Positions 1-35,274 of a stretch of 35,274 bases of DNA are shown here, piece by piece; positions within the stretch are counted from its first letter, which is position 1, and each line of letters opens with the position of its first letter. A program made the translations under genes and the position numbers. Where the stretch lies: IMG/VR virus record IMGVR_UViG_2897352509_000012; one strand, written 5' to 3'. Source of the DNA: a virus (taxonomy: Duplodnaviria; Heunggongvirae; Uroviricota; Caudoviricetes). Under the pieces are notes generated by a model, which had not been told where the DNA came from, did not search any database, and was given only the letters and a program-made list of their open reading frames with translations.

Positions 1-1362
1 ATGTTTAAACCGGAACTCCTTTCCCCGGCGGGAACGCTGAAAAATATGCGTTACGCTTTCGCTTATGGCGCAGATGCTGTTTATGCGGGCCAGCCGCGTT
101 ACTCCCTGCGTGTGCGCAACAACGAATTCAACCACGAAAATCTTCAGCTCGGCATCAATGAAGCCCACGCGCTGGGGAAAAAGTTTTATGTCGTGGTCAA
201 CATTGCCCCGCACAACGCCAAGCTGAAAACCTTTATCCGTGACCTGAAACCGGTGGTGGAAATGGGGCCGGATGCGCTGATTATGTCCGATCCGGGGCTG
301 ATTATGCTGGTGCGCGAGCACTTCCCTAAAATGCCGATCCACCTCTCGGTGCAGGCTAACGCCGTAAACTGGGCGACGGTGAAATTCTGGCAGCAAATGG
401 GCCTGACCCGCGTGATCCTCTCTCGCGAGCTGTCGCTGGAAGAGATTGAAGAGATCCGCCATCAGGTGCCGGATATGGAGATCGAGATCTTCGTTCACGG
501 CGCACTGTGCATGGCCTACTCCGGTCGCTGCCTGCTCTCTGGCTATATCAACAAGCGCGATCCGAACCAGGGTACCTGCACCAACGCCTGCCGCTGGGAG
601 TACAACGTCCAGGAAGGGAAAGAAGATGACGTTGGCAACATCGTACACAAGTACGAGCCGATTCCGGTGCAAAATGTTGAGCCGACGCTAGGTATCGGCG
701 CGCCAACCGACAAAGTGTTTATGATCGAAGAAGCCCAGCGTCCGGGCGAGTATATGACCGCGTTTGAAGATGAGCACGGCACTTACATCATGAACTCGAA
801 AGATCTGCGCGCCATCGCCCATGTAGAACGCCTGACCAAAATGGGCGTGCATTCGCTGAAAATCGAAGGCCGTACTAAATCTTTCTACTATTGCGCACGC
901 ACCGCACAGGTTTATCGTAAAGCTATCGATGATGCCGCTGCGGGCAAACCGTTCGATACCAGCCTGCTGGAAACTCTGGAAGGTCTGGCGCATCGTGGCT
1001 ATACCGAAGGTTTCCTGCGTCGTCATACTCACGACGATTATCAGAACTACGAATACGGTTATTCGGTTTCTGACCGCCAGCAGTTTGTTGGTGAGTTTAC
1101 CGGTGAGCGCAAGGGGGACCTCGCGGCGGTAGCGGTGAAAAATAAATTCTCCGTTGGCGACAGCCTTGAGCTGATGACGCCGCAAGGCAACATTAACTTT
1201 ACCCTTGAGCAGATGGAAAACGCCAAAGGCGAAGCTATGCCGGTAGCACCAGGCGATGGTTATACTGTGTGGCTCCCGGTGCCGCAGGATCTTGAGCTAA
1301 ATTACGCTCTGCTGATGCGTAATTTCTCCGGGGAAACCACGCGTAACCCCCACGGTAAGTGA
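1..1362 (+). CDS. yegQ: U32-family peptidase YegQ (TrhP), full length 453 aa
   Basis: Uninterrupted 453-aa ORF starting MFKPELLSPAGTLKNMRYAF, recognised as E. coli YegQ; host gene at left edge of window. Confidence 0.9.
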   Translation: MFKPELLSPAGTLKNMRYAFAYGADAVYAGQPRYSLRVRNNEFNHENLQLGINEAHALGKKFYVVVNIAPHNAKLKTFIRDLKPVVEMGPDALIMSDPGLIMLVREHFPKMPIHLSVQANAVNWATVKFWQQMGLTRVILSRELSLEEIEEIRHQVPDMEIEIFVHGALCMAYSGRCLLSGYINKRDPNQGTCTNACRWEYNVQEGKEDDVGNIVHKYEPIPVQNVEPTLGIGAPTDKVFMIEEAQRPGEYMTAFEDEHGTYIMNSKDLRAIAHVERLTKMGVHSLKIEGRTKSFYYCARTAQVYRKAIDDAAAGKPFDTSLLETLEGLAHRGYTEGFLRRHTHDDYQNYEYGYSVSDRQQFVGEFTGERKGDLAAVAVKNKFSVGDSLELMTPQGNINFTLEQMENAKGEAMPVAPGDGYTVWLPVPQDLELNYALLMRNFSGETTRNPHGK

Positions 1363-1395
1363 TTAATTTCGATTATTTTTCCCGGATGGAAAATT

Positions 1396-1446
1396 CTTAG
1401 AAACCGATCACATACAGCTGCATTTATTAAGGTTATCATCCGTTTC
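1396..1446 (+). promoter_or_regulatory. Putative cyaR promoter region (-10 like TATCAT at about 1434..1439, TCACA CRP-like half site at about 1407..1411)
   Basis: Hexamer TATCAT about 8 nt upstream of the recognised CyaR 5' end; CRP dependence of cyaR is established knowledge, site assignment by eye only. Confidence 0.35.
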
Positions 1447-1532
1447 GCTGAAAAACATAACCCATAAAATGCTAGCTGTACCAGGAACCACCTCCTTAGC
1501 CTGTGTAATGTCAGTTATTGGTGACATTTTTT
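1447..1532 (+). ncRNA. cyaR: CyaR (RyeE) sRNA with a non-canonical 3' end at the prophage junction
   Basis: 1447..1509 reads GCTGAAAAACATAACCCATAAAATGCTAGCTGTACCAGGAACCACCTCCTTAGCCTGTGTAAT, matching the CyaR 5' region as I remember it; then diverges into ATGTCA-GTTATTGG-TGACAT hairpin plus T6 (1508..1532). Confidence 0.75.
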
Positions 1533-1596
1533 GATATCTAATTGCATGAAATAAAAGGATTTATTTCTGGTCACGTCCACACATTGACCACATCGA
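1507..1596. repeat. Left attachment junction; imperfect direct repeat of the right junction
   Basis: Shares AAT, T6 run, TGCAT, CTGGTCAC and TTGACCACATCGA blocks (1567..1596) with 33457..33530. Confidence 0.5.
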
Positions 1597-1597
1597 C

Positions 1598-1624
1598 AAA
1601 AAAAGCCCCTCGACTGAGGGGCTT
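1598..1624 (-). terminator. Rho-independent terminator downstream of ogr
   Basis: Plus strand AAAAAAA-GCCCCTCGACTGAGGGGC; on minus strand a GC-rich hairpin followed by T-run immediately after ogr stop. Confidence 0.6.
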
Positions 1625-1635
1625 TCTGTTTGTAA

Positions 1636-1854
1636 TTACATCCACATAATTTGCTGCCCTGACGGCAACGGGTGCGGCCTTACGGCGTGGACTTCTCCCG
1701 GCTTCACGATGTATCGCTGTACCGACTCATAAGTGATGAACGTGGCGCTGCAATTCACGTTCTGACACTGGTGATAACGCTCTTTTGTCGTGTCAGTGAT
1801 ATAGCGACTTGTACGCGCATGTGCGGCATGCTGGCATAAAGGACAATGAAACAT
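1636..1854 (-). CDS. ogr: Ogr late-gene transcriptional activator, C4 zinc finger, 72 aa
   Basis: MFHCPLCQHAAHARTSRYITDTTKERYHQCQNVNCSATF, recognised P2 Ogr with CxxC...CxxxxC; start taken at internal Met of 97-aa ORF. Confidence 0.9.
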   Translation of the reverse strand: MFHCPLCQHAAHARTSRYITDTTKERYHQCQNVNCSATFITYESVQRYIVKPGEVHAVRPHPLPSGQQIMWM

Positions 1855-1935
1855 CGCGAGCACCTCTTCCGGTTTTGTTGATAGTGCCATTTTAGTTAAT
1901 TTATCTTTACAAAACAAACAGATAAACAAAAGACA

Positions 1936-3099
1936 TCACTCATAATCTTCTGTTTCGTACTCCACATCAGAAAGCCTGACCTCAAGCTCCAAGGACGTCG
2001 TGAAGCCGCTATTATTCAGAAAATGTGTCACCTTAGTGATTGTCCAGTCCTGCTCGTCTATGACGCGCTTAAAGCCTGACACTCTGACCGGTGTTTCCGT
2101 GTAAATATCTGCACGACCGGTAGCCAGGATGATGGAGAACTCCGCAACGCCCCGTTGCAGTTTGTCCCACTTCGCCTGAGCAGCACGCATGGCCTGTGCT
2201 TTCGTGGCATATACCGTGGTCAGGGCAAAAACGTTGTCAGCCTCACCGGCCATGTATTCACCTTCGCGCGCTTCCGGTACTTTTGGCGCTTTCTTCTGCC
2301 TGACCGGTTTCGCTTTCGGGTGCTCCAGTGCGCGCAGGTGTTTCTCTTTCTTTTTGCGTTTCAGTTTTACCTTCTGCTTTTGCGGCTTCGGGTCTTTGGT
2401 GTGTAACCACTTTGCCGTTACGCCGGTGTAGGCTCCACGGTCAGCAATCGCAAAATGATGACGGTCGCCGTCGCTGCGGGTGATGGTAATCTGCGGGATT
2501 TTTTTACCGCTGGCCGTCACCCCCTGCCCCGCTTTGAGAAACAACAATTTTCCCATTTTTACCGACACCTCACCGCCGTTGCGTTCAGCAAGGCGGGTCA
2601 GGAATTTTGCATCAGACTCCTGCGACTGGTCGATGTGCGGGATTTTAATTCCGGTCAGTGACGGAGCGACACTGGCTTCCAGCCTGTTACGGGAGGCTAT
2701 CGCCTCAACAATCGCACCGAGCGTGGTGTCATGCCATGAGCCTTCCCGGCGGGAATTGAGCGTCCCGCGAAAATCTGCACTCCGGGCGCGGATGGTAACC
2801 ACATCCGGCGCGCCCCGGTGTTCAACCTCATCAACGGTAAATTTCCCTTTGCATACCAGGGCAAAACCTTTCCAGCCGATATACACCGTCAGAACAGCAC
2901 CACGAACCGGCAGCCCGACCTGCCCGTCGGCATCGTTCAGTTCAATATCAAGCTGGTCAGCCTCAAAGCCCCGGTTATCCGTCAGGGTCATGCTCATCAG
3001 ACGGTCGCTGATATTGCCGGTAATATCCCTGCTGTCGAGCATCAGCATGTAATCCGGCGTCAGCGTACTGCCTGCATCAAATGTCAGTGCATCCAGCAT
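1936..3099 (-). CDS. D: Tail protein D (late control D), 387 aa
   Basis: Length and position match P2 gpD; follows U in tail operon. Confidence 0.85.
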   Translation of the reverse strand: MLDALTFDAGSTLTPDYMLMLDSRDITGNISDRLMSMTLTDNRGFEADQLDIELNDADGQVGLPVRGAVLTVYIGWKGFALVCKGKFTVDEVEHRGAPDVVTIRARSADFRGTLNSRREGSWHDTTLGAIVEAIASRNRLEASVAPSLTGIKIPHIDQSQESDAKFLTRLAERNGGEVSVKMGKLLFLKAGQGVTASGKKIPQITITRSDGDRHHFAIADRGAYTGVTAKWLHTKDPKPQKQKVKLKRKKKEKHLRALEHPKAKPVRQKKAPKVPEAREGEYMAGEADNVFALTTVYATKAQAMRAAQAKWDKLQRGVAEFSIILATGRADIYTETPVRVSGFKRVIDEQDWTITKVTHFLNNSGFTTSLELEVRLSDVEYETEDYE

Positions 3100-3578
3100 T
3101 ATCCCGCCCCCGTCATACCCGTGAATTTAGTCGCCATACTGCCAGCCTTACCGATGAGCGATTCCGCCTGTTTACCGATATCGCCATAAAGCGCGGCCAG
3201 TGATTCATCAACGCGGGTGAGCGACAGCGTAAAATCAATTTTTCGGGGTGTGCCGTCTGCAAAGAAAATACTCCCTGTTTCACTCACCCTGCTGATGACA
3301 TACATGCCGTAAATCATGCCGGTGCCATCCAGCAACGGCCACGCCCGACCTTCCTCTGCCATCAGCCTGAGCGTGGTCATCGTCAGCTTTCCGCCGGTCA
3401 GTTCGGGATAAAGCACACCGGCAAGCGTGATGTTTTCCTCGCCAACACCGAGAAACTGAAAGGCATCCCGTTTACCGATACGGGAATTTGACGGCCAGCG
3501 ATAATCTGATTCACGCTGCATGGTCTGGTGTGGCAGCGTCTGGCGCATAAAAACAAACATACCTAACGCGAGCATCAT
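3099..3578 (-). CDS. U: Tail protein U, 159 aa
   Basis: Length/synteny match to P2 gpU between T and D. Confidence 0.85.
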   Translation of the reverse strand: MMLALGMFVFMRQTLPHQTMQRESDYRWPSNSRIGKRDAFQFLGVGEENITLAGVLYPELTGGKLTMTTLRLMAEEGRAWPLLDGTGMIYGMYVISRVSETGSIFFADGTPRKIDFTLSLTRVDESLAALYGDIGKQAESLIGKAGSMATKFTGMTGAG

Positions 3579-3592
3579 TTTTCGTCACCTCC

Positions 3593-6040
3593 TTAACCGT
3601 CATGCATCATGCTGGCACGGGCGCGCGCACGTTTATCCCGCTCGTATTTTTCGAGCGCATCCTGTAACTGGCGGTCAAGCTGTGTCCCCGGCGCAGTACC
3701 ACCCGTCAGGCTGATGTGATATTCGTTTTTACTCTGGTCCACATAAGAGCGGCCAGCCGGTGCCGTGACCGGCTGATAAGCCTGATAGCCTGCATAAGAG
3801 CTGGTCGCCGGAATATAACCACCGCTGCCATACGTGGCGGCTTGAGTTCTGGCGGCGGTCTGGTCAAGTGTGTCTGACTCTTTGTTGATGACCCCGAGTT
3901 TTTCCAGTACCCAGTCAATACCGCTGCGCAGTTTGTTGAACGCATTAAGCGGCAGCATCAGCGCGTCAGCCAGTGCCTGCCCGAACATGACCCCCGTGTC
4001 ACGGCAACGGTTCAGGGTGTCCTGAGTGGCTTTGACCGGGGCAATCAGGTTTTTAAACCACTGCCACGCGGCCTGTAACTTTTCACCCAGCCAGTCAAAC
4101 ACCGGCTTAAGTGGCGTGAACAGTTCCCCCACCGGCGCAAATGCCACTTTCAGCCCTTCAACCACACCGCCAAAGAATGCGCTGACAGGTTCCCAGTATT
4201 TACGGATAAGCAACGCCCCGGCGACAATTGCGGCCACCACGGCCACAACCGGCCAGCTAATCGCCCCGATGGCGGTCATAACAGCACTGCCAACCGTCGT
4301 GAAGACTGCCCCCATTGCGCCTGCTGCCGCGATGATGGCATTGATGCCGGTGATAACCGGCCAGGCTACAAGACCAATTGCACCGATGATGCCAGTCAGC
4401 GCCAGCGCGCCACCGGCAATGATGCCGATGGTTGACGCCAGTGATTTATTTTTCTGGATCCAGCCGTCGAGTTTTAACACATACTTTGTGGCCGTCTGCG
4501 TGAGCTTACGCAGTGCGCCTTCCTGCTGGTCAAACAGGTCAGTCCCCACCGCCTCATAAGCGGACTGAAACTCCTTAAAGTCACCGCCGAGGTTGTCCTG
4601 CATGATATTTACCAGCTCTGCGGTCTTTCCGTCTGAGGCTTTAAACGCAGCGGTCAGTTTGTCCAGCTTTCCGGTTGAGGCGGCAGTCATCAGCACAGCG
4701 GCGGCTGAGCTGGCCTCCTCCCCGAAAATGGTTTTCATGTATTCAGCCTGCTGGGCAGTACCGAGCCGGTTTTTCTCAAAACTGGCCTGCATTTCTTTCA
4801 GAATGGTAAATACTGGCCGGGTGTTTCCCTTGCTGTCTGAGGTTTTCACACCAAGCTCTTTGAGTGCATCCCATGCTTTTCCCGTCGGTGCCTGCAGGCG
4901 GCTTAACACGGCACGGCTTCCCGTCCCCGCCATTGAACCGGTAATTTTTGCATCATGCAGTGCCCCGACCATTGCGGCGGTTTCTTCAATGCTGACACCG
5001 GCATTTTTTGCCACAGGTGCGGCATAGGTCAGCGCATCGCTCATACCGTCAAAATCGGCGGCGGTTTTGTTCATCGTCATGGAGAGAACATCCCCGATAT
5101 GAGCGACCTTATCGTTTGAAAGCTGAAAGGCGGATTTCATCCCCATCAGCAGGGCGGCGTTTTCTTCCATCGTGCGACGGTTCGCCAGCGCCATATTCAG
5201 CGTGACCGGCGTTGCCGCCTGAATGGCATCAACATCCCCACCCGCTTTCGCAATGATAATCTGTGCACCGGCTGCATCATCTGCCGAGGCTGCGGTATTG
5301 TCGCCGAGCTGGCGCGCCTGTTTGCGTAATGCGGCCATTTCGGCGGAGTCTTTTGCCACTCCGAGCACAGCCTGTAATTCTGAGTTTTTCTGCGCAAATT
5401 CATAACCGGGCATCAGCAGCTTAACTCCGGCCATCGTTCCCGCCGCCGCAATCCCCACACCGGCAGCGCCTACTGAGGCCATATTTCCGGCCAGTTCCTT
5501 TCCGGCCTGATAACGCTGTTTTACTGCGTTAAGTTTTGCCTGTTGTGCACTGACACGCGCCAGTGCGTCACGCTGACGGTTAAGCTGTGCGGTGGTTTCA
5601 CTGATACGGTTTTTCAGTCCCTGCTCATCATGTGCAAGATTGCGGGTATTAATTCCCACAGAGGCCAGTTCCCGCTGCTGGCGTTTAACCGAATCCGTCA
5701 GGCGGTTATATTTCACCTGTAAGTCCTCCGCCGCACGCTTTGCGGATTCCAGCACTTTCGCCTGAGCACGGGTCGGACGTTCGGTATTTTTAAACTGTGT
5801 GGCAAGGGCTTCGGCCTCCTGCCGTGCCTTTTCAAGTGCATGACCAGTCACTGCGAGCTGTGCGCTGGTCTTGCGAAATCCCTCAATACGGGATGCGTGA
5901 CCGTTCAGCTCGCGCAGTGATTTTTGTGTTTCCCGGATATCCCCCGACAGCGACTTGCTCGCTGTACGGATGGATTTAAACGGGCGGGATGCCTGGTCAA
6001 CAGCCCTGAGCAATACCTGTAATTTTACATTGTTACTCAT
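3593..6040 (-). CDS. T: Tail tape measure protein T, 815 aa
   Basis: 815-aa ORF with coiled-coil N-terminus and Gly/Ala-rich hydrophobic repeats typical of tape measure; P2 gpT length. Confidence 0.9.
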   Translation of the reverse strand: MSNNVKLQVLLRAVDQASRPFKSIRTASKSLSGDIRETQKSLRELNGHASRIEGFRKTSAQLAVTGHALEKARQEAEALATQFKNTERPTRAQAKVLESAKRAAEDLQVKYNRLTDSVKRQQRELASVGINTRNLAHDEQGLKNRISETTAQLNRQRDALARVSAQQAKLNAVKQRYQAGKELAGNMASVGAAGVGIAAAGTMAGVKLLMPGYEFAQKNSELQAVLGVAKDSAEMAALRKQARQLGDNTAASADDAAGAQIIIAKAGGDVDAIQAATPVTLNMALANRRTMEENAALLMGMKSAFQLSNDKVAHIGDVLSMTMNKTAADFDGMSDALTYAAPVAKNAGVSIEETAAMVGALHDAKITGSMAGTGSRAVLSRLQAPTGKAWDALKELGVKTSDSKGNTRPVFTILKEMQASFEKNRLGTAQQAEYMKTIFGEEASSAAAVLMTAASTGKLDKLTAAFKASDGKTAELVNIMQDNLGGDFKEFQSAYEAVGTDLFDQQEGALRKLTQTATKYVLKLDGWIQKNKSLASTIGIIAGGALALTGIIGAIGLVAWPVITGINAIIAAAGAMGAVFTTVGSAVMTAIGAISWPVVAVVAAIVAGALLIRKYWEPVSAFFGGVVEGLKVAFAPVGELFTPLKPVFDWLGEKLQAAWQWFKNLIAPVKATQDTLNRCRDTGVMFGQALADALMLPLNAFNKLRSGIDWVLEKLGVINKESDTLDQTAARTQAATYGSGGYIPATSSYAGYQAYQPVTAPAGRSYVDQSKNEYHISLTGGTAPGTQLDRQLQDALEKYERDKRARARASMMHDG

Positions 6041-6184
6041 TCGTGTTTCCGCTTCGCCGGAGCGCCTTTTCGCGCCATGTGATGAGTTCGGTCAGGCTCA
6101 TGGGATACAGTTCTGATGGCGGCCAGTGAAATATCACTGCCACATCCGCCATCAGGTCATCGACCGAGAGATTTTTCGGGAACG

Positions 6185-6460
6185 TCACTGCACCGAGTTC
6201 GGCGACAAAAAACCGACCACCTTACCGGCCAGCGCCACAAGGTCAGGCAGTTCCAGTGCGGCGACTTCCTGCTCGGTCAGCATCGGTGCCGTCATGCGCG
6301 GCAGCACCTTAATCAGTGCATCGACTTCGGAGTTCGCGACCGCAGCCAGACTGACACCGCGCAGCGTCCCGGCATTGGGTTTCATCAGCGTGACCTGTTC
6401 GATGACCTGCTCACCACGCTTGACCGGATTGTCCAGGGTAATCACATTTTCTTTGTTCAT
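6185..6460 (-). CDS. E: Tail assembly chaperone E, 91 aa (E+E' frameshift product would end at 6033)
   Basis: 91-aa ORF ending VVGFLSPNSVQ; slippery GGTTTTTTG near its 3' end. Confidence 0.85.
   Translation of the reverse strand: MNKENVITLDNPVKRGEQVIEQVTLMKPNAGTLRGVSLAAVANSEVDALIKVLPRMTAPMLTEQEVAALELPDLVALAGKVVGFLSPNSVQ
6204..6214 (-). other. Programmed -1 ribosomal frameshift slippery site T-TTT-TTG for E+E'
   Basis: Minus-strand codons GGT TTT TTG about 8 codons before E stop; -1 frame stays open to a TAA at 6033..6035 overlapping T start. Confidence 0.6.
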
Positions 6461-6516
6461 GGTTTTCTCACTTCTGAATCAGGGTTAACCGGTCAGCCTG
6501 GCTGACCGGATGAAAA

Positions 6517-7035
6517 TCACAGGCCGATATTACGGCGGTGTTGCTCCAGCCGGTCGACGCCGTTCACCTTCTCAATCATGTTGATGGTGTCGATTTCGAC
6601 CAGCTCCTTACCGTCCATCGTCAGCCGGAAATAGGTGCAGACCACGGAGATTTTCGACTCGGTGTCTTCTCCCTGTTTACCCTCGCCGGTGTCGATTTCT
6701 TTCTGACGGCCACGCATGACCACTTCGACGGCCACCGTTTCGCCGGTATCGTCGCGCTGGTAAGAGCCTGCAAAACGAATCGGTACGGCATCCACACCGG
6801 TTGCGGCGTAAAGCTCCCAGATAACCGAATCCGGGAAGCCCCCGAGCGACCACTCCATTGACAGCGCATCGTCATCAAGGCCGAGGTCTACCGGTGCGCT
6901 GCCATTCATCCCCGCACCGCGATAGTTTTCGAGCTTACGGGTCAGTTTTGGCAGCGTGACGGACTTTGCAACGCCCTGATAGCTGTAGCCGTTCAGAAAG
7001 ACGTTCATTAACTTGAGTTTGCGCGGCATTGCCAT
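6517..7035 (-). CDS. FII: Tail tube protein FII, 172 aa
   Basis: Length/synteny match to P2 gpFII. Confidence 0.9.
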   Translation of the reverse strand: MAMPRKLKLMNVFLNGYSYQGVAKSVTLPKLTRKLENYRGAGMNGSAPVDLGLDDDALSMEWSLGGFPDSVIWELYAATGVDAVPIRFAGSYQRDDTGETVAVEVVMRGRQKEIDTGEGKQGEDTESKISVVCTYFRLTMDGKELVEIDTINMIEKVNGVDRLEQHRRNIGL

Positions 7036-7047
7036 CGGTCAGGCTCC

Positions 7048-8238
7048 TTAATTGCTGTTAACCGAGGTGACCAGATTTGCCAGGTATTTATCGGTAATAC
7101 GCTGGCGCAGGGTCAGGTTTTCAAGAGGAGGCACCGGTGTATAGTCGTAGTCGATATACAGTTTTCCGGCCTTGAGGGTTTCCGCATCGTTGGATTCTTC
7201 GCTGAACCAGCAGGTCGCATCCACGATATAGCCGTTTGTTTTCAGCTCACGGAATTTGGCATTGATGCCGTCAACGATGTCGCGAATCAGCGTTGCGGTG
7301 ATGGGCTTGTCCACCGCCCACATGTGCGCCTCAGCCATCGTGTCGGCCAGCACCTGCGCGGTGCGGGTGTAGTTTTCAAAGAGGAACAGCGGGTCATCAG
7401 AGCAGGTACGGTTACCCCAGAAGCGGAAACCGTCGCGGCGAATCAGCGTAGTGACGCCTGACTCGTTAAGCAGGTCAGCATCGGTGCCGGACTCCTGCAA
7501 ATCCCAGAATACAGATGCGCTGATGCCGGTAACACCGTTCACCCCGACATTGGACAGCGTTTTATGCCAGCCCTGCTCCTGGTCGATTTTGGCACGCAGC
7601 CCCAGTGCACGGGCGGTGGCATACGCGGTGGCGGTGGTACTGGTGACCGTATCCCATGCGAGGAAATCCGGCCAGATGACCATCAGCTCACGCTGGCTGA
7701 AATTCTGGCGGTAGGCTTTCACCTCGGAAATAGTCTTACAGCCCCACGCGCTGATATATCCGAAAGCGCGCAGCTTCTGACAGACGGATGCCAGTGCAAC
7801 AGCCACCTCTTTGGTATCCAGTCCCGGCACACCGAGAATACGCGGTTTAACACCGGTTACCGACTCCGCCGCCAGCAGGGCTTTCAGTCCGGTGTACTGA
7901 CCGTTTTCGTCGGTGGTGCCAATGATATTGGAAACGGTCTGCGCAAGTTTCGTTTCCTCGTCTTCGCCGGTGCCGTCTTCCACACGCACGACAACGGTGA
8001 CCGGTTTTGACTGGTCAGCGATGGCCTGCAACGATGCTGCCAGCGTGCCTTTTTTACCGGCCTTTGCAATTGCGCTCTGCACATTGGTAATCAGCACCGG
8101 TTTATTGAGGGGGAAGGTTTCCGCATCCGCATCGCTGGCCGTGCAGACCATGCCGACAATGGCAGTGGATACGGTGGAAATGACGCGGGTGCCGTCGTTA
8201 ATCTCCAGCACCTGCACGCCGTGATGATAGTCACTCAT
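7048..8238 (-). CDS. FI: Contractile tail sheath protein FI, 396 aa
   Basis: Length/synteny match to P2 gpFI. Confidence 0.9.
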   Translation of the reverse strand: MSDYHHGVQVLEINDGTRVISTVSTAIVGMVCTASDADAETFPLNKPVLITNVQSAIAKAGKKGTLAASLQAIADQSKPVTVVVRVEDGTGEDEETKLAQTVSNIIGTTDENGQYTGLKALLAAESVTGVKPRILGVPGLDTKEVAVALASVCQKLRAFGYISAWGCKTISEVKAYRQNFSQRELMVIWPDFLAWDTVTSTTATAYATARALGLRAKIDQEQGWHKTLSNVGVNGVTGISASVFWDLQESGTDADLLNESGVTTLIRRDGFRFWGNRTCSDDPLFLFENYTRTAQVLADTMAEAHMWAVDKPITATLIRDIVDGINAKFRELKTNGYIVDATCWFSEESNDAETLKAGKLYIDYDYTPVPPLENLTLRQRITDKYLANLVTSVNSN

Positions 8239-8297
8239 CCGTTTAACTCCGTGGTTAATGGGTGAGTGATATTTTCAGTTGTGCCGGAGATGTCAGG

Positions 8298-8891
8298 CTA
8301 TTTGTCCCGGTTGGCTAAGGGCTGACACAATTTATTTTTTGTCACTGAGGCGGGGAATTTTTTATAGAGCGTGGACAGGCCAATATCAAAAATCAGTGCC
8401 ACGCGTTGACGTGATTCCCCTGCAGCCAGCAACCGCCCGGCCTGCTCCCACTCACTCGCGGTGAGTTTCGGACGTCTGCCACCAATACGACCTTTGGCTC
8501 TGGCCGCCTCCAGTCCGGCGCGTGTCCGCTCGACAATGAGTTCTCGTTCCATTTCAGCCAGGGCACCCATCACATGAAAGAAAAAACGCCCCATCGGCGT
8601 GCTGGTATCAATAGCATCCGTCAGGCTGCGAAAATTAATGCCGCGTTCGCGCAGTTCCTCAACCAGAATGACCAGATGCCGCATACTACGCCCCAGCCTG
8701 TCCAGCTTCCAGACTACCAGAGTGTCACCTGCTGATAATGTTCTGAGCAGTTTTTTTAGTCCCGGTCGGTCGGACTTCGTGCCGCTGATTTTATCCTCAA
8801 AAATCAGCTCACATCCTGCGCACTCCAGCGCGTTACGCTGCAATTCCGTGTTCTGGTCATTTGTTGATACACGAACATAACCTATACGCAT
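8298..8891 (-). CDS. Serine recombinase, Hin/Gin/Pin/Cin-family DNA invertase
   Basis: MRIGYVRVSTNDQNTELQ with catalytic Ser in YVRVSTxxQ, resolvase fold and C-terminal HTH; start taken at MRIGY. Confidence 0.85.
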   Translation of the reverse strand: MRIGYVRVSTNDQNTELQRNALECAGCELIFEDKISGTKSDRPGLKKLLRTLSAGDTLVVWKLDRLGRSMRHLVILVEELRERGINFRSLTDAIDTSTPMGRFFFHVMGALAEMERELIVERTRAGLEAARAKGRIGGRRPKLTASEWEQAGRLLAAGESRQRVALIFDIGLSTLYKKFPASVTKNKLCQPLANRDK

Positions 8892-8915
8892 AAAAATCCC
8901 TATAAAAACAGAATA

Positions 8916-9452
8916 ATGACACATCTTTCAACATCATATTTAACCGATTTCATAAACGTTGGTTTGGGAGAAGGCTCTGCATTACCTGTTGGTGTGCCTG
9001 TTCCATGGCCTTCAGCCACACCGCCAACAGGCTGGCTGAAATGCAACGGTGCGGCATTTTCTGCTGAAGAATACCCGGAACTGGCAAAGGCTTATCCAAC
9101 AAATAAATTACCTGATTTACGCGGTGAGTTTATTCGTGGCTGGGATGACGGGCGCGGTATTGATGCAGGACGTGTTTTATTGAGTATTCAGGCCGGAATG
9201 CTGGAAAAGCATAACCACTATTGGGGAATCTGGACTTCACGAACTAACGACCAGACTCTGGAAAGTTTTACAGGCACCACGATTTTAAAACAAATCACGC
9301 CCCTGTCTCCGGCCATTAACTTCGATAATTACCCAATTCCCAACCCGGCTATTACAGAGGGTGGTGTTGTTGCGGCAACGACTAAACCTGCAGGTGCGAA
9401 TGAAACACGCCCACGAAATGTCGCTTTTAACTATATTGTGAGGGCTGCATAA
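8916..9452 (+). CDS. Alternative tail-fibre C-terminal variable segment, silent in this orientation
   Basis: ORF crosses the crossover site at ...NVGLGEG...; sequence after the site is the alternative C-terminus; the ATG at 8916 is probably not a real start. Confidence 0.55.
   Translation: MTHLSTSYLTDFINVGLGEGSALPVGVPVPWPSATPPTGWLKCNGAAFSAEEYPELAKAYPTNKLPDLRGEFIRGWDDGRGIDAGRVLLSIQAGMLEKHNHYWGIWTSRTNDQTLESFTGTTILKQITPLSPAINFDNYPIPNPAITEGGVVAATTKPAGANETRPRNVAFNYIVRAA
8948..8973. repeat. Inversion crossover site (left), hix/gix-like
   Basis: TTCATAAACGTT-GGTTTGGGAGAAGG; inverted partner at 10849..10876; shared TGGTTTGGGAGAAG half-site with AA/TT centre. Confidence 0.6.
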
Positions 9453-10054
9453 TGAATAACGCAGAATTAAACAGTGAATTAATTGCCACTATGGCAGGAG
9501 AAATTACTGTTTATAACTTTGATGTTGAAACACTGGAATATATTTCCACGTCAACTGAATATCTTGCAGTGGGTGTCGGTATTCCAGCATATTCCTGTTT
9601 AGACGCTCCTGGTACATCTAAGGCTGGTTATACAATTTGCCGTTCTGTGGATTTAAAATCATGGGAATATGTGTCAGACCATCGCGGTGAAATCGTCTAT
9701 AACACCGAAACGGGAGATGCCAAAGAAATCACAGCACTAGGCGACTATCCCGAAAATACAACCACTATCGCCCCTTTATCTCCATACGATAAATGGGATG
9801 GTGAGAAATGGGTGACCGATACTGAGGCACAGCATAGCGCCGCAGTCGAAGCGGCAGAAGCACAACGCCAGTCACTGATTGATGCTGCAATGGCTTCCAT
9901 TAGTCTGATTCAGCTGAAATTACAAGCCGGACGGAAACTGACGCAGGCAGAAACAACCCGACTTAACGCTGTGCTGGATTACATTGACGCGGTGACGGCA
10001 ACAGATACCAGCACCGCGCCGGATGTCATCTGGCCTGAACTGCCGGAGGCGTAG
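9452..10054 (+). CDS. Tail fibre assembly chaperone (alternative set)
   Basis: 200-aa ORF directly after the alternative fibre segment; C-terminus (...LDYIDAVTATDTSTAPDVIWPELP) resembles that of the adjacent assembly protein (...LDYLDALELVDTSSAPDIEWPTPP). Confidence 0.7.
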   Translation: MNNAELNSELIATMAGEITVYNFDVETLEYISTSTEYLAVGVGIPAYSCLDAPGTSKAGYTICRSVDLKSWEYVSDHRGEIVYNTETGDAKEITALGDYPENTTTIAPLSPYDKWDGEKWVTDTEAQHSAAVEAAEAQRQSLIDAAMASISLIQLKLQAGRKLTQAETTRLNAVLDYIDAVTATDTSTAPDVIWPELPEA

Positions 10055-10478
10055 GCCATTCAATATCTGGCGCACTGGAGGTATCAACCAGTTCCAGTGC
10101 GTCCAGATAATCCAGCCACAAATTATATTGCGCCAGTTCCTCACCTTTCAGACGACCAATAGCGGCTTTACCGGGCCATTGCTTACTGTTCATGTATTCG
10201 TTGGCCTGGTTAATTAGTAGCTGTCTTTCTGATTCAGTAATTTCAATAAGTTCTTCATGCGTGGGTGGAGGAATCTCTGCCCACGCAGGCAGCCCATCAT
10301 CTCCGGCAATACGGATTTTTCCTTGTGGCGGTTCAGCCATAAACTCACTGATAATATTTTGATTTACTTCCTTAGCGTCTGATAAATCCCATCCCTCTGA
10401 TTTATATTTATCAATCATATCCACAGGGAAAAAAGCATTATGCCTTGCGCTATAAACATATTCGTTCATATAAATCAC
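10026..10478 (-). CDS. G: Tail fibre assembly chaperone (G-like, active set)
   Basis: 150-aa ORF directly downstream of H on the same strand; 3' end overlaps convergent assembly gene. Confidence 0.75.
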   Translation of the reverse strand: MIYMNEYVYSARHNAFFPVDMIDKYKSEGWDLSDAKEVNQNIISEFMAEPPQGKIRIAGDDGLPAWAEIPPPTHEELIEITESERQLLINQANEYMNSKQWPGKAAIGRLKGEELAQYNLWLDYLDALELVDTSSAPDIEWPTPPAVQAR

Positions 10479-10489
10479 CCTGAATAAAA

Positions 10490-11689
10490 TTACTCACCAA
10501 CAGCCCACCAACTGTAATTCATCGATACCGTGTCGCTGGTTGATGACGTTCTGTAAGCAGAATTAAAGCCGGTTAACGTTGGGCCTTCTGCAGTCATCAC
10601 GAACCCTCGCCCAGCGCCTAAAGGCGCACCGCCATCACCAGAATGAGTAAGCATGGCGCAGTCCGCTTTTTTGGGGAAAGGGATGCTGAATGTAATTCTC
10701 ATTGTTTGCGTCGATAATGTCGGCGTAACCGCACCACGACCATATTGCAGGATTTTCCCGTTGGGTAATTTCATCCATCCATCACCACTGGCAAAAGAGG
10801 CCATGTCCGGTATCTGATTTTCCCCTGTCCCCACATCCCGTTTTGCCGCTTCTCCCAAACCAAGGTATGCGAGAAGACCAGCAACATCCTTTCCACTCAA
10901 ATTAGTAAGCGTATTGTCCAGCGGTTGTTTGCCTGCCAGCGCATTGTTAATGGTGGTGCTGAATTTCGGGTCATTGTTAATGGCTGCGGCAATTTCTTTC
11001 AGTGTGTCCAGCGTGGCTGGCGCACCGTTAATCAGAGCGGTAATAGCGGCCTGAACAAACTCAGTGGTCGCAATCCGCGAGGTGTTATTTCCTGCGGCAG
11101 GCGTCGGCGCTTTTGGTTCTCCGGTAAATGTCGGATTATGTTTCTGCGCATACTGGGTATGAGGATCCTGTGCGGCAATGTGGTTTCTCATCTGGTCATC
11201 CACATACAGCCTTAATTCCAGGACTTCATCATCCACGTATTTACGGGTCGCCAGTACCACCGACGGGTCGATTTTCAGCGTGATGGCTTCGGTATTCGTG
11301 ACAACCAGAATCATGCGGATAGTCTGGGTGCGTCCGCTGCCTTCCTGCAACTGCGGTTTGTACGTTTCCGGGCAGTTTGCCACCGCAATGAGTACACCTT
11401 CATCATCATAAAGACCAATCTCACGGATCCAGAACCCTCCCTCGTTTTCAGGGATGATTTGCTCCGCAATAATCTGGCTCTGATTGTTCGGGTCAACACT
11501 CAGAAGATTCAGCGGTGCAATGCGTTTCTGGTTAATCAGTATTGTCTGTGCCGGGTCTGGTGTCGGCAAGACACCATTCGCATCACCAACGGCCATTTGC
11601 GTCAGATTCAGCTTACTGCCGAGCATCGTCGCGTTAGCCAGCCGTGCTGCGCCCTGATTAGTCAGAATGGCGTAGTATTTCACTGTCAT
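10490..11689 (-). CDS. H: Tail fibre protein H; constant N-terminus (about 10863..11689) fused to variable C-terminus (10490..10862)
   Basis: N-terminus MTVKYYAILTNQGAARLANA recognised as P2 gpH-like; crossover site inside ORF at ...AYLGLGEAA... Confidence 0.85.
   Translation of the reverse strand: MTVKYYAILTNQGAARLANATMLGSKLNLTQMAVGDANGVLPTPDPAQTILINQKRIAPLNLLSVDPNNQSQIIAEQIIPENEGGFWIREIGLYDDEGVLIAVANCPETYKPQLQEGSGRTQTIRMILVVTNTEAITLKIDPSVVLATRKYVDDEVLELRLYVDDQMRNHIAAQDPHTQYAQKHNPTFTGEPKAPTPAAGNNTSRIATTEFVQAAITALINGAPATLDTLKEIAAAINNDPKFSTTINNALAGKQPLDNTLTNLSGKDVAGLLAYLGLGEAAKRDVGTGENQIPDMASFASGDGWMKLPNGKILQYGRGAVTPTLSTQTMRITFSIPFPKKADCAMLTHSGDGGAPLGAGRGFVMTAEGPTLTGFNSAYRTSSTSDTVSMNYSWWAVGE
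10849..10876. repeat. Inversion crossover site (right), hix/gix-like, inside H
   Basis: CTTCTCCCAAACC-AA-GGTATGCGAGAAG, inverted relative to 8948..8973. Confidence 0.6.
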
Positions 11690-12297
11690 GCGTTTACTCT
11701 CAGGTTATCAATTAAATGAATGGCCGAGGCCTGGAAATAATCCCCTCCGACAATAATGGCCTCCGGGGTGTAGGGATAAACCGTCAGGGCGTCACCGTGA
11801 TAGCATCCCGCACCGGCAAAAATGTTGCCGATTGTACTTAAACTGATAGCCAGTCCCGTCAGATGGCGGCTTGCCGGTTTTGCATCAGCAACGAGGCGCT
11901 CCAGCTCCTGATACATTTCCTCGGTAATACCCTGCTCAAGCACGCCAACAACGATGCGGAACGTCCCCGGCTCCTCGTTGAGCTGCCACCACTCCCTCAC
12001 CTCAATCAGATAGCCGAGCGGCTCCACCACACGCCGGATTGCGCCTATAGTGCCCTTATGGCAGTGAATGAAATACGCATCGCGGATAAGAGCGCGTTTT
12101 GTTGCTTCCGGCCACTTATCATCCCAGCGGTCAACAGAAAACGCCCACGCCAGCCACGGCAGCAGATTTGCCGGACAGGTATCCGGGTTCCACAGCTCAC
12201 GAATACTGACCGGCGTTTTTTCAATTTCCGCACAGGCTTTTGCGGCGGCAACTTCAAGCGGTGATGAGCCGGTCGGCAGCAGTCGCGAATCACTCAT
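11686..12297 (-). CDS. I: Baseplate assembly protein I
   Basis: MSDSRLLPTGSSPLEVAAAK..., recognised gpI-like; synteny J-I-H. Confidence 0.8.
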   Translation of the reverse strand: MSDSRLLPTGSSPLEVAAAKACAEIEKTPVSIRELWNPDTCPANLLPWLAWAFSVDRWDDKWPEATKRALIRDAYFIHCHKGTIGAIRRVVEPLGYLIEVREWWQLNEEPGTFRIVVGVLEQGITEEMYQELERLVADAKPASRHLTGLAISLSTIGNIFAGAGCYHGDALTVYPYTPEAIIVGGDYFQASAIHLIDNLRVNA

Positions 12298-13198
12298 CCG
12301 AGCCTCCGGTCACGACGCGGTATTCGGTACAGAAAGACGCCTGCGTGCTGTTAAGCACGATATCGGCCAGCGGTGCAGCCAGTTCGACACGCTGCACGCC
12401 TTCCACATGCAAAGCGGCATAAATGGCAGACAGACGGATGTCGCGCCCCAGCCGGTGCTGTGCCGTGATGTACGCTTCCAGTTTTTTCACGGCAGCAGCG
12501 CGGATGGGTTCGCTTTCGGGACCAGGGTAAAGGTAAAGCGTGGCGTTTATCTGGTATTCAACGATGGCAGCAGACTGCACGGTCACGCGGTCGGCCACCG
12601 GCCTGACGTCCTCGCCATTAAGGGCGTTACGCACCACGGCCAGCAGGTCTTCGGATGCGACGCCGTTATTTTCACGTGACAGCACGGAGATAGTGACGCA
12701 GGCCGGAGACGGACTGGTGACAGAGATATCCGCGACACGCCCGTCAGCACTGCGACCATGATACTGATAGGCTCCCACCGACCCGGCGACGCTTAAGCCC
12801 TCAAACGCCTGCTGAATACGCAGACGATAATCGGTGTCAGACTCCATCACTGCCGGTGTCGGCGGGATAGTCGAATCATCTGCCGGGGTGATAATCAGGC
12901 GCGTGGTGTTGTAATTGGCACCAATCACATCAAGGTCATTACCGGCGGCACAGGCCAGCATTACCGCCCGTGCGGCCTCATTCACACGCTGACGCCAGAT
13001 AAGCTCACGATAAGCATTTTCCTCCAGCAGTTTGACGAGAGGCTCGGATTCCAGCGTCAGGGTACGGGCAACCGCCTCCTGCTGGTCTTCCGGGTAAAGG
13101 GAAATCAGTGTCGCCTTGCGTTCGGCAAGAATGGTTTCAAAGTCCAGCTCCTCGACCACATCCGGTGCGGGTAGCTGGTTCAGGTCGATAATCGGCAT
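12290..13198 (-). CDS. J: Baseplate assembly protein J, 302 aa
   Basis: Length/synteny match to P2 gpJ. Confidence 0.9.
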   Translation of the reverse strand: MPIIDLNQLPAPDVVEELDFETILAERKATLISLYPEDQQEAVARTLTLESEPLVKLLEENAYRELIWRQRVNEAARAVMLACAAGNDLDVIGANYNTTRLIITPADDSTIPPTPAVMESDTDYRLRIQQAFEGLSVAGSVGAYQYHGRSADGRVADISVTSPSPACVTISVLSRENNGVASEDLLAVVRNALNGEDVRPVADRVTVQSAAIVEYQINATLYLYPGPESEPIRAAAVKKLEAYITAQHRLGRDIRLSAIYAALHVEGVQRVELAAPLADIVLNSTQASFCTEYRVVTGGSDE

Positions 13199-13202
13199 GG
13201 TT

Positions 13203-13550
13203 TCAACTCACAGGGATGGTTAACGAAAGTGGCTGGCCGGTGTCGTTGTGCTGACCGGTTAACGTGACCGTCATTCGCCCGTCAAAACTGCGCGCCGTGG
13301 TGACGGATGACAGGGTGACGCGGGGTTCCCATTTCAGCACGGCCATGTAACAGGCGACCTTAATCTGCAACTCAAGCGCCGGGGTCTGCGGCTGGTCAAT
13401 CATTGACGCCAGCAACGAGCCGTAATCACGACGCATCACCCGTGAGCCGACCGGCGTGCGCAGGATATCGCCGATACTCTGGCTGATATGCTCAAGGTCA
13501 GTGACAGTCAGGCCATCACTGCGATTCATTCCGAGATAACGCGCTGTCAT
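13203..13550 (-). CDS. W: Baseplate protein W (gp25-like), 115 aa
   Basis: Length/synteny match to P2 gpW. Confidence 0.9.
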   Translation of the reverse strand: MTARYLGMNRSDGLTVTDLEHISQSIGDILRTPVGSRVMRRDYGSLLASMIDQPQTPALELQIKVACYMAVLKWEPRVTLSSVTTARSFDGRMTVTLTGQHNDTGQPLSLTIPVS

Positions 13551-14182
13551 AGAGGACTCCCGGTTGTGCCGCCGCTGTCGCCGGGGTGTTTATGGGTATG
13601 CAGTACCTTACCGTTTGATGAGAGTTCACCGCCGGTGTGTTCAATGTTGCCGCGCATCGTCCCGCCCTTCTGCACTTCCAGCGTGCCGGTAGTCAGTTTG
13701 TTAGTGCAGACCACCTCCGGTGTGTCCAGTGTGATGCGGGTTGACGCTTTCACCATGACCACCGGCACCGTGGCAGTAACAGAATCAGAAGCCGTCACGC
13801 TGGCCGTTTTAATTCCGCTTACCGTGAGTGCACTGGTTTCGGGTTCATACTCAATCACCGCCCCGTCAGGGAAACGGATATGCAGGGCATCCGCCGACGC
13901 AGACGGCGCGGGGTTATCGCCGGAATAAATCCCCGGCAGAACAAACGCCGTGTCAAGTTCACCGCCCACGGCCAGAATCAGCACCTGCTCCCCCACGGAA
14001 GGTGCCCACCATGTGCGCGAACGCCCGGCACGACAGGTCAGCCACTGAAGCCAGTCGGTGCACATGCCGCCGGTCTGCACACGGCAGCGACCGGCTTTAA
14101 GGTTGGTTTCGACGACAAGGCCGGTGCGGATCATGTTGCGCAGTGCGCGCGCGAGTTCCTGGATATTTGCGAGAGTGTTCAT
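13547..14182 (-). CDS. V: Baseplate spike protein V, 211 aa
   Basis: Length/synteny match to P2 gpV. Confidence 0.9.
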   Translation of the reverse strand: MNTLANIQELARALRNMIRTGLVVETNLKAGRCRVQTGGMCTDWLQWLTCRAGRSRTWWAPSVGEQVLILAVGGELDTAFVLPGIYSGDNPAPSASADALHIRFPDGAVIEYEPETSALTVSGIKTASVTASDSVTATVPVVMVKASTRITLDTPEVVCTNKLTTGTLEVQKGGTMRGNIEHTGGELSSNGKVLHTHKHPGDSGGTTGSPL

Positions 14183-14248
14183 AACGGGAAGGATGCCGCC
14201 GGGTCATACCGGCGGCAATGTAACGATGAGGTGTCGGGAATGGCACAA

Positions 14249-14701
14249 CTAACGGTCGAGGTGAGCCAGGATAATCTCTTCAATCATCTGCACATCCTCA
14301 CCGGTAAAGCCGAGCAGAGGACGCGCCGGATAATCAATTTTCTTACCGTCTTTCCGGGTTTCTTCCGACAGGCCGAACTGATGCACGCTGGCGATTTTCG
14401 GTGACTTCCCGCCGTAAAATTCCATTGATGCCTGTTCCGGGCTGGCGCGGATATGCAAAAAACGACTGGTGATAAGTTTCGCAAACATTTTTCGCTTAAC
14501 GCGACCGGTCTTTTTTCTGGCGCTCTGCTGCTGGCGTGGCGCATAGGGTGTGCCATCCGGGGCTTTCTGTGCCATCACCCGACGCTGCTGACTCTGCCGC
14601 AGACGTTTCGCCAGTTCGGCGCTCAGTCGCCGACGCCCTGACGGTGACAGCGACTCAATCAGTCCGGTCAGCCGGTCTTCAAAATGCTTAAACTCATTCA
14701 T
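14249..14701 (-). CDS. S: Tail completion protein S, 150 aa
   Basis: Length/synteny match to P2 gpS. Confidence 0.85.
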   Translation of the reverse strand: MNEFKHFEDRLTGLIESLSPSGRRRLSAELAKRLRQSQQRRVMAQKAPDGTPYAPRQQQSARKKTGRVKRKMFAKLITSRFLHIRASPEQASMEFYGGKSPKIASVHQFGLSEETRKDGKKIDYPARPLLGFTGEDVQMIEEIILAHLDR

Positions 14702-15161
14702 CCCACTTGCTCACCAGTTCGCCATTGATATACAGCTCCATCGGGCGGGTGACCGGTTCCGGCGGCGGGGGTTCCGGGATATTCTTCACATGCAGTGCGC
14801 CGTCCACCTCACTGACCAGCGTGCGCTCAGTCAGCATCAGGCTGATGCTGATATCAAAGCTGCTGTCATTGTTGATGTCTGCATAAAACGTGAAGCCCTT
14901 TTTCTGACCTTCGTCGGTGGTCATGATGTCGGGCTGATTTTCCCGCAGCCACGCCAGCACCGGCACGATGAGCAGGTCAAAATCACCGGTAAAGTCGGTC
15001 ACAATGACATTGAGCGTGTAACGCTTTTCGAATGACAACGACGCCGCCAGTGTGGAGGCAATACTCCCGTTATCCACGAATATCCGCAGCATATCGGGGT
15101 TAGTTTTCAGCACCGTGACGGCATCAGTCAGCGCCCTGCGCAGGCTGTCGGGTTTGAGCAT
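14694..15161 (-). CDS. R: Tail completion protein R, 155 aa
   Basis: Length/synteny match to P2 gpR. Confidence 0.85.
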   Translation of the reverse strand: MLKPDSLRRALTDAVTVLKTNPDMLRIFVDNGSIASTLAASLSFEKRYTLNVIVTDFTGDFDLLIVPVLAWLRENQPDIMTTDEGQKKGFTFYADINNDSSFDISISLMLTERTLVSEVDGALHVKNIPEPPPPEPVTRPMELYINGELVSKWDE

Positions 15162-15414
15162 CGTTTTCGTCCTGACAGTGTTTAATCATTTTTACCTGGC
15201 TGGCACAGCGTGCCAGCGCGTTCTCAAGCTGCCGGATATCGGCACTTAAATCACCGTTCGTCTCCGGGTCAATGCCCGGCATCGGGCAAAGACTCACTTT
15301 CGGGCAGGCGTTGTGGACAATCACTGGCGTCGGCGCAGGCGGGGCGCTGGTGCAACCGGCGCACAGTATCAGGCAGGTCAGCGCCGTACCAGCGGCGAAA
15401 ATCTTCGTTTTCAT
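15124..15414 (-). CDS. lysC: LysC, Rz1-like outer-membrane lipoprotein spanin, about 96 aa
   Basis: MKTKIFAAGTALTCLILCAGC lipoprotein signal/lipobox, Pro-rich, in alternate frame inside 3' part of lysB. Confidence 0.7.
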   Translation of the reverse strand: MKTKIFAAGTALTCLILCAGCTSAPPAPTPVIVHNACPKVSLCPMPGIDPETNGDLSADIRQLENALARCASQVKMIKHCQDENDAQTRQPAQGAD

Positions 15415-15694
15415 TGAGTAACCTCGTGATGGCTTTCTCGCGCTGTGCTTCACGCTTCGCGGCGTTCTCCAGTTCCTGACGCAGTGCCACCTGCGCCAGC
15501 TCGTTTTTGTCTGCCCTGGTGAGGGCAACATGAAGCTGATTTTTCAGCATGGTGATGGTCGTCTGCTGCCCGCTGGCGACGTTGTTCGCCCTGTCCAGCG
15601 AGGCGCGCAGGCTGGCGTTTTTGTGTTTCACCAGAAACAGCCCCGCCACCGCCAGCGATAACAACACGACCAGCACAATCATCAGCCTTGACAT
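15269..15694 (-). CDS. lysB: LysB, Rz-like inner-membrane spanin, 141 aa
   Basis: N-terminal TM helix MSRLMIVLVVLLSLAVAGLF then charged coiled-coil; position after lysA. Confidence 0.8.
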   Translation of the reverse strand: MSRLMIVLVVLLSLAVAGLFLVKHKNASLRASLDRANNVASGQQTTITMLKNQLHVALTRADKNELAQVALRQELENAAKREAQREKAITRLLNENEDFRRWYGADLPDTVRRLHQRPACADASDCPQRLPESESLPDAGH

Positions 15695-16107
15695 GGTTCC
15701 CGCTCCTCAAGACGCTGACGACAGGCTTTACGTATCAGCCGGAAAAACAGCGACGCCACAAGATAAATCAGCGCGGTAAAAATCCACCCGGCGGCGACCA
15801 GCGCGATAAACGTCGCCACCATCACCACCAGAGCCGCCGCCCGTCTGCGCCACGGCACTGGCTGCAAAAACAGCGACGTGACAATCTTCACGGCCAGCGA
15901 TTCCGGCGGCAGCTCCCGCCCGTAGCGTTCCAGCACATACTCAGTGGCATACACCCCGACACCACCGGCAACCACACAGATAACCGTCGCCAGAATCGCC
16001 CAGGCAGCGACAAAACTGACGGCCACGCTCTGCGGATAAATCAGGGACAGTGCCAGCATCAGCGCCAGCGACACGTGCAGCATCAGTGAAAGGGATAATT
16101 TCTTCAT
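15682..16107 (-). CDS. lysA: LysA lysis membrane protein, 141 aa
   Basis: Multi-TM hydrophobic protein between endolysin and lysB as in P2. Confidence 0.8.
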   Translation of the reverse strand: MKKLSLSLMLHVSLALMLALSLIYPQSVAVSFVAAWAILATVICVVAGGVGVYATEYVLERYGRELPPESLAVKIVTSLFLQPVPWRRRAAALVVMVATFIALVAAGWIFTALIYLVASLFFRLIRKACRQRLEEREPCQG

Positions 16108-16121
16108 GGTGTTTACTCCGT

Positions 16122-16619
16122 TTAAGCCGGTACGCCGCCAGCGGTACGCCAGACGGTGACCAGTTTTTCCAGTGAATGCTCACGCTGACCGTAACCGGCA
16201 CCCGGCAGGGACGCCCAGATATTGCGACAGCGTGAAATGGCGCGCTCAATGCGTCCCGCCCGGATGTCATCCAGTGCACCGCGTTCGCGGATCAACTGAA
16301 TGGCGAGTCTGTCCTGTGACAACGGACTGAAATCCGGCAGGGCAAGCTGTTTGCGGTAGTGCGGCCAGAACAGGTAAAGCTGCTGATAGCGACCGGAGGC
16401 CGTGGATTTTTCACCGCGACGGTTAAACACCTTCGCCGGTCGGCCATGCGCGAACGGGTGGTCACTGTAGTCGGTGAAAATTTCCGGCTTCCCGTCCAGT
16501 CCGGTGACTATCACGTCATAGCCCCGGTTTTTCGTCAGCGGATGATTCGCCGTCCCTTCGGACACGGCCAGCATGTCGAGAAAGGCCGCGATATTCTGAT
16601 GCGTGTTAATTACCGGCAT
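16122..16619 (-). CDS. K: Endolysin K (lambda R-like lysozyme), 165 aa
   Basis: Length/synteny match to P2 gpK; follows holin. Confidence 0.9.
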   Translation of the reverse strand: MPVINTHQNIAAFLDMLAVSEGTANHPLTKNRGYDVIVTGLDGKPEIFTDYSDHPFAHGRPAKVFNRRGEKSTASGRYQQLYLFWPHYRKQLALPDFSPLSQDRLAIQLIRERGALDDIRAGRIERAISRCRNIWASLPGAGYGQREHSLEKLVTVWRTAGGVPA

Positions 16620-16900
16620 TACGGTTTCCCCCTGCCCTTAAAGCGGCGCTGAATGGCAATCTCAATCACCTGATAACCGGCGATACCCAGCATGGAGCCG
16701 ATGCCGCACACCGCAGGCAGTGACAGGTCAGGAAACTGCACCAGAACAACACCGGCAACCATCGAGACAAAACCACCGAGCAACATGCGCCCGATAAACA
16801 GACGCGGGGTGATGGGTTCACCACCGGCAAGCACCTTGCCGACAACAATCAGCACCCCAATCATGAAAAGCGACAGGACGCTTTTTTCTTCTGCTGTCAT
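16619..16900 (-). CDS. Y: Holin Y, 93 aa
   Basis: Three hydrophobic segments, basic C-terminus RRFKGRGKP; precedes endolysin. Confidence 0.85.
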   Translation of the reverse strand: MTAEEKSVLSLFMIGVLIVVGKVLAGGEPITPRLFIGRMLLGGFVSMVAGVVLVQFPDLSLPAVCGIGSMLGIAGYQVIEIAIQRRFKGRGKP

Positions 16901-16903
16901 GCG

Positions 16904-17107
16904 TTACTCCCACAGATTGACAGTTTCAGCCACGGGCGCGGTCTGAACGTCGGGCAGTTCGACGGCGGTGCCGTGCGGCAGCACCGCGCCCAGTTCAGCC
17001 AGTCCCGGATTTGCGGCGAGCACGGTTTCAACCACGCCCTCAGTGCGCCCGTAATACCGGACACAAATGGCGTCGAGCGTGTCGCCCTGTAGCGCAAAGG
17101 TCTTCAT
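16904..17107 (-). CDS. X: Tail protein X (LysM-like), 67 aa
   Basis: MKTFALQGDTLDAICVRYYGRTEG...; start at internal Met of 90-aa ORF. Confidence 0.8.
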   Translation of the reverse strand: MKTFALQGDTLDAICVRYYGRTEGVVETVLAANPGLAELGAVLPHGTAVELPDVQTAPVAETVNLWE

Positions 17108-17616
17108 CAGATTTGACTCACGATGCAGCGCGGCTTGTCCTGGATGCGCGCCACTGCCCAGCGCATATCCCGCCACAGTTCATCAATGGTGCTGTCAATG
17201 CTGTCGGCCTTCTTGTCGCCTTTCGCACTGGCATCCACGCCGCGATAACGCTCATAAAGCGATGCGGTCGCCATCGCACACACGGCGCGCTCGTAGTAAA
17301 AAACTTTGATGCTTTCACCGTCGATGTCGTCCGCCGGGACGTCAGCCAGACGCGTAAAACCGGCGGCAATTTTCTGTTCGCGGTACTCGTACAGCTCCGC
17401 ATTCGTTTCAGCCATGCCTGACTTGATGGCCTCACGCAGACGGGCGGGGGCGACGGTCTGCTCAAGGCGCATACGTTCCCGGACGCGCTTCGGGTCGATA
17501 TCGGGAAAAAAGAACGTGTTTTTAATCACCGGCTCGTCGCCTGCCGGTTGCGGGATGACCACCGTACCCTCACCGGACACGGGAGCCTCCTTTCGCGGAA
17601 TAATCAGCGTCATCAT
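17107..17616 (-). CDS. L: Head completion protein L, 169 aa
   Basis: MMTLIIPRKEAPVSGEG...; start at internal Met; synteny M-L-X. Confidence 0.85.
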   Translation of the reverse strand: MMTLIIPRKEAPVSGEGTVVIPQPAGDEPVIKNTFFFPDIDPKRVRERMRLEQTVAPARLREAIKSGMAETNAELYEYREQKIAAGFTRLADVPADDIDGESIKVFYYERAVCAMATASLYERYRGVDASAKGDKKADSIDSTIDELWRDMRWAVARIQDKPRCIVSQI

Positions 17617-17715
17617 GACTACCTCTGAAAAGTCGGGCGGTGGACGCCGGTGCAGTGTCAGGTGATTCACCCTCACTGACCGGCGTGCCGCCCTGGCGCG
17701 GGGCGCATTCGGTTG

Positions 17716-18459
17716 TTAACTGGCTTTCTTTTTCGGGCGTCCACGTTTTGCCGGTGTCGCACTCCGGCTCTTACGCGGGGCGCGGGTGGCCGCTTTTGGC
17801 TGCGGCTCCGGCTTCGGTTTCAGTTCCCGCTCCAGTCGTTCAATCTCTTTTTTGACGCCTGCCTGACAGTCGAGCTGTGTCGCACGTTGCAGGTGCGCCA
17901 GCGCACCGGCGGCATCACCACCGTCACGCAGAAACAGACCGGTGATTTTGTGCAGCTTTGCGCGCACTTCATCAGGCATGTCAGCAGCAGCGGTCAGTTC
18001 AAGGGTGTCCGTCAGCAGTCGGATATCCACGGATTCACCGGCAGCGTGAGCGCGCATGGCCGCAAGCGCCACCTCCTCGGTGAACATGTACGGCGGGGTG
18101 CGGCGGTGTTTACCCGGCATGGTCAGCCCGTACTTCAGGGCATAACGGGCAATCTCCAGCGCACCGGCAATATCGCCGGTATCCAGACGCCACAGCATGA
18201 CCGTCATCAGAATGTCATCCTGTGCACCTTTGCCCTGCTCCAGCACGCCGTTCACCCACGGCAACCAGAACGGCAGCAGTTCGCGTTTTTTCGCGGCCTT
18301 CAGCTCTTTTGAATAAATCGCTTTCAGTGTGCGCTGGTCTGCGGCCAGCTTGACCAGCATCTGCTCATAGACAGTTGCATGTCGCAGCGGGGCGGCTTCC
18401 CGCTGCGCGGTCATCGCTGCCGAGACCCGCATCATGTGGCGCTGTGCGGGACTCGTCAT
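17716..18459 (-). CDS. M: Terminase endonuclease (small) subunit M, 247 aa
   Basis: Length/synteny match to P2 gpM. Confidence 0.9.
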   Translation of the reverse strand: MTSPAQRHMMRVSAAMTAQREAAPLRHATVYEQMLVKLAADQRTLKAIYSKELKAAKKRELLPFWLPWVNGVLEQGKGAQDDILMTVMLWRLDTGDIAGALEIARYALKYGLTMPGKHRRTPPYMFTEEVALAAMRAHAAGESVDIRLLTDTLELTAAADMPDEVRAKLHKITGLFLRDGGDAAGALAHLQRATQLDCQAGVKKEIERLERELKPKPEPQPKAATRAPRKSRSATPAKRGRPKKKAS

Positions 18460-18462
18460 CGG

Positions 18463-19536
18463 TTACGCTCCCGGCTCTGCGGTCGCCTTAGCCGGTGTGG
18501 AGAAATCACCGACCTTAATTTTTTCCACCAGACAACCGGCGGCGTAGTCCTCCACCACGTAATCAATGTTCATTGACTCGTAGTTCTCCACGCGGTCGAG
18601 TTTCGGGTTTTCCTCAATCACGCGGCGATGGCTGTCATCCATGTAGTAGATGGACAGGTTTTCCAGCTTCGTGATGAGCATCGCATCCGCCGGGAAGTAC
18701 GGGACGCGTACCGCTGGCAGGTTGCCGATGCGTTTCTGGCTGATGATGACGTCAGCGGCCAGCATTTCGCTGTTGTCCTGCTCCTTGTTGACGATGGGGA
18801 AATACTTGTCCGCCAGTAGCTGACGCCCCACAATCACCACAAGGTCAGGGTCTTCCTGATACCACGGCTCAATCAGGTTGTTGGTCGCATCCATCACCAG
18901 TGCATCGAGGCTTACATAATCACCGCCCTTACCCACGCGGATGACCTCAGAGGTGGTGCGGCCTTCCTCGTCAGTGACCTTGCTCATCACGCGCGCCGGG
19001 GCTTCATTGCGGTATTTCTGCAGCCAGCCGACCGCCACATCCTGCAACATCGGATTACTGCTGCGGTCAGAGGTTTCGGCACGCTTCACACCGTTAAAAC
19101 CGGCCATGATGAAATCAAGGGACTGGCGTTTGATAATGGCGTTACGGATACGAAGCTGGAAATCCTGATAACGCGCCCACAGGTCAAGCGTTTTGTAGCG
19201 GATATAAAAATCGAAGTTAATCTGGTCGCATTCGTACTTGTTTGACGCCAGCTTCGAGAAGTCCTTCGGCTGACGCTCGGTGCCACCGGCGGTGTCGGTG
19301 GTGCTGGCGATGGAGCCGGTGACACCAATACCAATTTTTTCCCCTTTCATTTCGCTGACCGGCACAATGTTGATGCGGGTCAGAAAATCAGAGGACTCCT
19401 GCATGGTGTTCATCAGGGTCTGGGTGACCGACGGTTCAACGGTGAATTTTTTCGACACATCACCGGCGTCGATGCCGTTCAGTTCGGCAACACGGGACAG
19501 GTAGGCATTAAATTTAAAGCGGGTTTCCTGGCGCAT
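18463..19536 (-). CDS. N: Major capsid protein N, 357 aa
   Basis: Length/synteny match to P2 gpN. Confidence 0.9.
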   Translation of the reverse strand: MRQETRFKFNAYLSRVAELNGIDAGDVSKKFTVEPSVTQTLMNTMQESSDFLTRINIVPVSEMKGEKIGIGVTGSIASTTDTAGGTERQPKDFSKLASNKYECDQINFDFYIRYKTLDLWARYQDFQLRIRNAIIKRQSLDFIMAGFNGVKRAETSDRSSNPMLQDVAVGWLQKYRNEAPARVMSKVTDEEGRTTSEVIRVGKGGDYVSLDALVMDATNNLIEPWYQEDPDLVVIVGRQLLADKYFPIVNKEQDNSEMLAADVIISQKRIGNLPAVRVPYFPADAMLITKLENLSIYYMDDSHRRVIEENPKLDRVENYESMNIDYVVEDYAAGCLVEKIKVGDFSTPAKATAEPGA

Positions 19537-19594
19537 AGTTTTTCCTGAAATTAAGGGTTAATCGTGAAGGTTTTCCCGGACTGACTGACGCCGG

Positions 19595-20449
19595 TCAGCA
19601 GTTCGTCATCAGGGCGTCACCGCCACCGCCGGTGGCCTTGCTGCGGCGCTGCTGGGTCAGACTTTCGGTGTGGTCGAGGCTGTTTTTCAGGCGGGTGAAT
19701 GCCTGGCTGGTTTCATCCGCCCTGTCAGTCACATCCTGCTTAAGTGCGGAAAAGGCGGTTTCCATCTCAGCGAGGCGCTGCTCAGTGGCGCTCAGTTTTT
19801 CCTGCACATGTTCAGCAACAGCGGTCACCGCTTCATGCACGTCATTCAGACGGGCGTCATCGCTGGCCTGTTTGCGGCCAAAAATGGATTTCACCTTTTC
19901 GGTCAGGGCGGTGAACACGGTTTCAGGCAGGTCTTCAAATTCCAGCTCAACAGGCGTTGCCACTGAAATCAGGTTTTCAGGGCTTAATTTGAAGCGGTTC
20001 AGGGGGTTGTGTTTTGCCGTGCGGCAGAATTCCAGGTATTCCGTGCCGAGGCTTGCCGGGTCATCGGTGACGGCCAGCCCCACCAGATAACATTTGCCGG
20101 TGTTGGCAAAGTTCGGCTGAATTTCCATTGAGGTATAGACCTTCTGCGCGGCCTTGTTCATCGCGATAAGGTCATCGGTCGGGGTGATTTTCGCAAACAG
20201 CGCCCATTTGCCTTTCAGCGCCGAATCATCGTCAATCTTTTCGGCCTTCAGTTCGACCACATCGCCGTAACGCTTAAAAATACCGTCAGGCAGGATGCCG
20301 CGCAGATGTTCCAGGTTAATGCGGCAACCATAGACTCGCGGGTCAAAGGTTTCGGCCATTTCCTGAATATCCTGCGCACTGATGACACGCCCGTCACAGG
20401 TGTCACCCTCAACGCCGATACGAAAGAATTTTGAGACTTTTTTTGCCAT
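19595..20449 (-). CDS. O: Capsid scaffolding protein O, 284 aa
   Basis: MAKKVSKFFRIGVEGDTCDGRV...; start at internal Met gives P2 gpO length. Confidence 0.9.
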   Translation of the reverse strand: MAKKVSKFFRIGVEGDTCDGRVISAQDIQEMAETFDPRVYGCRINLEHLRGILPDGIFKRYGDVVELKAEKIDDDSALKGKWALFAKITPTDDLIAMNKAAQKVYTSMEIQPNFANTGKCYLVGLAVTDDPASLGTEYLEFCRTAKHNPLNRFKLSPENLISVATPVELEFEDLPETVFTALTEKVKSIFGRKQASDDARLNDVHEAVTAVAEHVQEKLSATEQRLAEMETAFSALKQDVTDRADETSQAFTRLKNSLDHTESLTQQRRSKATGGGGDALMTNC

Positions 20450-20515
20450 TGTCAGGAGTCCTGAATAGTGATTAGAGGAGTCACATGTCGGCATCAGTTT
20501 CCCGACGATGCGCAT

Positions 20516-20622
20516 CCTCCGCCATCAGTCCCGGATGGCTTATCACTGACACAACAGCACCTTAGCGAATCGCGGGGCGCGACTCAGTAGCCTTGCCGTG
20601 TATTCATCACGGCGAGGTATTC
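20516..20622. promoter_or_regulatory. Divergent late promoter region between O and P (expected Ogr-dependent)
   Basis: Intergenic spacer between divergently transcribed late operons; by P2 analogy; no motif confidently identified by eye. Confidence 0.4.
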
Positions 20623-22395
20623 ATGACCATCACCACAGACACCACTCTTTTACACGACCCGCGTCGTCAGGCGGCGCTGCTGTACTGGCAGGGGTTTTCC
20701 GTGCCGCAGATTGCCTCCATGTTGCAGATGAAACGCCCGACGGTGCAGAGCTGGAAACAGCGCGACGCCTGGGACAGCGTTGCCCCCATCAGCCGTGTCG
20801 AAATGAGTCTGGAAGCGCGGCTGACCCAGCTCATCATCAAACCGCAGAAAACCGGCGGGGACTTCAAGGAAATTGACCTGCTGGGACGCCAGATTGAACG
20901 ACTGGCACGGGTCAACCGTTACAGCCAGACCGGCAACGAGGCAGACCTTAATCCGAACATCGCTAACCGCAACAAAGGCGGGCGTCGCAAACCGAAAAAG
21001 AATTTTTTCAGTGACGAGGCCATCGAAAAGCTGGAGCAGATTTTCTTTGAGCAGTCTTTCGAATATCAGTTGCACTGGTATCGCGCCGGGCTTGAGCACC
21101 GCATCCGCGATATCCTGAAATCCCGCCAGATTGGCGCGACGTTTTATTTTTCCCGCGAGGCGCTGCTGCGCGCCCTGAAAACCGGTCATAACCAGATTTT
21201 TCTGTCGGCCAGTAAAACGCAGGCGTATGTGTTCCGCGAATACATCATCGCCTTTGCCCGGCTGGTTGACGTTGACCTGACCGGTGACCCGATTGTCCTG
21301 GGCAATAACGGCGCAAAACTGATTTTTCTCGGCACCAACTCCAACACCGCACAGAGCCATAACGGCGACCTGTACGTCGACGAGATTTTCTGGATCCCGA
21401 ATTTTCAGGTACTGCGTAAGGTGGCATCAGGTATGGCCTCACAGAGTCACCTGCGCTCGACCTATTTCTCCACCCCGTCCACGCTGGCGCACGACGCCTA
21501 CCCGTTCTGGTCGGGTGAACTGTTTAACCGGGGACGCGCCAGCGCCGCTGAACGCGTGGAAATCGACGTCAGTCATAACGCCCTTGCCGGTGGGCTTCTC
21601 TGTGCGGACGGCCAGTGGCGGCAGATTGTCACCATTGAGGACGCCCTGAAAGGCGGCTGCACGCTGTTCGACATTGAGCAGCTCAAACGCGAAAACAGCG
21701 CCGACGATTTTAAAAACCTGTTCATGTGTGAATTTGTTGACGACAAGGCGTCGGTGTTCCCGTTCGAGGAGCTGCAACGCTGCATGGTCGACACGCTGGA
21801 AGAATGGGAAGACTATGCGCCGTTTGCCGCCAATCCGTTCGGCTCACGTCCGGTATGGATTGGTTACGACCCGTCACACCGTGGCGACAGCGCCGGATGC
21901 GTGGTGCTGGCACCGCCGGTGGTGGCCGGTGGCAAATTCAGGATCCTTGAGCGTCACCAGTGGAAAGGCATGGACTTTGCCACCCAGGCAGAATCCATCC
22001 GCAAACTCACCGAAAAATACAACGTCGAATACATCGGTATTGATGCCACCGGCCTCGGTGTCGGCGTGTTCCAGCTCGTGCGCTCGTTCTATCCCGCCGC
22101 GCGCGATATCCGCTACACACCGGAAATGAAAACCGCAATGGTGCTCAAGGCAAAAGACGTTATCCGCCGTGGCTGTCTGGAATACGACGTCAGCGCCACC
22201 GACATCACCAGCTCGTTTATGGCTATCCGCAAGACCATGACCAGCAGCGGGCGCAGCGCCACCTATGAGGCCAGCCGCAGCGAGGAAGCCAGCCACGCCG
22301 ACCTCGCCTGGGCGACCATGCACGCCCTGTTAAATGAGCCACTCACCGCCGGTATCAGCACCCCGCTGACATCCACCATTCTGGAGTTTTACTGA
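20623..22395 (+). CDS. P: Terminase ATPase (large) subunit P, 590 aa
   Basis: MTITTDTTLLHDPRRQAALLYWQGFSVPQIA...; start at internal Met gives P2 gpP length. Confidence 0.9.
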   Translation: MTITTDTTLLHDPRRQAALLYWQGFSVPQIASMLQMKRPTVQSWKQRDAWDSVAPISRVEMSLEARLTQLIIKPQKTGGDFKEIDLLGRQIERLARVNRYSQTGNEADLNPNIANRNKGGRRKPKKNFFSDEAIEKLEQIFFEQSFEYQLHWYRAGLEHRIRDILKSRQIGATFYFSREALLRALKTGHNQIFLSASKTQAYVFREYIIAFARLVDVDLTGDPIVLGNNGAKLIFLGTNSNTAQSHNGDLYVDEIFWIPNFQVLRKVASGMASQSHLRSTYFSTPSTLAHDAYPFWSGELFNRGRASAAERVEIDVSHNALAGGLLCADGQWRQIVTIEDALKGGCTLFDIEQLKRENSADDFKNLFMCEFVDDKASVFPFEELQRCMVDTLEEWEDYAPFAANPFGSRPVWIGYDPSHRGDSAGCVVLAPPVVAGGKFRILERHQWKGMDFATQAESIRKLTEKYNVEYIGIDATGLGVGVFQLVRSFYPAARDIRYTPEMKTAMVLKAKDVIRRGCLEYDVSATDITSSFMAIRKTMTSSGRSATYEASRSEEASHADLAWATMHALLNEPLTAGISTPLTSTILEFY

Positions 22396-23429
22396 TGAGC
22401 AAGAAAAAAGGGAAAACACCGCAACCTGCGGCAAAAAAAATGACCGCCAGCGCCCCGAAAATGGAGGCATTCACCTTTGGTGAGCCGGTGCCGGTACTCG
22501 ACCGCCGTGACATTCTGGATTACGTCGAATGCATCAGTAACGGCAGATGGTATGAGCCACCAATCAGCTTTACCGGTCTGGCAAAAAGCCTGCGTGCTGC
22601 CGTGCATCACAGCTCACCGATTTACGTTAAACGCAATATTCTGGCCTCGACATTTATCCCGCATCCGTGGCTTTCCCAGCAGGATTTCAGCCGCTTTGTG
22701 CTGGATTTTCTGGTGTTCGGTAATGCGTTTCTGGAAAAGCGCTACAGCACCACCGGTAAGGTCATCAGACTGGAAACCTCACCGGCAAAATATACCCGCC
22801 GTGGTGTTGAGGAGGATGTTTACTGGTGGGTGCCGTCCTTCAACGAGCCGACACCTTTCGCGCCCGGCTCCGTGTTTCACCTGCTGGAGCCGGATATTAA
22901 TCAGGAGCTGTACGGCCTGCCGGAATATCTCAGCGCCCTTAACTCTGCCTGGCTGAATGAATCGGCCACGCTGTTCCGCCGCAAGTATTACGAAAACGGC
23001 GCTCATGCCGGATATATCATGTACGTCACTGATGCCGTGCAGGATCGCAACGATATCGAAATGCTCCGCGAAAACATGGTGAAGTCGAAAGGCCGCAACA
23101 ACTTTAAAAACCTGTTTCTCTACGCCCCACAGGGAAAAGCCGACGGTATTAAAATTATCCCGCTCAGTGAAGTGGCAACGAAGGACGATTTTTTTAATAT
23201 CAAAAAAGCCAGCGCCGCAGACCTGCTGGACGCGCACCGCATCCCCTTTCAGTTGATGGGCGGCAAGCCGGAGAACGTCGGGTCGCTGGGTGATATTGAG
23301 AAAGTGGCAAAGGTCTTTGTCCGCAATGAGCTTATCCCGTTACAGGACAGGATCCGCGAGATAAACGGCTGGCTCGGTCAGGAGGTCATCCGCTTTAAAA
23401 ACTACTCACTGGACACTGACAACGGCTGA
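22395..23429 (+). CDS. Q: Portal protein Q, 344 aa
   Basis: Length/synteny match to P2 gpQ; ATGA overlap with P stop. Confidence 0.9.
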   Translation: MSKKKGKTPQPAAKKMTASAPKMEAFTFGEPVPVLDRRDILDYVECISNGRWYEPPISFTGLAKSLRAAVHHSSPIYVKRNILASTFIPHPWLSQQDFSRFVLDFLVFGNAFLEKRYSTTGKVIRLETSPAKYTRRGVEEDVYWWVPSFNEPTPFAPGSVFHLLEPDINQELYGLPEYLSALNSAWLNESATLFRRKYYENGAHAGYIMYVTDAVQDRNDIEMLRENMVKSKGRNNFKNLFLYAPQGKADGIKIIPLSEVATKDDFFNIKKASAADLLDAHRIPFQLMGGKPENVGSLGDIEKVAKVFVRNELIPLQDRIREINGWLGQEVIRFKNYSLDTDNG

Positions 23430-23434
23430 ACATC

Positions 23435-23456
23435 GCCGCCTGCGGGCGGCTTTTTT
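23435..23456 (+). terminator. Rho-independent terminator after Q
   Basis: GCCGCC-TGCG-GGCGGC hairpin followed by TTTTTT, 6 nt after Q stop. Confidence 0.6.
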
Positions 23457-23598
23457 ACACCCCGTCATCACGCCCTCACACGCTCACCACCGCGCAAAAC
23501 AGCCCGCAGACAAACCAACGCCCCGGCGCACAATCTAAACGCCATCACGACGCGCTCAGACGCTGAAAAAATAAAATCAGCACCACCGCCAGCGCGCA

Positions 23599-23617
23599 GT
23601 GCTTTCCCCGCCTCGCC
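23599..23617. other. cos cohesive-end site
   Basis: GTGCTTTCCCCGCCTCGCC is the reverse complement of the P2 19-nt cohesive end GGCGAGGCGGGGAAAGCAC as I remember it; lies beside Q as in P2. Confidence 0.7.
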
Positions 23618-23746
23618 CGCCCGCTTCGTGGGGCGGTTTTAATGCAGATGCATTATGAGCCCTGAGCTGCGCCTAACGTGACACAGCTTCACTAAATAGA
23701 CTCATTATCCACATGCAATCTAATTCAAAAAAATGCATGTATAGTA

Positions 23747-25717
23747 TTAAAGGTCATCAATTAAACCTAAAGGCAAACCGTCCTCACCAACCGAGCTATA
23801 ATGAGCGATAATATTCGAAAGTTCACCAGTAGAAAACGAATTAGGCAAATCATTATCAACTAATATAATCTGGCACGGAACATTTTTTCTTTCTGCTTTT
23901 TGAACTGTATTCAATAGTTGTTCATAAATATTTTGATACTTCATCGGATCTGACATTCCCTCAAGGTCATCCTCGAATGCAAGAGTTTCTTTTGAATATT
24001 TTTCCTTGGTCTGTTTCCCTAAATATTTGCCAACCGTATCAAATATCAAAAGTAAAGGATGGTTAACATTATGATCTATTGCATAATCAAGAATAGACAA
24101 AAGATACCCAATAGAAGAAATAGTTCTCAAACCTCCGGATGTTATTTTAAAATATTCTTTTTCTCTTATAACAGGAATGTAATAGCTTTCAGAGATTTTT
24201 ATCCCCGTTCTGTTTTTGATATTAATACTCTTCAAATACTGACTAAATCTATCACCCAAACCTTGTAAAATGCCCTCCATGCTAGGTGCGTTTTTCTTTA
24301 ACGCCTCCAAGCGTTCAGTTAATGCTTCAATATCTTTTCTCAGTACCTGATACTTTTCAAGCAGTTCCTCTTGCTGGTTTCTAACCTTCAAATCTTTTAC
24401 TAACTGCTCCCTAACCTTCTCATTTTTTGAGATCTCTTTAATATAAAAATCTCTCTGAGTCAAGAATGGTGTAATCATTGACTGGCTTTCTTCGTCAATC
24501 AATTCTCTCAACTCGTCAAGTCGTTCATCTAATTCCTTTTTATAACCTGATTCTTTTTTTAATTTAAATGACATTTCTGAGATCATGTCATTAATATTTC
24601 GTCTACGTCGACTAAGTGAATTCAACTCTTCATTAAGATCTTTTTCTGATGAAATTTCAAATGGAAAATCAGAATCATCTATTTTAATGTGGCTATCACA
24701 GACTGGACAGGAAAATACTTCCTTATCCAATACACCAATGCGAGAATTTGCTGTTTTAATCGCTTTGAGTTTTTCAATATCATTATCATAGTCATTTTTT
24801 AACCGCGAATATTTATCAATCTTATCCTCAAGCGCAGTAATATTTAATATGCACTCTTTGTATTTAAGCGAAATAAAATTGTGAGCATCTTTCAATTCTG
24901 TATACTGTATGGAATCCGCTTTCATATTTTTATCGAGAGCAGACAAACCTGCAACAAGTTCTTCTAAAACAAGATCTATCCTATTAATCTCATCATCAAT
25001 TGATTCAATCGTTTCATAGTCTGTATCGCGAAGAAATTCAGATATTATCTGATACTTCCTATTTAATTCCGTTACTAAACTACTTTTTGCAGATATTTCA
25101 CCTTGGAGTCTGGCGATGCTTTCATCCAACACATTGAACATGTATTTAAAAACTTCTTTCGTAAATGCGTAGCGGGACCAATCACCCAATCGCAAGAAAG
25201 ATTTACTACCAATATCATCCTGACTTACATAAACAAATTTATATATATTTCTAAAACTTAACCTGCGCATCTGTGAATGAGCTTTAGAAGGAGACACCTT
25301 AATTTCAATCTTTGGAAAATTAAGACTATCAAGTAAAAACTCCGAAAAAACACCATCAACATTTGATAATGGGCTATAATTAGGAGCGTATTTTTTCGGA
25401 AAATGTTTATGTAAATCATCAAACTTACAACGATAAACTTCTATTGCTTTTTTATGATCATAGATATCTCTTACGATTGTGAATACAGTATCATTGATCA
25501 CTACTTCAAGAGCAGCATAGTTTACTGATGTTTTTATTTCATCTGCTAAATCTATAGAGCTAGCACCTAAAAGATAATTAATAAACTCCAGAATGCTTGA
25601 CTTACCTGTGTCAGAGTCTCCGTAGATAACATTGAGACCTTTATAAAAAGTAGTGACGTAGTTTTTACGAACGCCAACAAGAATCAAACTATTGATATTG
25701 AGATATGATTTCATCAT
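23747..25717 (-). CDS. SMC/Rad50-like ABC ATPase with coiled coil and CxxC zinc hook (cargo gene 3)
   Basis: Walker A GDSDTGKS (res 33-40), heptad-rich middle with CPVC (res 337-340), signature TSGGL (526-530), Walker B LLLIFD (555-560). Confidence 0.75.
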   Translation of the reverse strand: MMKSYLNINSLILVGVRKNYVTTFYKGLNVIYGDSDTGKSSILEFINYLLGASSIDLADEIKTSVNYAALEVVINDTVFTIVRDIYDHKKAIEVYRCKFDDLHKHFPKKYAPNYSPLSNVDGVFSEFLLDSLNFPKIEIKVSPSKAHSQMRRLSFRNIYKFVYVSQDDIGSKSFLRLGDWSRYAFTKEVFKYMFNVLDESIARLQGEISAKSSLVTELNRKYQIISEFLRDTDYETIESIDDEINRIDLVLEELVAGLSALDKNMKADSIQYTELKDAHNFISLKYKECILNITALEDKIDKYSRLKNDYDNDIEKLKAIKTANSRIGVLDKEVFSCPVCDSHIKIDDSDFPFEISSEKDLNEELNSLSRRRRNINDMISEMSFKLKKESGYKKELDERLDELRELIDEESQSMITPFLTQRDFYIKEISKNEKVREQLVKDLKVRNQQEELLEKYQVLRKDIEALTERLEALKKNAPSMEGILQGLGDRFSQYLKSINIKNRTGIKISESYYIPVIREKEYFKITSGGLRTISSIGYLLSILDYAIDHNVNHPLLLIFDTVGKYLGKQTKEKYSKETLAFEDDLEGMSDPMKYQNIYEQLLNTVQKAERKNVPCQIILVDNDLPNSFSTGELSNIIAHYSSVGEDGLPLGLIDDL

Positions 25718-26226
25718 TTCTCCTTGAAGACTTGATTTATAACAGAGTTTAACTTAGAGGTAGGCAATGCTTGTAGCGGTAACAATGCTTCGGATAGTCG
25801 TTTTATTTCTTTAAAATATCCATCAGTCAATGAGCTAGCAAATTCCTTACCTTTTTCAGATAAAAATAATTTAACACTCTCATTATTTTTTTTCTCAGCT
25901 GAGAGCAATCCCCGCAATGACATAATTTTTATAAGATATTTCACTTTGGAATTGTCGAATAAGATATCTACATTTGTTGAAAAACTCTTTATTGTATAAG
26001 TTAACTGGGACTCGACACAAGCAGGCTTTTTCCCCGAAACTGTAAGAGCATAATCAATTTTTGATGGGTTTTTTATCAGATACATAAAAATTTGTATTTT
26101 ATTAATATCTAATGATAACACTCCTTTTTTGCTATGAGATAATATAGATATAGCAATGGCAAGCATAGCAAAATTCAAGCTATACTCTTCATCAAGAGGA
26201 ATATACGGCAAGTTATTTTTCTTCAT
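25714..26226 (-). CDS. Small protein of unknown function, 170 aa (cargo gene 2)
   Basis: ORF overlaps both neighbours (14 nt and ATGA overlap), same AT-rich composition; no recognisable motifs. Confidence 0.6.
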   Translation of the reverse strand: MKKNNLPYIPLDEEYSLNFAMLAIAISILSHSKKGVLSLDINKIQIFMYLIKNPSKIDYALTVSGKKPACVESQLTYTIKSFSTNVDILFDNSKVKYLIKIMSLRGLLSAEKKNNESVKLFLSEKGKEFASSLTDGYFKEIKRLSEALLPLQALPTSKLNSVINQVFKEK

Positions 26227-27436
26227 GATTACCTCGCCGTAATTGCTCCAAAGTTTCTACGCTGGTTTCAGATGACCAGACAATATCCCTGTCATTTTTG
26301 TTAGCCAGTTGATGCAACATTCCTTTCTTATGTATCGTTTCTAAACTTTTTATAAGAGAATCTAACGACGACTTATCCTCTTGGGCTATTCGTCTATGAA
26401 CAGCAGCAATAAATTTATCTGGGGAAATTGAATTCGCGATATATTGCTCATACTCTTCCTGGTAAATCTCCCTTATTTTAGAATACAAATGACCAAGTAG
26501 TTTCCTATCGTAATCACTCGTAAAAATATTTCTCGCAAGCTCAGCATTATAATAATATTCCTTTGCATGCATAGCGATATCCTGATGTATATCTGCGACA
26601 ATCATTTTTAAGACGAAATACTCATTATCATATTGTTTCTCATCAGAAAAACGCTCAACACATATCTTCTTGGGTGCTTCTAAATTTATCTGCTGAATAA
26701 ATTGCTTTACCGCAACAAACACTGTAGACGAGCTGTTTTCGGGCTTGCAAATTGAGCTATGCCCTTCATTAACTGCAATTGAGTTATTTCGTTCACTATC
26801 CATCGGTAATGCGCTTTTTTTATCAACTATAGTGTCATGAGAACCATAAACATATCTAGTGATAGGAAGTTTTTTGCTACAATTTATCCAGCGCCTATTC
26901 AACGTATCGGTCGCTTCACTTAACAATCCAAGATCTACTAACTGAGCATTTGAAGATACCATTGAAGTTATATTCGCCAATTTAGCACCAAAGTGAGGGA
27001 CTGCTAACGAAATGAATCCAATTATATTAGATTGTTCCTCATGCTCAACTTTTTTTAGAATTAGATTTTTTGATATTACCCCCCCCATACTATGGGCGAT
27101 TATTATAATTCGAGAGTAATCACTTAGCGTTACCCTAATCTCAGTATACAATAACTCAGCTATTTCATCAGTTGGTAAATTTCTCTCTAACTTATTTTTC
27201 TTAGAGAAAATACGAGCCCATAATCCTGACGTTTTAGCATACGTTTGTGTAAATTTGGTGAAATAATTGAAACATGCAATATCAAATACATTGCCAATGT
27301 CTTCATCTTCTGCTAATAGTTTTGGAAATGAAGTTTCTTTATTAAAGTTCCATGTTTCCAAACCACCATTTAATCCATGTACAAATAGTATCAGGCTATC
27401 TTTTTTCTCGTGGCTTATCCATTCAACCATGCTCAT
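26213..27436 (-). CDS. Lipase-like alpha/beta hydrolase fused to C-terminal helical domain, 407 aa (cargo gene 1)
   Basis: HG oxyanion motif (LILFVHGLNGG), AHSMG nucleophile pentapeptide (Ser116), downstream GSHDT (Asp201) and EGHSS (His226); C-terminal about 160 aa helical, Tyr/Glu-rich. Confidence 0.75.
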   Translation of the reverse strand: MSMVEWISHEKKDSLILFVHGLNGGLETWNFNKETSFPKLLAEDEDIGNVFDIACFNYFTKFTQTYAKTSGLWARIFSKKNKLERNLPTDEIAELLYTEIRVTLSDYSRIIIIAHSMGGVISKNLILKKVEHEEQSNIIGFISLAVPHFGAKLANITSMVSSNAQLVDLGLLSEATDTLNRRWINCSKKLPITRYVYGSHDTIVDKKSALPMDSERNNSIAVNEGHSSICKPENSSSTVFVAVKQFIQQINLEAPKKICVERFSDEKQYDNEYFVLKMIVADIHQDIAMHAKEYYYNAELARNIFTSDYDRKLLGHLYSKIREIYQEEYEQYIANSISPDKFIAAVHRRIAQEDKSSLDSLIKSLETIHKKGMLHQLANKNDRDIVWSSETSVETLEQLRRGNHEEK

Positions 27437-27525
27437 ATGCTTTTCTGCCGTGTATAAAAATTAAACTATAACAAACAATTCCTCAACAATAACATATTGT
27501 TACCCCGTTTGACCGTTTTTTTCAA
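27437..27525 (-). promoter_or_regulatory. AT-rich putative promoter region upstream of the cargo cassette
   Basis: Minus strand shows TTGTTG ... TTTAAT-like hexamers; assignment by eye only. Confidence 0.3.

Positions 27526-35274: not shown

Follow-up and report, generated by a model that had tools for sequence, protein, structure and literature searches.

A P2-like prophage replaces the terminator arm of the small RNA gene cyaR with the att core of a pflA-targeting relative in one Escherichia coli O157:H7 genome

Phages that insert into tRNA or small RNA (sRNA) genes are assumed to bring with them a faithful copy of the 3′ end of the gene. CyaR, an Hfq-binding sRNA, is expressed in a CRP-dependent manner and represses ompX, nadE and luxS. 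Its gene, cyaR (ryeE), is a documented insertion site of P2-type phages (PMC3032704; PMC3603311), and the annotated attP core of phage P2 (AF063097) is a 27-mer, AATCTCCCTTACACGGGCTTATTTTTT, identical to the exact last 27 nt of cyaR. Insertion of P2 at cyaR normally rebuilds the gene exactly from this 27-bp core copy. Here we analyse a viral record of 35,274 nt (IMGVR_UViG_2897352509_000012; the window, meaning this whole stretch of DNA), which is identical, over the stretch compared, to the genome of E. coli O157:H7 strain TR01 (NZ_CP033605.1). Because ordinary P2 insertion restores cyaR, the rewriting of the gene in TR01 is an exception, seen in one genome. Taken as a whole, the explanation developed below, which joins a chimeric junction, impaired CyaR termination and an origin by integrase exchange plus homologous recombination, is in our judgement moderately probable.

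The prophage body of about 32 kb (1510–33466) has the P2 gene order, from ogr/D to C/int, in the list of open reading frames and in BLAST comparisons, and for most of its length it matches two annotated P2-like prophages at 94–99% identity. Its first gene, the late-gene activator ogr (1636–1854, minus strand; annotated ogrK in TR01; Pfam Ogr_Delta, E = 1.9e-21), follows an ogr-side arm of attP (1533–1601) that, by alignment to the annotated P2 attP region, holds an IHF site and arm-type Int sites. At the other end, int (32374–33387, plus strand) encodes an integrase identical to the Int of phage P2 at 337 of 337 residues, and int, the adjoining arm and the core together have 99.0% DNA identity to P2. 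The int-side arm (33388–33466) is identical to P2 in the alignment and carries, by homology, arm-type Int sites and Cox sites. It is followed by the 27-bp P2 core (33467–33493, plus strand), which is the orphaned canonical 3′ end of cyaR, and by a bacterial flank with yegR and yegS (33494–35274) that matches the empty site of strain ATCC 8739. Because the core is the annotated P2 attP core and the flank is empty-site sequence, the int-side junction is a textbook one of P2 arm, 27-bp core and chromosome; the complete core is likewise present in 759 of the 763 complete E. coli genomes that carry the int-side arm. The first-pass annotation had correctly located the canonical 3′ end at this junction but had placed it at 33457–33483, about 10–13 nt too low: the canonical 3′ half lies at 33470–33493, preceded by the shared AAT at 33467–33469.

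Several features of the prophage and its site stand apart from the junction. Residue 264 of Int (33163–33165), six residues ahead of the HALRH motif, is methionine in the window and in phage P2 and threonine in the most widespread E. coli prophage Int (WP_000985261.1); a T264M change as the cause of the altered junction was ruled out because M264 is the residue of phage P2 itself. Between portal gene Q and replication gene A lies a Lamassu cargo (23747–27436, minus strand) of LmuA (407 aa), LmuC (170 aa) and LmuB (656 aa), identified by PADLOC (E = 3.5e-108, 1.5e-52 and 1.5e-235, respectively) and by Pfam ABC-3C domains, and this stretch is without a match in the two comparison prophages. The region least similar to those prophages (8298–10478; 82–91% identity) has a recombinase-family open reading frame (8298–8924) beside oppositely oriented tail-fibre and assembly reading frames, and looks like an invertible tail-fibre segment. 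Just downstream of cyaR, the segment 33505–33540 agrees with the ogr-side arm (1561–1596) in 30 positions of 36 and takes in one arm-type Int repeat. The same likeness is found in prophage-free strains (ATCC 8739 empty site), which suggests that the ‘empty’ site bears an ancient P2-like scar.

At the opposite end of the prophage, the bacterial gene yegQ (trhP; 1–1362, plus strand; an open reading frame annotated as yegQ in TR01) is followed by an 84-nt intergenic region (1363–1446) that holds the cyaR promoter, and then by cyaR nt 1–63 (GCTGAAAAACATAACCCATAAAATGCTAGCTGTACCAGGAACCACCTCCTTAGCCTGTGTAAT; 1447–1509, plus strand), which comprise the 5′ region, the seed hairpin and the 5′ arm of the terminator stem. 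Because the stretch that runs from the yegQ stop codon to cyaR nt 63 (1363–1509) agrees at 147 of 147 positions with a K-12-type strain, prophage-free ATCC 8739 and O157:H7 BB24-1, the promoter and seed are untouched, and the earlier claim that the first 63 nt of CyaR are intact holds. Its companion claim, that the prophage parts these nucleotides from the canonical 3′ half, is borne out by alignment to the references: the K-12-type strain, ATCC 8739 and typical O157:H7 all read CTCCCTTACACGGGCTTATTTTTT after nt 63, and in the window these last 24 nt are swapped for GTCAGTTATTGGTGACATTTTTT (1510–1532). The 27-bp core found at the int side is not repeated at this ogr-side junction, where 10 of its first 20 positions are shared, namely AAT and scattered bases.

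The Rfam model of the family, RF00112 (CyaR_RyeE), reflects this partial identity. It matches 1445–1531 with 55.4 bits, above the gathering score of 47, compared with 100.7 bits for canonical cyaR, and its alignment places eight non-standard pairs in the terminator helix of the window gene. Score, position downstream of yegQ, promoter and seed hairpin all place the locus in the family, and the 11-bp terminator helix with its U-tail, the Hfq-binding module, is missing from the window cyaR together with the 3′ arm. The gene thus keeps its promoter, seed and 5′ stem arm and is without its 3′ stem arm and its own U-tail. Canonical full-length cyaR, by contrast, is present in 5,421 of 5,426 complete E. 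coli genomes, the canonical sequence at the position of the yegQ–ogr junction being CTCCCTTACACGGGC; TR01 matches canonical cyaR over nt 1–63 only and is the lowest-ranked among the matches listed. Strain EcPF7, whose site is empty, has a chromosomal single-base variant, ACACAGGC, that gives the terminator stem a U-A pair in place of a U-G wobble, an example of natural variation in the stem that keeps pairing.

The sequence that has taken the place of the cyaR 3′ end belongs to another family of P2-like phages. From AAT (1507) onwards, no difference separates the window from the junction on the pflB side of pflA-type P2-like prophages (for example, that of strain 1409), and the replacement also matches the attP of the free phages Peduovirus P24A7b and OU784746. 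On the basis of these two matches, the phage-borne substitute (1510–1532, plus strand) divides into the pflA-type att core, GTCAGTTATTGGT (1510–1522), and GACATTTTTT. The core, as read from the pflA-side junction and free-phage attP, corresponds to codons 2–5 of pflA, and in the window it is present with its GACATTTTTTGATATC arm, identical to the strain 1409 junction and the P24A7b attP. In about 405 E. coli genomes, the pflB intergenic region is joined to this pflA-type arm. The cognate Int of that family, a protein of 331 aa, agrees with P2 Int at only 173 of 340 positions (51%). Neither this integrase nor an insertion between pflB and pflA is found in the window, which has P2 Int and the cyaR location. 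The att region is therefore chimeric: Int, the arm on the int side and the cyaR location are those of P2, and the core half and the arm on the ogr side are those of the pflA-targeting family. Rightwards of about position 1545 the two families show homology, which leaves only about 36 bp as diagnostic. The first-pass annotation had included neither the source of the replacement, namely the att core of a P2 relative that targets pflA, nor the fact that P2 normally rebuilds cyaR.

Two other accounts of the core were set aside. The sequence TGGTGACA, found in both junctions, was ruled out as the true core by the pflA-side junction, which shows GTCAGTTATTGGT; and the idea that P2 had picked up the core from a secondary site in pflA, by a crossover at the T-run, was ruled out because free phages already have GTCAGTTATTGGT in their attP together with a different Int. 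The pflA-type insertion has consequences of its own at its native site. In strain 1409 (segments 31660–31800 and 2440–2560), it replaces the start of pflA, the annotated N-terminus of PflA being MSNLTNCNTTENTATAGATK followed by SVIGRIH..., and the pflB side of the prophage retains a five-codon pflA stub (MSVIGDIF*). In Yersinia phage vB_YpM_117 (1400–1560), the pflA-type int is truncated at residue 250 by a deletion that joins an int-internal AATGCCAGTTATT to the attP core CAGTTATTGGTGACA, taking out the 3′ end of int and the int-side arm.

A second prophage that rewrites the same terminator provides a point of reference. In strain UTAK-6, a P2-like prophage at cyaR, with an Int 83% identical to P2 Int, has an attP in which only CCCTTAC agrees with cyaR at the point of exchange. 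In the terminator 3′ arm that its copy gives to CyaR, two substitutions are compensatory (ACACGGGC to ACGCAGGC); the resulting hairpin folds at −16.2 kcal/mol, so that its strength is kept. Among the matches listed, UTAK-6 is the only record with this full junction at 100% identity (UTAK-6 segments 138–250 and 31900–32080).

How could the chimera in TR01 have arisen? At the ogr-side junction, cyaR nt 1–63 is joined to the pflA-type core and arm at the trinucleotide AAT. AAT is all that cyaR and the pflA-type core have in common there, so homologous recombination cannot make this left junction. We tentatively favour, at a little short of an even chance, an origin in which an off-target integrase exchange between a P2/cyaR-type core and a pflA-type core would have created the junction and homologous recombination between the two approximately 97% identical phage genomes would have completed the chimera, with the events in either order. 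An integrase-independent origin, by illegitimate recombination at the AAT microhomology or by multi-step gene conversion, is in our view unlikely, although a serious contender: AAT alone is shared exactly at the junction, and a short-repeat deletion at the same core is known in phage vB_YpM_117. Against it, the point of joining coincides with base 1 of the 27-bp P2 core, within the core that integrase protects; the pattern AATnTCnnTTA is common to both cores; and the reciprocal junction, on the int side, has the normal P2 form without any flaw. The combination of a core-edge junction, shared bases and a perfect int side makes a random break unlikely.

In favour of an integrase exchange, P2 Int is capable of off-target insertion. 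One such insertion, in strain OkiPb01694, interrupts abrB. Another lies in a hypothetical gene of a 204–216-kb plasmid family (for example, NZ_CP104682.1) from Klebsiella, E. coli, Citrobacter, Enterobacter and Providencia; the same plasmid junction is found in 14 PLSDB records, and 12 of the 15 plasmid matches are predicted to be conjugative. In both insertions, Int is one residue (T264 for M264) off the Int of phage P2. Because all plasmid matches trace to one event, two independent off-target events are available for comparison, together with UTAK-6. In these three events, host sequence gives way to phage sequence between core positions 7 and 10, whereas in TR01 it does so at position 3/4, which is 4–6 bp further 5′. 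This displacement speaks for the integrase-independent origin, and the TR01 switch could fit an integrase product only as the other edge of an overlap region of about 7 bp (TCTCCCT), a stretch that corresponds to the loop of the terminator hairpin of CyaR. A precedent exists in lambda, whose secondary-site recombination tolerates a mismatched overlap region at low frequency (PMC2817482).

The more consequential question is what the new 3′ end does to CyaR. The canonical cyaR terminator has an 11-bp stem with G-C pairs abutting the U-tail and folds at −15.9 kcal/mol. Its replacement, AAUGUCA-GUUAUUGG-UGACAUU (1507–1528, plus strand), folds at −6.3 to −6.8 kcal/mol; it has 7 bp, of which two are G-C pairs, with A-U pairs beside the U-tract, and the two A-U pairs that close it take up two of the six U residues. 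The description of the replacement as a short, AT-rich and weaker hairpin, given in the first-pass annotation, is thus upheld when both 3′ ends are folded (−6.8 against −15.9 kcal/mol). A terminator scan that seeks a G+C-rich stem directly before a T run makes no call at 1507–1532, whereas the same scan calls the canonical cyaR end in ATCC 8739. The next terminator-like hairpin on the cyaR strand, at 1602–1625 (plus strand), has a 10-pair stem with six G-C pairs followed by CTGTTTGT and folds at −17.1 kcal/mol; its counterpart in P2 is the annotated rho-independent terminator of ogr and the F operon. Because the variant hairpin is weak, fails the terminator scan and coincides with a drop in the Rfam score, it is likely that CyaR terminates poorly in TR01 and that transcription reads through to the ogr terminator at 1602–1625.

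The predicted course of events is as follows. RNA polymerase would meet a 7-bp, A/U-rich hairpin and then only four free U residues, and most transcripts would run on to 1602–1625, giving an RNA of about 180 nt with an internal U-tract; this RNA would load Hfq poorly and repress ompX and nadE more weakly. Even with the wild-type CyaR terminator, read-through in a reporter reaches 41%, and read-through products of sRNA genes are non-functional and bind Hfq poorly (PMC9765468). Since the variant hairpin is much weaker than this already leaky one, we infer that most transcripts shift to the non-functional form and that CyaR function is weakened in TR01, which, given the poor Hfq binding of read-through products, would be expected to behave as a partial loss-of-function cyaR mutant.

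Could the change nevertheless be neutral? AAUGUCA/UGACAUU followed by U6 might terminate often enough, or processing might give a stable 3′ end, so that the level and function of CyaR are about normal. The variant is still an inverted repeat directly before six T residues, the seed and promoter are unaltered, and a weak hairpin with U6 may still stop a useful fraction of transcripts, from which 3′ trimming could yield a stable species; the leakiness of the canonical terminator points the same way. We nonetheless hold neutrality to be distinctly unlikely. The variant hairpin is 9 kcal/mol weaker, with the poor base composition noted above, and does not qualify as a terminator in the scan; moreover, the conservation of the 3′ end in 5,421 of 5,426 genomes, together with the compensatory changes by which UTAK-6, the sole other phage-rewritten allele seen, retains pairing, argues that the stem is under selection.

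A further-reaching reading, which we regard as improbable, takes the TR01 prophage to be a trapped intermediate in att-site switching between two P2-like integration modules. The overlap region of P2 Int would then be bracketed, by the TR01 switch at position 3/4 and the off-target switches at positions 7–10, to approximately TCTCCCT in the loop of the CyaR terminator; the lysogen would be a natural cyaR hypomorph, and precise excision would restore wild-type cyaR. If so, the prophage would act as a reversible switch on a core sRNA.

The junction is rare. Among 5,426 complete E. coli genomes, the join of cyaR to GTCAG occurs at 100% identity only in TR01, and it was not found beyond TR01 in GTDB species representatives (one genome per species), JGI metagenome contigs or IMG/VR. 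In these same four collections, neither a hybrid attP (P2 arm plus GTCAG) nor the reciprocal junction of pflB with the P2 core was found.

Its presence in a single assembly, and the fact that P2-like prophages are repeats that complicate assembly (PMC3032704), raise the concern that the junction is an assembly or sequencing artefact of TR01. We consider this very improbable. The join links unique cyaR sequence to a 17-nt core, and because the pflA-type core occurs once in TR01, collapsed repeats cannot make it; the prophage open reading frames are also intact, and where the flanks depart from other O157:H7 strains, they do so by substitutions at third positions rather than by indel noise. The remaining suggestion, that GTCAGTTATTGGTGACA is a natural chromosomal cyaR allele older than the prophage, is refuted: empty-site, prophage-free and remnant-bearing strains end canonically, as do 5,421 of 5,426 genomes, the variant belongs to the attP of free phage genomes, and no support for such an allele was found. 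The refuting case named in the first-pass annotation, prophage-free reference genes that already have this ending, therefore does not apply.

The bacterial flanks (1–1500 and 33500–34500) differ by about 1–2% from O157:H7 BB24-1; in yegQ, 13 of the 15 substitutions are at third codon positions. This divergence suggests that the whole segment may have been imported from another lineage by recombination. The view that the TR01 prophage is the typical O157:H7 cyaR prophage with a swapped end is not supported, as it differs by 1–6% along its whole length and the flanks differ too.

A P2 prophage in the 3′ end of cyaR is known; what is new, as far as we have found, is a non-restoring junction that removes the terminator arm of the sRNA. 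The TR01 locus is a natural counter-example to the assumption that inserting phages bring a faithful copy of the gene end, and it concerns a core CRP-controlled sRNA of an EHEC strain. In lysogens, the 3′ arm of the CyaR terminator is always a phage copy, which can be faithful, as in P2, changed in a conservative way, as in UTAK-6, or unrelated, as in TR01. Should the predicted termination defect prove real, this strain would offer a natural allele linking terminator strength to Hfq loading and CyaR function. The chimeric junction is also a data point, from a single genome, on the exchange of integration specificity among P2-like phages.

Each of the closest known systems shares part of this configuration. 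A saf (‘site affinity’) variant of P2 is described. The saf mutants and secondary-site insertions of lambda resemble TR01 in that an exchange with a site that is not identical has changed the att core, the heterology lying within the overlap region or beside it (PMC2817482); saf changes, however, touch few overlap bases, whereas TR01 has a whole core half-site and arm from another phage family. The engineered or factor-induced terminator read-through of SgrS, CyaR and GcvB (PMC9765468) shares with the predicted effect in TR01 a weakened terminator that yields RNA unbound by Hfq, but the TR01 case would be natural and prophage-caused. The pflA-targeting P2-like phages (P24A7b, OU784746, the prophage of strain 1409 and possibly the PhiECO1 group of PMC3448106) have the same ogr-side core and arm from AAT onwards; they sit between pflB and pflA, use their own 331-aa Int and give PflA a phage-encoded N-terminus, whereas the window has neither that Int nor that location. 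In UTAK-6, as in TR01, the phage supplies a terminator arm unlike that of the host, conservatively in the former and disruptively in the latter. Finally, ordinary P2 lysogens (the K-12 ogr-D′ remnant, Wphi2 of E. coli W and the O157:H7 P2-like prophage) have the same integrase, site, int-side junction and 27-bp core as TR01, but they duplicate that core and regenerate cyaR, whereas the ogr-side copy in TR01 is an unrelated core and the terminator of the sRNA is lost.

Follow-up and report, generated by a model that had tools for sequence, protein, structure and literature searches.

The question raised by this locus is whether a prophage can exchange the tips of its tail fibres by inverting a part of its own tail-fibre operon. 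The window, i.e. the whole stretch of 35,274 nt that was analysed, carries a serine invertase gene beside a 1.9-kb segment that ends within tail-fibre gene H, and we consider it very likely (probability of about 0.9) that these constitute a Pin-type site-specific inversion switch of the Hin/Gin/Cin/Pin family, situated in the operon for the tail fibre. The element is a P2-like prophage, inserted into the E. coli chromosome between yegQ and yegS: its genes stand in the P2 order (V-W-J-I-H and FI-FII-E-T-U-D), which places it among the P2-like phages, and pro483 (Peduovirus) covers 89% of window positions 1-25000 at 96.2% identity. The initial annotation had proposed that the module replaces the G-terminator-fun(Z) region of P2, and our comparison with P2 confirmed this. 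Beside the module, window positions 8318 down to 8200 are 98% identical to positions 17572..17690 of the P2 record, which annotates there the activator-binding site, the transcription start and FI. The coordinates of all features are collected in Table 1.

Table 1. Features of the inversion module and its borders, in window coordinates.
Feature	Position	Strand	Remarks
P2-type late promoter region pF of the FI operon	8239..8335	-	overlaps the last ~11 invertase codons; edge of the inserted module
Serine DNA invertase, Pin/Gin/Hin family	8298..8891	-	197 aa; Pfam Resolvase 4.4e-52 and HTH_7 5.1e-13
Putative recombinational enhancer	8800..8875	-	within the 5' part of the invertase gene; two candidate Fis-type sites
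Leader/promoter region of the invertase	8892..8946	-	55 nt, from proximal site to ATG
Invertase-proximal crossover site	8947..8972	-	26 bp; TTCTCCCAAACCAACGTTTATGAAAT = TTCTCCCAAACC-AA-CGTTTATGAAAT
Alternative H C-terminus, predicted silent	8973..9452	+	159 aa + stop; Pfam Collar (Phage Tail Collar) 1.1e-15
Chaperone of the silent arm	9452..10054	+	200 aa; Pfam Caudo_TAP 1.2e-32
Chaperone of the arm predicted to be expressed	10026..10478	-	150 aa; Pfam Caudo_TAP 1.8e-31
Variable C-terminus of H in the present orientation	10490..10849	-	residues 281-399; Pfam Gp53-like_C 1.6e-11
Tail-fibre gene H	10490..11689	-	399 aa, intact
Distal crossover site, inside H	10850..10875	+	26 bp; TTCTCCCAAACCAAGGTATGCGAGAA = TTCTCCCAAACC-AA-GGTATGCGAGAA; minus strand encodes ...LGLGE
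Constant N-terminal part of H	10876..11689	-	outside the invertible segment; Pfam Phage_tail_fib N-terminal domain 8e-62

The two crossover sites have the form known for the family, being imperfectly palindromic, 26 bp long, mutually inverted and provided with the same central dinucleotide. They have an exact 14-mer in common, composed of a 12-bp half-site and the AA centre, and of the outer halves, the one in the proximal site agrees with the half-site at 7 of 12 positions and the one in the distal site (TTCTCGCATACC) at 10 of 12; a repeat finder reported 18-nt arms with 94% complementarity here. The sequence TTCTCCCAAACCAA occurs exactly twice in the 35 kb, also at a tolerance of 2 mismatches, at which shuffled sequences gave a mean of 0.28 matches. 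This inverted pair is not a chance repeat, because it matches the sites of the cryptic prophage e14 of E. coli K-12 at 25 of 26 (pinE-proximal site against our proximal site) and 21 of 26 positions. The distal site is identical to that of O157:H7 prophages with documented inversion. The half-site, the AA centre and the position of the right site at the GLGE codons of H had all been given correctly in the initial annotation; its site boundaries (8948..8973 and 10849..10876) belonged to real sites but were off by 1-2 bases. A multi-site arrangement, shufflon-like or with three repeats as in EPEC, was also considered and ruled out, since there is no third crossover site: a 14-mer scan with up to 2 mismatches gave 2 matches in the window, and the only addition that a relaxed 12-mer scan for the half-site made in this region was the distal site's outer half. 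The system thus has two sites and two variants.

What lies between the sites is a pair of convergent arms, each with a C-terminus for H and its own assembly chaperone, and the chaperone genes overlap tail to tail by 29 nt. As had been claimed, H is intact in the present orientation, judging from its reading frame and domains, and both chaperones belong to Caudo_TAP. The constant part of H has 42% identity to residues 27-256 of P2 H. On the arm now joined to it, the chaperone has 54% identity to e14 TfaP over 112 aa; on the other arm, the C-terminus and the chaperone have 61% and 87% amino acid identity to e14 StfE and TfaE, respectively, and the C-terminus is ~91% identical at the nucleotide level to stf-tfa of HK97. 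The two C-terminal arms have no significant similarity to each other (6 of 23 residues identical), and the chaperones are 37% identical over 81 aligned residues. When the segment was inverted in silico, the 399-aa H became an in-frame 439-aa H', both products being open to the stop codon; residues 281-439 of H' are the Collar-domain C-terminus, which is followed by the 200-aa Tfa. The predicted swap of C-terminus and chaperone therefore holds in frame, with the crossover site inside the fibre reading frame. The alternative C-terminus had been started at 8974, but this position is out of frame, and a translation of 8974..9452 runs into stop codons; the correct frame begins at 8973 (GSALPVG...).

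Raw reads or PCR across each junction had been proposed as a check of the two orientations, and a comparative equivalent is available in near-identical prophages that exist in both forms with breakpoints exactly at the sites. The related O157:H7 strains EC4115 and TW14359 are identical here over 6461 bp except for an inner 1875 bp that is an exact reverse complement, and the inversion breakpoints fall in the common site core. Among complete E. coli genomes, 78 match the present orientation and 89 the inverted one, each with 100% coverage in one piece at ~94% identity. In IMG/VR, both junctions are spanned in 5 loci for the present form and in 4 for the inverted form, and the layout of a proximal site with an inverted distal site was found in most of 79 loci. 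From prophages that are only ~94% identical to the window, we infer that the segment of this prophage likewise inverts at its sites. The 439-aa form of H is annotated as intact in TW14359. In EC4115 the annotation breaks the intact H into a fragment and a pseudogene.

The enzyme required for such a reaction is present. The invertase has the N-terminal catalytic domain with Ser9 and the Arg/Asp residues, followed by the C-terminal helix-turn-helix, that define the family; Y5, R7, S9, D33, R42, D64, R65, R68, E115, R116 and E117 are all present. It matches the solved structure of Mu Gin (3uj3) at 6e-94 over residues 1-182, and its amino acid identity is 88% to e14 PinE and 80% to Mu Gin. The reading frame could also begin further upstream, with the ATG at 8924, but we set the start at 8891 because the alignment with Gin and Pin begins at MRIGYVRVST. 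H106 and M114, the positions of the known Fis-independent changes, are wild-type, so that the enzyme lacks such changes. The enhancers of Hin, Gin and Cin sit in the 5' coding region of the invertase gene, with Fis sites spaced 48 bp apart. Since a scan of the 5' regions of this invertase gene, pinE and gin gave no Fis-consensus pair 48 bp apart that was consistent across the three, we used conservation at synonymous sites instead. Among 33 dereplicated relatives, codons 1-15 and 21-30 show a synonymous-codon identity of 0.71-0.77, compared with 0.59 overall, and the third positions of codons 8-12 rank 3rd among 176 windows of the same size; this raised conservation is suggestive of an enhancer. 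Two loose Fis-like 15-mers of the form G-N13-C, at nt 22-36 (8856..8870) and nt 71-85 (8807..8821) of the gene, have their centres 49 bp apart, close to the known spacing, and are candidates for its Fis sites.

If the switch works as its family does, invertase dimers would bind both crossover sites, and the enhancer near the 5' end of the invertase gene, with Fis bound to it, would assemble a synaptic complex on supercoiled DNA. Double-strand cleavage by Ser9 at the central dinucleotide would be followed by a 180-degree rotation of one dimer pair and rejoining of the ends. Late transcription of the V-W-J-I-H operon would reach the segment through the constant part of H and would thus express only the arm proximal to it, and a lysogen population would therefore release two kinds of virion, one having the 399-aa H with a Gp53-like tip and the other the 439-aa H' with a Collar-domain tip. 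The two tips probably bind different receptors, as is suggested by their unrelated sequences and different Pfam domains, and by analogy with known systems the switch may be expected to affect host range.

The leader sequence and the first invertase codons differ from those of pro483, O157 and e14; the spacing from site to ATG (55 nt) is close to the 54 nt of e14 and equal to that of IMG/VR relatives. A scan for a consensus promoter ahead of the invertase gave no match. The invertase is therefore only presumed to be expressed, and the diverged leader and the missing promoter match, together with the single orientation displayed by the one assembled window, are what might be expected if an active switch had lost invertase expression or site use and become fixed as a relic. 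We regard this as very unlikely, because long disuse should have left traces elsewhere. Inactivating mutations in the invertase, which would speak for such decay, were absent in a comparison with 53 distinct relatives: every invariant column is kept and no residue within 1-180 is unseen among the relatives, and the gene is intact with both of its domains. The exact 14-bp core is kept in both sites, which match active ones, and both arms and both chaperones are intact reading frames. Moreover, a silent invertase gene need not freeze the segment, since a further invertase of the Pin family, if present in the cell, could supply the activity in trans, as PinQ does for e14; qPCR has shown that both PinE and PinQ invert e14, and that they use the same core, TTGGTTTGGGAGAAGG (PMC12529663).

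A different function has also to be weighed, because the arm on the invertase side may be translated in the lysogen. The open reading frame 8916..9452 has its ATG 19 codons before the crossover site, and equivalent frames are annotated in pro483, EC4115 and TW14359. Its product would be a free receptor-binding fragment that keeps other phages from adsorbing and that inversion would switch on or off, so that the segment would serve host defence besides, or instead of, host range. A precedent is StfE2, which arises from the homologous inversion of e14 and is reported to block T2 adsorption (PMC12529663), and the resemblance of this arm and its chaperone to StfE and TfaE points in the same direction. 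However, a direct reading of the bases before 8916 gave no Shine-Dalgarno sequence, no promoter match was found upstream of it, and its leader peptide shows no conservation, reading MTHLSTSYLTDF in this prophage and MPFACYFFIF in e14; for a complete P2-type phage, in addition, the classical role in the tail fibre is sufficient. We therefore give hardly any credence to a defensive function. If it were true, the arm beside the invertase would not be silent, its product would be assisted by its chaperone, and the switch would also toggle superinfection exclusion in a fully functional P2-like prophage.

For the tail-fibre switch that we prefer, the closest known system, as judged from genes and sites, is the P segment of e14 with Pin rather than Mu G or P1 C. 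Apart from the similarity of the invertase and the crossover sites, e14 has the same GLGE codons at the site and the same layout, namely a constant N-terminus, convergent arms of C-terminus plus Tfa overlapping by 29 nt, and an invertase gene just outside; one of its arms is homologous to the silent arm here. The differences are that the lambdoid element e14 is defective and its fibre gene truncated, whereas the present element is a complete P2-type myovirus prophage, that StfP is unrelated to the Gp53-like arm, and that the invertase here extends at its C-terminus 13 aa beyond PinE, into the P2 pF promoter. The statement that the segment mirrors Mu G and P1 C, checked against Mu, was borne out for layout (the constant part of S, the S/U and S'/U' arms, and gin downstream on the same strand) and for the invertase, and the expected mechanism and the layout are those of P1 C as well. 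The likeness to Mu is confined to layout and invertase because the arms have no significant similarity to Mu S, S', U or U'; the Mu gix sites differ as well (TTCCTGTAAACCGAGGTTTTGGATAA), and the G segment is ~3 kb long against 1.9 kb here.

The module itself is already known: it is common, it is annotated in GenBank, and its inversion in P2-like prophages has been published. Escherichia phage pro483 and the yegQ-integrated P2-like prophage of O157:H7 (EC4115, TW14359 and SS52) carry the same module gene for gene, with 93.8-94.4% nucleotide identity and 100% coverage; the differences of ~6% of nucleotides and in the diverged leader are only allelic, and the annotated products in pro483, EC4115 and TW14359 include a DNA invertase, tail fibre proteins and assembly proteins. 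The chromosomal locus between yegQ and yegS is shared with the O157:H7 prophage, and insertion at yegQ has been reported for spinach-outbreak strains (PMC4928038). By their descriptions, the prophages of EPEC E2348/69 and Salmonella Fels-2 (fin) are also alike in having a P2-like backbone with an invertase beside the tail-fibre genes. Coexisting orientations of an EPEC P2-like prophage were shown by sequencing and PCR (PMC4272514), and inversion in Fels-2 fin by strain comparison (PMC7953296); one EPEC locus differs from the present one in its three repeats and four variants.

The switch adds nothing new to the Hin/Gin/Cin/Pin paradigm, but it is a clean textbook example that can be used as a positive control. 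It explains the 1.9-kb inversion differences found in this prophage between near-clonal E. coli assemblies, as well as the splitting or mislabelling of H by annotation pipelines, as in EC4115, and anyone who works with P2-like phages or tailocins of this kind should reckon with populations of mixed tail fibres. As to the ends of the prophage, the window contains no tRNA gene and therefore none lies at these ends; the best candidate for the attachment core is a putative 15-bp direct repeat, CATTGACCACATCGA, at 1582 and 33526.

The window is a P2-like (Peduovirus) prophage extending from ~1510 to ~33500 between host flanks (table), and its tail genes lie on the minus strand in the order V-W-J-I-H, as in P2. 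An ORF with a Tail Collar domain faces H, the tail-fibre gene, and its chaperone gene, and the genes for the two chaperones overlap tail to tail by 29 nt. In P2 the corresponding interval is occupied by G, a terminator and fun(Z), so the initial annotation was correct in stating that the module replaces Z/fun-G. A 15-bp direct repeat, CATTGACCACATCGA, found close to both prophage ends, is a candidate att core. The prophage sits between yegQ and yegS, and insertion at yegQ has been reported for a P2-like prophage of O157:H7 spinach-outbreak strains (PMC4928038).

Coordinates of features in the prophage and its flanks
Feature	Position	Strand	Remarks
yegQ, U32 peptidase	1..1362		host flank
15-bp direct repeat	1582..1596
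FI sheath gene	7048..8238		follows invertase gene
Serine recombinase (invertase), 197 aa	8298..8891	-	Resolvase and HTH_7 domains
Proximal 26-bp site	8947..8972	-	TTCTCCCAAACCAACGTTTATGAAAT
ORF facing H	8916..9452	+	Phage Tail Collar domain
Chaperone, 200 aa	9452..10054	+	Caudo_TAP
Chaperone, 150 aa	10026..10478	-	Caudo_TAP; next after H
H, 399 aa	10490..11689	-	Phage_tail_fib N-terminal, Gp53-like C-terminal domain
Distal 26-bp site	10850..10875	+	TTCTCCCAAACCAAGGTATGCGAGAA
LmuB	23747..25717	-	PADLOC 1.5e-235
LmuC	25714..26226	-	PADLOC 1.5e-52
LmuA	26213..27436	-	PADLOC 3.5e-108
Integrase	32374..33387
15-bp direct repeat	33526..33540
yegS	34375..35274		host flank; region 99.5% identical to E. 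coli

The two 26-bp crossover sites are mutually inverted and have a 12-bp half-site and an AA centre in common. This shared 14-mer occurs at these two places only in 35 kb when up to 2 mismatches are allowed (shuffled sequences gave a mean of 0.28 matches), and because a relaxed half-site scan added a single match in the region, the outer half of the distal site, we regard the module as a two-site system. Both sites had been recognised in the initial annotation, although their positions were wrong by one or two bases; its placement of a site inside H at GLGE holds, the half-site reading GGT TTG GGA GAA on the minus strand. When the interval 8961..10861 was flipped in silico, H residues 1-280 (ending in ...AYLGLGE) were fused in frame with GSALPVGVPVPW..., giving a 439-aa product, H', with the 200-aa chaperone directly after it. 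The proposed swap of the H C-terminus and its chaperone is thus borne out; the silent C-terminus had been started at 8974, which is out of frame, the frame starting at 8973.

The two arms have unrelated C-termini (identity at 6 of 23 aligned positions), and their chaperones share 37% identity over an alignment of 81 residues. The silent arm, consisting of the alternative C-terminus and the 200-aa chaperone, has at 8951..10106 ~91% DNA identity to stf-tfa of the lambdoid phage HK97, and similar stretches are present also in Klebsiella phages. Fibre modules are known to pass between phage families; the HK97-like silent arm fits such exchange and is a clear case of it.

Comparison with relatives showed that orthologous modules invert naturally. 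Of 5426 complete E. coli genomes, 78 have a match to the present form, i.e. the orientation in the window, and 89 to the in-silico inverted form, each as a single piece with 100% query coverage and ~94% identity. EC4115 has the present form and TW14359 the inverted form; both are O157:H7 strains of the 2006 spinach outbreak. The two do not differ over 6461 bp save for the inner 1875 bp, which match exactly as reverse complements (0 mismatches), and the breakpoints fall within the shared CTTCTCCCAAACCAA core; we judge misassembly from so short a repeat to be unlikely. RefSeq splits H of EC4115 (3751..4950 of that locus) into a 'gp53-like domain-containing protein' and a pseudogene fragment; the sequence itself translates as an intact 399-aa H, and the split looks like an annotation artefact tied to segment orientation. 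In IMG/VR, 79 loci encode invertase relatives, and in most of those with sufficient upstream sequence the proximal site lies 55 nt from the ATG and is paired with an inverted distal site, mostly at a distance of 1.7-2.5 kb. Both junctions are spanned in the present form by 5 loci and in the inverted form by 4, and many loci carry other arm combinations. In three loci (L011, L036, L039) the two detected sites are direct, not inverted, and in three others (L028, L050, L082) the full 26-bp sites are identical at both ends; these odd loci may be multi-site systems in which one site escaped detection, arrangements prone to deletion, or the outcome of past exchanges.

Residues 1-182 of the invertase match the solved structure of Mu Gin (6e-94), and over its first 180 residues the protein shares 88% identity with e14 PinE and 80% with Gin. 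It retains Ser9 as well as the conserved Arg, Asp and Glu residues, H106 and M114 are wild-type, and against 53 distinct relatives 111/111 invariant columns are retained with 0 residues lacking precedent. Its C-terminus exceeds that of Pin by 13 aa. Since P2 backbone homology (98%) restarts at 8318, a position in the pF late-promoter region, the invertase gene ends in ~11 codons of P2 promoter DNA, which mark the edge of the inserted module. The DNA encoding the end ...CQPLANRDK* (8298..8335) has its homologue in the late promoter pF of P2 and the activator-binding region there, and the 3' end of the invertase gene therefore overlaps the promoter of the FI operon.

Members of the Hin/Gin family depend on an enhancer that lies in the 5' part of the invertase gene and is bound by Fis, at sites spaced 48 bp apart. 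Loose Fis-like 15-mers are present at nt 22-36 and 71-85 of the gene, with centres 49 bp apart, and among 33 dereplicated relatives synonymous-codon identity is 0.71-0.77 in codons 1-15 and 21-30, versus 0.59 overall; third positions of codons 8-12 rank 3/176 among same-size windows, and those of codons 24-29 only 19/175. Together these are suggestive of a putative Fis enhancer. The parts list, the in-frame exchange and the natural inversion of orthologues are shown; the other steps would be those of the Hin/Gin paradigm, in which the synaptic complex would be put together by Fis and the enhancer, Ser9 would cut at the AA centre, and the subunits would rotate and the ends rejoin. Through late transcription of the V operon, expression would be limited to whichever arm is attached to the constant part of H, yielding two virion types differing in adsorption specificity.

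It is very improbable that the switch is frozen in the window copy, a reading favoured by the 55-nt leader upstream of the invertase ATG (8892..8946). This leader and invertase codons 1-8 are markedly unlike those of pro483, O157 and e14, whose leaders are alike, all with TGGCATCAT and the ribosome-binding site AGGGGGA/AGGGAGA; the window has instead TGTCATTAT and TAGGGAT, a weaker site, and these 55 nt gave no hit to a consensus promoter. The diverged leader may be a recombination patch that could affect expression. By analogy with e14 StfE2, the parked silent arm might have a role in defence, although this is improbable: no Shine-Dalgarno sequence was seen ahead of its ATG (8916), and the leader peptide encoded from there is without conservation.

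Among known systems the closest is the P segment of e14 rather than Mu or P1: e14 sites are identical to the window sites at 25/26 and 21/26 positions, and StfE and TfaE are homologous to the silent arm (61% and 87%), whereas Mu has the layout and invertase in common with the window but not the sites and arms. PinE and PinQ invert e14 at the same TTGGTTTGGGAGAAGG core, as determined by qPCR (PMC12529663). That tail-fibre segments invert in P2-like prophages has already been published: coexisting orientations were confirmed by PCR in EPEC E2348/69, which has one two-variant and one three-repeat locus (PMC4272514), and Fels-2 with fin is a second P2-like case (PMC7953296). The layout in phage pro483 is the same, at 93.8% identity, and its invertase and fibre genes are annotated; the module is likewise already deposited and annotated in many O157:H7 genomes. 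The initial finding is correct and well read, but ordinary and already known.

A complete Lamassu anti-phage system (PADLOC) is encoded at 23747..27436 on the minus strand, flanked by the presumed portal gene Q and replication gene A, both assigned from P2 gene order; this location is the old/tin cargo position of P2.

Follow-up and report, generated by a model that had tools for sequence, protein, structure and literature searches.

Lamassu Ec-Lipase, a short Lamassu of clade H from E. coli (Haudiquet et al., PNAS 2025, PMC12663957), is the functional model for the three-gene prophage cassette described here. The two share the composition LmuA(lipase)-LmuC-LmuB, a short LmuB with a CxxC zinc hook, a catalytic histidine in the lipase triad and a Walker A lysine that is essential in Ec-Lipase. 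The E. coli system protects against lambda-vir, and protection requires the catalytic histidine of the lipase as well as the Walker A lysine of LmuB; its overexpression is toxic, except when the histidine is mutated, and interface mutants support a 1A:2B:1C complex like that of Vc-Cap4 (PMC12663957). The mutants are numbered LmuB K42A and LmuA H215A, against K39 and H226 in the cassette and K38 in a second E. coli clade, P0162, so that Ec-Lipase is probably a different homologue.

Two nuclease-type systems are structurally solved relatives. DdmABC of V. cholerae (Lamassu Vc-Cap4; PDB 9NY5, 9NYG) is a type II short Lamassu in which the same three roles are found, and its LmuB has the fold of the cassette protein (9nyg_B is a top structural match, E 4.4e-16). 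In contrast to the cassette, it carries a Cap4 nuclease effector with no alpha/beta hydrolase, its LmuB has lost the zinc hook (PMC12663957), and phmmer detected no sequence similarity between the cassette and the V. cholerae DdmABC proteins. The LmuB of Salmonella enterica LmuACB (PDB 9HQU, 9HQX) is the closest by sequence among solved structures (profile E 4.2e-11); gene order A-C-B and a deviant Walker B, also reported for the Salmonella protein (bioRxiv 10.1101/2025.03.14.643221), are common to both, whereas the Salmonella effector is a nuclease active as a tetramer.

Other systems resemble the cassette in single respects. Rad50-Mre11 and SbcCD share with LmuB a split ABC head, an antiparallel coiled coil and a CxxC zinc hook, but the cassette is without a Mre11/SbcD partner, its coiled coil is much shorter (LmuB has 656 aa in total) and the partner proteins are specific to ABC three-component (ABC-3C) systems. 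CBASS effectors of the CapV type, patatin-like phospholipases activated by cyclic nucleotides, offer a functional analogy, in that a cytoplasmic lipid hydrolase, kept inactive before infection is signalled, serves as the effector of abortive infection; LmuA of the cassette differs in being a DUF676/PGAP1-type alpha/beta hydrolase, which presumably becomes active once an SMC-like sensor sets it free. Finally, phage P2 carries the prophage exclusion genes tin and old between gene A and cos, where they are dispensable for the phage. The cassette is likewise dispensable prophage cargo in this hotspot, although proteins and mechanisms are unrelated, Old being an OLD-family nuclease and Tin excluding T-even phages.

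Our comparison indicates that the cassette is very probably a complete, intact type II Lamassu (LmuA-LmuC-LmuB) of the lipase-effector subtype, carried as cargo by a P2-like prophage and acting by the release and abortive-infection mechanism proposed below.

Position and composition of the cassette

The window, that is the whole stretch of 35,274 nucleotides analysed, belongs to a P2-like prophage integrated between yegQ and yegR in E. coli O157:H7. The cassette spans 23747-27436 on the minus strand and consists of three overlapping ORFs: lmuA (26213..27436), coding for a 407-aa effector with an N-terminal alpha/beta serine hydrolase ("lipase") and a C-terminal ABC-3C CTD8 domain; lmuC (25714..26226), coding for a 170-aa middle component, ABC-3C MC4; and lmuB (23747..25717), coding for a 656-aa SMC/Rad50-like ABC ATPase of the "short" LmuB class. 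The overlaps are 14 nt between lmuA and lmuC and 4 nt (ATGA) between lmuC and lmuB. A first-pass annotation had described three tightly coupled minus-strand genes, much richer in AT than the phage backbone, in the Q-A (tin/old) hotspot, and each of these points held, coordinates and lengths exactly so. The GC content is 33.1% in the cassette and 53.0% in the remaining window (52.6% in gene A, 52.9% in Q, 57.6% in P), with a sharp step at about 23650 and a more gradual change between 27550 and 27850. Open frames of 407 to 656 codons at 33% GC, translational coupling and dN/dS values of 0.06-0.08 show that these are not chance ORFs.

The cassette is flanked by cos/Q and by gene A. Transcription of the terminase (20593-22395) and portal (22395-23429) genes runs toward the cohesive end, 23599..23617 on the minus strand, an exact match to the 19-mer GGCGAGGCGGGGAAAGCAC that we take, from the P2 literature, to be the P2 cos sequence; it is 130 bp from the lmuB stop. 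On the other side is replication gene A (27526-29808). The cargo module ends on the left in an AT-rich spacer, 23654..23746 (38.7% GC), that separates the lmuB stop from the P2 backbone: positions 23430-23653 match P2-like phages at 95-98%, there is no match past 23653, and DNA comparison with P2-like phages found no similarity between 23654 and 27838. The gpA-gpQ interval has been described as the main defence hotspot in P2-like phages (PMC13586616).

The three components

PADLOC profile searches matched all three proteins at full length to Lamassu models, and Pfam identified the ABC-3C domains CTD8 and MC4. For LmuB the match (PDLC03862, 1.5e-235) covers residues 2-656. In Foldseek, the AlphaFold2 model (pLDDT 85.5) retrieved from the PDB, on top, the Lamassu LmuB chains 9uxh_F (2.5e-21), 9hqx_B (6.9e-19) and 9nyg_B (4.4e-16); solved Lamassu LmuB chains are seven of the eight best matches, above Rad50, SMC and JetC, and Rad50 structures are the next best after Lamassu. 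The LmuB homologue profile matches Salmonella 9hqu_A (4.2e-11), with the CPxC motifs aligned. The Walker A motif G33-D-S-D-T-G-K39-S40 (25598..25621, minus strand) has G33, D34, T37, G38, K39 and S40 invariant in 62 homologues, as are C337, P338 and C340 of the zinc hook C337-P-V-C340 (24698..24709, minus strand), placed by the model at the coiled-coil apex in a loop (327-357) between long helices 270-326 and 358-476. The C-terminal head motifs (24035..24139, minus strand) comprise the ABC signature S527-G-G529 (24131-24139) and a deviant Walker B, LLIFD560-T561 (24035-24052); S527, G528, G529, L530, R531, T532, D560 and T561 are invariant among homologues.

These data also bear on a reading without any defence role, in which an SbcC/Rad50-like ATPase and an unrelated esterase would form a prophage DNA-repair or recombination module. 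The nr and PHROG collections label LmuB homologues "exonuclease SbcC" or "Rad50", and weak NCBIfam and Pfam matches to SMC, Rad50 and RecF exist. However, the SMC and Rad50 family scores fall far below cut-offs while full-length LmuB models reach 1e-235, the partners carry the ABC-3C-specific CTD8 and MC4, the best structural matches are Lamassu and not Rad50, and no SbcD/Mre11 nuclease gene adjoins the cassette among the window ORFs and their annotation. We consider this reading effectively refuted and of negligible probability.

The middle gene had been described as devoid of recognisable motifs, which proved wrong: LmuC matches Pfam MC4 (PF20290, 5e-27) and PADLOC LmuC (PDLC03869, 1.5e-52, residues 3-169), and its RefSeq name is "ABC-three component system middle component 4".

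LmuA (RefSeq WP_000063136.1, "ABC-three component system protein") matches PADLOC LmuA (PDLC03851, E 3.5e-108, residues 3-406) and Pfam DUF676 (4e-09), PGAP1 (3.6e-07) and CTD8. Its hydrolase domain, of DUF676/PGAP1-like alpha/beta serine hydrolase type, takes up about aa 1-255 (26672..27436, minus strand). The predicted catalytic triad is coded at 27089-27091 (S116, within AHSMGG), 26834-26836 (D201) and 26759-26761 (H226) on the minus strand; H115-S116-x-G118-G119, D201 and H226 are invariant across 65 LmuA homologues down to 39% identity. The C-terminal helical domain, aa 265-389 (26270..26644, minus strand), matches CTD8 (PF20284) at 1.7e-35 over profile positions 1-126 of 127, and is presumably a docking and oligomerisation module. 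In the AlphaFold2 model the hydrolase core (pLDDT about 90) is confidently predicted to have the alpha/beta-hydrolase fold, and the CTD8 part is all-helical at low confidence (pLDDT 30-70). The invariant Walker A, signature, zinc hook and Ser/Asp/His triad in 62-65 homologues, together with this fold, support catalytic competence.

The term "lipase" is a family label for LmuA, the fold of which has matches among generic esterases and thioesterases, not among lipases alone. An effector that cleaves another ester, a thioester or an amide (in an acyl-carrier, a peptidoglycan or lipoprotein intermediate, or a protein) is conceivable, with perhaps one chance in four. The best folds include thioesterases, generic serine hydrolases and haloalkane dehalogenases besides monoacylglycerol lipases, the Pfam DUF676/PGAP1/LCAT matches reach only moderate significance, and the two Lamassu studies (PMC12663957; bioRxiv 10.1101/2025.03.14.643221) report no substrate for a Lamassu lipase. 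Against this, the nearest families act on lipids (DUF676 "putative serine esterase", the GPI inositol-deacylase PGAP1, LCAT/group XV phospholipase A2, and the "putative lipase" 7x2p, matched by the LmuA homologue profile at 8.4e-07), and the Foldseek matches (E 5e-9 to 1e-7), which comprise esterases, thioesterases and monoacylglycerol lipases, have the membrane phospholipase A PlaF (6i8w) among the top folds.

Profile, structure and context thus agree on the ABC-3C/Lamassu-family system with a lipase effector that had been proposed, and the roles given to gene 1 (a lipase-like hydrolase with a helical C-terminus) and gene 3 (an SMC/Rad50-like ATPase with coiled coil and zinc hook), like the positions of S116, K39 (in GDSDTGKS) and CPVC (337-340), stand. 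The pairing of hydrolase and ATPase, left open in the first-pass annotation, has already been described: PADLOC holds full-length models, RefSeq uses ABC-three-component names, "lipase" is a listed effector class of LmuA in short Lamassu (PMC12663957) and Ec-Lipase has been tested. LmuA-LmuC-LmuB is therefore a catalogued, standard system and Lamassu-Lipase a described subtype; the annotation was right and the finding an ordinary one.

Proposed mode of action

The likely mechanism follows, at every step, nuclease-type Lamassu, which has been solved and tested, and the one tested E. coli Lamassu-Lipase; the model of sequestration, release and oligomerisation is that of bioRxiv 10.1101/2025.03.14.643221. 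Two LmuB subunits, linked as a dimer through the CPVC zinc hook and with their coiled coils folded, would together with LmuC keep an LmuA monomer inactive through CTD8. The Rad50-like heads of LmuB would sense the DNA of an invading phage or plasmid by its ends or its replication intermediates, and ATP-dependent head engagement (K39) would release LmuA. Free LmuA would then self-associate through CTD8, turning on the Ser116-Asp201-His226 hydrolase; lipase LmuAs with CTD8 or CTD9 are predicted to form dimers or larger rings, not tetramers (bioRxiv 10.1101/2025.03.14.643221). The active enzyme would degrade an essential cellular ester, most probably inner-membrane phospholipid, and the infected cell would be killed or arrested before phage release, protecting the lysogen population and the prophage.

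We regard it as unlikely that the system, like V. cholerae DdmABC, is directed mainly at plasmids or other mobile DNA and not at lytic phages. Strains of O157:H7 that bear the cassette keep plasmid pO157, which argues against it. DdmABC, itself a type II Lamassu, eliminates plasmids in addition to defending against phage, according to the summary given in the Millman preprint, and what LmuB recognises is DNA ends and replication origins, not phage-specific proteins (PMC12663957). On the other side, the related E. coli Lamassu-Lipase proved effective against phage lambda-vir (PMC12663957), and anti-phage systems populate the P2 gpA-gpQ hotspot (PMC13586616).

Distribution, expression and the end of gene A

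The cassette is carried by 96 of 5426 complete E. coli genomes, including O157:H7 EC4115/TW14359 and strain B, and the yegQ-yegR site of BL21(DE3) is empty. A conjugative element of P. aeruginosa and a P2-like prophage of Citrobacter, in which the genes occupy this same hotspot, both preserve the order A-C-B, and the ORFs are intact in the copies examined. All three genes are under strong purifying selection, with dN/dS values against the Citrobacter copy of 0.063, 0.077 and 0.081. A literature search found no experiment on this exact allele.

E. coli B, classically permissive for T phages, has an intact copy that is 97% identical, so that native expression evidently gives no broad protection. 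The 33% GC island may be silenced by H-NS. The 89 bp between the gene A stop and lmuA (27437..27525, minus strand) are AT-rich (30% GC), include a palindrome, AACAATA-TGT-TATTGTT, at 27485-27501, and are presumably the promoter/operator region. A single weak sigma-70-like match is found at 27525-27496 (9 of 12 positions), and promoter matches in this region do not exceed those in shuffled sequences (13 found, 17.2 expected). The cassette could be a true Lamassu that is natively silent cargo, of little or no gain to the lysogen in ordinary circumstances and active only on derepression or prophage induction. The island at 33% GC in a 53% background, the promoter counts and the T-phage sensitivity of E. 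coli B favour this reading, whereas the dN/dS of 0.06-0.08 on all three genes and the intact ORFs argue for use; silencing and function are, moreover, compatible with each other. We give it something under one chance in three.

As a separate observation, the last ~104 codons of gene A (27526..27838, minus strand; 44.7% GC) are divergent and accompany the cassette in every case. In Megablast, homology to P2-like phages (93-95%) begins only at 27839, and the gene A tail shares ~49% amino acid identity with the gpA tail of these phages. The divergent tail belongs to the exchanged module, outside the conserved P2 backbone: it is present in exactly the 96 cassette-bearing E. coli genomes, and its linkage to the cassette is also seen in Citrobacter.

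Location and organization of the cassette

The window is identical to the corresponding stretch of E. coli O157:H7 strain TR01 (NZ_CP033605.1), spans yegQ to yegS, and holds a complete P2-like prophage. Within this prophage, three minus-strand ORFs occupy 23747-27436: lmuA (gene 1, 26213-27436, 407 aa), lmuC (gene 2, 25714-26226, 170 aa) and lmuB (gene 3, 23747-25717, 656 aa). The overlap is 14 nt between lmuA and lmuC and 4 nt between lmuC and lmuB, which gives the single co-oriented three-gene operon arrangement that is characteristic of Lamassu systems, and the GC content of the cassette is 33.1%, against 53.0% in the rest of the window. On the cos side of the cassette, terminase and portal are encoded on the plus strand at 20593-23429 and are transcribed in the direction of cos, which we placed at 23599-23617 by an exact match to a 19-mer that we take to be the P2 cos sequence; replication gene A (27526-29808) lies beyond the cassette on the other side. 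RefSeq annotation of the identical locus likewise puts the cassette between gene A and cos/portal gene Q, with conserved P2-like backbone on both sides. The first-pass annotation had described three AT-rich minus-strand genes between cos/Q and gene A, and because the ORFs, the GC content, and the positions of cos and gene A all fit, this observation is confirmed in every particular; S116 of gene 1 and K39 of gene 3 are found at the residues it had named, and its CPVC motif of gene 3 lies at 337-340. In P2-like phages the interval between gpA and gpQ is the main hotspot for defence systems (PMC13586616), and prophage hotspots have been found to hold members of the Lamassu family (Millman et al.).

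The spacer upstream of lmuA, which has 30% GC, contains a perfect palindrome, AACAATA-TGT-TATTGTT (27485-27501), 25 bp past the stop codon of gene A; it might serve as an operator or form a weak terminator hairpin. A promoter scan upstream of the cassette gave nothing better than shuffled sequences, with no candidate standing out, and Rfam recorded no RNA family in 23300-27900.

Protein families and predicted activities

All three proteins matched PADLOC profiles of Lamassu over their full length: LmuA (PDLC03851, E 3.5e-108), LmuC (PDLC03869, E 1.5e-52) and LmuB (PDLC03862, E 1.5e-235). In Pfam, the N-terminal half of gene 1 matched DUF676, PGAP1 and Abhydrolase, and residues 265-389 matched the ABC-three-component domain CTD8 (1.7e-35), so that LmuA joins an N-terminal effector domain to one of the family-specific C-terminal domains (CTD1-12) of Lamassu. 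Gene 2, initially described as having no recognisable motifs, matched Pfam MC4 (5e-27) in addition to the PADLOC LmuC profile and is therefore not motif-less; it is the small middle component (MC1-8) that marks type II systems. PHROGs holds dedicated full-length families of 'unknown function' for each of the three proteins; in RefSeq, LmuA is an 'ABC-three component system protein', LmuC the 'ABC-three component system middle component 4' and LmuB an 'AAA family ATPase'.

The effector is predicted, from conserved residues and from the structural model, to be an alpha/beta hydrolase with a Ser-Asp-His triad, which is the mark of the Lamassu-Lipase subtype. Residues H115-S116-x-G-G, D201 and H226 are invariant among 65 homologues, down to 39% identity. 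The core of the model is a confident alpha/beta-hydrolase (pLDDT about 90) whose fold matches are esterases, thioesterases, monoacylglycerol lipases and a membrane phospholipase A, and the homologue profile matched 'putative lipase', PGAP1 and group XV phospholipase A2; this likeness to lipid-acting hydrolases is one of family level only. The CTD8 part of the model is too poor (pLDDT 30-70) for comparison with solved LmuA C-terminal domains.

The ATPase motifs of LmuB are intact. Across 62 homologues, Walker A (G33-x4-G38-K39-S40), the ABC signature (S527-G-G529), a deviant Walker B (D560-T561), and the Cys and Pro positions of the zinc hook (C337-P-x-C340, here C337-P-V-C340) are all invariant; Salmonella LmuB has the deviant D-T Walker B too (bioRxiv 10.1101/2025.03.14.643221). 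The AlphaFold2 model (pLDDT 85.5) has a split head, with strands in 6-152 and 515-641, and helices in 199-326 and 358-498, two of them long and antiparallel with CPVC in the apical loop between them, as in the SMC/Rad50-like ABC ATPase with split head and antiparallel coiled coil expected of LmuB. Seven of the eight best PDB matches to this model were solved Lamassu LmuB chains (9uxh, 9hqx, 9hqu, 9nyg and 9ux7), with E values from 2.5e-21 to 1.2e-14, ranking above Rad50, SMC and JetC. Searching PDB sequences with each protein as a single query returned nothing useful, and only homologue profiles reached Lamassu LmuB and lipase structures; the LmuB profile matched Salmonella Lamassu LmuB (9hqu_A, 4.2e-11) with the CPxC motifs aligned. 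The length of 656 aa places LmuB in the short class, which, together with the CxxC hook, agrees with the Lamassu-Lipase subtype.

Other systems built around ATPases of this kind were considered and rejected. An SbcCD/Rad50-Mre11 repair complex would include an SbcD/Mre11 phosphoesterase, and no such gene is present in or near the cassette; identity as Rad50 or SMC itself is opposed by NCBIfam scores of 15-26 bits against cut-offs of 567-1000. For Wadjet (JetABCD), matches to JetC were marginal (E 1.4e-3 and 0.042), jetA, jetB and jetD are missing, and the cassette has exactly three genes. Gabija and PARIS-type ATPases likewise produced marginal HMM matches only, and their partner genes are absent.

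PADLOC, Pfam, the LmuB structural model and the hotspot position agree on the ABC-3C/Lamassu-like architecture with a lipase effector that the first-pass annotation had proposed, and those defining features of Lamassu that can be judged from sequence are all present. That interpretation is correct, but the system is not new, and standard tools annotate it as a matter of routine. The combination of a CTD8 effector, MC4 and an SMC-like ATPase is an ABC-3C combination already catalogued, being listed by earlier work cited in a preprint from the Gruber laboratory (bioRxiv 10.1101/2025.03.14.643221), and 'Lipase' is among the effector classes of short Lamassu (PMC12663957). The cassette, which PADLOC, Pfam and the RefSeq PGAP names already detect, is another catalogued locus of the Lamassu-Lipase subtype, in the defence hotspot of P2-like prophages that is known best, and as such changes little.

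Proposed mechanism and native activity

In nuclease-type Lamassu, an LmuB dimer and LmuC sequester one LmuA, in a proposed complex of 1 LmuA : 2 LmuB : 1 LmuC; DNA ends or replication intermediates, with ATP-dependent head engagement, lead to the release of LmuA, and the freed protein then forms oligomers that are the active effector (bioRxiv 10.1101/2025.03.14.643221; PMC12663957). From these relatives we infer every step for the cassette: sensing by LmuB, dependent on K39, would free LmuA; self-association of LmuA through CTD8 would switch on the S116/D201/H226 hydrolase; and destruction of a membrane lipid, or of another essential ester, would abort the infection. Anti-phage or anti-plasmid phenotypes that act by abortive infection and depend on the LmuB ATPase, the LmuA effector and LmuC have been shown for other Lamassu systems (Millman et al.). 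A tested system of this subtype is Ec-Lipase, an E. coli Lamassu-Lipase for which Haudiquet et al. report protection against lambda-vir that requires both the lysine of Walker A and the catalytic histidine of the lipase; overexpression is toxic, though not once the histidine has been replaced, and activity is lost when the predicted A-B, B-C, A-C or DNA interfaces are mutated (PMC12663957). The Ec-Lipase mutants are numbered K42A and H215A, whereas the corresponding residues of the cassette are K39 and H226, and K42A also differs from K38 of a second E. coli clade (P0162). To judge by residue numbering, then, the cassette does not appear to be the same system as Ec-Lipase.

E. coli B (NZ_CP115178.1, 2103832-2107521) carries the cassette intact at yegQ/yegR, inside a defective P2-like prophage with truncated portal and morphogenesis genes; its proteins are 97.3% (LmuA), 97.6% (LmuC) and 97.1% (LmuB) identical to those of the window. 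The cassette is also found in a defective yegQ/yegR prophage in ATCC 11303 and AS19. E. coli B is the classical permissive host of T phages, and since it is permissive despite an intact copy with 97% identity, the native protection given by the cassette is narrow at best. Silencing by H-NS is plausible because the island is AT-rich, and the abstract of a 2026 preprint that mentions Lamassu, P2-like and BL21 makes a general claim of H-NS silencing; the yegQ-yegR junction of BL21(DE3) is empty, so we do not link that preprint to this locus.

The identical proteins of O157:H7 and the copy in E. coli B therefore offer convenient native backgrounds for studying the activation and substrate of a lipase-type LmuA, and what interest the locus retains concerns how such a lipase is activated, what it cleaves, and why the cassette is linked to the end of gene A. 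As a matter of speculation, a Lamassu responding to lambdoid replication could in principle affect the dynamics of Stx phages in O157:H7.

Boundaries and distribution of the module

Similarity to the P2-like backbone stops at 23653 on the cos side and does not return until 27839, a point within gene A. The 3' end of this gene (27526-27838, ~104 codons) has 44.7% GC and encodes a tail that is only ~49% identical in amino acids to its counterparts in P2-like phages, whereas the DNA of the remaining part of the gene is 93-95% identical to theirs. This tail was found in exactly the 96 E. coli genomes that bear the cassette, and it is contiguous with the cassette in Citrobacter as well. These backbone limits and the linkage of the tail indicate that the exchanged unit is about 23654-27838 and not merely the three genes, so that one end of the swapped module falls within an essential phage gene. 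This is explained most simply by a homologous exchange in which two P2-like phages crossed over once in gene A and once near cos. The cis-acting gpA function and the origin region of P2 map to this part of gene A. Phage replication origins and DNA ends have been reported as Lamassu triggers (PMC12663957), for which reason a variant gpA tail might avoid self-triggering. The cassette would then be no free-standing insert but a module co-adapted with the gpA of its carrier, the variant tail and origin allowing rolling-circle replication and cos ends without setting off the system, and the gpA tail/origin variant would be a built-in self-tolerance device of a P2-like phage; we regard this as a long shot.

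The cassette was present in 96 of 5426 complete E. coli genomes, always in the chromosome, with no copy among 72,556 plasmids and none, at DNA or protein level, among 50,697 deposited phage genomes. The same proteins, without change, are found in the O157:H7 clade to which EC4115 and TW14359 belong, and the three protein accessions are common to EC4115 and TR01. Genes in the order A-C-B are also seen in a P2-like prophage of Citrobacter, likewise between gpA and the portal gene, and in a conjugative element of P. aeruginosa, adjoining TraG-type genes. The Citrobacter freundii copy has 88% nucleotide identity to the cassette, and dN/dS between the two is 0.063 for lmuA, 0.077 for lmuC and 0.081 for lmuB; values below 0.1 in all three genes, together with these recurrences elsewhere, speak for a cassette that is functional and mobile.

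The window, EC4115, SCU-115 and strain B all have an intact LmuB. A 522-aa database entry (P0125), which is 100% identical over the aligned region, lacks the C-terminal half of the head; it stands for 1268 member sequences under the label 'exonuclease SbcC [Escherichia coli]', and could be either a widespread truncated allele or a contig-end artefact. The second E. coli Lamassu-lipase clade (P0162 and P0100) has ~52% identity to the cassette and is the more populous, with an LmuB cluster of 736 members.

Elsewhere in the prophage, a serine recombinase gene (8298-8891) separates the genes for tail sheath and tail fibres, at the site occupied by Z/fun in P2. Two matches to Gin/Hin/Cin-type crossover sites (8947-8972 and 10850-10875; 0.01 expected by chance) flank ~1.9 kb in which tail-fibre C-terminus and assembly genes face in opposite directions; a truncated tail-fibre gene lies alongside, and the segment 8947-10875 looks like an invertible host-range switch resembling the G segment of Mu. 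Finally, an imperfect 40-nt direct repeat (1562-1601 and 33506-33545, common core CATTGACCACATCGA) lies on both sides of the ~31.9-kb prophage, between yegQ/ogrK and int/yegR, and its two copies are probably the attachment-site cores.

What the first reader, a model, noticed from the sequence alone, without database searches (positions are those of the whole stretch)
23747..25717. Rad50/SMC-like ABC ATPase with a CPVC zinc hook and a Walker B lacking the catalytic glutamate
Walker A GDSDTGKS (25598..25621), signature TSGGL and Walker B LLLIFD are separated by about 300 residues of heptad-rich sequence with a central C-P-V-C (24698..24709), the arrangement of a Rad50-type zinc hook at a coiled-coil apex. 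The Walker B aspartate is followed by Thr (LLLIFD-T) instead of the usual Glu, which would imply ATP binding with slow or no hydrolysis, i.e. a sensor or clamp rather than a motor.
Basis: seen in the sequence. Interest (0 to 1): 0.65.

Follow-up and report, generated by a model that had tools for sequence, protein, structure and literature searches.

The report
Lamassu LmuB sensor ATPase in prophage
The gene encodes LmuB, the Rad50-like DNA-sensing ATPase of a known three-gene Lamassu anti-phage system with a lipase effector, carried in the defence hotspot of a P2-like prophage of E. coli O157:H7. Its zinc hook and glutamate-less Walker B are real, but both are published traits of this family.

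Summary
The CPVC lies at the exact midpoint of a ~280-residue antiparallel coiled coil. The Walker B is LLLIFD-T, with no alternative hhhhDE anywhere in the protein. D-T and C-P-x-C are invariant in 115 homologues.

The protein is LmuB of a short (type II) Lamassu / ABC-3C defence system (PADLOC LmuB E=1.5e-235; best fold matches are the solved LmuB structures). It is the last gene of an overlapping lmuA-lmuC-lmuB operon. lmuA encodes an alpha/beta-hydrolase "lipase" plus CTD8, and lmuC encodes MC4. The operon forms a 33% GC island between gpA and the portal gene of a P2-like prophage, the published P2 defence hotspot. RefSeq already annotates the partners as ABC-three component system proteins.

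The zinc hook and the deviant Walker B (hhhhD[Q/S/T/E] in short Lamassu) are published, and an E. coli Lamassu-Lipase has been validated experimentally.

One small addition: in this clade the H-loop His is also replaced (Asn622), as is the D-loop Asp (Gly567). The solved LmuBs have D-Q and keep the His. The ATP sites may therefore be even more hydrolysis-impaired.

Verdict: real, correctly read, already known. Low interest.

The parts
26213..27436 (-). lmuA: effector, 407 aa. N-terminal alpha/beta-hydrolase (lipase-like) with Ser116 (27089..27091, AHSMGG), Asp201 (26834..26836) and His226 (26759..26761). C-terminal ABC-3C CTD8 docking domain (residues ~265-389).
   Evidence: Pfam CTD8 1.7e-35, DUF676 4e-9, PGAP1 3.6e-7, Abhydrolase_1 5e-6. 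PADLOC LmuA PDLC03851 3.5e-108. The triad is invariant in 52/52 orthologues. RefSeq name: 'ABC-three component system protein'.
25714..26226 (-). lmuC: middle component, 170 aa. Overlaps lmuA by 14 nt and lmuB by 4 nt (ATGA).
   Evidence: Pfam MC4 (PF20290) 5e-27. PADLOC LmuC PDLC03869 1.5e-52. Overlaps computed. RefSeq name: 'ABC-three component system middle component 4'.
23747..25717 (-). lmuB: Rad50/SMC-like coiled-coil ABC ATPase, 656 aa (the finding).
   Evidence: PADLOC LmuB PDLC03862 1.5e-235 over residues 2-656. Foldseek top hits are solved Lamassu LmuB chains 9uxh_F 1.8e-20, 9hqx_B 1.1e-18, 9hqu_A, 9nyg_B and 9ux7_A, with Rad50 only from rank 9. Profile against PDB: 9hqu_A at 6.4e-35.
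25598..25621 (-). Walker A / P-loop GDSDTGKS (residues 33-40; Lys39).
   Evidence: G33, G38, K39 and S40 are invariant in 115/115; K39 is 108/108 in representatives.
25220..25222 (-). Q-loop glutamine Gln166.
   Evidence: 115/115 and 73/108 in distant representatives. The Q-loop assignment is by position in the N-terminal head and is an inference.
24740..25123 (-). Ascending coiled-coil arm, residues 199-326. The model has helix breaks at 231-236 and 265-269.
   Evidence: AF2 secondary structure. Heptad periodicity z=4.1, 0/300 shuffles reach it.
24698..24709 (-). CPVC zinc-hook motif (Cys337, Cys340) at the coiled-coil apex (turn 327-357).
   Evidence: Invariant in all homologue sets. Aligns with CPMC of the solved Salmonella LmuB 9hqu. 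Zinc binding itself was not tested.
24290..24646 (-). Descending coiled-coil arm, residues 358-476.
   Evidence: AF2. Heptad periodicity z=3.5, 0/300 shuffles reach it.
24128..24142 (-). ABC signature motif TSGGL (residues 526-530).
   Evidence: S527, G528, G529, L530, R531 and T532 are 115/115. hhalign aligns SGG with the SGGE of E. coli SbcC.
24035..24055 (-). Walker B LLLIFD (555-560) followed by Thr561 in place of the catalytic Glu. The D-loop position (Gly567, 24017..24019) lacks Asp.
   Evidence: D560 and T561 are 115/115. The position after D is T53, S46, G6, N2, A1 and never E or Q in 108 representatives. Beta strand 556-560 in the model. Aligned with ILDQ of 9hqu and 9ny5. The spacing to the signature motif matches SbcC.
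23849..23860 (-). H-loop-equivalent V620-D621-N622-D623, where Asn622 replaces the ABC 'switch' histidine.
   Evidence: It follows strand 616-621. Invariant 115/115; N in 98/108 representatives and H in 4; N in 49/49 species loci. Solved LmuBs read LDH at the aligned position; SbcC reads ISH.
23640..27525 (.). Low-GC cargo island in the P2 gpQ(portal)/gpA variable hotspot. The three genes have 33% GC against ~53% in the flanking portal and gpA genes.
   Evidence: Flanking genes. The hotspot is described in PMC13586616 and PMC9122126. The island boundaries are approximate.

Best explanation
The ORF is LmuB, the sensor subunit of a short (type II) Lamassu / ABC-3C abortive-infection system with a lipase-type effector. 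The system is carried as cargo in the gpA-gpQ defence hotspot of a P2-like prophage of E. coli O157:H7.

The likely mechanism is inferred by homology to the solved Salmonella and Vibrio LmuACB complexes.
- Two LmuB chains pair through their coiled coils and the Cys337/Cys340 hook.
- One LmuC (MC4) and the CTD8 domain of one LmuA dock near the hook-proximal coiled coil. This holds the alpha/beta-hydrolase domain of LmuA as an inactive monomer.
- When a competing phage replicates, ATP-bound, engaged LmuB heads bind DNA ends or replication intermediates.
- The rearrangement frees LmuA, which oligomerises and becomes active.
- Here the effector is presumably a lipase/esterase that damages the cell envelope rather than a nuclease. 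The infected cell dies before the invader spreads.

The ATP site keeps everything needed for nucleotide binding and head engagement: Walker A Lys39, Gln166, the SGG signature and Walker B Asp560. It lacks three hydrolysis-specific residues: Glu is Thr561, the D-loop Asp is Gly567, and the H-loop His is Asn622. ATP therefore most likely acts as a binding switch with very slow or no turnover.
For: Shown here:
- Family assignment of all three proteins.
- Fold match to solved LmuB chains ahead of Rad50.
- Profile match to 9hqu (6.4e-35) and 9ny5 with Walker B and CxxC in register.
- Overlapping three-gene operon.
- The same lmuA(hydrolase+CTD8)-lmuC-lmuB order in all 51 other-species loci that include upstream DNA, spanning Proteobacteria, Bacteroidota and Firmicutes, and in a conjugative-element context and a resolvase island.
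- LmuA Ser/Asp/His triad conserved 52/52.
- Binding motifs invariant while Glu, His and the D-loop Asp are replaced.
- Position in the P2 hotspot.
- 33% GC island.

From the literature:
- LmuACB architecture, the nuclease-sequestration state, the need for the zinc hook, Walker A and signature motif for defence, and about 1 ATP/min with DNA (10.1101/2025.03.14.643221).
- Short-Lamassu Walker B hhhhD[Q/S/T/E], and a validated E. coli Lamassu-Lipase whose Walker A and lipase-His mutants lose defence against Lambda-vir (PMC12663957).
Against: - No experiment exists for this exact locus. The tested Ec-Lipase system is numbered K42/H215 against K39/H226 here, so it is probably a different member.
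- Complex stoichiometry, zinc binding, DNA-end sensing and effector release are extrapolated from LmuBs that share only about 15% identity and carry nuclease effectors.
- The apex of the monomer model has low confidence (pLDDT 60-67).
- The 'lipase' label rests on moderate Pfam hits (DUF676 4e-9, PGAP1 3.6e-7), and the substrate is unknown.
- Solved D-Q LmuBs do hydrolyse ATP, and one preprint argues that hydrolysis regulates activity (10.1101/2025.06.23.660979). 'Binding-only' may therefore be wrong even here.
Confidence: 0.9

Rival explanations
1. Same protein family and system, but LmuB of this clade is a competent ATPase. Another residue, for example the invariant acidic pair Asp621/Asp623 flanking Asn622, or Thr561 positioning the water, would replace the missing Glu and His. 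A hydrolysis cycle would then drive DNA scanning and resetting, as proposed for Vibrio and Bacillus LmuB.
For: D-Q LmuBs hydrolyse ATP at a 'moderate rate', and ATPgammaS does not reproduce the ATP effects (10.1101/2025.06.23.660979; PMC12663957). D621 and D623 are invariant in 115/115, and D621 is D in 94/108 representatives. Such strong conservation is compatible with a catalytic role.
Against: Three hydrolysis-specific residues are missing at once. By established knowledge of ABC ATPases, loss of the Walker B Glu or of the H-loop His each reduces turnover by orders of magnitude, and degenerate sites with both changes (e.g. CFTR NBD1) bind ATP without hydrolysing it. D621 is also present in the His-containing solved LmuBs (LDH), so it is not a compensating novelty.
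Confidence: 0.3
2. It is a DNA-repair SbcC/Rad50 paralogue, as many database names ('exonuclease SbcC', 'double-stranded DNA repair protein Rad50') imply, working with a nuclease to process hairpins or breaks for the prophage.
For: It has the Rad50-like head / coiled-coil / CxxC architecture. NCBI names of homologues include SbcC and Rad50. Rad50 structures appear in the fold search from rank 9.
Against: - There is no Mre11/SbcD-type nuclease gene nearby; the neighbours are LmuC and a hydrolase LmuA.
- NCBIfam Rad50 models score 15-23 bits against cut-offs of 700-1000.
- The coiled coil is about 280 aa, whereas E. coli SbcC is 1048 aa in total.
- The Walker B lacks Glu.
- hhalign to SbcC aligns only the P-loop region.
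Confidence: 0.02
3. The system's main role is not anti-phage. It would instead act against plasmids or stabilise the element, like DdmABC in Vibrio cholerae, or serve as an addiction module that stabilises the P2-like prophage.
For: Lamassu/DdmABC restricts plasmids (PMC10586767). Overexpression of Lamassu is toxic (PMC12663957). Homologous operons also sit on a conjugative-element-like contig and in a resolvase island.
Against: The locus occupies the P2 hotspot that typically holds anti-phage systems (PMC13586616). The tested E. coli Lamassu-Lipase protects against Lambda-vir. The two roles are not mutually exclusive, and the molecular mechanism would be the same.
Confidence: 0.08

Closest known systems
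Lamassu Ec-Lipase (short Lamassu, clade H) of Haudiquet et al., PNAS 2025 (PMC12663957)
   Same: An E. coli three-gene LmuA(lipase)-LmuC-LmuB system with a single CxxC zinc hook and a non-Glu Walker B. Defence needs the Walker A Lys and the lipase catalytic His.
   Different: I could not establish whether it is the same system. The published mutant numbering (LmuB K42, LmuA H215) differs from K39 and H226 here, so it is probably a related but distinct member. The sequence of Ec-Lipase was not available in the held text.
Salmonella enterica LmuACB (PDB 9hqu/9hqx; Li et al., bioRxiv 10.1101/2025.03.14.643221)
   Same: Similar size (660-aa deposited chain against 656 aa here), head / coiled-coil / CP[MV]C hook architecture, LmuA-LmuC-LmuB operon, and deviant Walker B. 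It is the best sequence match in the PDB (6.4e-35 with a family profile) and a top fold match.
   Different: About 15% identity. Its Walker B is D-Q and its H-loop His is retained (LDH), against D-T and VDN here. Its effector is a Cap4-type nuclease, not an alpha/beta-hydrolase. Its LmuC and LmuA-CTD belong to other ABC-3C subfamilies.
Vibrio cholerae DdmABC = Lamassu Vc-Cap4 (PDB 9ny5/9nyg/9uxh)
   Same: Short Lamassu with the same gene order. DdmC/LmuB is a top fold hit (9uxh_F 1.8e-20).
   Different: DdmC has lost the CxxC hook (PMC12663957; no Cys pair in the aligned apex), has D-Q plus His, and has a nuclease effector.
Rad50 / SbcC of the Mre11-Rad50 (SbcCD) DNA-repair complex
   Same: Bipartite ABC head, antiparallel coiled coil, apical CxxC zinc hook and DNA-end recognition. 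It is the proposed evolutionary ancestor of Lamassu (PMC12663957).
   Different: Canonical hhhhDE Walker B, D-loop Asp and H-loop His (SbcC: LFLDEGFGTLD ... VISH). It has a much longer coiled coil, an obligatory Mre11/SbcD nuclease partner, and a repair rather than defence role.
Degenerate nucleotide-binding sites of ABC proteins (e.g. CFTR NBD1, TAP1); from general knowledge, not tested here
   Same: Walker A, Walker B Asp and the signature motif are retained, while the catalytic Glu and the H-loop His are replaced. ATP is bound stably and acts as a structural or regulatory ligand.
   Different: Those are heterodimers with one active and one degenerate site. An LmuB homodimer would have both sites degenerate.

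Membership tests
Lamassu LmuB (ABC-3C ATPase, short/type II) | Sequence match to LmuB family profiles | tested here: met
   PADLOC PDLC03862 E=1.5e-235 over residues 2-656, plus 12 further LmuB models. Profile hit to solved LmuB 9hqu at 6.4e-35.
Lamassu LmuB (ABC-3C ATPase, short/type II) | Split ABC head joined by a short (~20 nm) antiparallel coiled coil; fold closest to solved LmuB | tested here: met
   AF2 pLDDT 86, helices 199-326 and 358-476. Foldseek ranks 1-3 and 5-8 are LmuB chains. Heptad test.
Lamassu LmuB (ABC-3C ATPase, short/type II) | Operon with an LmuA effector carrying an ABC-3C C-terminal domain and an LmuC middle component | tested here: met
   CTD8 1.7e-35 and MC4 5e-27. 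Overlapping genes. The LmuA N-domain and CTD8 are present in all 51 loci that include upstream DNA, and LmuC is detected in 44 loci overall.
Lamassu LmuB (ABC-3C ATPase, short/type II) | Deviant Walker B without catalytic Glu (published: hhhhD[Q/S/T/E] in short Lamassu) | tested here: met
   LLLIFD-T. T561 is 115/115. Published consensus in PMC12663957.
Lamassu LmuB (ABC-3C ATPase, short/type II) | CxxC hook at the apex (present in many but not all LmuBs) that binds zinc and dimerises | tested here: inconclusive
   The motif and its apical position are confirmed and aligned with CPMC of 9hqu. Metal binding and dimerisation cannot be tested with these tools.
Lamassu LmuB (ABC-3C ATPase, short/type II) | Confers anti-phage or anti-plasmid defence | not testable with these tools
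   Only indirect evidence: the P2 defence-hotspot location and a validated related E. coli lipase system (PMC12663957).
Lamassu-Lipase subtype (DefenseFinder) / clade H | LmuA N-terminal alpha/beta-hydrolase (lipase-like) with a Ser-Asp-His triad | tested here: met
   DUF676, PGAP1, Abhydrolase_1 and LCAT hits. S116, D201 and H226 are invariant in 52/52. Enzymatic substrate not tested.
Rad50 / SbcC DNA-repair ATPase | Canonical Walker B hhhhDE, D-loop Asp and H-loop His | tested here: not met
   D-T, Gly567 and Asn622. SbcC motifs for comparison.
Rad50 / SbcC DNA-repair ATPase | Adjacent Mre11/SbcD phosphoesterase partner | tested here: not met
   The neighbours are LmuC, LmuA, portal and gpA.
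Rad50 / SbcC DNA-repair ATPase | Reaches curated family score | tested here: not met
   NCBIfam Rad50 models score 22.6 and 15.1 bits against cut-offs of 1000 and 700. Pfam SMC_N scores 22.5 against 40.
Rad50 / SbcC DNA-repair ATPase | Apical CxxC zinc hook | tested here: met
   CPVC at the apex. There is a weak profile match to the Rad50 hook structure 1l8d (E=0.3).
Canonical SMC (Smc/MukB/JetC) | Globular hinge domain at the coiled-coil apex and a kleisin partner | tested here: not met
   The apex is a 31-residue turn with CxxC. The JetC model hit is only 0.0014. There is no kleisin-like neighbour.

The most novel reading that the evidence does not exclude
The Lamassu-Lipase clade of LmuB may be a naturally hydrolysis-dead ABC homodimer. 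The Walker B Glu is Thr/Ser, the H-loop His is Asn and the D-loop Asp is Gly, while every ATP-binding and head-engagement residue is kept. The solved, biochemically studied LmuBs have D-Q and retain the His.

If true, Lamassu activation in this clade is a one-way ATP-binding switch with no reset. The clade would then be a natural experiment for a question Li et al. left open: whether LmuB's residual ATP hydrolysis matters for defence at all. The three Lamassu structure papers I could read do not mention the H-loop change in their main text.
Probability: 0.35. Interest if true: 0.4.

Novelty: already known. Interest (0 to 1): 0.18.

Why it matters
The result mainly matters as an annotation correction. 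Proteins of this cluster are variously labelled 'AAA family ATPase', 'exonuclease SbcC' or 'Rad50' in public databases. They are in fact the sensor of a Lamassu abortive-infection system carried by a P2-like prophage in 96 of 5426 complete E. coli genomes, including many O157:H7 strains and E. coli B derivatives.

For the Lamassu field, the clade offers a ready-made variant in which the ATP site lacks both the catalytic Glu/Gln and the switch His. This variant could separate the roles of ATP binding and ATP hydrolysis in sensor activation. It also carries a non-nuclease (lipase) effector, whose activation and target are less studied than Cap4.

Tried and rejected
- hhalign of the family profiles (A1, A2) against E. 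coli SbcC aligned only the P-loop region. A C-terminal-only hhalign aligned just the signature motif. I therefore placed the Walker B, D-loop and H-loop correspondence with SbcC by spacing and secondary structure, and confirmed it with the HMM alignment to solved LmuBs.
- tblastn of LmuB against 50,697 deposited phage genomes found nothing, so the P2-cargo context rests on prophages in bacterial genomes only.
- The 522-aa representative of the query's 90% cluster looked like a widespread truncated allele lacking the C-terminal head. The cluster listing showed it is one of many partial proteins from fragmented draft assemblies. All 96 complete genomes carry the full-length gene.
- I could not identify the published Ec-Lipase system from the main text or supplements. 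The source strain and sequence are not in the held text.
- Krishnan et al. 2020 (the ABC-3C definition) is not held, so I could not check whether the H-loop change was noted there.
- The search for related loci with the broad alignment A2 failed for lack of conserved stretches. The scan with A1 used the patterns [YH]GDS[DA]TGKS and [MLI][ILF]DTVGKYL. T561 counts from those loci are therefore circular, and I used them only for N622, the CxxC and the operon partners.
- The promoter and terminator scans gave nothing above shuffles for promoters. There is only a weak candidate promoter at 27525..27496 and a weak terminator-like hairpin at 23595..23580 on the minus strand. I did not rely on either.
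- I rejected other SMC-like defence ATPases (GajA, JetC, AriA), whose hits are only E=6e-4 to 0.05 and restricted to the P-loop or coiled coil.
Full report

Yes. The ORF at 23747..25717 on the minus strand encodes 656 aa. It is identical to the RefSeq CDS WP_244423787.1 of E. coli O157:H7 strains TR01 and EC4115.

- Walker A GDSDTGKS: residues 33-40, 25598..25621
- CPVC: residues 337-340, 24698..24709
- signature TSGGL: residues 526-530, 24128..24142
- Walker B LLLIFD: residues 555-560, 24038..24055, followed by Thr561

No other hhhhD[DE] exists in the protein. The only other hhhhD is IILVD621.

An AlphaFold2 model built on 55 homologues (mean pLDDT 86) gives an N-terminal head (1-193), an ascending helix (199-326), a 31-residue turn containing CPVC, a descending helix (358-476) and a C-terminal head (480-656). 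The midpoint between the head boundaries is residue 336.5.

Both arms show heptad a/d hydrophobic periodicity beyond all 300 shuffles (z=4.1 and 3.5). The heads do not.

With five cysteines, about 0.04 CxxC motifs are expected by chance. C337, P338 and C340 are invariant in 115/115 homologues of 43-87% identity. In 108 cluster representatives down to about 20% identity, both cysteines are invariant and P338 is present in 107.

**2. What is it?**

All three genes of the minus-strand cluster 27436..23747 match the Lamassu / ABC-three-component (ABC-3C) defence system.

| Gene product | Size | Evidence |
|---|---|---|
| LmuB | 656 aa | PADLOC LmuB E=1.5e-235 over its full length |
| LmuC | 170 aa | ABC-3C middle component MC4 (Pfam 5e-27; PADLOC LmuC 1.5e-52) |
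| LmuA | 407 aa | DUF676/PGAP1-type alpha/beta-hydrolase domain plus ABC-3C CTD8 (1.7e-35; PADLOC LmuA 3.5e-108) |

- The genes overlap by 14 and 4 nt.
- Foldseek of the model against the PDB returns solved Lamassu LmuB chains first: 9uxh_F at 1.8e-20, then 9hqx, 9hqu, 9nyg and 9ux7. Rad50 appears only from rank 9.
- A family profile hits the Salmonella LmuB 9hqu at 6.4e-35 and the Vibrio DdmC/LmuB 9ny5 at 2.7e-18. The P-loop, CxxC (for 9hqu), signature, Walker B and the last head strand are all in register.
- NCBIfam Rad50, SMC and RecF models are far below their cut-offs.

**3. Context**

The window is a complete P2-like prophage. It contains tail and baseplate genes, capsid genes, terminase, portal, gpA, cox and integrase. 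It sits between host yegQ-like and yegS-like genes.

The Lamassu genes have 33% GC against about 53% in the adjoining portal and gpA genes. They fill the gap between gpA and gpQ, which is the main P2 defence hotspot described in the literature (PMC13586616; PMC9122126).

The whole island occurs in 96 of 5426 complete E. coli genomes, always chromosomal and full-length.

In other species, every one of the 51 loci that include upstream DNA has the same hydrolase-LmuA/CTD8 arrangement. LmuC was detectable in 44 loci. These loci span Proteobacteria, Bacteroidota and Firmicutes. Two homologues examined sit in a conjugative-element-like contig and a resolvase island. The operon is therefore a mobile unit, not a P2 gene set.

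The LmuA Ser116/Asp201/His226 triad is invariant in 52/52.

**4. The Walker B question**

D560-T561 is invariant in the 115 near homologues. In 108 50%-identity representatives from an exhaustive HMM search, the residue after the Walker B Asp is T (53), S (46), G (6), N (2) or A (1). It is never E or Q.

The assignment of the motif has three supports:
- the beta strand 556-560 in the model
- the alignment with FLILDQ and YIIYDQ of the solved LmuBs
- the signature-to-Walker-B spacing, 33 residues here against 31 in E. coli SbcC

The feature is nevertheless not new. A 2023 review already notes that LmuB generally carries an E-to-Q Walker B and a CPxCG-like hook (PMC10586767). Haudiquet et al. 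give the short-Lamassu consensus as hhhhD[Q/S/T/E] and map CxxC copy number over the LmuB tree (PMC12663957). Li et al. show that the hook, Walker A and signature motif are needed for defence, and that the D-Q Salmonella complex turns over about 1 ATP/min with DNA (10.1101/2025.03.14.643221).

**5. A small addition**

Two further hydrolysis-related positions are also changed in this clade.
- The strand that precedes the ABC H-loop reads QIILVD-N622-D. Asn is invariant in 115/115, found in 98/108 representatives (His in only 4) and in 49/49 species loci.
- The solved LmuBs read LDH at the aligned position, and SbcC reads ISH.
- The D-loop position, seven residues after the Walker B Asp, is Gly567 instead of Asp.

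By contrast, Lys39, Gln166, the SGG signature and Asp560 are invariant. This pattern keeps binding and engagement residues and loses catalytic ones. From general knowledge, it is the pattern of degenerate ABC sites such as CFTR NBD1. Here it would apply to both sites of a homodimer.

The main texts of the three Lamassu structure papers I could read do not mention the H-loop. I could not read Krishnan et al. 2020.

**6. Most likely mechanism**

Steps marked (inferred) rest on homology.
- LmuB dimerises along its coiled coils and through the Cys337/Cys340 hook (inferred; the motif is shown, the zinc is not).
- LmuC and the CTD8 of LmuA bind the hook-proximal coiled coil and hold the hydrolase domain inactive as a monomer (inferred from 9hqu and 9ny5).
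- On infection, ATP-engaged heads bind DNA ends or replication intermediates. LmuA is released, oligomerises and attacks a cellular target, here probably membrane lipid, which aborts the infection (inferred).
- A related E. coli Lamassu-Lipase protects against Lambda-vir, and both the Walker A Lys and the lipase His are needed (PMC12663957).
- ATP most likely acts as a binding switch with very slow or no turnover (inferred from the motif pattern).

The main rival on this last point is that hydrolysis still occurs and regulates the system, as argued for D-Q LmuBs (10.1101/2025.06.23.660979).

**7. Membership**

All testable defining features of short/type II Lamassu LmuB are met: profile match, fold, operon partners and deviant Walker B. 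Zinc binding and defence activity cannot be tested here.

Membership in Rad50/SbcC proper fails on Walker B, D-loop, H-loop, partner nuclease, coil length and curated scores. Only the hook is shared. Canonical SMC is excluded because there is no hinge and no kleisin.

**8. Verdict**

The object is an already described and already annotated kind of system. RefSeq names the partners ABC-three component system proteins, and the PADLOC models match almost perfectly.

Interest is low. The only modestly new angle is the triple loss of catalytic residues in the lipase clade. That clade could be used to test whether ATP hydrolysis is needed for Lamassu activation.

Noticed in passing
window 23849..23860 (LmuB V620-D623) and 24017..24019 (G567): Besides the Walker B Glu, the H-loop His (Asn622) and the D-loop Asp (Gly567) are replaced in this LmuB clade. 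Asn is found in 98/108 representatives. The solved LmuBs 9hqu and 9ny5 keep the His (LDH) and have D-Q.
   Followed up: yes
window 8298..11689: A serine invertase (Resolvase+HTH_7, 8298..8924, minus strand) lies next to oppositely oriented tail-fibre C-terminal and tail-fibre-assembly gene pairs: Collar 8916..9452 (+) and Caudo_TAP 9452..10054 (+), against Caudo_TAP 10026..10478 (-) and tail fibre 10490..11689 (-). This looks like a Mu Gin / P1 Cin-type invertible host-range segment in a P2-like prophage, in a region of about 46% GC. A quick inverted-repeat search found no convincing crossover sites at the expected borders.
   Followed up: partly
window 1..1362 and 34375..35274: The prophage is flanked by host genes: a peptidase U32 (yegQ-like) at the left end and a DAGK/YegS-type lipid kinase at the right end. 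The integrase is at 32374..33387. The window therefore holds the entire integrated element.
   Followed up: partly
protein cluster of the query (P0005, P0269-P0282): The 90%-identity cluster containing this LmuB has 1268 members. Among the 15 listed, most are partial fragments from draft E. coli assemblies, named variously 'AAA family ATPase', 'exonuclease SbcC' or 'DUF342 domain-containing protein'. The 522-aa representative is such a fragment, not a truncated allele. The AT-rich island evidently breaks short-read assemblies and attracts inconsistent names.
   Followed up: yes
E. coli genome hits H37-H39: The same lmuB (97.2% nucleotide identity) is present in E. coli B-lineage laboratory derivatives (AS19-RrmA-, B-ZidR, B-StaR). 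Common B-type laboratory strains may therefore carry this Lamassu system.
   Followed up: no
phage collection: tblastn of LmuB found no match in 50,697 deposited phage genomes, although the gene sits inside an apparently complete P2-like prophage. This cargo is so far visible only in integrated prophages and other islands.
   Followed up: no
alignment A2, apex region: Many distant relatives carry a second CxxC about 12 residues after the first (consensus CPxC-x12-CxxC). This agrees with the published 'zero, one or two' hook copies. The window protein has only one.
   Followed up: no
window 30884..31390 (-) and 33652..34029 (-): Two ORFs (168 aa and 125 aa) have no Pfam match at E<=0.001. The first lies in the early region of the prophage. 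The second lies between the integrase and the host yegS-like gene, a minor P2 cargo position according to PMC13586616.
   Followed up: no

What the first reader, a model, noticed from the sequence alone, without database searches (positions are those of the whole stretch)
25714..26226. Orphan 170-aa middle component with no recognisable motifs
Translationally coupled to both neighbours (overlaps of 14 nt and 4 nt), so almost certainly co-expressed, yet it has no catalytic or nucleotide-binding motifs. In known three-component ABC systems the small middle protein bridges ATPase and effector; this one could be a divergent member.
Basis: inference. Interest (0 to 1): 0.45.

Follow-up and report, generated by a model that had tools for sequence, protein, structure and literature searches.

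The report
LmuC subunit of prophage Lamassu defence
The 170-residue "orphan" is an already named protein, the small middle subunit (LmuC, Pfam family MC4) of a three-gene Lamassu anti-phage defence cassette carried as cargo by a P2-like prophage of E. coli O157:H7, so it is an ordinary find.

Summary
The ORF at 25714-26226 (- strand, 170 aa) is real. It is not an orphan. It matches Pfam PF20290 (ABC-3C middle component 4) at 95 bits against a cut-off of 28, and a PADLOC LmuC model at E 1.5e-52. RefSeq already names the identical protein.

The upstream gene is LmuA, an alpha/beta-hydrolase (lipase-like) effector with an ABC-3C CTD8 domain. The downstream gene is LmuB, a short Rad50/SMC-like ATPase with a CxxC zinc hook. 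The three form a type II "short" Lamassu system. It sits on a 32% GC island in the known gpA-gpQ defence hotspot of a P2-like prophage.

The gene order A-C-B is kept in every homologous cassette I examined, in unrelated genomic contexts.

By analogy with those structures, LmuC probably sits centrally in an LmuA1-LmuB2-LmuC1 complex, helps hold the effector inactive and contacts DNA.

The parts
25714..26226 (-). lmuC: 170-aa middle component (ABC-3C MC4 type), a basic, winged-helix-like single-domain protein
26213..27436 (-). lmuA: 407-aa effector with an N-terminal alpha/beta-hydrolase (DUF676/PGAP1 lipase-like) domain and a C-terminal ABC-3C CTD8 domain
   Evidence: PADLOC LmuA E 3.5e-108. 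Pfam DUF676 (residues 10-156) and CTD8 at 122.5 bits (residues 265-389). HG oxyanion motif, AHS116MGG nucleophile elbow, D201 and H226 are invariant in six homologues.
23747..25717 (-). lmuB: 656-aa short Rad50/SMC-like ABC ATPase (the sensor) with a zinc hook
   Evidence: PADLOC LmuB E 1.5e-235, full length. Walker A GDSDTGK39S, CxxC at 337-340, signature SGG at 527, and a deviant Walker B LLIFD-T, all conserved in homologues. Weak sub-threshold matches to SMC and Rad50 models across the central region, residues about 195-520, where the coiled coil is expected.
27437..27525 (-). 89-nt intergenic region upstream of lmuA, the presumed promoter region of the cassette
   Evidence: One promoter-like site, TTGAAA-18-AACAAT, at 27525..27496 (-), 9 of 12 matches. 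The region as a whole has no more such sites than shuffled sequence, so this is only a candidate.
23430..23746 (.). Spacer between the lmuB stop and the portal-gene stop. It holds GC-rich hairpins and the phage cos site and marks the edge of the cargo island.
   Evidence: Terminator-like hairpins at 23435-23450 and 23617-23636. Exact P2-type cos 19-mer at 23599-23617. GC rises from about 32% to about 55% here.
22395..23429 (+). Flank: P2-family portal gene (gpQ), one border of the defence hotspot
   Evidence: RefSeq 'phage portal protein'. About 97% identical in P2-like phages that carry other cargo at this position.
27526..29850 (-). Flank: P2-family replication endonuclease (gpA), the other border of the hotspot
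   Evidence: RefSeq 'replication endonuclease'. The flank is conserved in P2-like phages. The hotspot between GpA and GpQ is described in PMC13586616.

Best explanation
The ORF encodes LmuC, the middle subunit of a type II 'short' Lamassu (ABC-3C) anti-phage system, subtype MC4. Its partners are a lipase-like LmuA effector with a CTD8 domain and a zinc-hook LmuB ATPase.

Shown here:
- family membership of all three genes;
- tight operon coupling;
- conservation of the three-gene module;
- location in the gpA-gpQ cargo hotspot of a P2-like prophage;
- a predicted winged-helix-like fold resembling solved LmuC subunits.

Inferred by analogy with the solved V. cholerae and Salmonella complexes and the mutational work on an E. 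coli lipase Lamassu:
- one LmuC binds an asymmetric LmuB dimer near the hook-proximal coiled coils and one head;
- it packs against the LmuA C-terminal domain, so the effector is held monomeric and inactive;
- its basic surface helps LmuB grip dsDNA ends or replication intermediates of an invading phage;
- sensing plus ATP turnover then releases LmuA, which self-associates through its CTD and switches on the hydrolase. The hydrolase probably attacks membrane lipids and aborts the infection.
For: Family membership: PADLOC calls the three ORFs LmuA, LmuC and LmuB at E 3.5e-108, 1.5e-52 and 1.5e-235. Pfam gives MC4 at 95.3 bits and CTD8 at 122.5 bits, both far above their cut-offs. RefSeq gives the same names.

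Module conservation: the order A-C-B, with overlapping or abutting genes, is kept in an ICE-like context (L002-L005), in another island (L006-L008), and in Scandinavium, Pseudomonas entomophila and Halopseudomonas loci found through LmuB alone. The three proteins diverge in step, at 46-55%, 41-48% and 48-53% identity.

Catalytic and ATPase motifs are intact and invariant.

The protein is basic (pI 9.5), with conserved K43, K52, K66 and K96. K96 lies in the predicted recognition helix.

Mechanism from the literature: A1B2C1 stoichiometry; a central LmuC that contacts LmuB, the LmuA CTD and dsDNA; LmuC interface and DNA-binding mutants that abolish defence; an E. coli lipase Lamassu with a zinc hook that protects against Lambda-vir, in which seven of nine mutations at the four modelled interfaces (A-B, B-C, A-C and DNA-Lamassu) abolish activity. 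Sources: PMC12663957; bioRxiv 10.1101/2025.03.14.643221; bioRxiv 10.1101/2025.06.23.660979.
Against: No structure or experiment exists for an MC4-type LmuC that I could tie to this sequence. The solved LmuCs are MC3 type with CTD7 partners, share only 10-13% identity, and give no sequence-level match.

The published Ec-Lipase system uses different residue numbers (LmuB K42, LmuA H215) from ours (K39, H226). It is therefore a relative at best, and I could not obtain its sequence.

Complex formation, DNA binding, the lipase substrate and defence activity were not tested here. The monomer model is weak at residues 1-8 and about 64-90.
Confidence: 0.88

Rival explanations
1. The protein is a stand-alone MarR/PadR-type winged-helix transcription factor that represses the cassette's own promoter. 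On this view it is an autoregulator or antitoxin-like repressor and not a structural subunit of the defence complex.
Against: There is no significant sequence match to any transcription-factor family in Pfam or NCBIfam. MarR hits align over only 80-94 residues, against 128 for solved LmuC. The gene is always the middle gene of the A-C-B module and co-diverges with both partners. In solved systems LmuC is a stoichiometric subunit, and its protein-interface mutants abolish defence (PMC12663957). The published work itself notes that LmuC models 'repeatedly hit HTH-type transcription factors', so the fold resemblance is expected for a true LmuC.
Confidence: 0.05
2. The protein acts like a kleisin or like the SbcD/Mre11 C-terminal region. 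It would bridge the two ATPase heads of LmuB, as accessory subunits do in canonical SMC and Rad50 complexes, and dock the effector there.
For: LmuB is Rad50/SMC-like. Kleisins are built from winged-helix domains (general knowledge). 'Long' LmuC (MC1) resembles the SbcD/Mre11 C-terminal region and is predicted to sit at the heads (PMC12663957 and bioRxiv 10.1101/2025.03.14.643221).
Against: This LmuB is short (656 aa) and the LmuC is MC4, which belongs to the diverged short sub-family (MC2-MC8, CTD6-CTD12). Solved short complexes place LmuC at the hook-proximal coiled coils plus a single head, explicitly unlike kleisins. No kleisin, SbcD or Mre11 family matches at E <= 1.
Confidence: 0.05
3. 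The ORF is a spurious or decaying reading frame between two real genes, with no function of its own.
For: None beyond its small size and the AT-rich sequence, in which long chance ORFs are less rare.
Against: There are full-length homologues down to 42% identity with 25 invariant residues. A profile search finds 135 clusters at 50% identity; most are about 165-190 aa and the shorter ones look like fragments. The protein passes a curated Pfam family threshold. Its position is conserved. It gives a confident fold prediction.
Confidence: 0.01

Closest known systems
LmuC (DdmB) of V. cholerae Lamassu Vc-Cap4 (PDB 9ny5) and LmuC of the Salmonella enterica Lamassu (PDB 9hqx)
   Different: It belongs to a different middle-component family: MC4 here, MC3 for the V. 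cholerae protein. Identity is only 10-13% and no sequence-level match is detectable. The partner CTD is CTD8, not CTD7. The effector is an alpha/beta hydrolase, not a Cap4 nuclease. This LmuB has a CxxC zinc hook, which Vc LmuB lacks.
Lamassu Ec-Lipase (E. coli short Lamassu, clade H; PMC12663957)
   Same: It has a lipase-type LmuA effector, a zinc-hook LmuB, three genes and an E. coli origin. The system was shown to defend against Lambda-vir, and defence depends on the catalytic His, on Walker A and on the modelled A-B, B-C, A-C and DNA interfaces.
   Different: Identity with the window cassette could not be established. The published residue numbers (LmuB K42, LmuA H215) do not fit ours (K39, H226). 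The sequence and supplement were not available.
ABC-3C systems (Krishnan, Burroughs, Aravind et al. 2020, as cited), Pfam PF20290 MC4 and PF20284 CTD8
   Same: The ORF is a direct member of these curated families and has the defining three-gene architecture.
   Different: Nothing material. The classification is computational and assigns no mechanism to MC4.
MarR/PadR winged-helix transcription factors
   Different: There is no significant sequence-family match. Extra N- and C-terminal helices and conserved motifs (LPYIPLDEE; TYTIKSxSxNVDILF) are absent from those families. The protein is always encoded inside a Lamassu operon.

Membership tests
Pfam PF20290, ABC-3C middle component 4 (MC4) | Whole-protein score above the curated gathering threshold, with near-complete profile coverage | tested here: met
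   95.3 bits against a cut-off of 28.1, E 5e-27, profile positions 1-132 of 133. All 44 database homologues with a precomputed Pfam entry carry PF20290.
Pfam PF20290, ABC-3C middle component 4 (MC4) | Encoded as the middle gene, between an effector with an ABC-3C C-terminal domain and an ABC ATPase | tested here: met
   In the window: LmuA with CTD8 (PF20284, 122.5 bits), then MC4, then the ATPase. The arrangement is the same in L002-L011.
Lamassu type II, short form (LmuA-LmuC-LmuB) | LmuB is an SMC/Rad50-like ABC ATPase with Walker A Gx4GK[ST], a signature motif and the short-type Walker B hhhhD[Q/S/T/E] | tested here: met
   PADLOC LmuB E 1.5e-235. Motifs: GDSDTGKS at 33-40, SGG at 527, LLIFD-T at 556-561, all conserved in homologues. 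The motif definition comes from PMC12663957.
Lamassu type II, short form (LmuA-LmuC-LmuB) | Short LmuB (about 600-660 aa), optionally with a CxxC zinc hook in the middle of the coiled coil | tested here: met
   656 aa, with CPVC at 337-340, conserved as CP[VI]C in homologues.
Lamassu type II, short form (LmuA-LmuC-LmuB) | LmuA is an N-terminal effector domain joined to a helical C-terminal oligomerisation/docking domain | tested here: met
   PADLOC LmuA E 3.5e-108. DUF676/PGAP1 hydrolase at residues 10-208 and CTD8 at 265-389. The Ser116-Asp201-His226 triad is invariant.
Lamassu type II, short form (LmuA-LmuC-LmuB) | The LmuC fold resembles experimentally solved LmuC | tested here: met
Lamassu type II, short form (LmuA-LmuC-LmuB) | Assembly into an LmuA1-LmuB2-LmuC1 complex with LmuC contacting LmuB, the LmuA CTD and dsDNA | not testable with these tools
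   Only single-chain prediction was available. This needs a multimer prediction, pull-downs or cryo-EM.
Lamassu type II, short form (LmuA-LmuC-LmuB) | Confers phage (or plasmid) defence that depends on all three genes | not testable with these tools
   This is experimental. A related E. coli lipase Lamassu was validated in PMC12663957, but identity with this cassette is not established.
MarR/PadR-type transcription factors | Significant match to a MarR, PadR or other HTH regulator sequence family | tested here: not met
   No such family matches at E <= 1 in Pfam or at E <= 0.001 in NCBIfam. The best PDB profile matches have E 0.55-1.9.
Kleisin / SbcD-Mre11 C-terminal type SMC accessory subunits | Sequence or domain match to kleisin families or to the SbcD/Mre11 C-terminal region, as seen for long (MC1) LmuC | tested here: not met

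The most novel reading that the evidence does not exclude
MC4-type LmuC, together with CTD8 and a zinc-hook LmuB, might build a complex that differs in a meaningful way from the solved MC3/CTD7 nuclease systems. For example, its two most conserved motifs (LPYIPLDEE at 6-14 and TYTIKSxSxNVDILF at 76-90) are disordered in the monomer model. They could form a distinct latch that couples DNA sensing to release of a membrane-targeting lipase, or they could set a different trigger specificity. That would give the first mechanistic view of how a DNA sensor fires a non-nuclease Lamassu effector from a prophage.
Probability: 0.12. Interest if true: 0.4.

Novelty: already known. Interest (0 to 1): 0.12.

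Why it matters
It matters mainly for annotation. The window carries a complete, apparently intact Lamassu-lipase defence system as moron cargo of a P2-like prophage, present in 95 of 5,426 complete E. coli genomes and mostly in O157:H7 among the records listed. The system may shape the phage and plasmid susceptibility of these pathogens.

The middle gene is not a mystery. Its family, its operon logic and, for sister subtypes, its structure and its requirement for defence are published.

Two questions remain open. There is no experimental structure of an MC4/CTD8 complex that I could tie to this sequence. The substrate and activation mode of the lipase-type effector are also unknown. This cassette would be a reasonable model for both, but the finding itself adds nothing unexpected.

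Tried and rejected
- Sequence searches of all three proteins against PDB chains found nothing.
- A profile of 28 LmuC homologues against PDB gave only insignificant histone, ScoC and MarR matches. The link to solved LmuC therefore rests on fold comparison alone.
- NCBIfam has no model that matches LmuC.
- tblastn of LmuC against 50,697 phage records found no match, so no deposited phage genome in that collection carries it.
- I tried to decide whether the published 'Ec-Lipase' Lamassu is this cassette. No supplement is held, and the main text gives no accession. The residue numbers differ from ours, so I treat it as a relative only.
- The scan of GTDB genomes with LmuB returned only 3 loci, because a single-protein query reaches close relatives only. 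They were still useful as an independent test of LmuC presence.
- The promoter scan of the cassette found no more sites than shuffled sequence, so no promoter is claimed.
- The H-NS preprint seen could not be opened.
- Rejected readings: a MarR-type autoregulator, a kleisin or SbcD-like head bridge, and a spurious ORF. Reasons are given under the rival explanations.

Full report
**1. Observation**

The ORF at 25714..26226 on the minus strand (ATG start, 170 aa) is present exactly as described. The upstream ORF, 26213..27436 (-, 407 aa), ends 14 nt inside it; the shared bases are ATGAAGAAAAATAA. The downstream ORF, 23747..25717 (-, 656 aa), begins on an ATGA stop/start junction, a 4-nt overlap. 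GAGG and AAGGAG Shine-Dalgarno-like motifs precede the two internal starts. These three genes have about 32% G+C, inside a window that is otherwise about 55%. The protein does lack catalytic or nucleotide-binding motifs.

**2. What it is**

The label 'orphan with no recognisable motifs' does not hold up.
- PADLOC calls the three ORFs LmuA (E 3.5e-108), LmuC (E 1.5e-52, 167 of 168 profile positions) and LmuB (E 1.5e-235).
- Pfam places the 170-aa protein in PF20290, 'ABC-three component system middle component 4' (MC4), at 95.3 bits against a gathering score of 28.1.
- Pfam also finds, in the 407-aa protein, an N-terminal DUF676/PGAP1 alpha/beta-hydrolase domain and PF20284, the ABC-3C C-terminal domain 8 (CTD8), at 122.5 bits.
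- The cassette is 100% identical to E. coli O157:H7 EC4115. It occurs at >=95% identity in 95 of 5,426 complete E. coli genomes, always on the chromosome. RefSeq already annotates the ORF as 'ABC-three component system middle component 4' (WP_000739990.1).

Motifs in the partner proteins:
- LmuB has Walker A GDSDTGK39S, a CPVC zinc hook at 337-340, an SGG signature at 527 and a deviant Walker B, LLIFD-T.
- LmuA has the HG oxyanion motif, the AHS116MGG nucleophile elbow, D201 and H226.
- All of these are invariant in five homologous cassettes.
- The Walker B form and the optional zinc hook match the published definition of 'short' Lamassu (PMC12663957).

**3. Context**

The cassette lies between the P2-family portal gene (22395..23429, +) and the replication endonuclease gpA (27526..29850, -). 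This is the main defence hotspot described for P2-like phages (PMC13586616).

P2-like phages in GenBank match both flanks at about 97% identity. Between them they carry other cargo: ParaMORC3 plus Dcm, a VbhT-like Fic protein, DUF4238, DUF4209, and a 3'-5' exoribonuclease. None of the 50,697 phage records encodes this LmuC.

**4.

- A word-indexed search found 45 homologues down to 42% identity. The 44 with a precomputed Pfam entry all carry PF20290.
- An alignment of 28 of them has 25 invariant columns.
- A profile search of 1.84 billion cluster representatives found only 135 clusters. Most are about 165-190 aa and the shorter ones look like fragments, so this is a small, self-contained family.
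- Two distant homologues were looked up in their contigs. They sit between a DUF676+CTD8 protein and an ATPase of about 658 aa. One is in an ICE-like context (TraG, CcdAB, ArdC) and the other in an unrelated island. The genes overlap by 4 to 7 nt or lie 2 nt apart.
- Three further loci were found through LmuB alone (Scandinavium, Pseudomonas entomophila, Halopseudomonas pelagia). All have an LmuC homologue between LmuA and LmuB.
- The three proteins diverge in parallel: A 46-55%, C 41-48%, B 48-53% identity.

The ORF is therefore an integral, co-evolving part of the module.

**5. Structure**

AlphaFold2 with the 28-sequence alignment gives mean pLDDT 81.9 and pTM 0.79. The model is mostly helical, with a beta hairpin at 108-122 that follows a helix at 92-104, which is a winged-helix arrangement.

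- The remaining top hits are MarR/PadR winged-helix regulators, aligned over only about 80-94 residues.

Foldseek gave only weak MarR hits, with E of 0.03 or above. Sequence and profile searches of PDB gave nothing significant. This agrees with the published remark that LmuC models 'repeatedly hit HTH-type transcription factors' (PMC12663957).

The solved V. cholerae LmuC is MC3 type with a CTD7 partner. Ours is MC4 with CTD8, so I found no experimental structure of this subtype among the PDB searches.

**6. How it most likely works**

This section is inference by analogy; I mark what is shown elsewhere. In the solved short Lamassu complexes:
- the stoichiometry is LmuA1-LmuB2-LmuC1;
- LmuC sits centrally and contacts the hook-proximal coiled coils of both LmuB protomers, one LmuB head and the LmuA C-terminal domain, so the effector stays monomeric and sequestered;
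- LmuC also contacts the dsDNA backbone while LmuB caps the DNA end;
- mutations in the LmuC interface and in its DNA-binding residues abolish defence;
- on activation, LmuA is released and oligomerises through its CTD.

Sources are PMC12663957 and bioRxiv 10.1101/2025.03.14.643221 and 10.1101/2025.06.23.660979. An E. coli lipase-type Lamassu with a zinc hook defends against Lambda-vir. That defence requires the catalytic His and Walker A, and seven of nine mutations at the four modelled interfaces (A-B, B-C, A-C and DNA-Lamassu) abolish activity.

Features of the window protein fit this role:
- it is basic (pI 9.5);
- K43, K52, K66 and K96 are conserved across 134 family members, and K96 lies in the predicted recognition helix;
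- it has a conserved acidic N-terminal motif (D12, E14).

Its two most conserved motifs, LPYIPLDEE (6-14) and TYTIKSxSxNVDILF (76-90), fall wholly or partly in the least confident parts of the monomer model. That pattern is what one expects of segments that order only on binding partners, but this is my inference.

The effector is predicted to be a serine hydrolase of the lipase/esterase kind. Membrane lipids as the substrate is a guess.

**7. Rivals**

- *MarR-type autoregulator.* The fold resemblance and one database name (P0004) suggest it. Against it: there is no regulator-family sequence match, the alignment to LmuC is longer, the gene has an obligatory middle-gene position, and the literature shows LmuC is a stoichiometric subunit.
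- *Kleisin or SbcD C-terminal-like head bridge.* This applies to long (MC1) Lamassu, not to short systems like this one.
- *Spurious ORF.* Conservation excludes it.

**8. Comparison and novelty**

The protein meets every membership feature I could test for Pfam MC4 and for short type II Lamassu. Complex formation and defence activity could not be tested.

It works like, and belongs to the same system family as, V. cholerae DdmB/LmuC, but in a different middle-component subfamily.

I could not show that the published Ec-Lipase system is this cassette. The published residue numbers (K42, H215) differ from ours (K39, H226), and the supplement is not held.

The family, the name and the operon logic are all in public databases, and the mechanism of sister subtypes is published. 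The finding is therefore already known, and interest is low. The most novel reading my evidence does not exclude is that MC4/CTD8/lipase complexes differ mechanistically from the solved nuclease systems.

**9. Verdict**

- Confidence is 0.88 that this is a functional LmuC acting as the central, DNA-contacting, effector-sequestering subunit.
- Interest is 0.12.

Noticed in passing
window 23599-23617 (-): There is an exact copy of the 19-nt P2-type cohesive-end sequence GGCGAGGCGGGGAAAGCAC. The sequence is recalled from memory; none is expected by chance in shuffles. The Lamassu cassette therefore sits directly next to cos, at one end of the packaged genome.
   Followed up: partly
window 8298-10478: A serine invertase gene (Resolvase + HTH_7, 8298-8924, -) lies beside oppositely oriented ORFs for a tail-fibre C-terminus (Collar domain) and for tail-fibre assembly (Caudo_TAP). 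These sit next to the tail-fibre gene at 10490-11689. It looks like an invertible host-range segment of the Mu G / P1 C type. The inverted repeats were not mapped.
   Followed up: partly
window 1582-1596 and 33526-33540: A 15-bp exact direct repeat, CATTGACCACATCGA, lies just inside the host genes that flank the prophage: a U32 peptidase gene at 1-1362 and a YegS-like lipid kinase gene at 34375-35274. It is a candidate att core marking the prophage ends.
   Followed up: partly
window 23700-27500: The cassette has about 32% G+C, against about 55% for the rest of the prophage. This points to recent acquisition from a low-GC source. It would also make the cassette a plausible H-NS target; a 2026 preprint abstract listed reports H-NS silencing of AT-rich immunity loci, but that paper could not be opened.
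   Followed up: no
P2-like phage records H16-H27, region equivalent to window 23430-27525: Other P2-like phages share the gpQ and gpA flanks at about 97% identity but carry different cargo between them (ParaMORC3 + Dcm, a VbhT-like Fic protein, DUF4238, DUF4209, a ParB-N protein, a 3'-5' exoribonuclease). This illustrates cargo swapping at the hotspot.
   Followed up: partly
window 25957-26211 (LmuC residues 6-14 and 76-90): The two most conserved LmuC motifs (LPYIPLDEE and TYTIKSxSxNVDILF) fall wholly or partly in the lowest-confidence segments of the AlphaFold monomer model. They may be partner-binding segments. No multimer model could be run.
   Followed up: no
window 33652-34029 (-) and 30884-31390 (-): Two ORFs, of 125 aa and 168 aa, have no Pfam or PADLOC match. 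The first lies outside the candidate att repeat, on the host side. The second lies in the P2 early region and is annotated as hypothetical in RefSeq.
   Followed up: partly
window 25712-25717 (-): lmuB begins with two consecutive ATG codons (MMK...). Homologous LmuB proteins align from residue 2, so the second ATG (1-nt overlap with the lmuC stop instead of 4 nt) may be the true start. That would shift the Walker A lysine numbering by one.
   Followed up: no

Follow-up and report, generated by a model that had tools for sequence, protein, structure and literature searches.

What does a low-GC operon of three overlapping genes, the first of which encodes a putative serine hydrolase, do between the replication and portal genes of a P2-like prophage, and what would its hydrolase attack? 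Within the window analysed here (the whole stretch of viral DNA, 35,274 nucleotides), the operon stands out as cargo by its GC content, which is 33% compared to 53% in the rest of the window. Our answer to the first part of the question is that the hydrolase gene very probably represents lmuA, the effector gene of a short, zinc-hook-bearing Lamassu (ABC-3C) system of the 'Lipase' kind, encoded in an overlapping lmuA-lmuC-lmuB operon (Table 1).

The identification is carried by all three genes. The LmuA profile of PADLOC (PDLC03851) matches the predicted LmuA almost from end to end (E = 3.5e-108; residues 3-406 on profile positions 2-342 of 343), LmuB is matched over its full length by PDLC03862 (1.5e-235), and LmuC is recognised both by PDLC03869 (1.5e-52) and by the Pfam family MC4 (PF20290; 5e-27, 95.3 bits against a cut-off of 28.1). 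In NCBIfam, all three proteins remained below every curated cut-off, the matches of LmuB to SMC/Rad50 coiled-coil families being likewise sub-threshold. RefSeq holds LmuA as WP_000063136.1, an 'ABC-three component system protein'; we follow its numbering of 407 residues, while some gene callers start the protein at Met3 and thus arrive at 405 residues (P0001).

The preliminary description of this DNA had proposed an abortive-infection-type effector that works with two further components. Since the adjoining genes are LmuC and LmuB according to PADLOC, LmuA can indeed be addressed as the effector of a three-component system. The name of the system, Lamassu or ABC-3C, does not occur in that description. 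Four features by which Lamassu membership is judged are present, namely the LmuB ATPase, the MC4-type LmuC, an LmuA that joins an effector domain to a CTD8 domain, and an operon conserved in unrelated hosts: Methylomonas and Pseudomonas aeruginosa likewise have overlapping genes for a DUF676+CTD8 protein, an MC4 protein and an ATPase of about 660-670 residues, and in the latter a gene for an OLD-family ATPase is situated two genes from the copy. As to the motifs of LmuB, short Lamassu of the lipase clade are reported to have a CxxC hook (PMC12663957), and Li et al. have pointed out that the Walker B of LmuB is deviant (10.1101/2025.03.14.643221).

Table 1. Features of the lmuA-lmuC-lmuB locus and its boundaries (positions in the window; strand in brackets)
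Feature	Position	Size or residues	Remarks
gpQ, P2 portal protein	22395..23429 (+)		hotspot boundary; RefSeq 'phage portal protein'
Terminator-like hairpin	23580..23595 (-)		3' of lmuB; consensus match only
lmuB	23747..25717 (-)	656 aa	short SMC/Rad50-like ABC ATPase; overlaps lmuC by 4 nt
Walker-B-like LLLIFD, LmuB	24038..24055 (-)	residue 555	next residue Thr, not Glu
Signature-like SGG, LmuB	24131..24139 (-)	residue 527	
Zinc-hook motif CPVC, LmuB	24698..24709 (-)	residues 337-340	mid coiled coil
Walker A GDSDTGKS, LmuB	25598..25621 (-)		Lys39 = 25601..25603
lmuC	25714..26226 (-)	170 aa	middle component (MC4), intact; overlaps lmuA by 14 nt
lmuA	26213..27436 (-)	407 aa	probable Lamassu effector; N-terminal alpha/beta-hydrolase 'lipase' domain (predicted) and C-terminal CTD8
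CTD8 domain of ABC-3C systems, LmuA	26270..26644 (-)	residues 265-389	putative helical docking and oligomerisation module
Alpha/beta-hydrolase domain (DUF676/PGAP1-like), LmuA	26672..27436 (-)	residues ~1-255	predicted effector domain
Predicted catalytic His226, LmuA	26759..26761 (-)	in EGHSS	after strand 219-222; invariant 55/55
Predicted catalytic acid Asp201, LmuA	26834..26836 (-)	in GSHDT	after strand 192-198; invariant 55/55
Predicted nucleophile elbow AHSMG, LmuA	27083..27097 (-)	residues 114-118	Ser116 codon 27089..27091; strand 109-115 / helix 117-131
Predicted oxyanion-hole motif HG, LmuA	27374..27379 (-)	His20-Gly21	right behind strand 14-19; invariant 55/55
Sigma-70-like promoter candidate, weak	27496..27525 (-)		TTGAAA-18-AACAAT, 9/12; in the 89-nt gpA/lmuA gap; consensus match only
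gpA, P2 replication endonuclease	27526..29850 (-)		hotspot boundary; Pfam Phage_GPA 5.5e-124; RefSeq 'replication endonuclease'

The position of the operon is equally informative, as the P2-like prophage belongs to E. coli O157:H7 and the operon lies in its defence hotspot between gpA and gpQ. Its sequence matches that of O157:H7 strain EC4115 at 100% identity. Of 5,426 complete E. coli genomes, 96 carry the operon, and its products are annotated there as ABC-three-component proteins. A tblastn search of LmuA against 50,697 deposited phage genomes returned no match. The hotspot is defined as the interval between gpA and gpQ, and WP_000063136 is listed there (Rousset 2022, PMC9122126). A Lamassu variant from the P4 hotspot, described in a 2026 NAR paper, was considered as the same system and rejected, its LmuBC being of the SMEK type and unrelated. 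As to expression signals, promoter-like matches are no commoner in the region than in its shuffled versions.

The find itself is already known and ordinary, because this kind of system has been catalogued, PADLOC and Pfam models for it exist, RefSeq names the genes, and WP_000063136 forms part of a published catalogue of P2 hotspots. Its remaining value is practical, in that a naturally intact lipase Lamassu, native to E. coli, is carried on a P2-like prophage of O157:H7, a major pathogen lineage.

The second part of the question concerns the hydrolase. Pfam places four families above their gathering cut-offs in LmuA: DUF676 (36.7 against 20.3), PGAP1 (30.6 against 24.3), Abhydrolase_1 (26.7 against 25.8) and LCAT (22.2 against 21). 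The structure prediction, with a pLDDT of 85-96 in the core, likewise gives the N-terminal domain an alpha/beta-hydrolase fold; two insertions, at residues 61-85 and 151-170, are modelled with low confidence. This fold had been proposed in the preliminary description from four motifs, and translation and coordinates return each of them at the residues given there (HG at 20-21, AHSMG with Ser116, GSHDT with Asp201, EGHSS with His226), including the codon assigned to Ser116. In the model, the putative triad Ser116-Asp201-His226 and the HG oxyanion motif follow the canonical order and occupy canonical loop positions, the adjacency of the triad residues being read only from this topology. Foldseek matches of the model include NDRG proteins, which share the alpha/beta-hydrolase fold.

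The motifs are conserved far beyond chance, as is evident from the 194 LmuA homologues detected at E<=1e-3 (E = 1e-90 to 4e-266 among the matches listed) and from the alignment of 55 sequences with 39-92% identity. H20, G21, H115, S116, M117, G118, D201 and H226 are invariant throughout this alignment (55/55), and position 114 of the elbow is Ala in 52 of the 55 sequences. A profile alignment to the PDB leads to the same residues, since Ser, Asp and His of LmuA fall on AHSRGG, D and H of a putative lipase of Legionella (7x2p; 6.2e-07). Weaker matches of this kind were obtained to LPLA2 (4x90), whose AHSMG aligns with the elbow of LmuA, and to GPI inositol-deacylase.

An elbow of the type AxSxG is characteristic of small Bacillus lipases. 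The hint that had been drawn from the Ala-for-Gly replacement in AHSMG is correct in so far as this replacement is typical of such enzymes, but it does not classify LmuA: Pfam Lipase_2 is absent among the LmuA matches at E<=0.1, and we therefore reject the assignment to the small Bacillus-type lipases (family I.4). The enzymes that do resemble LmuA are BlEst2 of Bacillus licheniformis (6wpx), RavL of Legionella (7x2p), LPLA2 (4x90) and GPI inositol-deacylase (8k9r), all at an identity of 15-18%. These are free-standing, membrane or secreted proteins, whereas in LmuA the hydrolase domain is joined to a docking domain of the ABC-3C kind, and LmuA has neither a signal peptide nor a transmembrane segment (maximum Kyte-Doolittle value of 1.42 in a 19-residue window).

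From these nearest enzyme families we infer that ester bonds of membrane lipids may be the substrate of LmuA. Our literature search found no report of esterase or lipase activity for any Lamassu lipase. Alternatively, LmuA might be an active serine hydrolase effector whose lethal substrate is something other than a membrane lipid, such as an acyl-thioester (acyl-ACP/acyl-CoA), a lipoprotein or other acylated protein, a peptide bond or a small-molecule ester. We consider this rather unlikely, as the sequence similarity points only to families that act on lipids, namely DUF676 (putative serine esterase), PGAP1, LCAT/LPLA2, BlEst2 and RavL, and similarity at the sequence level is more specific than a shared fold. 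In particular, a post-strand motif 'PHxG' is common to LmuA and these lipid-acting families and is invariant in the LmuA homologues.

The remainder of LmuA is of a different nature. Beyond residue ~255 the protein is predicted to be all-helical, and residues 265-389 match the Pfam family CTD8 (PF20284; 1.7e-35, 122.5 bits against a cut-off of 27.6, profile positions 1-126 of 127) as well as two further LmuA models (PDLC03856, 5.3e-11; PDLC03852, 4.7e-07). The reading of this helical C-terminus as a partner-docking domain, already put forward in the preliminary description, is supported by the match to CTD8. Of 158 residues counted in this part, E accounts for 17, K and I for 14 each, L for 13 and Y for 10, these being the commonest. 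The model of this part has a low pLDDT, amounting to 51 when residues 256-407 are modelled alone from an alignment of 26 sequences and to 50-70 in the model of full-length LmuA. Searching the PDB by sequence and by profile with the C-terminal domain, LmuB and LmuC yielded no meaningful match, the solved LmuA chains included; matches to uL18 and Smaug (E >= 0.03) were set aside as probable coiled-coil or helical noise.

Taken together with published work on other Lamassu systems, from which the first four steps are adopted, this architecture suggests the following mode of action. In the uninfected cell, a single LmuA would be held inactive by its C-terminal domain on a complex of two LmuB and one LmuC. 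LmuB may sense replication intermediates or DNA ends of an infecting phage, upon which LmuA would be released and self-associate through the C-terminal domain, turning the effector active. Active LmuA would then kill or arrest the cell, so that the infection is aborted. The final step, proposed from the similarity to DUF676, PGAP1, LCAT/LPLA2 and bacterial lipases and phospholipases, is that the activated serine hydrolase would attack membrane-lipid ester bonds from the cytoplasmic side. The lipase may instead kill by way of a specific acylated target (acyl-ACP, a lipoprotein or a lipid-linked cell-wall precursor), or its activation by a DNA-sensing SMC-like complex may follow another rule than the release and tetramerisation of the nuclease systems; that either of these departures applies seems improbable to us. 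If one of them did, the intact operon of O157:H7 would provide a tractable model, native to E. coli, in which a signal from DNA structure gives rise to a lethal activity that is not directed at nucleic acids.

We also have to consider that the three genes might be prophage cargo unrelated to defence, either with the lipase contributing to the virulence or fitness of O157:H7 or as a module for prophage maintenance or addiction. Such cargo is not foreign to P2 hotspots, from which partitioning systems and a cytolethal distending toxin are known (PMC9122126), and a near-identical operon from E. coli B REL606 stands outside the validated defence systems. This clone, pFR106 'Hydrolase + SMC' (Rousset et al. 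2022, Table S2B), derives from the same gpA-gpQ locus and is of the same allele family: its LmuA is identical to the O157:H7-type protein at 388, and its LmuB at 390, of the 399 residues compared. It is listed among the 'additional tested systems' only (PMC9122126). However, a 2-nt TG insertion in lmuC of REL606 leads to a stop after 50 residues, and RefSeq splits the gene into two, whereas lmuC in the window is intact. The REL606 result is consequently uninformative, and absence from the validated list provides no evidence of an inactive system. REL606 is the only tested clone of this allele family that we found in the literature.

Several further observations speak against a role outside defence. 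The lack of a signal peptide or transmembrane segment makes a secreted lipase unlikely; the hydrolase is fused to CTD8, and MC4 and LmuB always accompany it in the distant hosts examined; the OLD-family ATPase gene lies close to the P. aeruginosa copy; and a related lipase Lamassu defends its host (PMC12663957). A secreted or virulence lipase is accordingly rejected, the domain being always fused to CTD8 within the LmuACB operon, and non-defence cargo in general is very improbable. Least credible is a degenerate pseudo-enzyme domain serving as a scaffold, a reading already disfavoured, for which nothing specific speaks apart from the NDRG proteins among the Foldseek matches, and which is opposed by the invariance of Ser, Asp, His and HG in all 55 homologues down to ~40% identity as well as by the loss of function in a catalytic His mutant of a relative (PMC12663957).

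The Lamassu effector with a predicted lipase domain can be compared with several known systems. The V. cholerae DdmABC / Vc-Cap4 and Salmonella LmuACB systems, whose structures have been solved, follow the same three-component logic with an SMC/Rad50-like LmuB, and the LmuA of nuclease Lamassu likewise carries its effector at the N-terminus and its docking domain at the C-terminus. In these nuclease systems monomeric LmuA is sequestered, DNA is sensed, and LmuA is released and then oligomerises; for lipase LmuAs with a CTD of type 8 or 9, dimers as well as cyclic oligomers have been predicted (10.1101/2025.03.14.643221). The zinc hook, lost in the Vc-Cap4 clade (PMC12663957), is kept in LmuB of the window. 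The main difference lies in the effector, which is a Cap4 nuclease there and, by prediction, a serine alpha/beta hydrolase here, combined with a C-terminal domain of type 8 and an LmuC of type MC4; with a hydrolase of this kind in place of the nuclease, the target cannot be DNA.

With respect to its presumed working, LmuA would resemble an effector of CBASS. CapV is a cytoplasmic lipid hydrolase that stays inactive until the phage is sensed and then destroys the membrane, so that the infection is aborted. It was reportedly characterised by Cohen et al. in 2019 as a patatin-like phospholipase with a Ser-Asp dyad that is activated by binding of a cyclic nucleotide. The similarity is one of analogy only, as the folds and the activation differ and LmuA has no match to Pfam patatin.

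The nearest functional comparison is offered by the E. coli Lamassu Ec-Lipase. The two are different proteins, as the numbering of their residues indicates (catalytic His at 215 and Walker A Lys at 42 in Ec-Lipase compared to H226 and K39 here; residue numbering compared only), and none of the 55 sampled LmuA homologues of the CTD8 subfamily has a His at position 215. Both are nevertheless short Lamassu systems of E. coli, in which a lipase-type LmuA is accompanied by an LmuC and by an LmuB with a CxxC zinc hook. Protection against lambda-vir has been shown for Ec-Lipase, as has toxicity upon over-induction (Haudiquet et al., PNAS 2025, PMC12663957); the H215A substitution in its LmuA abolishes both defence and toxicity, and K42A in its LmuB abolishes defence (PMC12663957).

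Judging by its encoded proteins, the lmuACB operon (overlapping genes lmuA, lmuC and lmuB) belongs to the Lipase subtype of Lamassu and is a short system with a zinc hook. LmuA matches the PADLOC model PDLC03851 over residues 3-406 (3.5e-108), and both partner genes follow downstream with overlaps of 14 nt and 4 nt. In LmuB, Walker A reads GDSDTGKS (Lys39) and a CPVC zinc-hook motif lies at residue 337; there is also an SGG signature-like motif, and Thr follows the Walker-B-like LLLIFD. The suggestion that LmuA serves a three-component abortive-infection system as its effector is supported by these downstream LmuC and LmuB genes, as recognised by PADLOC and Pfam. The system type is already catalogued, as evident from the Pfam and PADLOC models, the RefSeq names ('ABC-three component system protein', 'ABC-three component system middle component 4' and 'AAA family ATPase'), the entry of this very accession in the P2 hotspot catalogue and an experimentally validated relative.

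Features of the prophage and of the REL606 counterpart (window positions unless indicated)
Feature	Position	Strand	Remark
U32 peptidase gene	1..1362		prophage flank
Invertase/tail-fibre region ORF	8298-8924	-	
Invertase/tail-fibre region ORF	8916-10054	+	
Invertase/tail-fibre region ORF	10026-11689	-	
Inverted repeat ACGTTGGTTTGGGAGAAG	8956-8973 and 10849-10866		18 nt, 94% complementary, brackets tail-fibre region
Portal gene gpQ	22395..23429		lmuACB neighbour, one side
Strong terminator-like hairpins (two)	23435-23450, 23617-23636	+	between portal gene and lmuB
LmuB	23747..25717	-	PADLOC 1.5e-235
LmuC	25714..26226	-	Pfam MC4 5e-27; PADLOC 1.5e-52
lmuA	26213..27436	-	ORF, 407 aa
HG motif	LmuA residues 20-21	-	translation
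AHSMG	LmuA residues 114-118; Ser116 codon 27089..27091	-	translation
GSHDT	LmuA, with Asp201	-	translation
EGHSS	LmuA, with His226	-	translation
gpA (replication endonuclease)	27526..29850		lmuACB neighbour, other side
YegS-like lipid kinase gene	34375..35274		prophage flank
REL606 lmuC	L006 (REL606 locus, NC_012967.1 2112173-2117687) 2501-3015		counterpart window 25714-26226

Translation of lmuA confirmed the motif observation of the preliminary description, with every motif at the residue and codon claimed for it, and the pattern is far above chance. A large protein collection contains 194 relatives at E<=1e-3 (4e-266 to about 1e-90 among the matches listed), nearly all of them 397-432 aa long. 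Residues H20, G21, H115, S116, M117, G118, H148, D201 and H226 are invariant in all 55 relatives that were aligned (39-92% identity to the query), and position 114 is Ala in 52 of the 55. The start codon (codons 1-2 at window 27431-27436) is ambiguous between Met1, giving the 407 aa of RefSeq, and Met3. Met3 is kept in at least 90% of homologues and begins the 405-aa commonest cluster representative (P0001, 374 member sequences); no obvious Shine-Dalgarno sequence precedes either Met.

The N-terminal part of LmuA exceeds the Pfam gathering thresholds of DUF676, PGAP1, Abhydrolase_1 and LCAT, which assigns it to the alpha/beta hydrolases. In the AlphaFold2 model from the 55-sequence alignment the hydrolase core is well determined (10-residue blocks mostly at pLDDT 85-96), whereas the model is poor in insertions 61-85 and 151-170 and in the C-terminal domain. 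Of the 982 PDB matches that Foldseek gave at E<=1e-3, every listed entry is an alpha/beta hydrolase; monoacylglycerol lipases, carboxylesterases and 6i8w, a membrane phospholipase A of P. aeruginosa, are among them. The HG pair immediately follows strand 14-19 of the model, Ser116 sits in the turn joining strand 109-115 to helix 117-131, Asp201 follows strand 192-198 and His226 follows strand 219-222. As modelled, the catalytic residues stand at the sites that are canonical for this fold, and the topology suggests that the triad is adjacent in three dimensions. Structure prediction and fold search, which were among the checks proposed initially, yielded the alpha/beta-hydrolase fold, and together with the Pfam families and the topology of Ser116, Asp201 and His226 they support the serine lipase/esterase domain.

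Both insertions, at window positions of about 27182-27256 (61-85) and about 26927-26986 (151-170), interrupt the hydrolase core with pLDDT below 50. The second lies at the usual site of a lid or cap in alpha/beta-hydrolase lipases, and may for this reason gate substrate access upon activation.

The family profile of LmuA aligned RavL (chain 7x2p) at 6.2e-07, with AHSRGG opposite AHSMGG and Asp and His opposite their counterparts; lysosomal phospholipase A2 and GPI inositol-deacylase matched more weakly, at the nucleophile elbow and a downstream 'PHxG' motif. Since the nearest sequence families all act on lipids, we infer that the target of LmuA is a membrane lipid. The main alternative, that LmuA acts as a thioesterase or other esterase rather than on membrane lipid, appears unlikely, although the alpha/beta-hydrolase fold by itself would fit such an activity equally. 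None of the papers searched demonstrates a substrate for a Lamassu lipase effector. No signal peptide or transmembrane segment was found in LmuA, so that a lipid-directed enzyme would act from the cytoplasm.

Residues 265-389 of LmuA match CTD8, a C-terminal domain family of ABC-three-component systems, over nearly the complete Pfam profile (1.7e-35), and the domain is predicted to be helical throughout. The same stretch matches C-terminal parts of other LmuA models in PADLOC (5.3e-11 and 4.7e-07), as expected for a docking module common to interchangeable effectors. Sequence searches with this domain found no solved relative, and a model of the domain alone (pLDDT 51) is too poor for comparison with solved LmuA C-terminal domains; the partner-docking role in the preliminary description is backed by CTD8 family membership, not by structural comparison. 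By analogy with other Lamassu systems (10.1101/2025.03.14.643221, PMC12663957), one inactive LmuA monomer would be bound through its C-terminal domain to LmuB2-LmuC in uninfected cells. LmuB would recognise DNA ends or phage replication intermediates, and the freed LmuA would oligomerise via this domain, switching on the effector and aborting the infection. Li et al. predicted dimers and cyclic oligomers for CTD8- and CTD9-type lipase LmuAs, and note that activation of lipase effectors by oligomerisation is not established (10.1101/2025.03.14.643221).

A single P2-like prophage makes up essentially the whole window, with tail, baseplate, capsid, terminase, portal, gpA, cox-like, repressor and integrase genes. 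A 15-nt direct repeat CATTGACCACATCGA near both ends (at 1582 and 33526) could be the attachment-site core. A resolvase/invertase-family gene adjoins oppositely oriented tail-collar, tail-fibre C-terminal and tail-fibre-assembly genes, and the region resembles an invertible host-range segment of the Gin/Cin/Pin type. By analogy with P2, the GC-rich intergenic stretch between portal gene and lmuB (23430-23746, 317 nt) would be expected to contain the cos site, which Rousset et al. place beside the hotspot (PMC9122126).

The GC content of lmuACB is 33%, against 53% for the remainder of the window. The operon occupies the gpA-gpQ interval, which Rousset et al. described as the defence hotspot of P2-like phages, and the accession of its LmuA (WP_000063136) is entered in Table S5A of the same study as 'DUF676/PGAP1 + hypothetical + hypothetical' (PMC9122126). 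The operon is 100% identical to copies in E. coli O157:H7 EC4115 and TR01. Among 5,426 complete E. coli genomes, 96 have it, each as a single chromosomal copy. Despite this prophage-borne presence, tblastn against 50,697 deposited phage genomes gave no LmuA match at E<=1e-5; evidently, isolated and sequenced P2-like phages seldom bear this cargo. Overlapping genes for DUF676+CTD8, MC4 (the LmuC family) and an ATPase of about 660-670 aa also occur in Pseudomonas aeruginosa and Methylomonas, there in non-prophage settings, with an OLD-family ATPase gene two genes away in P. aeruginosa.

Ec-Lipase, a validated Lamassu lipase system of E. coli, guards against lambda-vir and becomes toxic when strongly induced; defence and toxicity are both lost with LmuA H215A, and defence is lost with LmuB K42A (Haudiquet et al., PMC12663957). 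On residue numbering it is another allele, because its catalytic His 215 and Walker Lys 42 differ from His 226 and Lys 39 here, and none of 55 LmuA subfamily members has the His at 215 (222-229, one at 240). A member of the window's own allele family is pFR106 ('Hydrolase + SMC'), cloned from E. coli B REL606 by Rousset et al. (PMC9122126), with 388 (LmuA) and 390 (LmuB) identical residues over the 399 compared. It is placed in Table S2B ('additional tested systems'), is absent from the validated-systems table, and its 'Protein 2' has only 50 aa (PMC9122126). Whereas lmuC is intact in the window, REL606 lmuC has two extra nucleotides, TG, behind nucleotide 148, and these cause an immediate stop and a 50 aa product. 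RefSeq splits this gene into two CDS, and the neighbouring REL606 portal gene is also a fragment. In the alignment the indel is absent from lmuC of O157:H7 copies and other E. coli B-lineage genomes. The frameshift may underlie the inactivity of pFR106, whose omission from the validated list is therefore uninformative on the intact system; it is the intact operon of O157:H7 that merits testing, not the frameshifted one of REL606.
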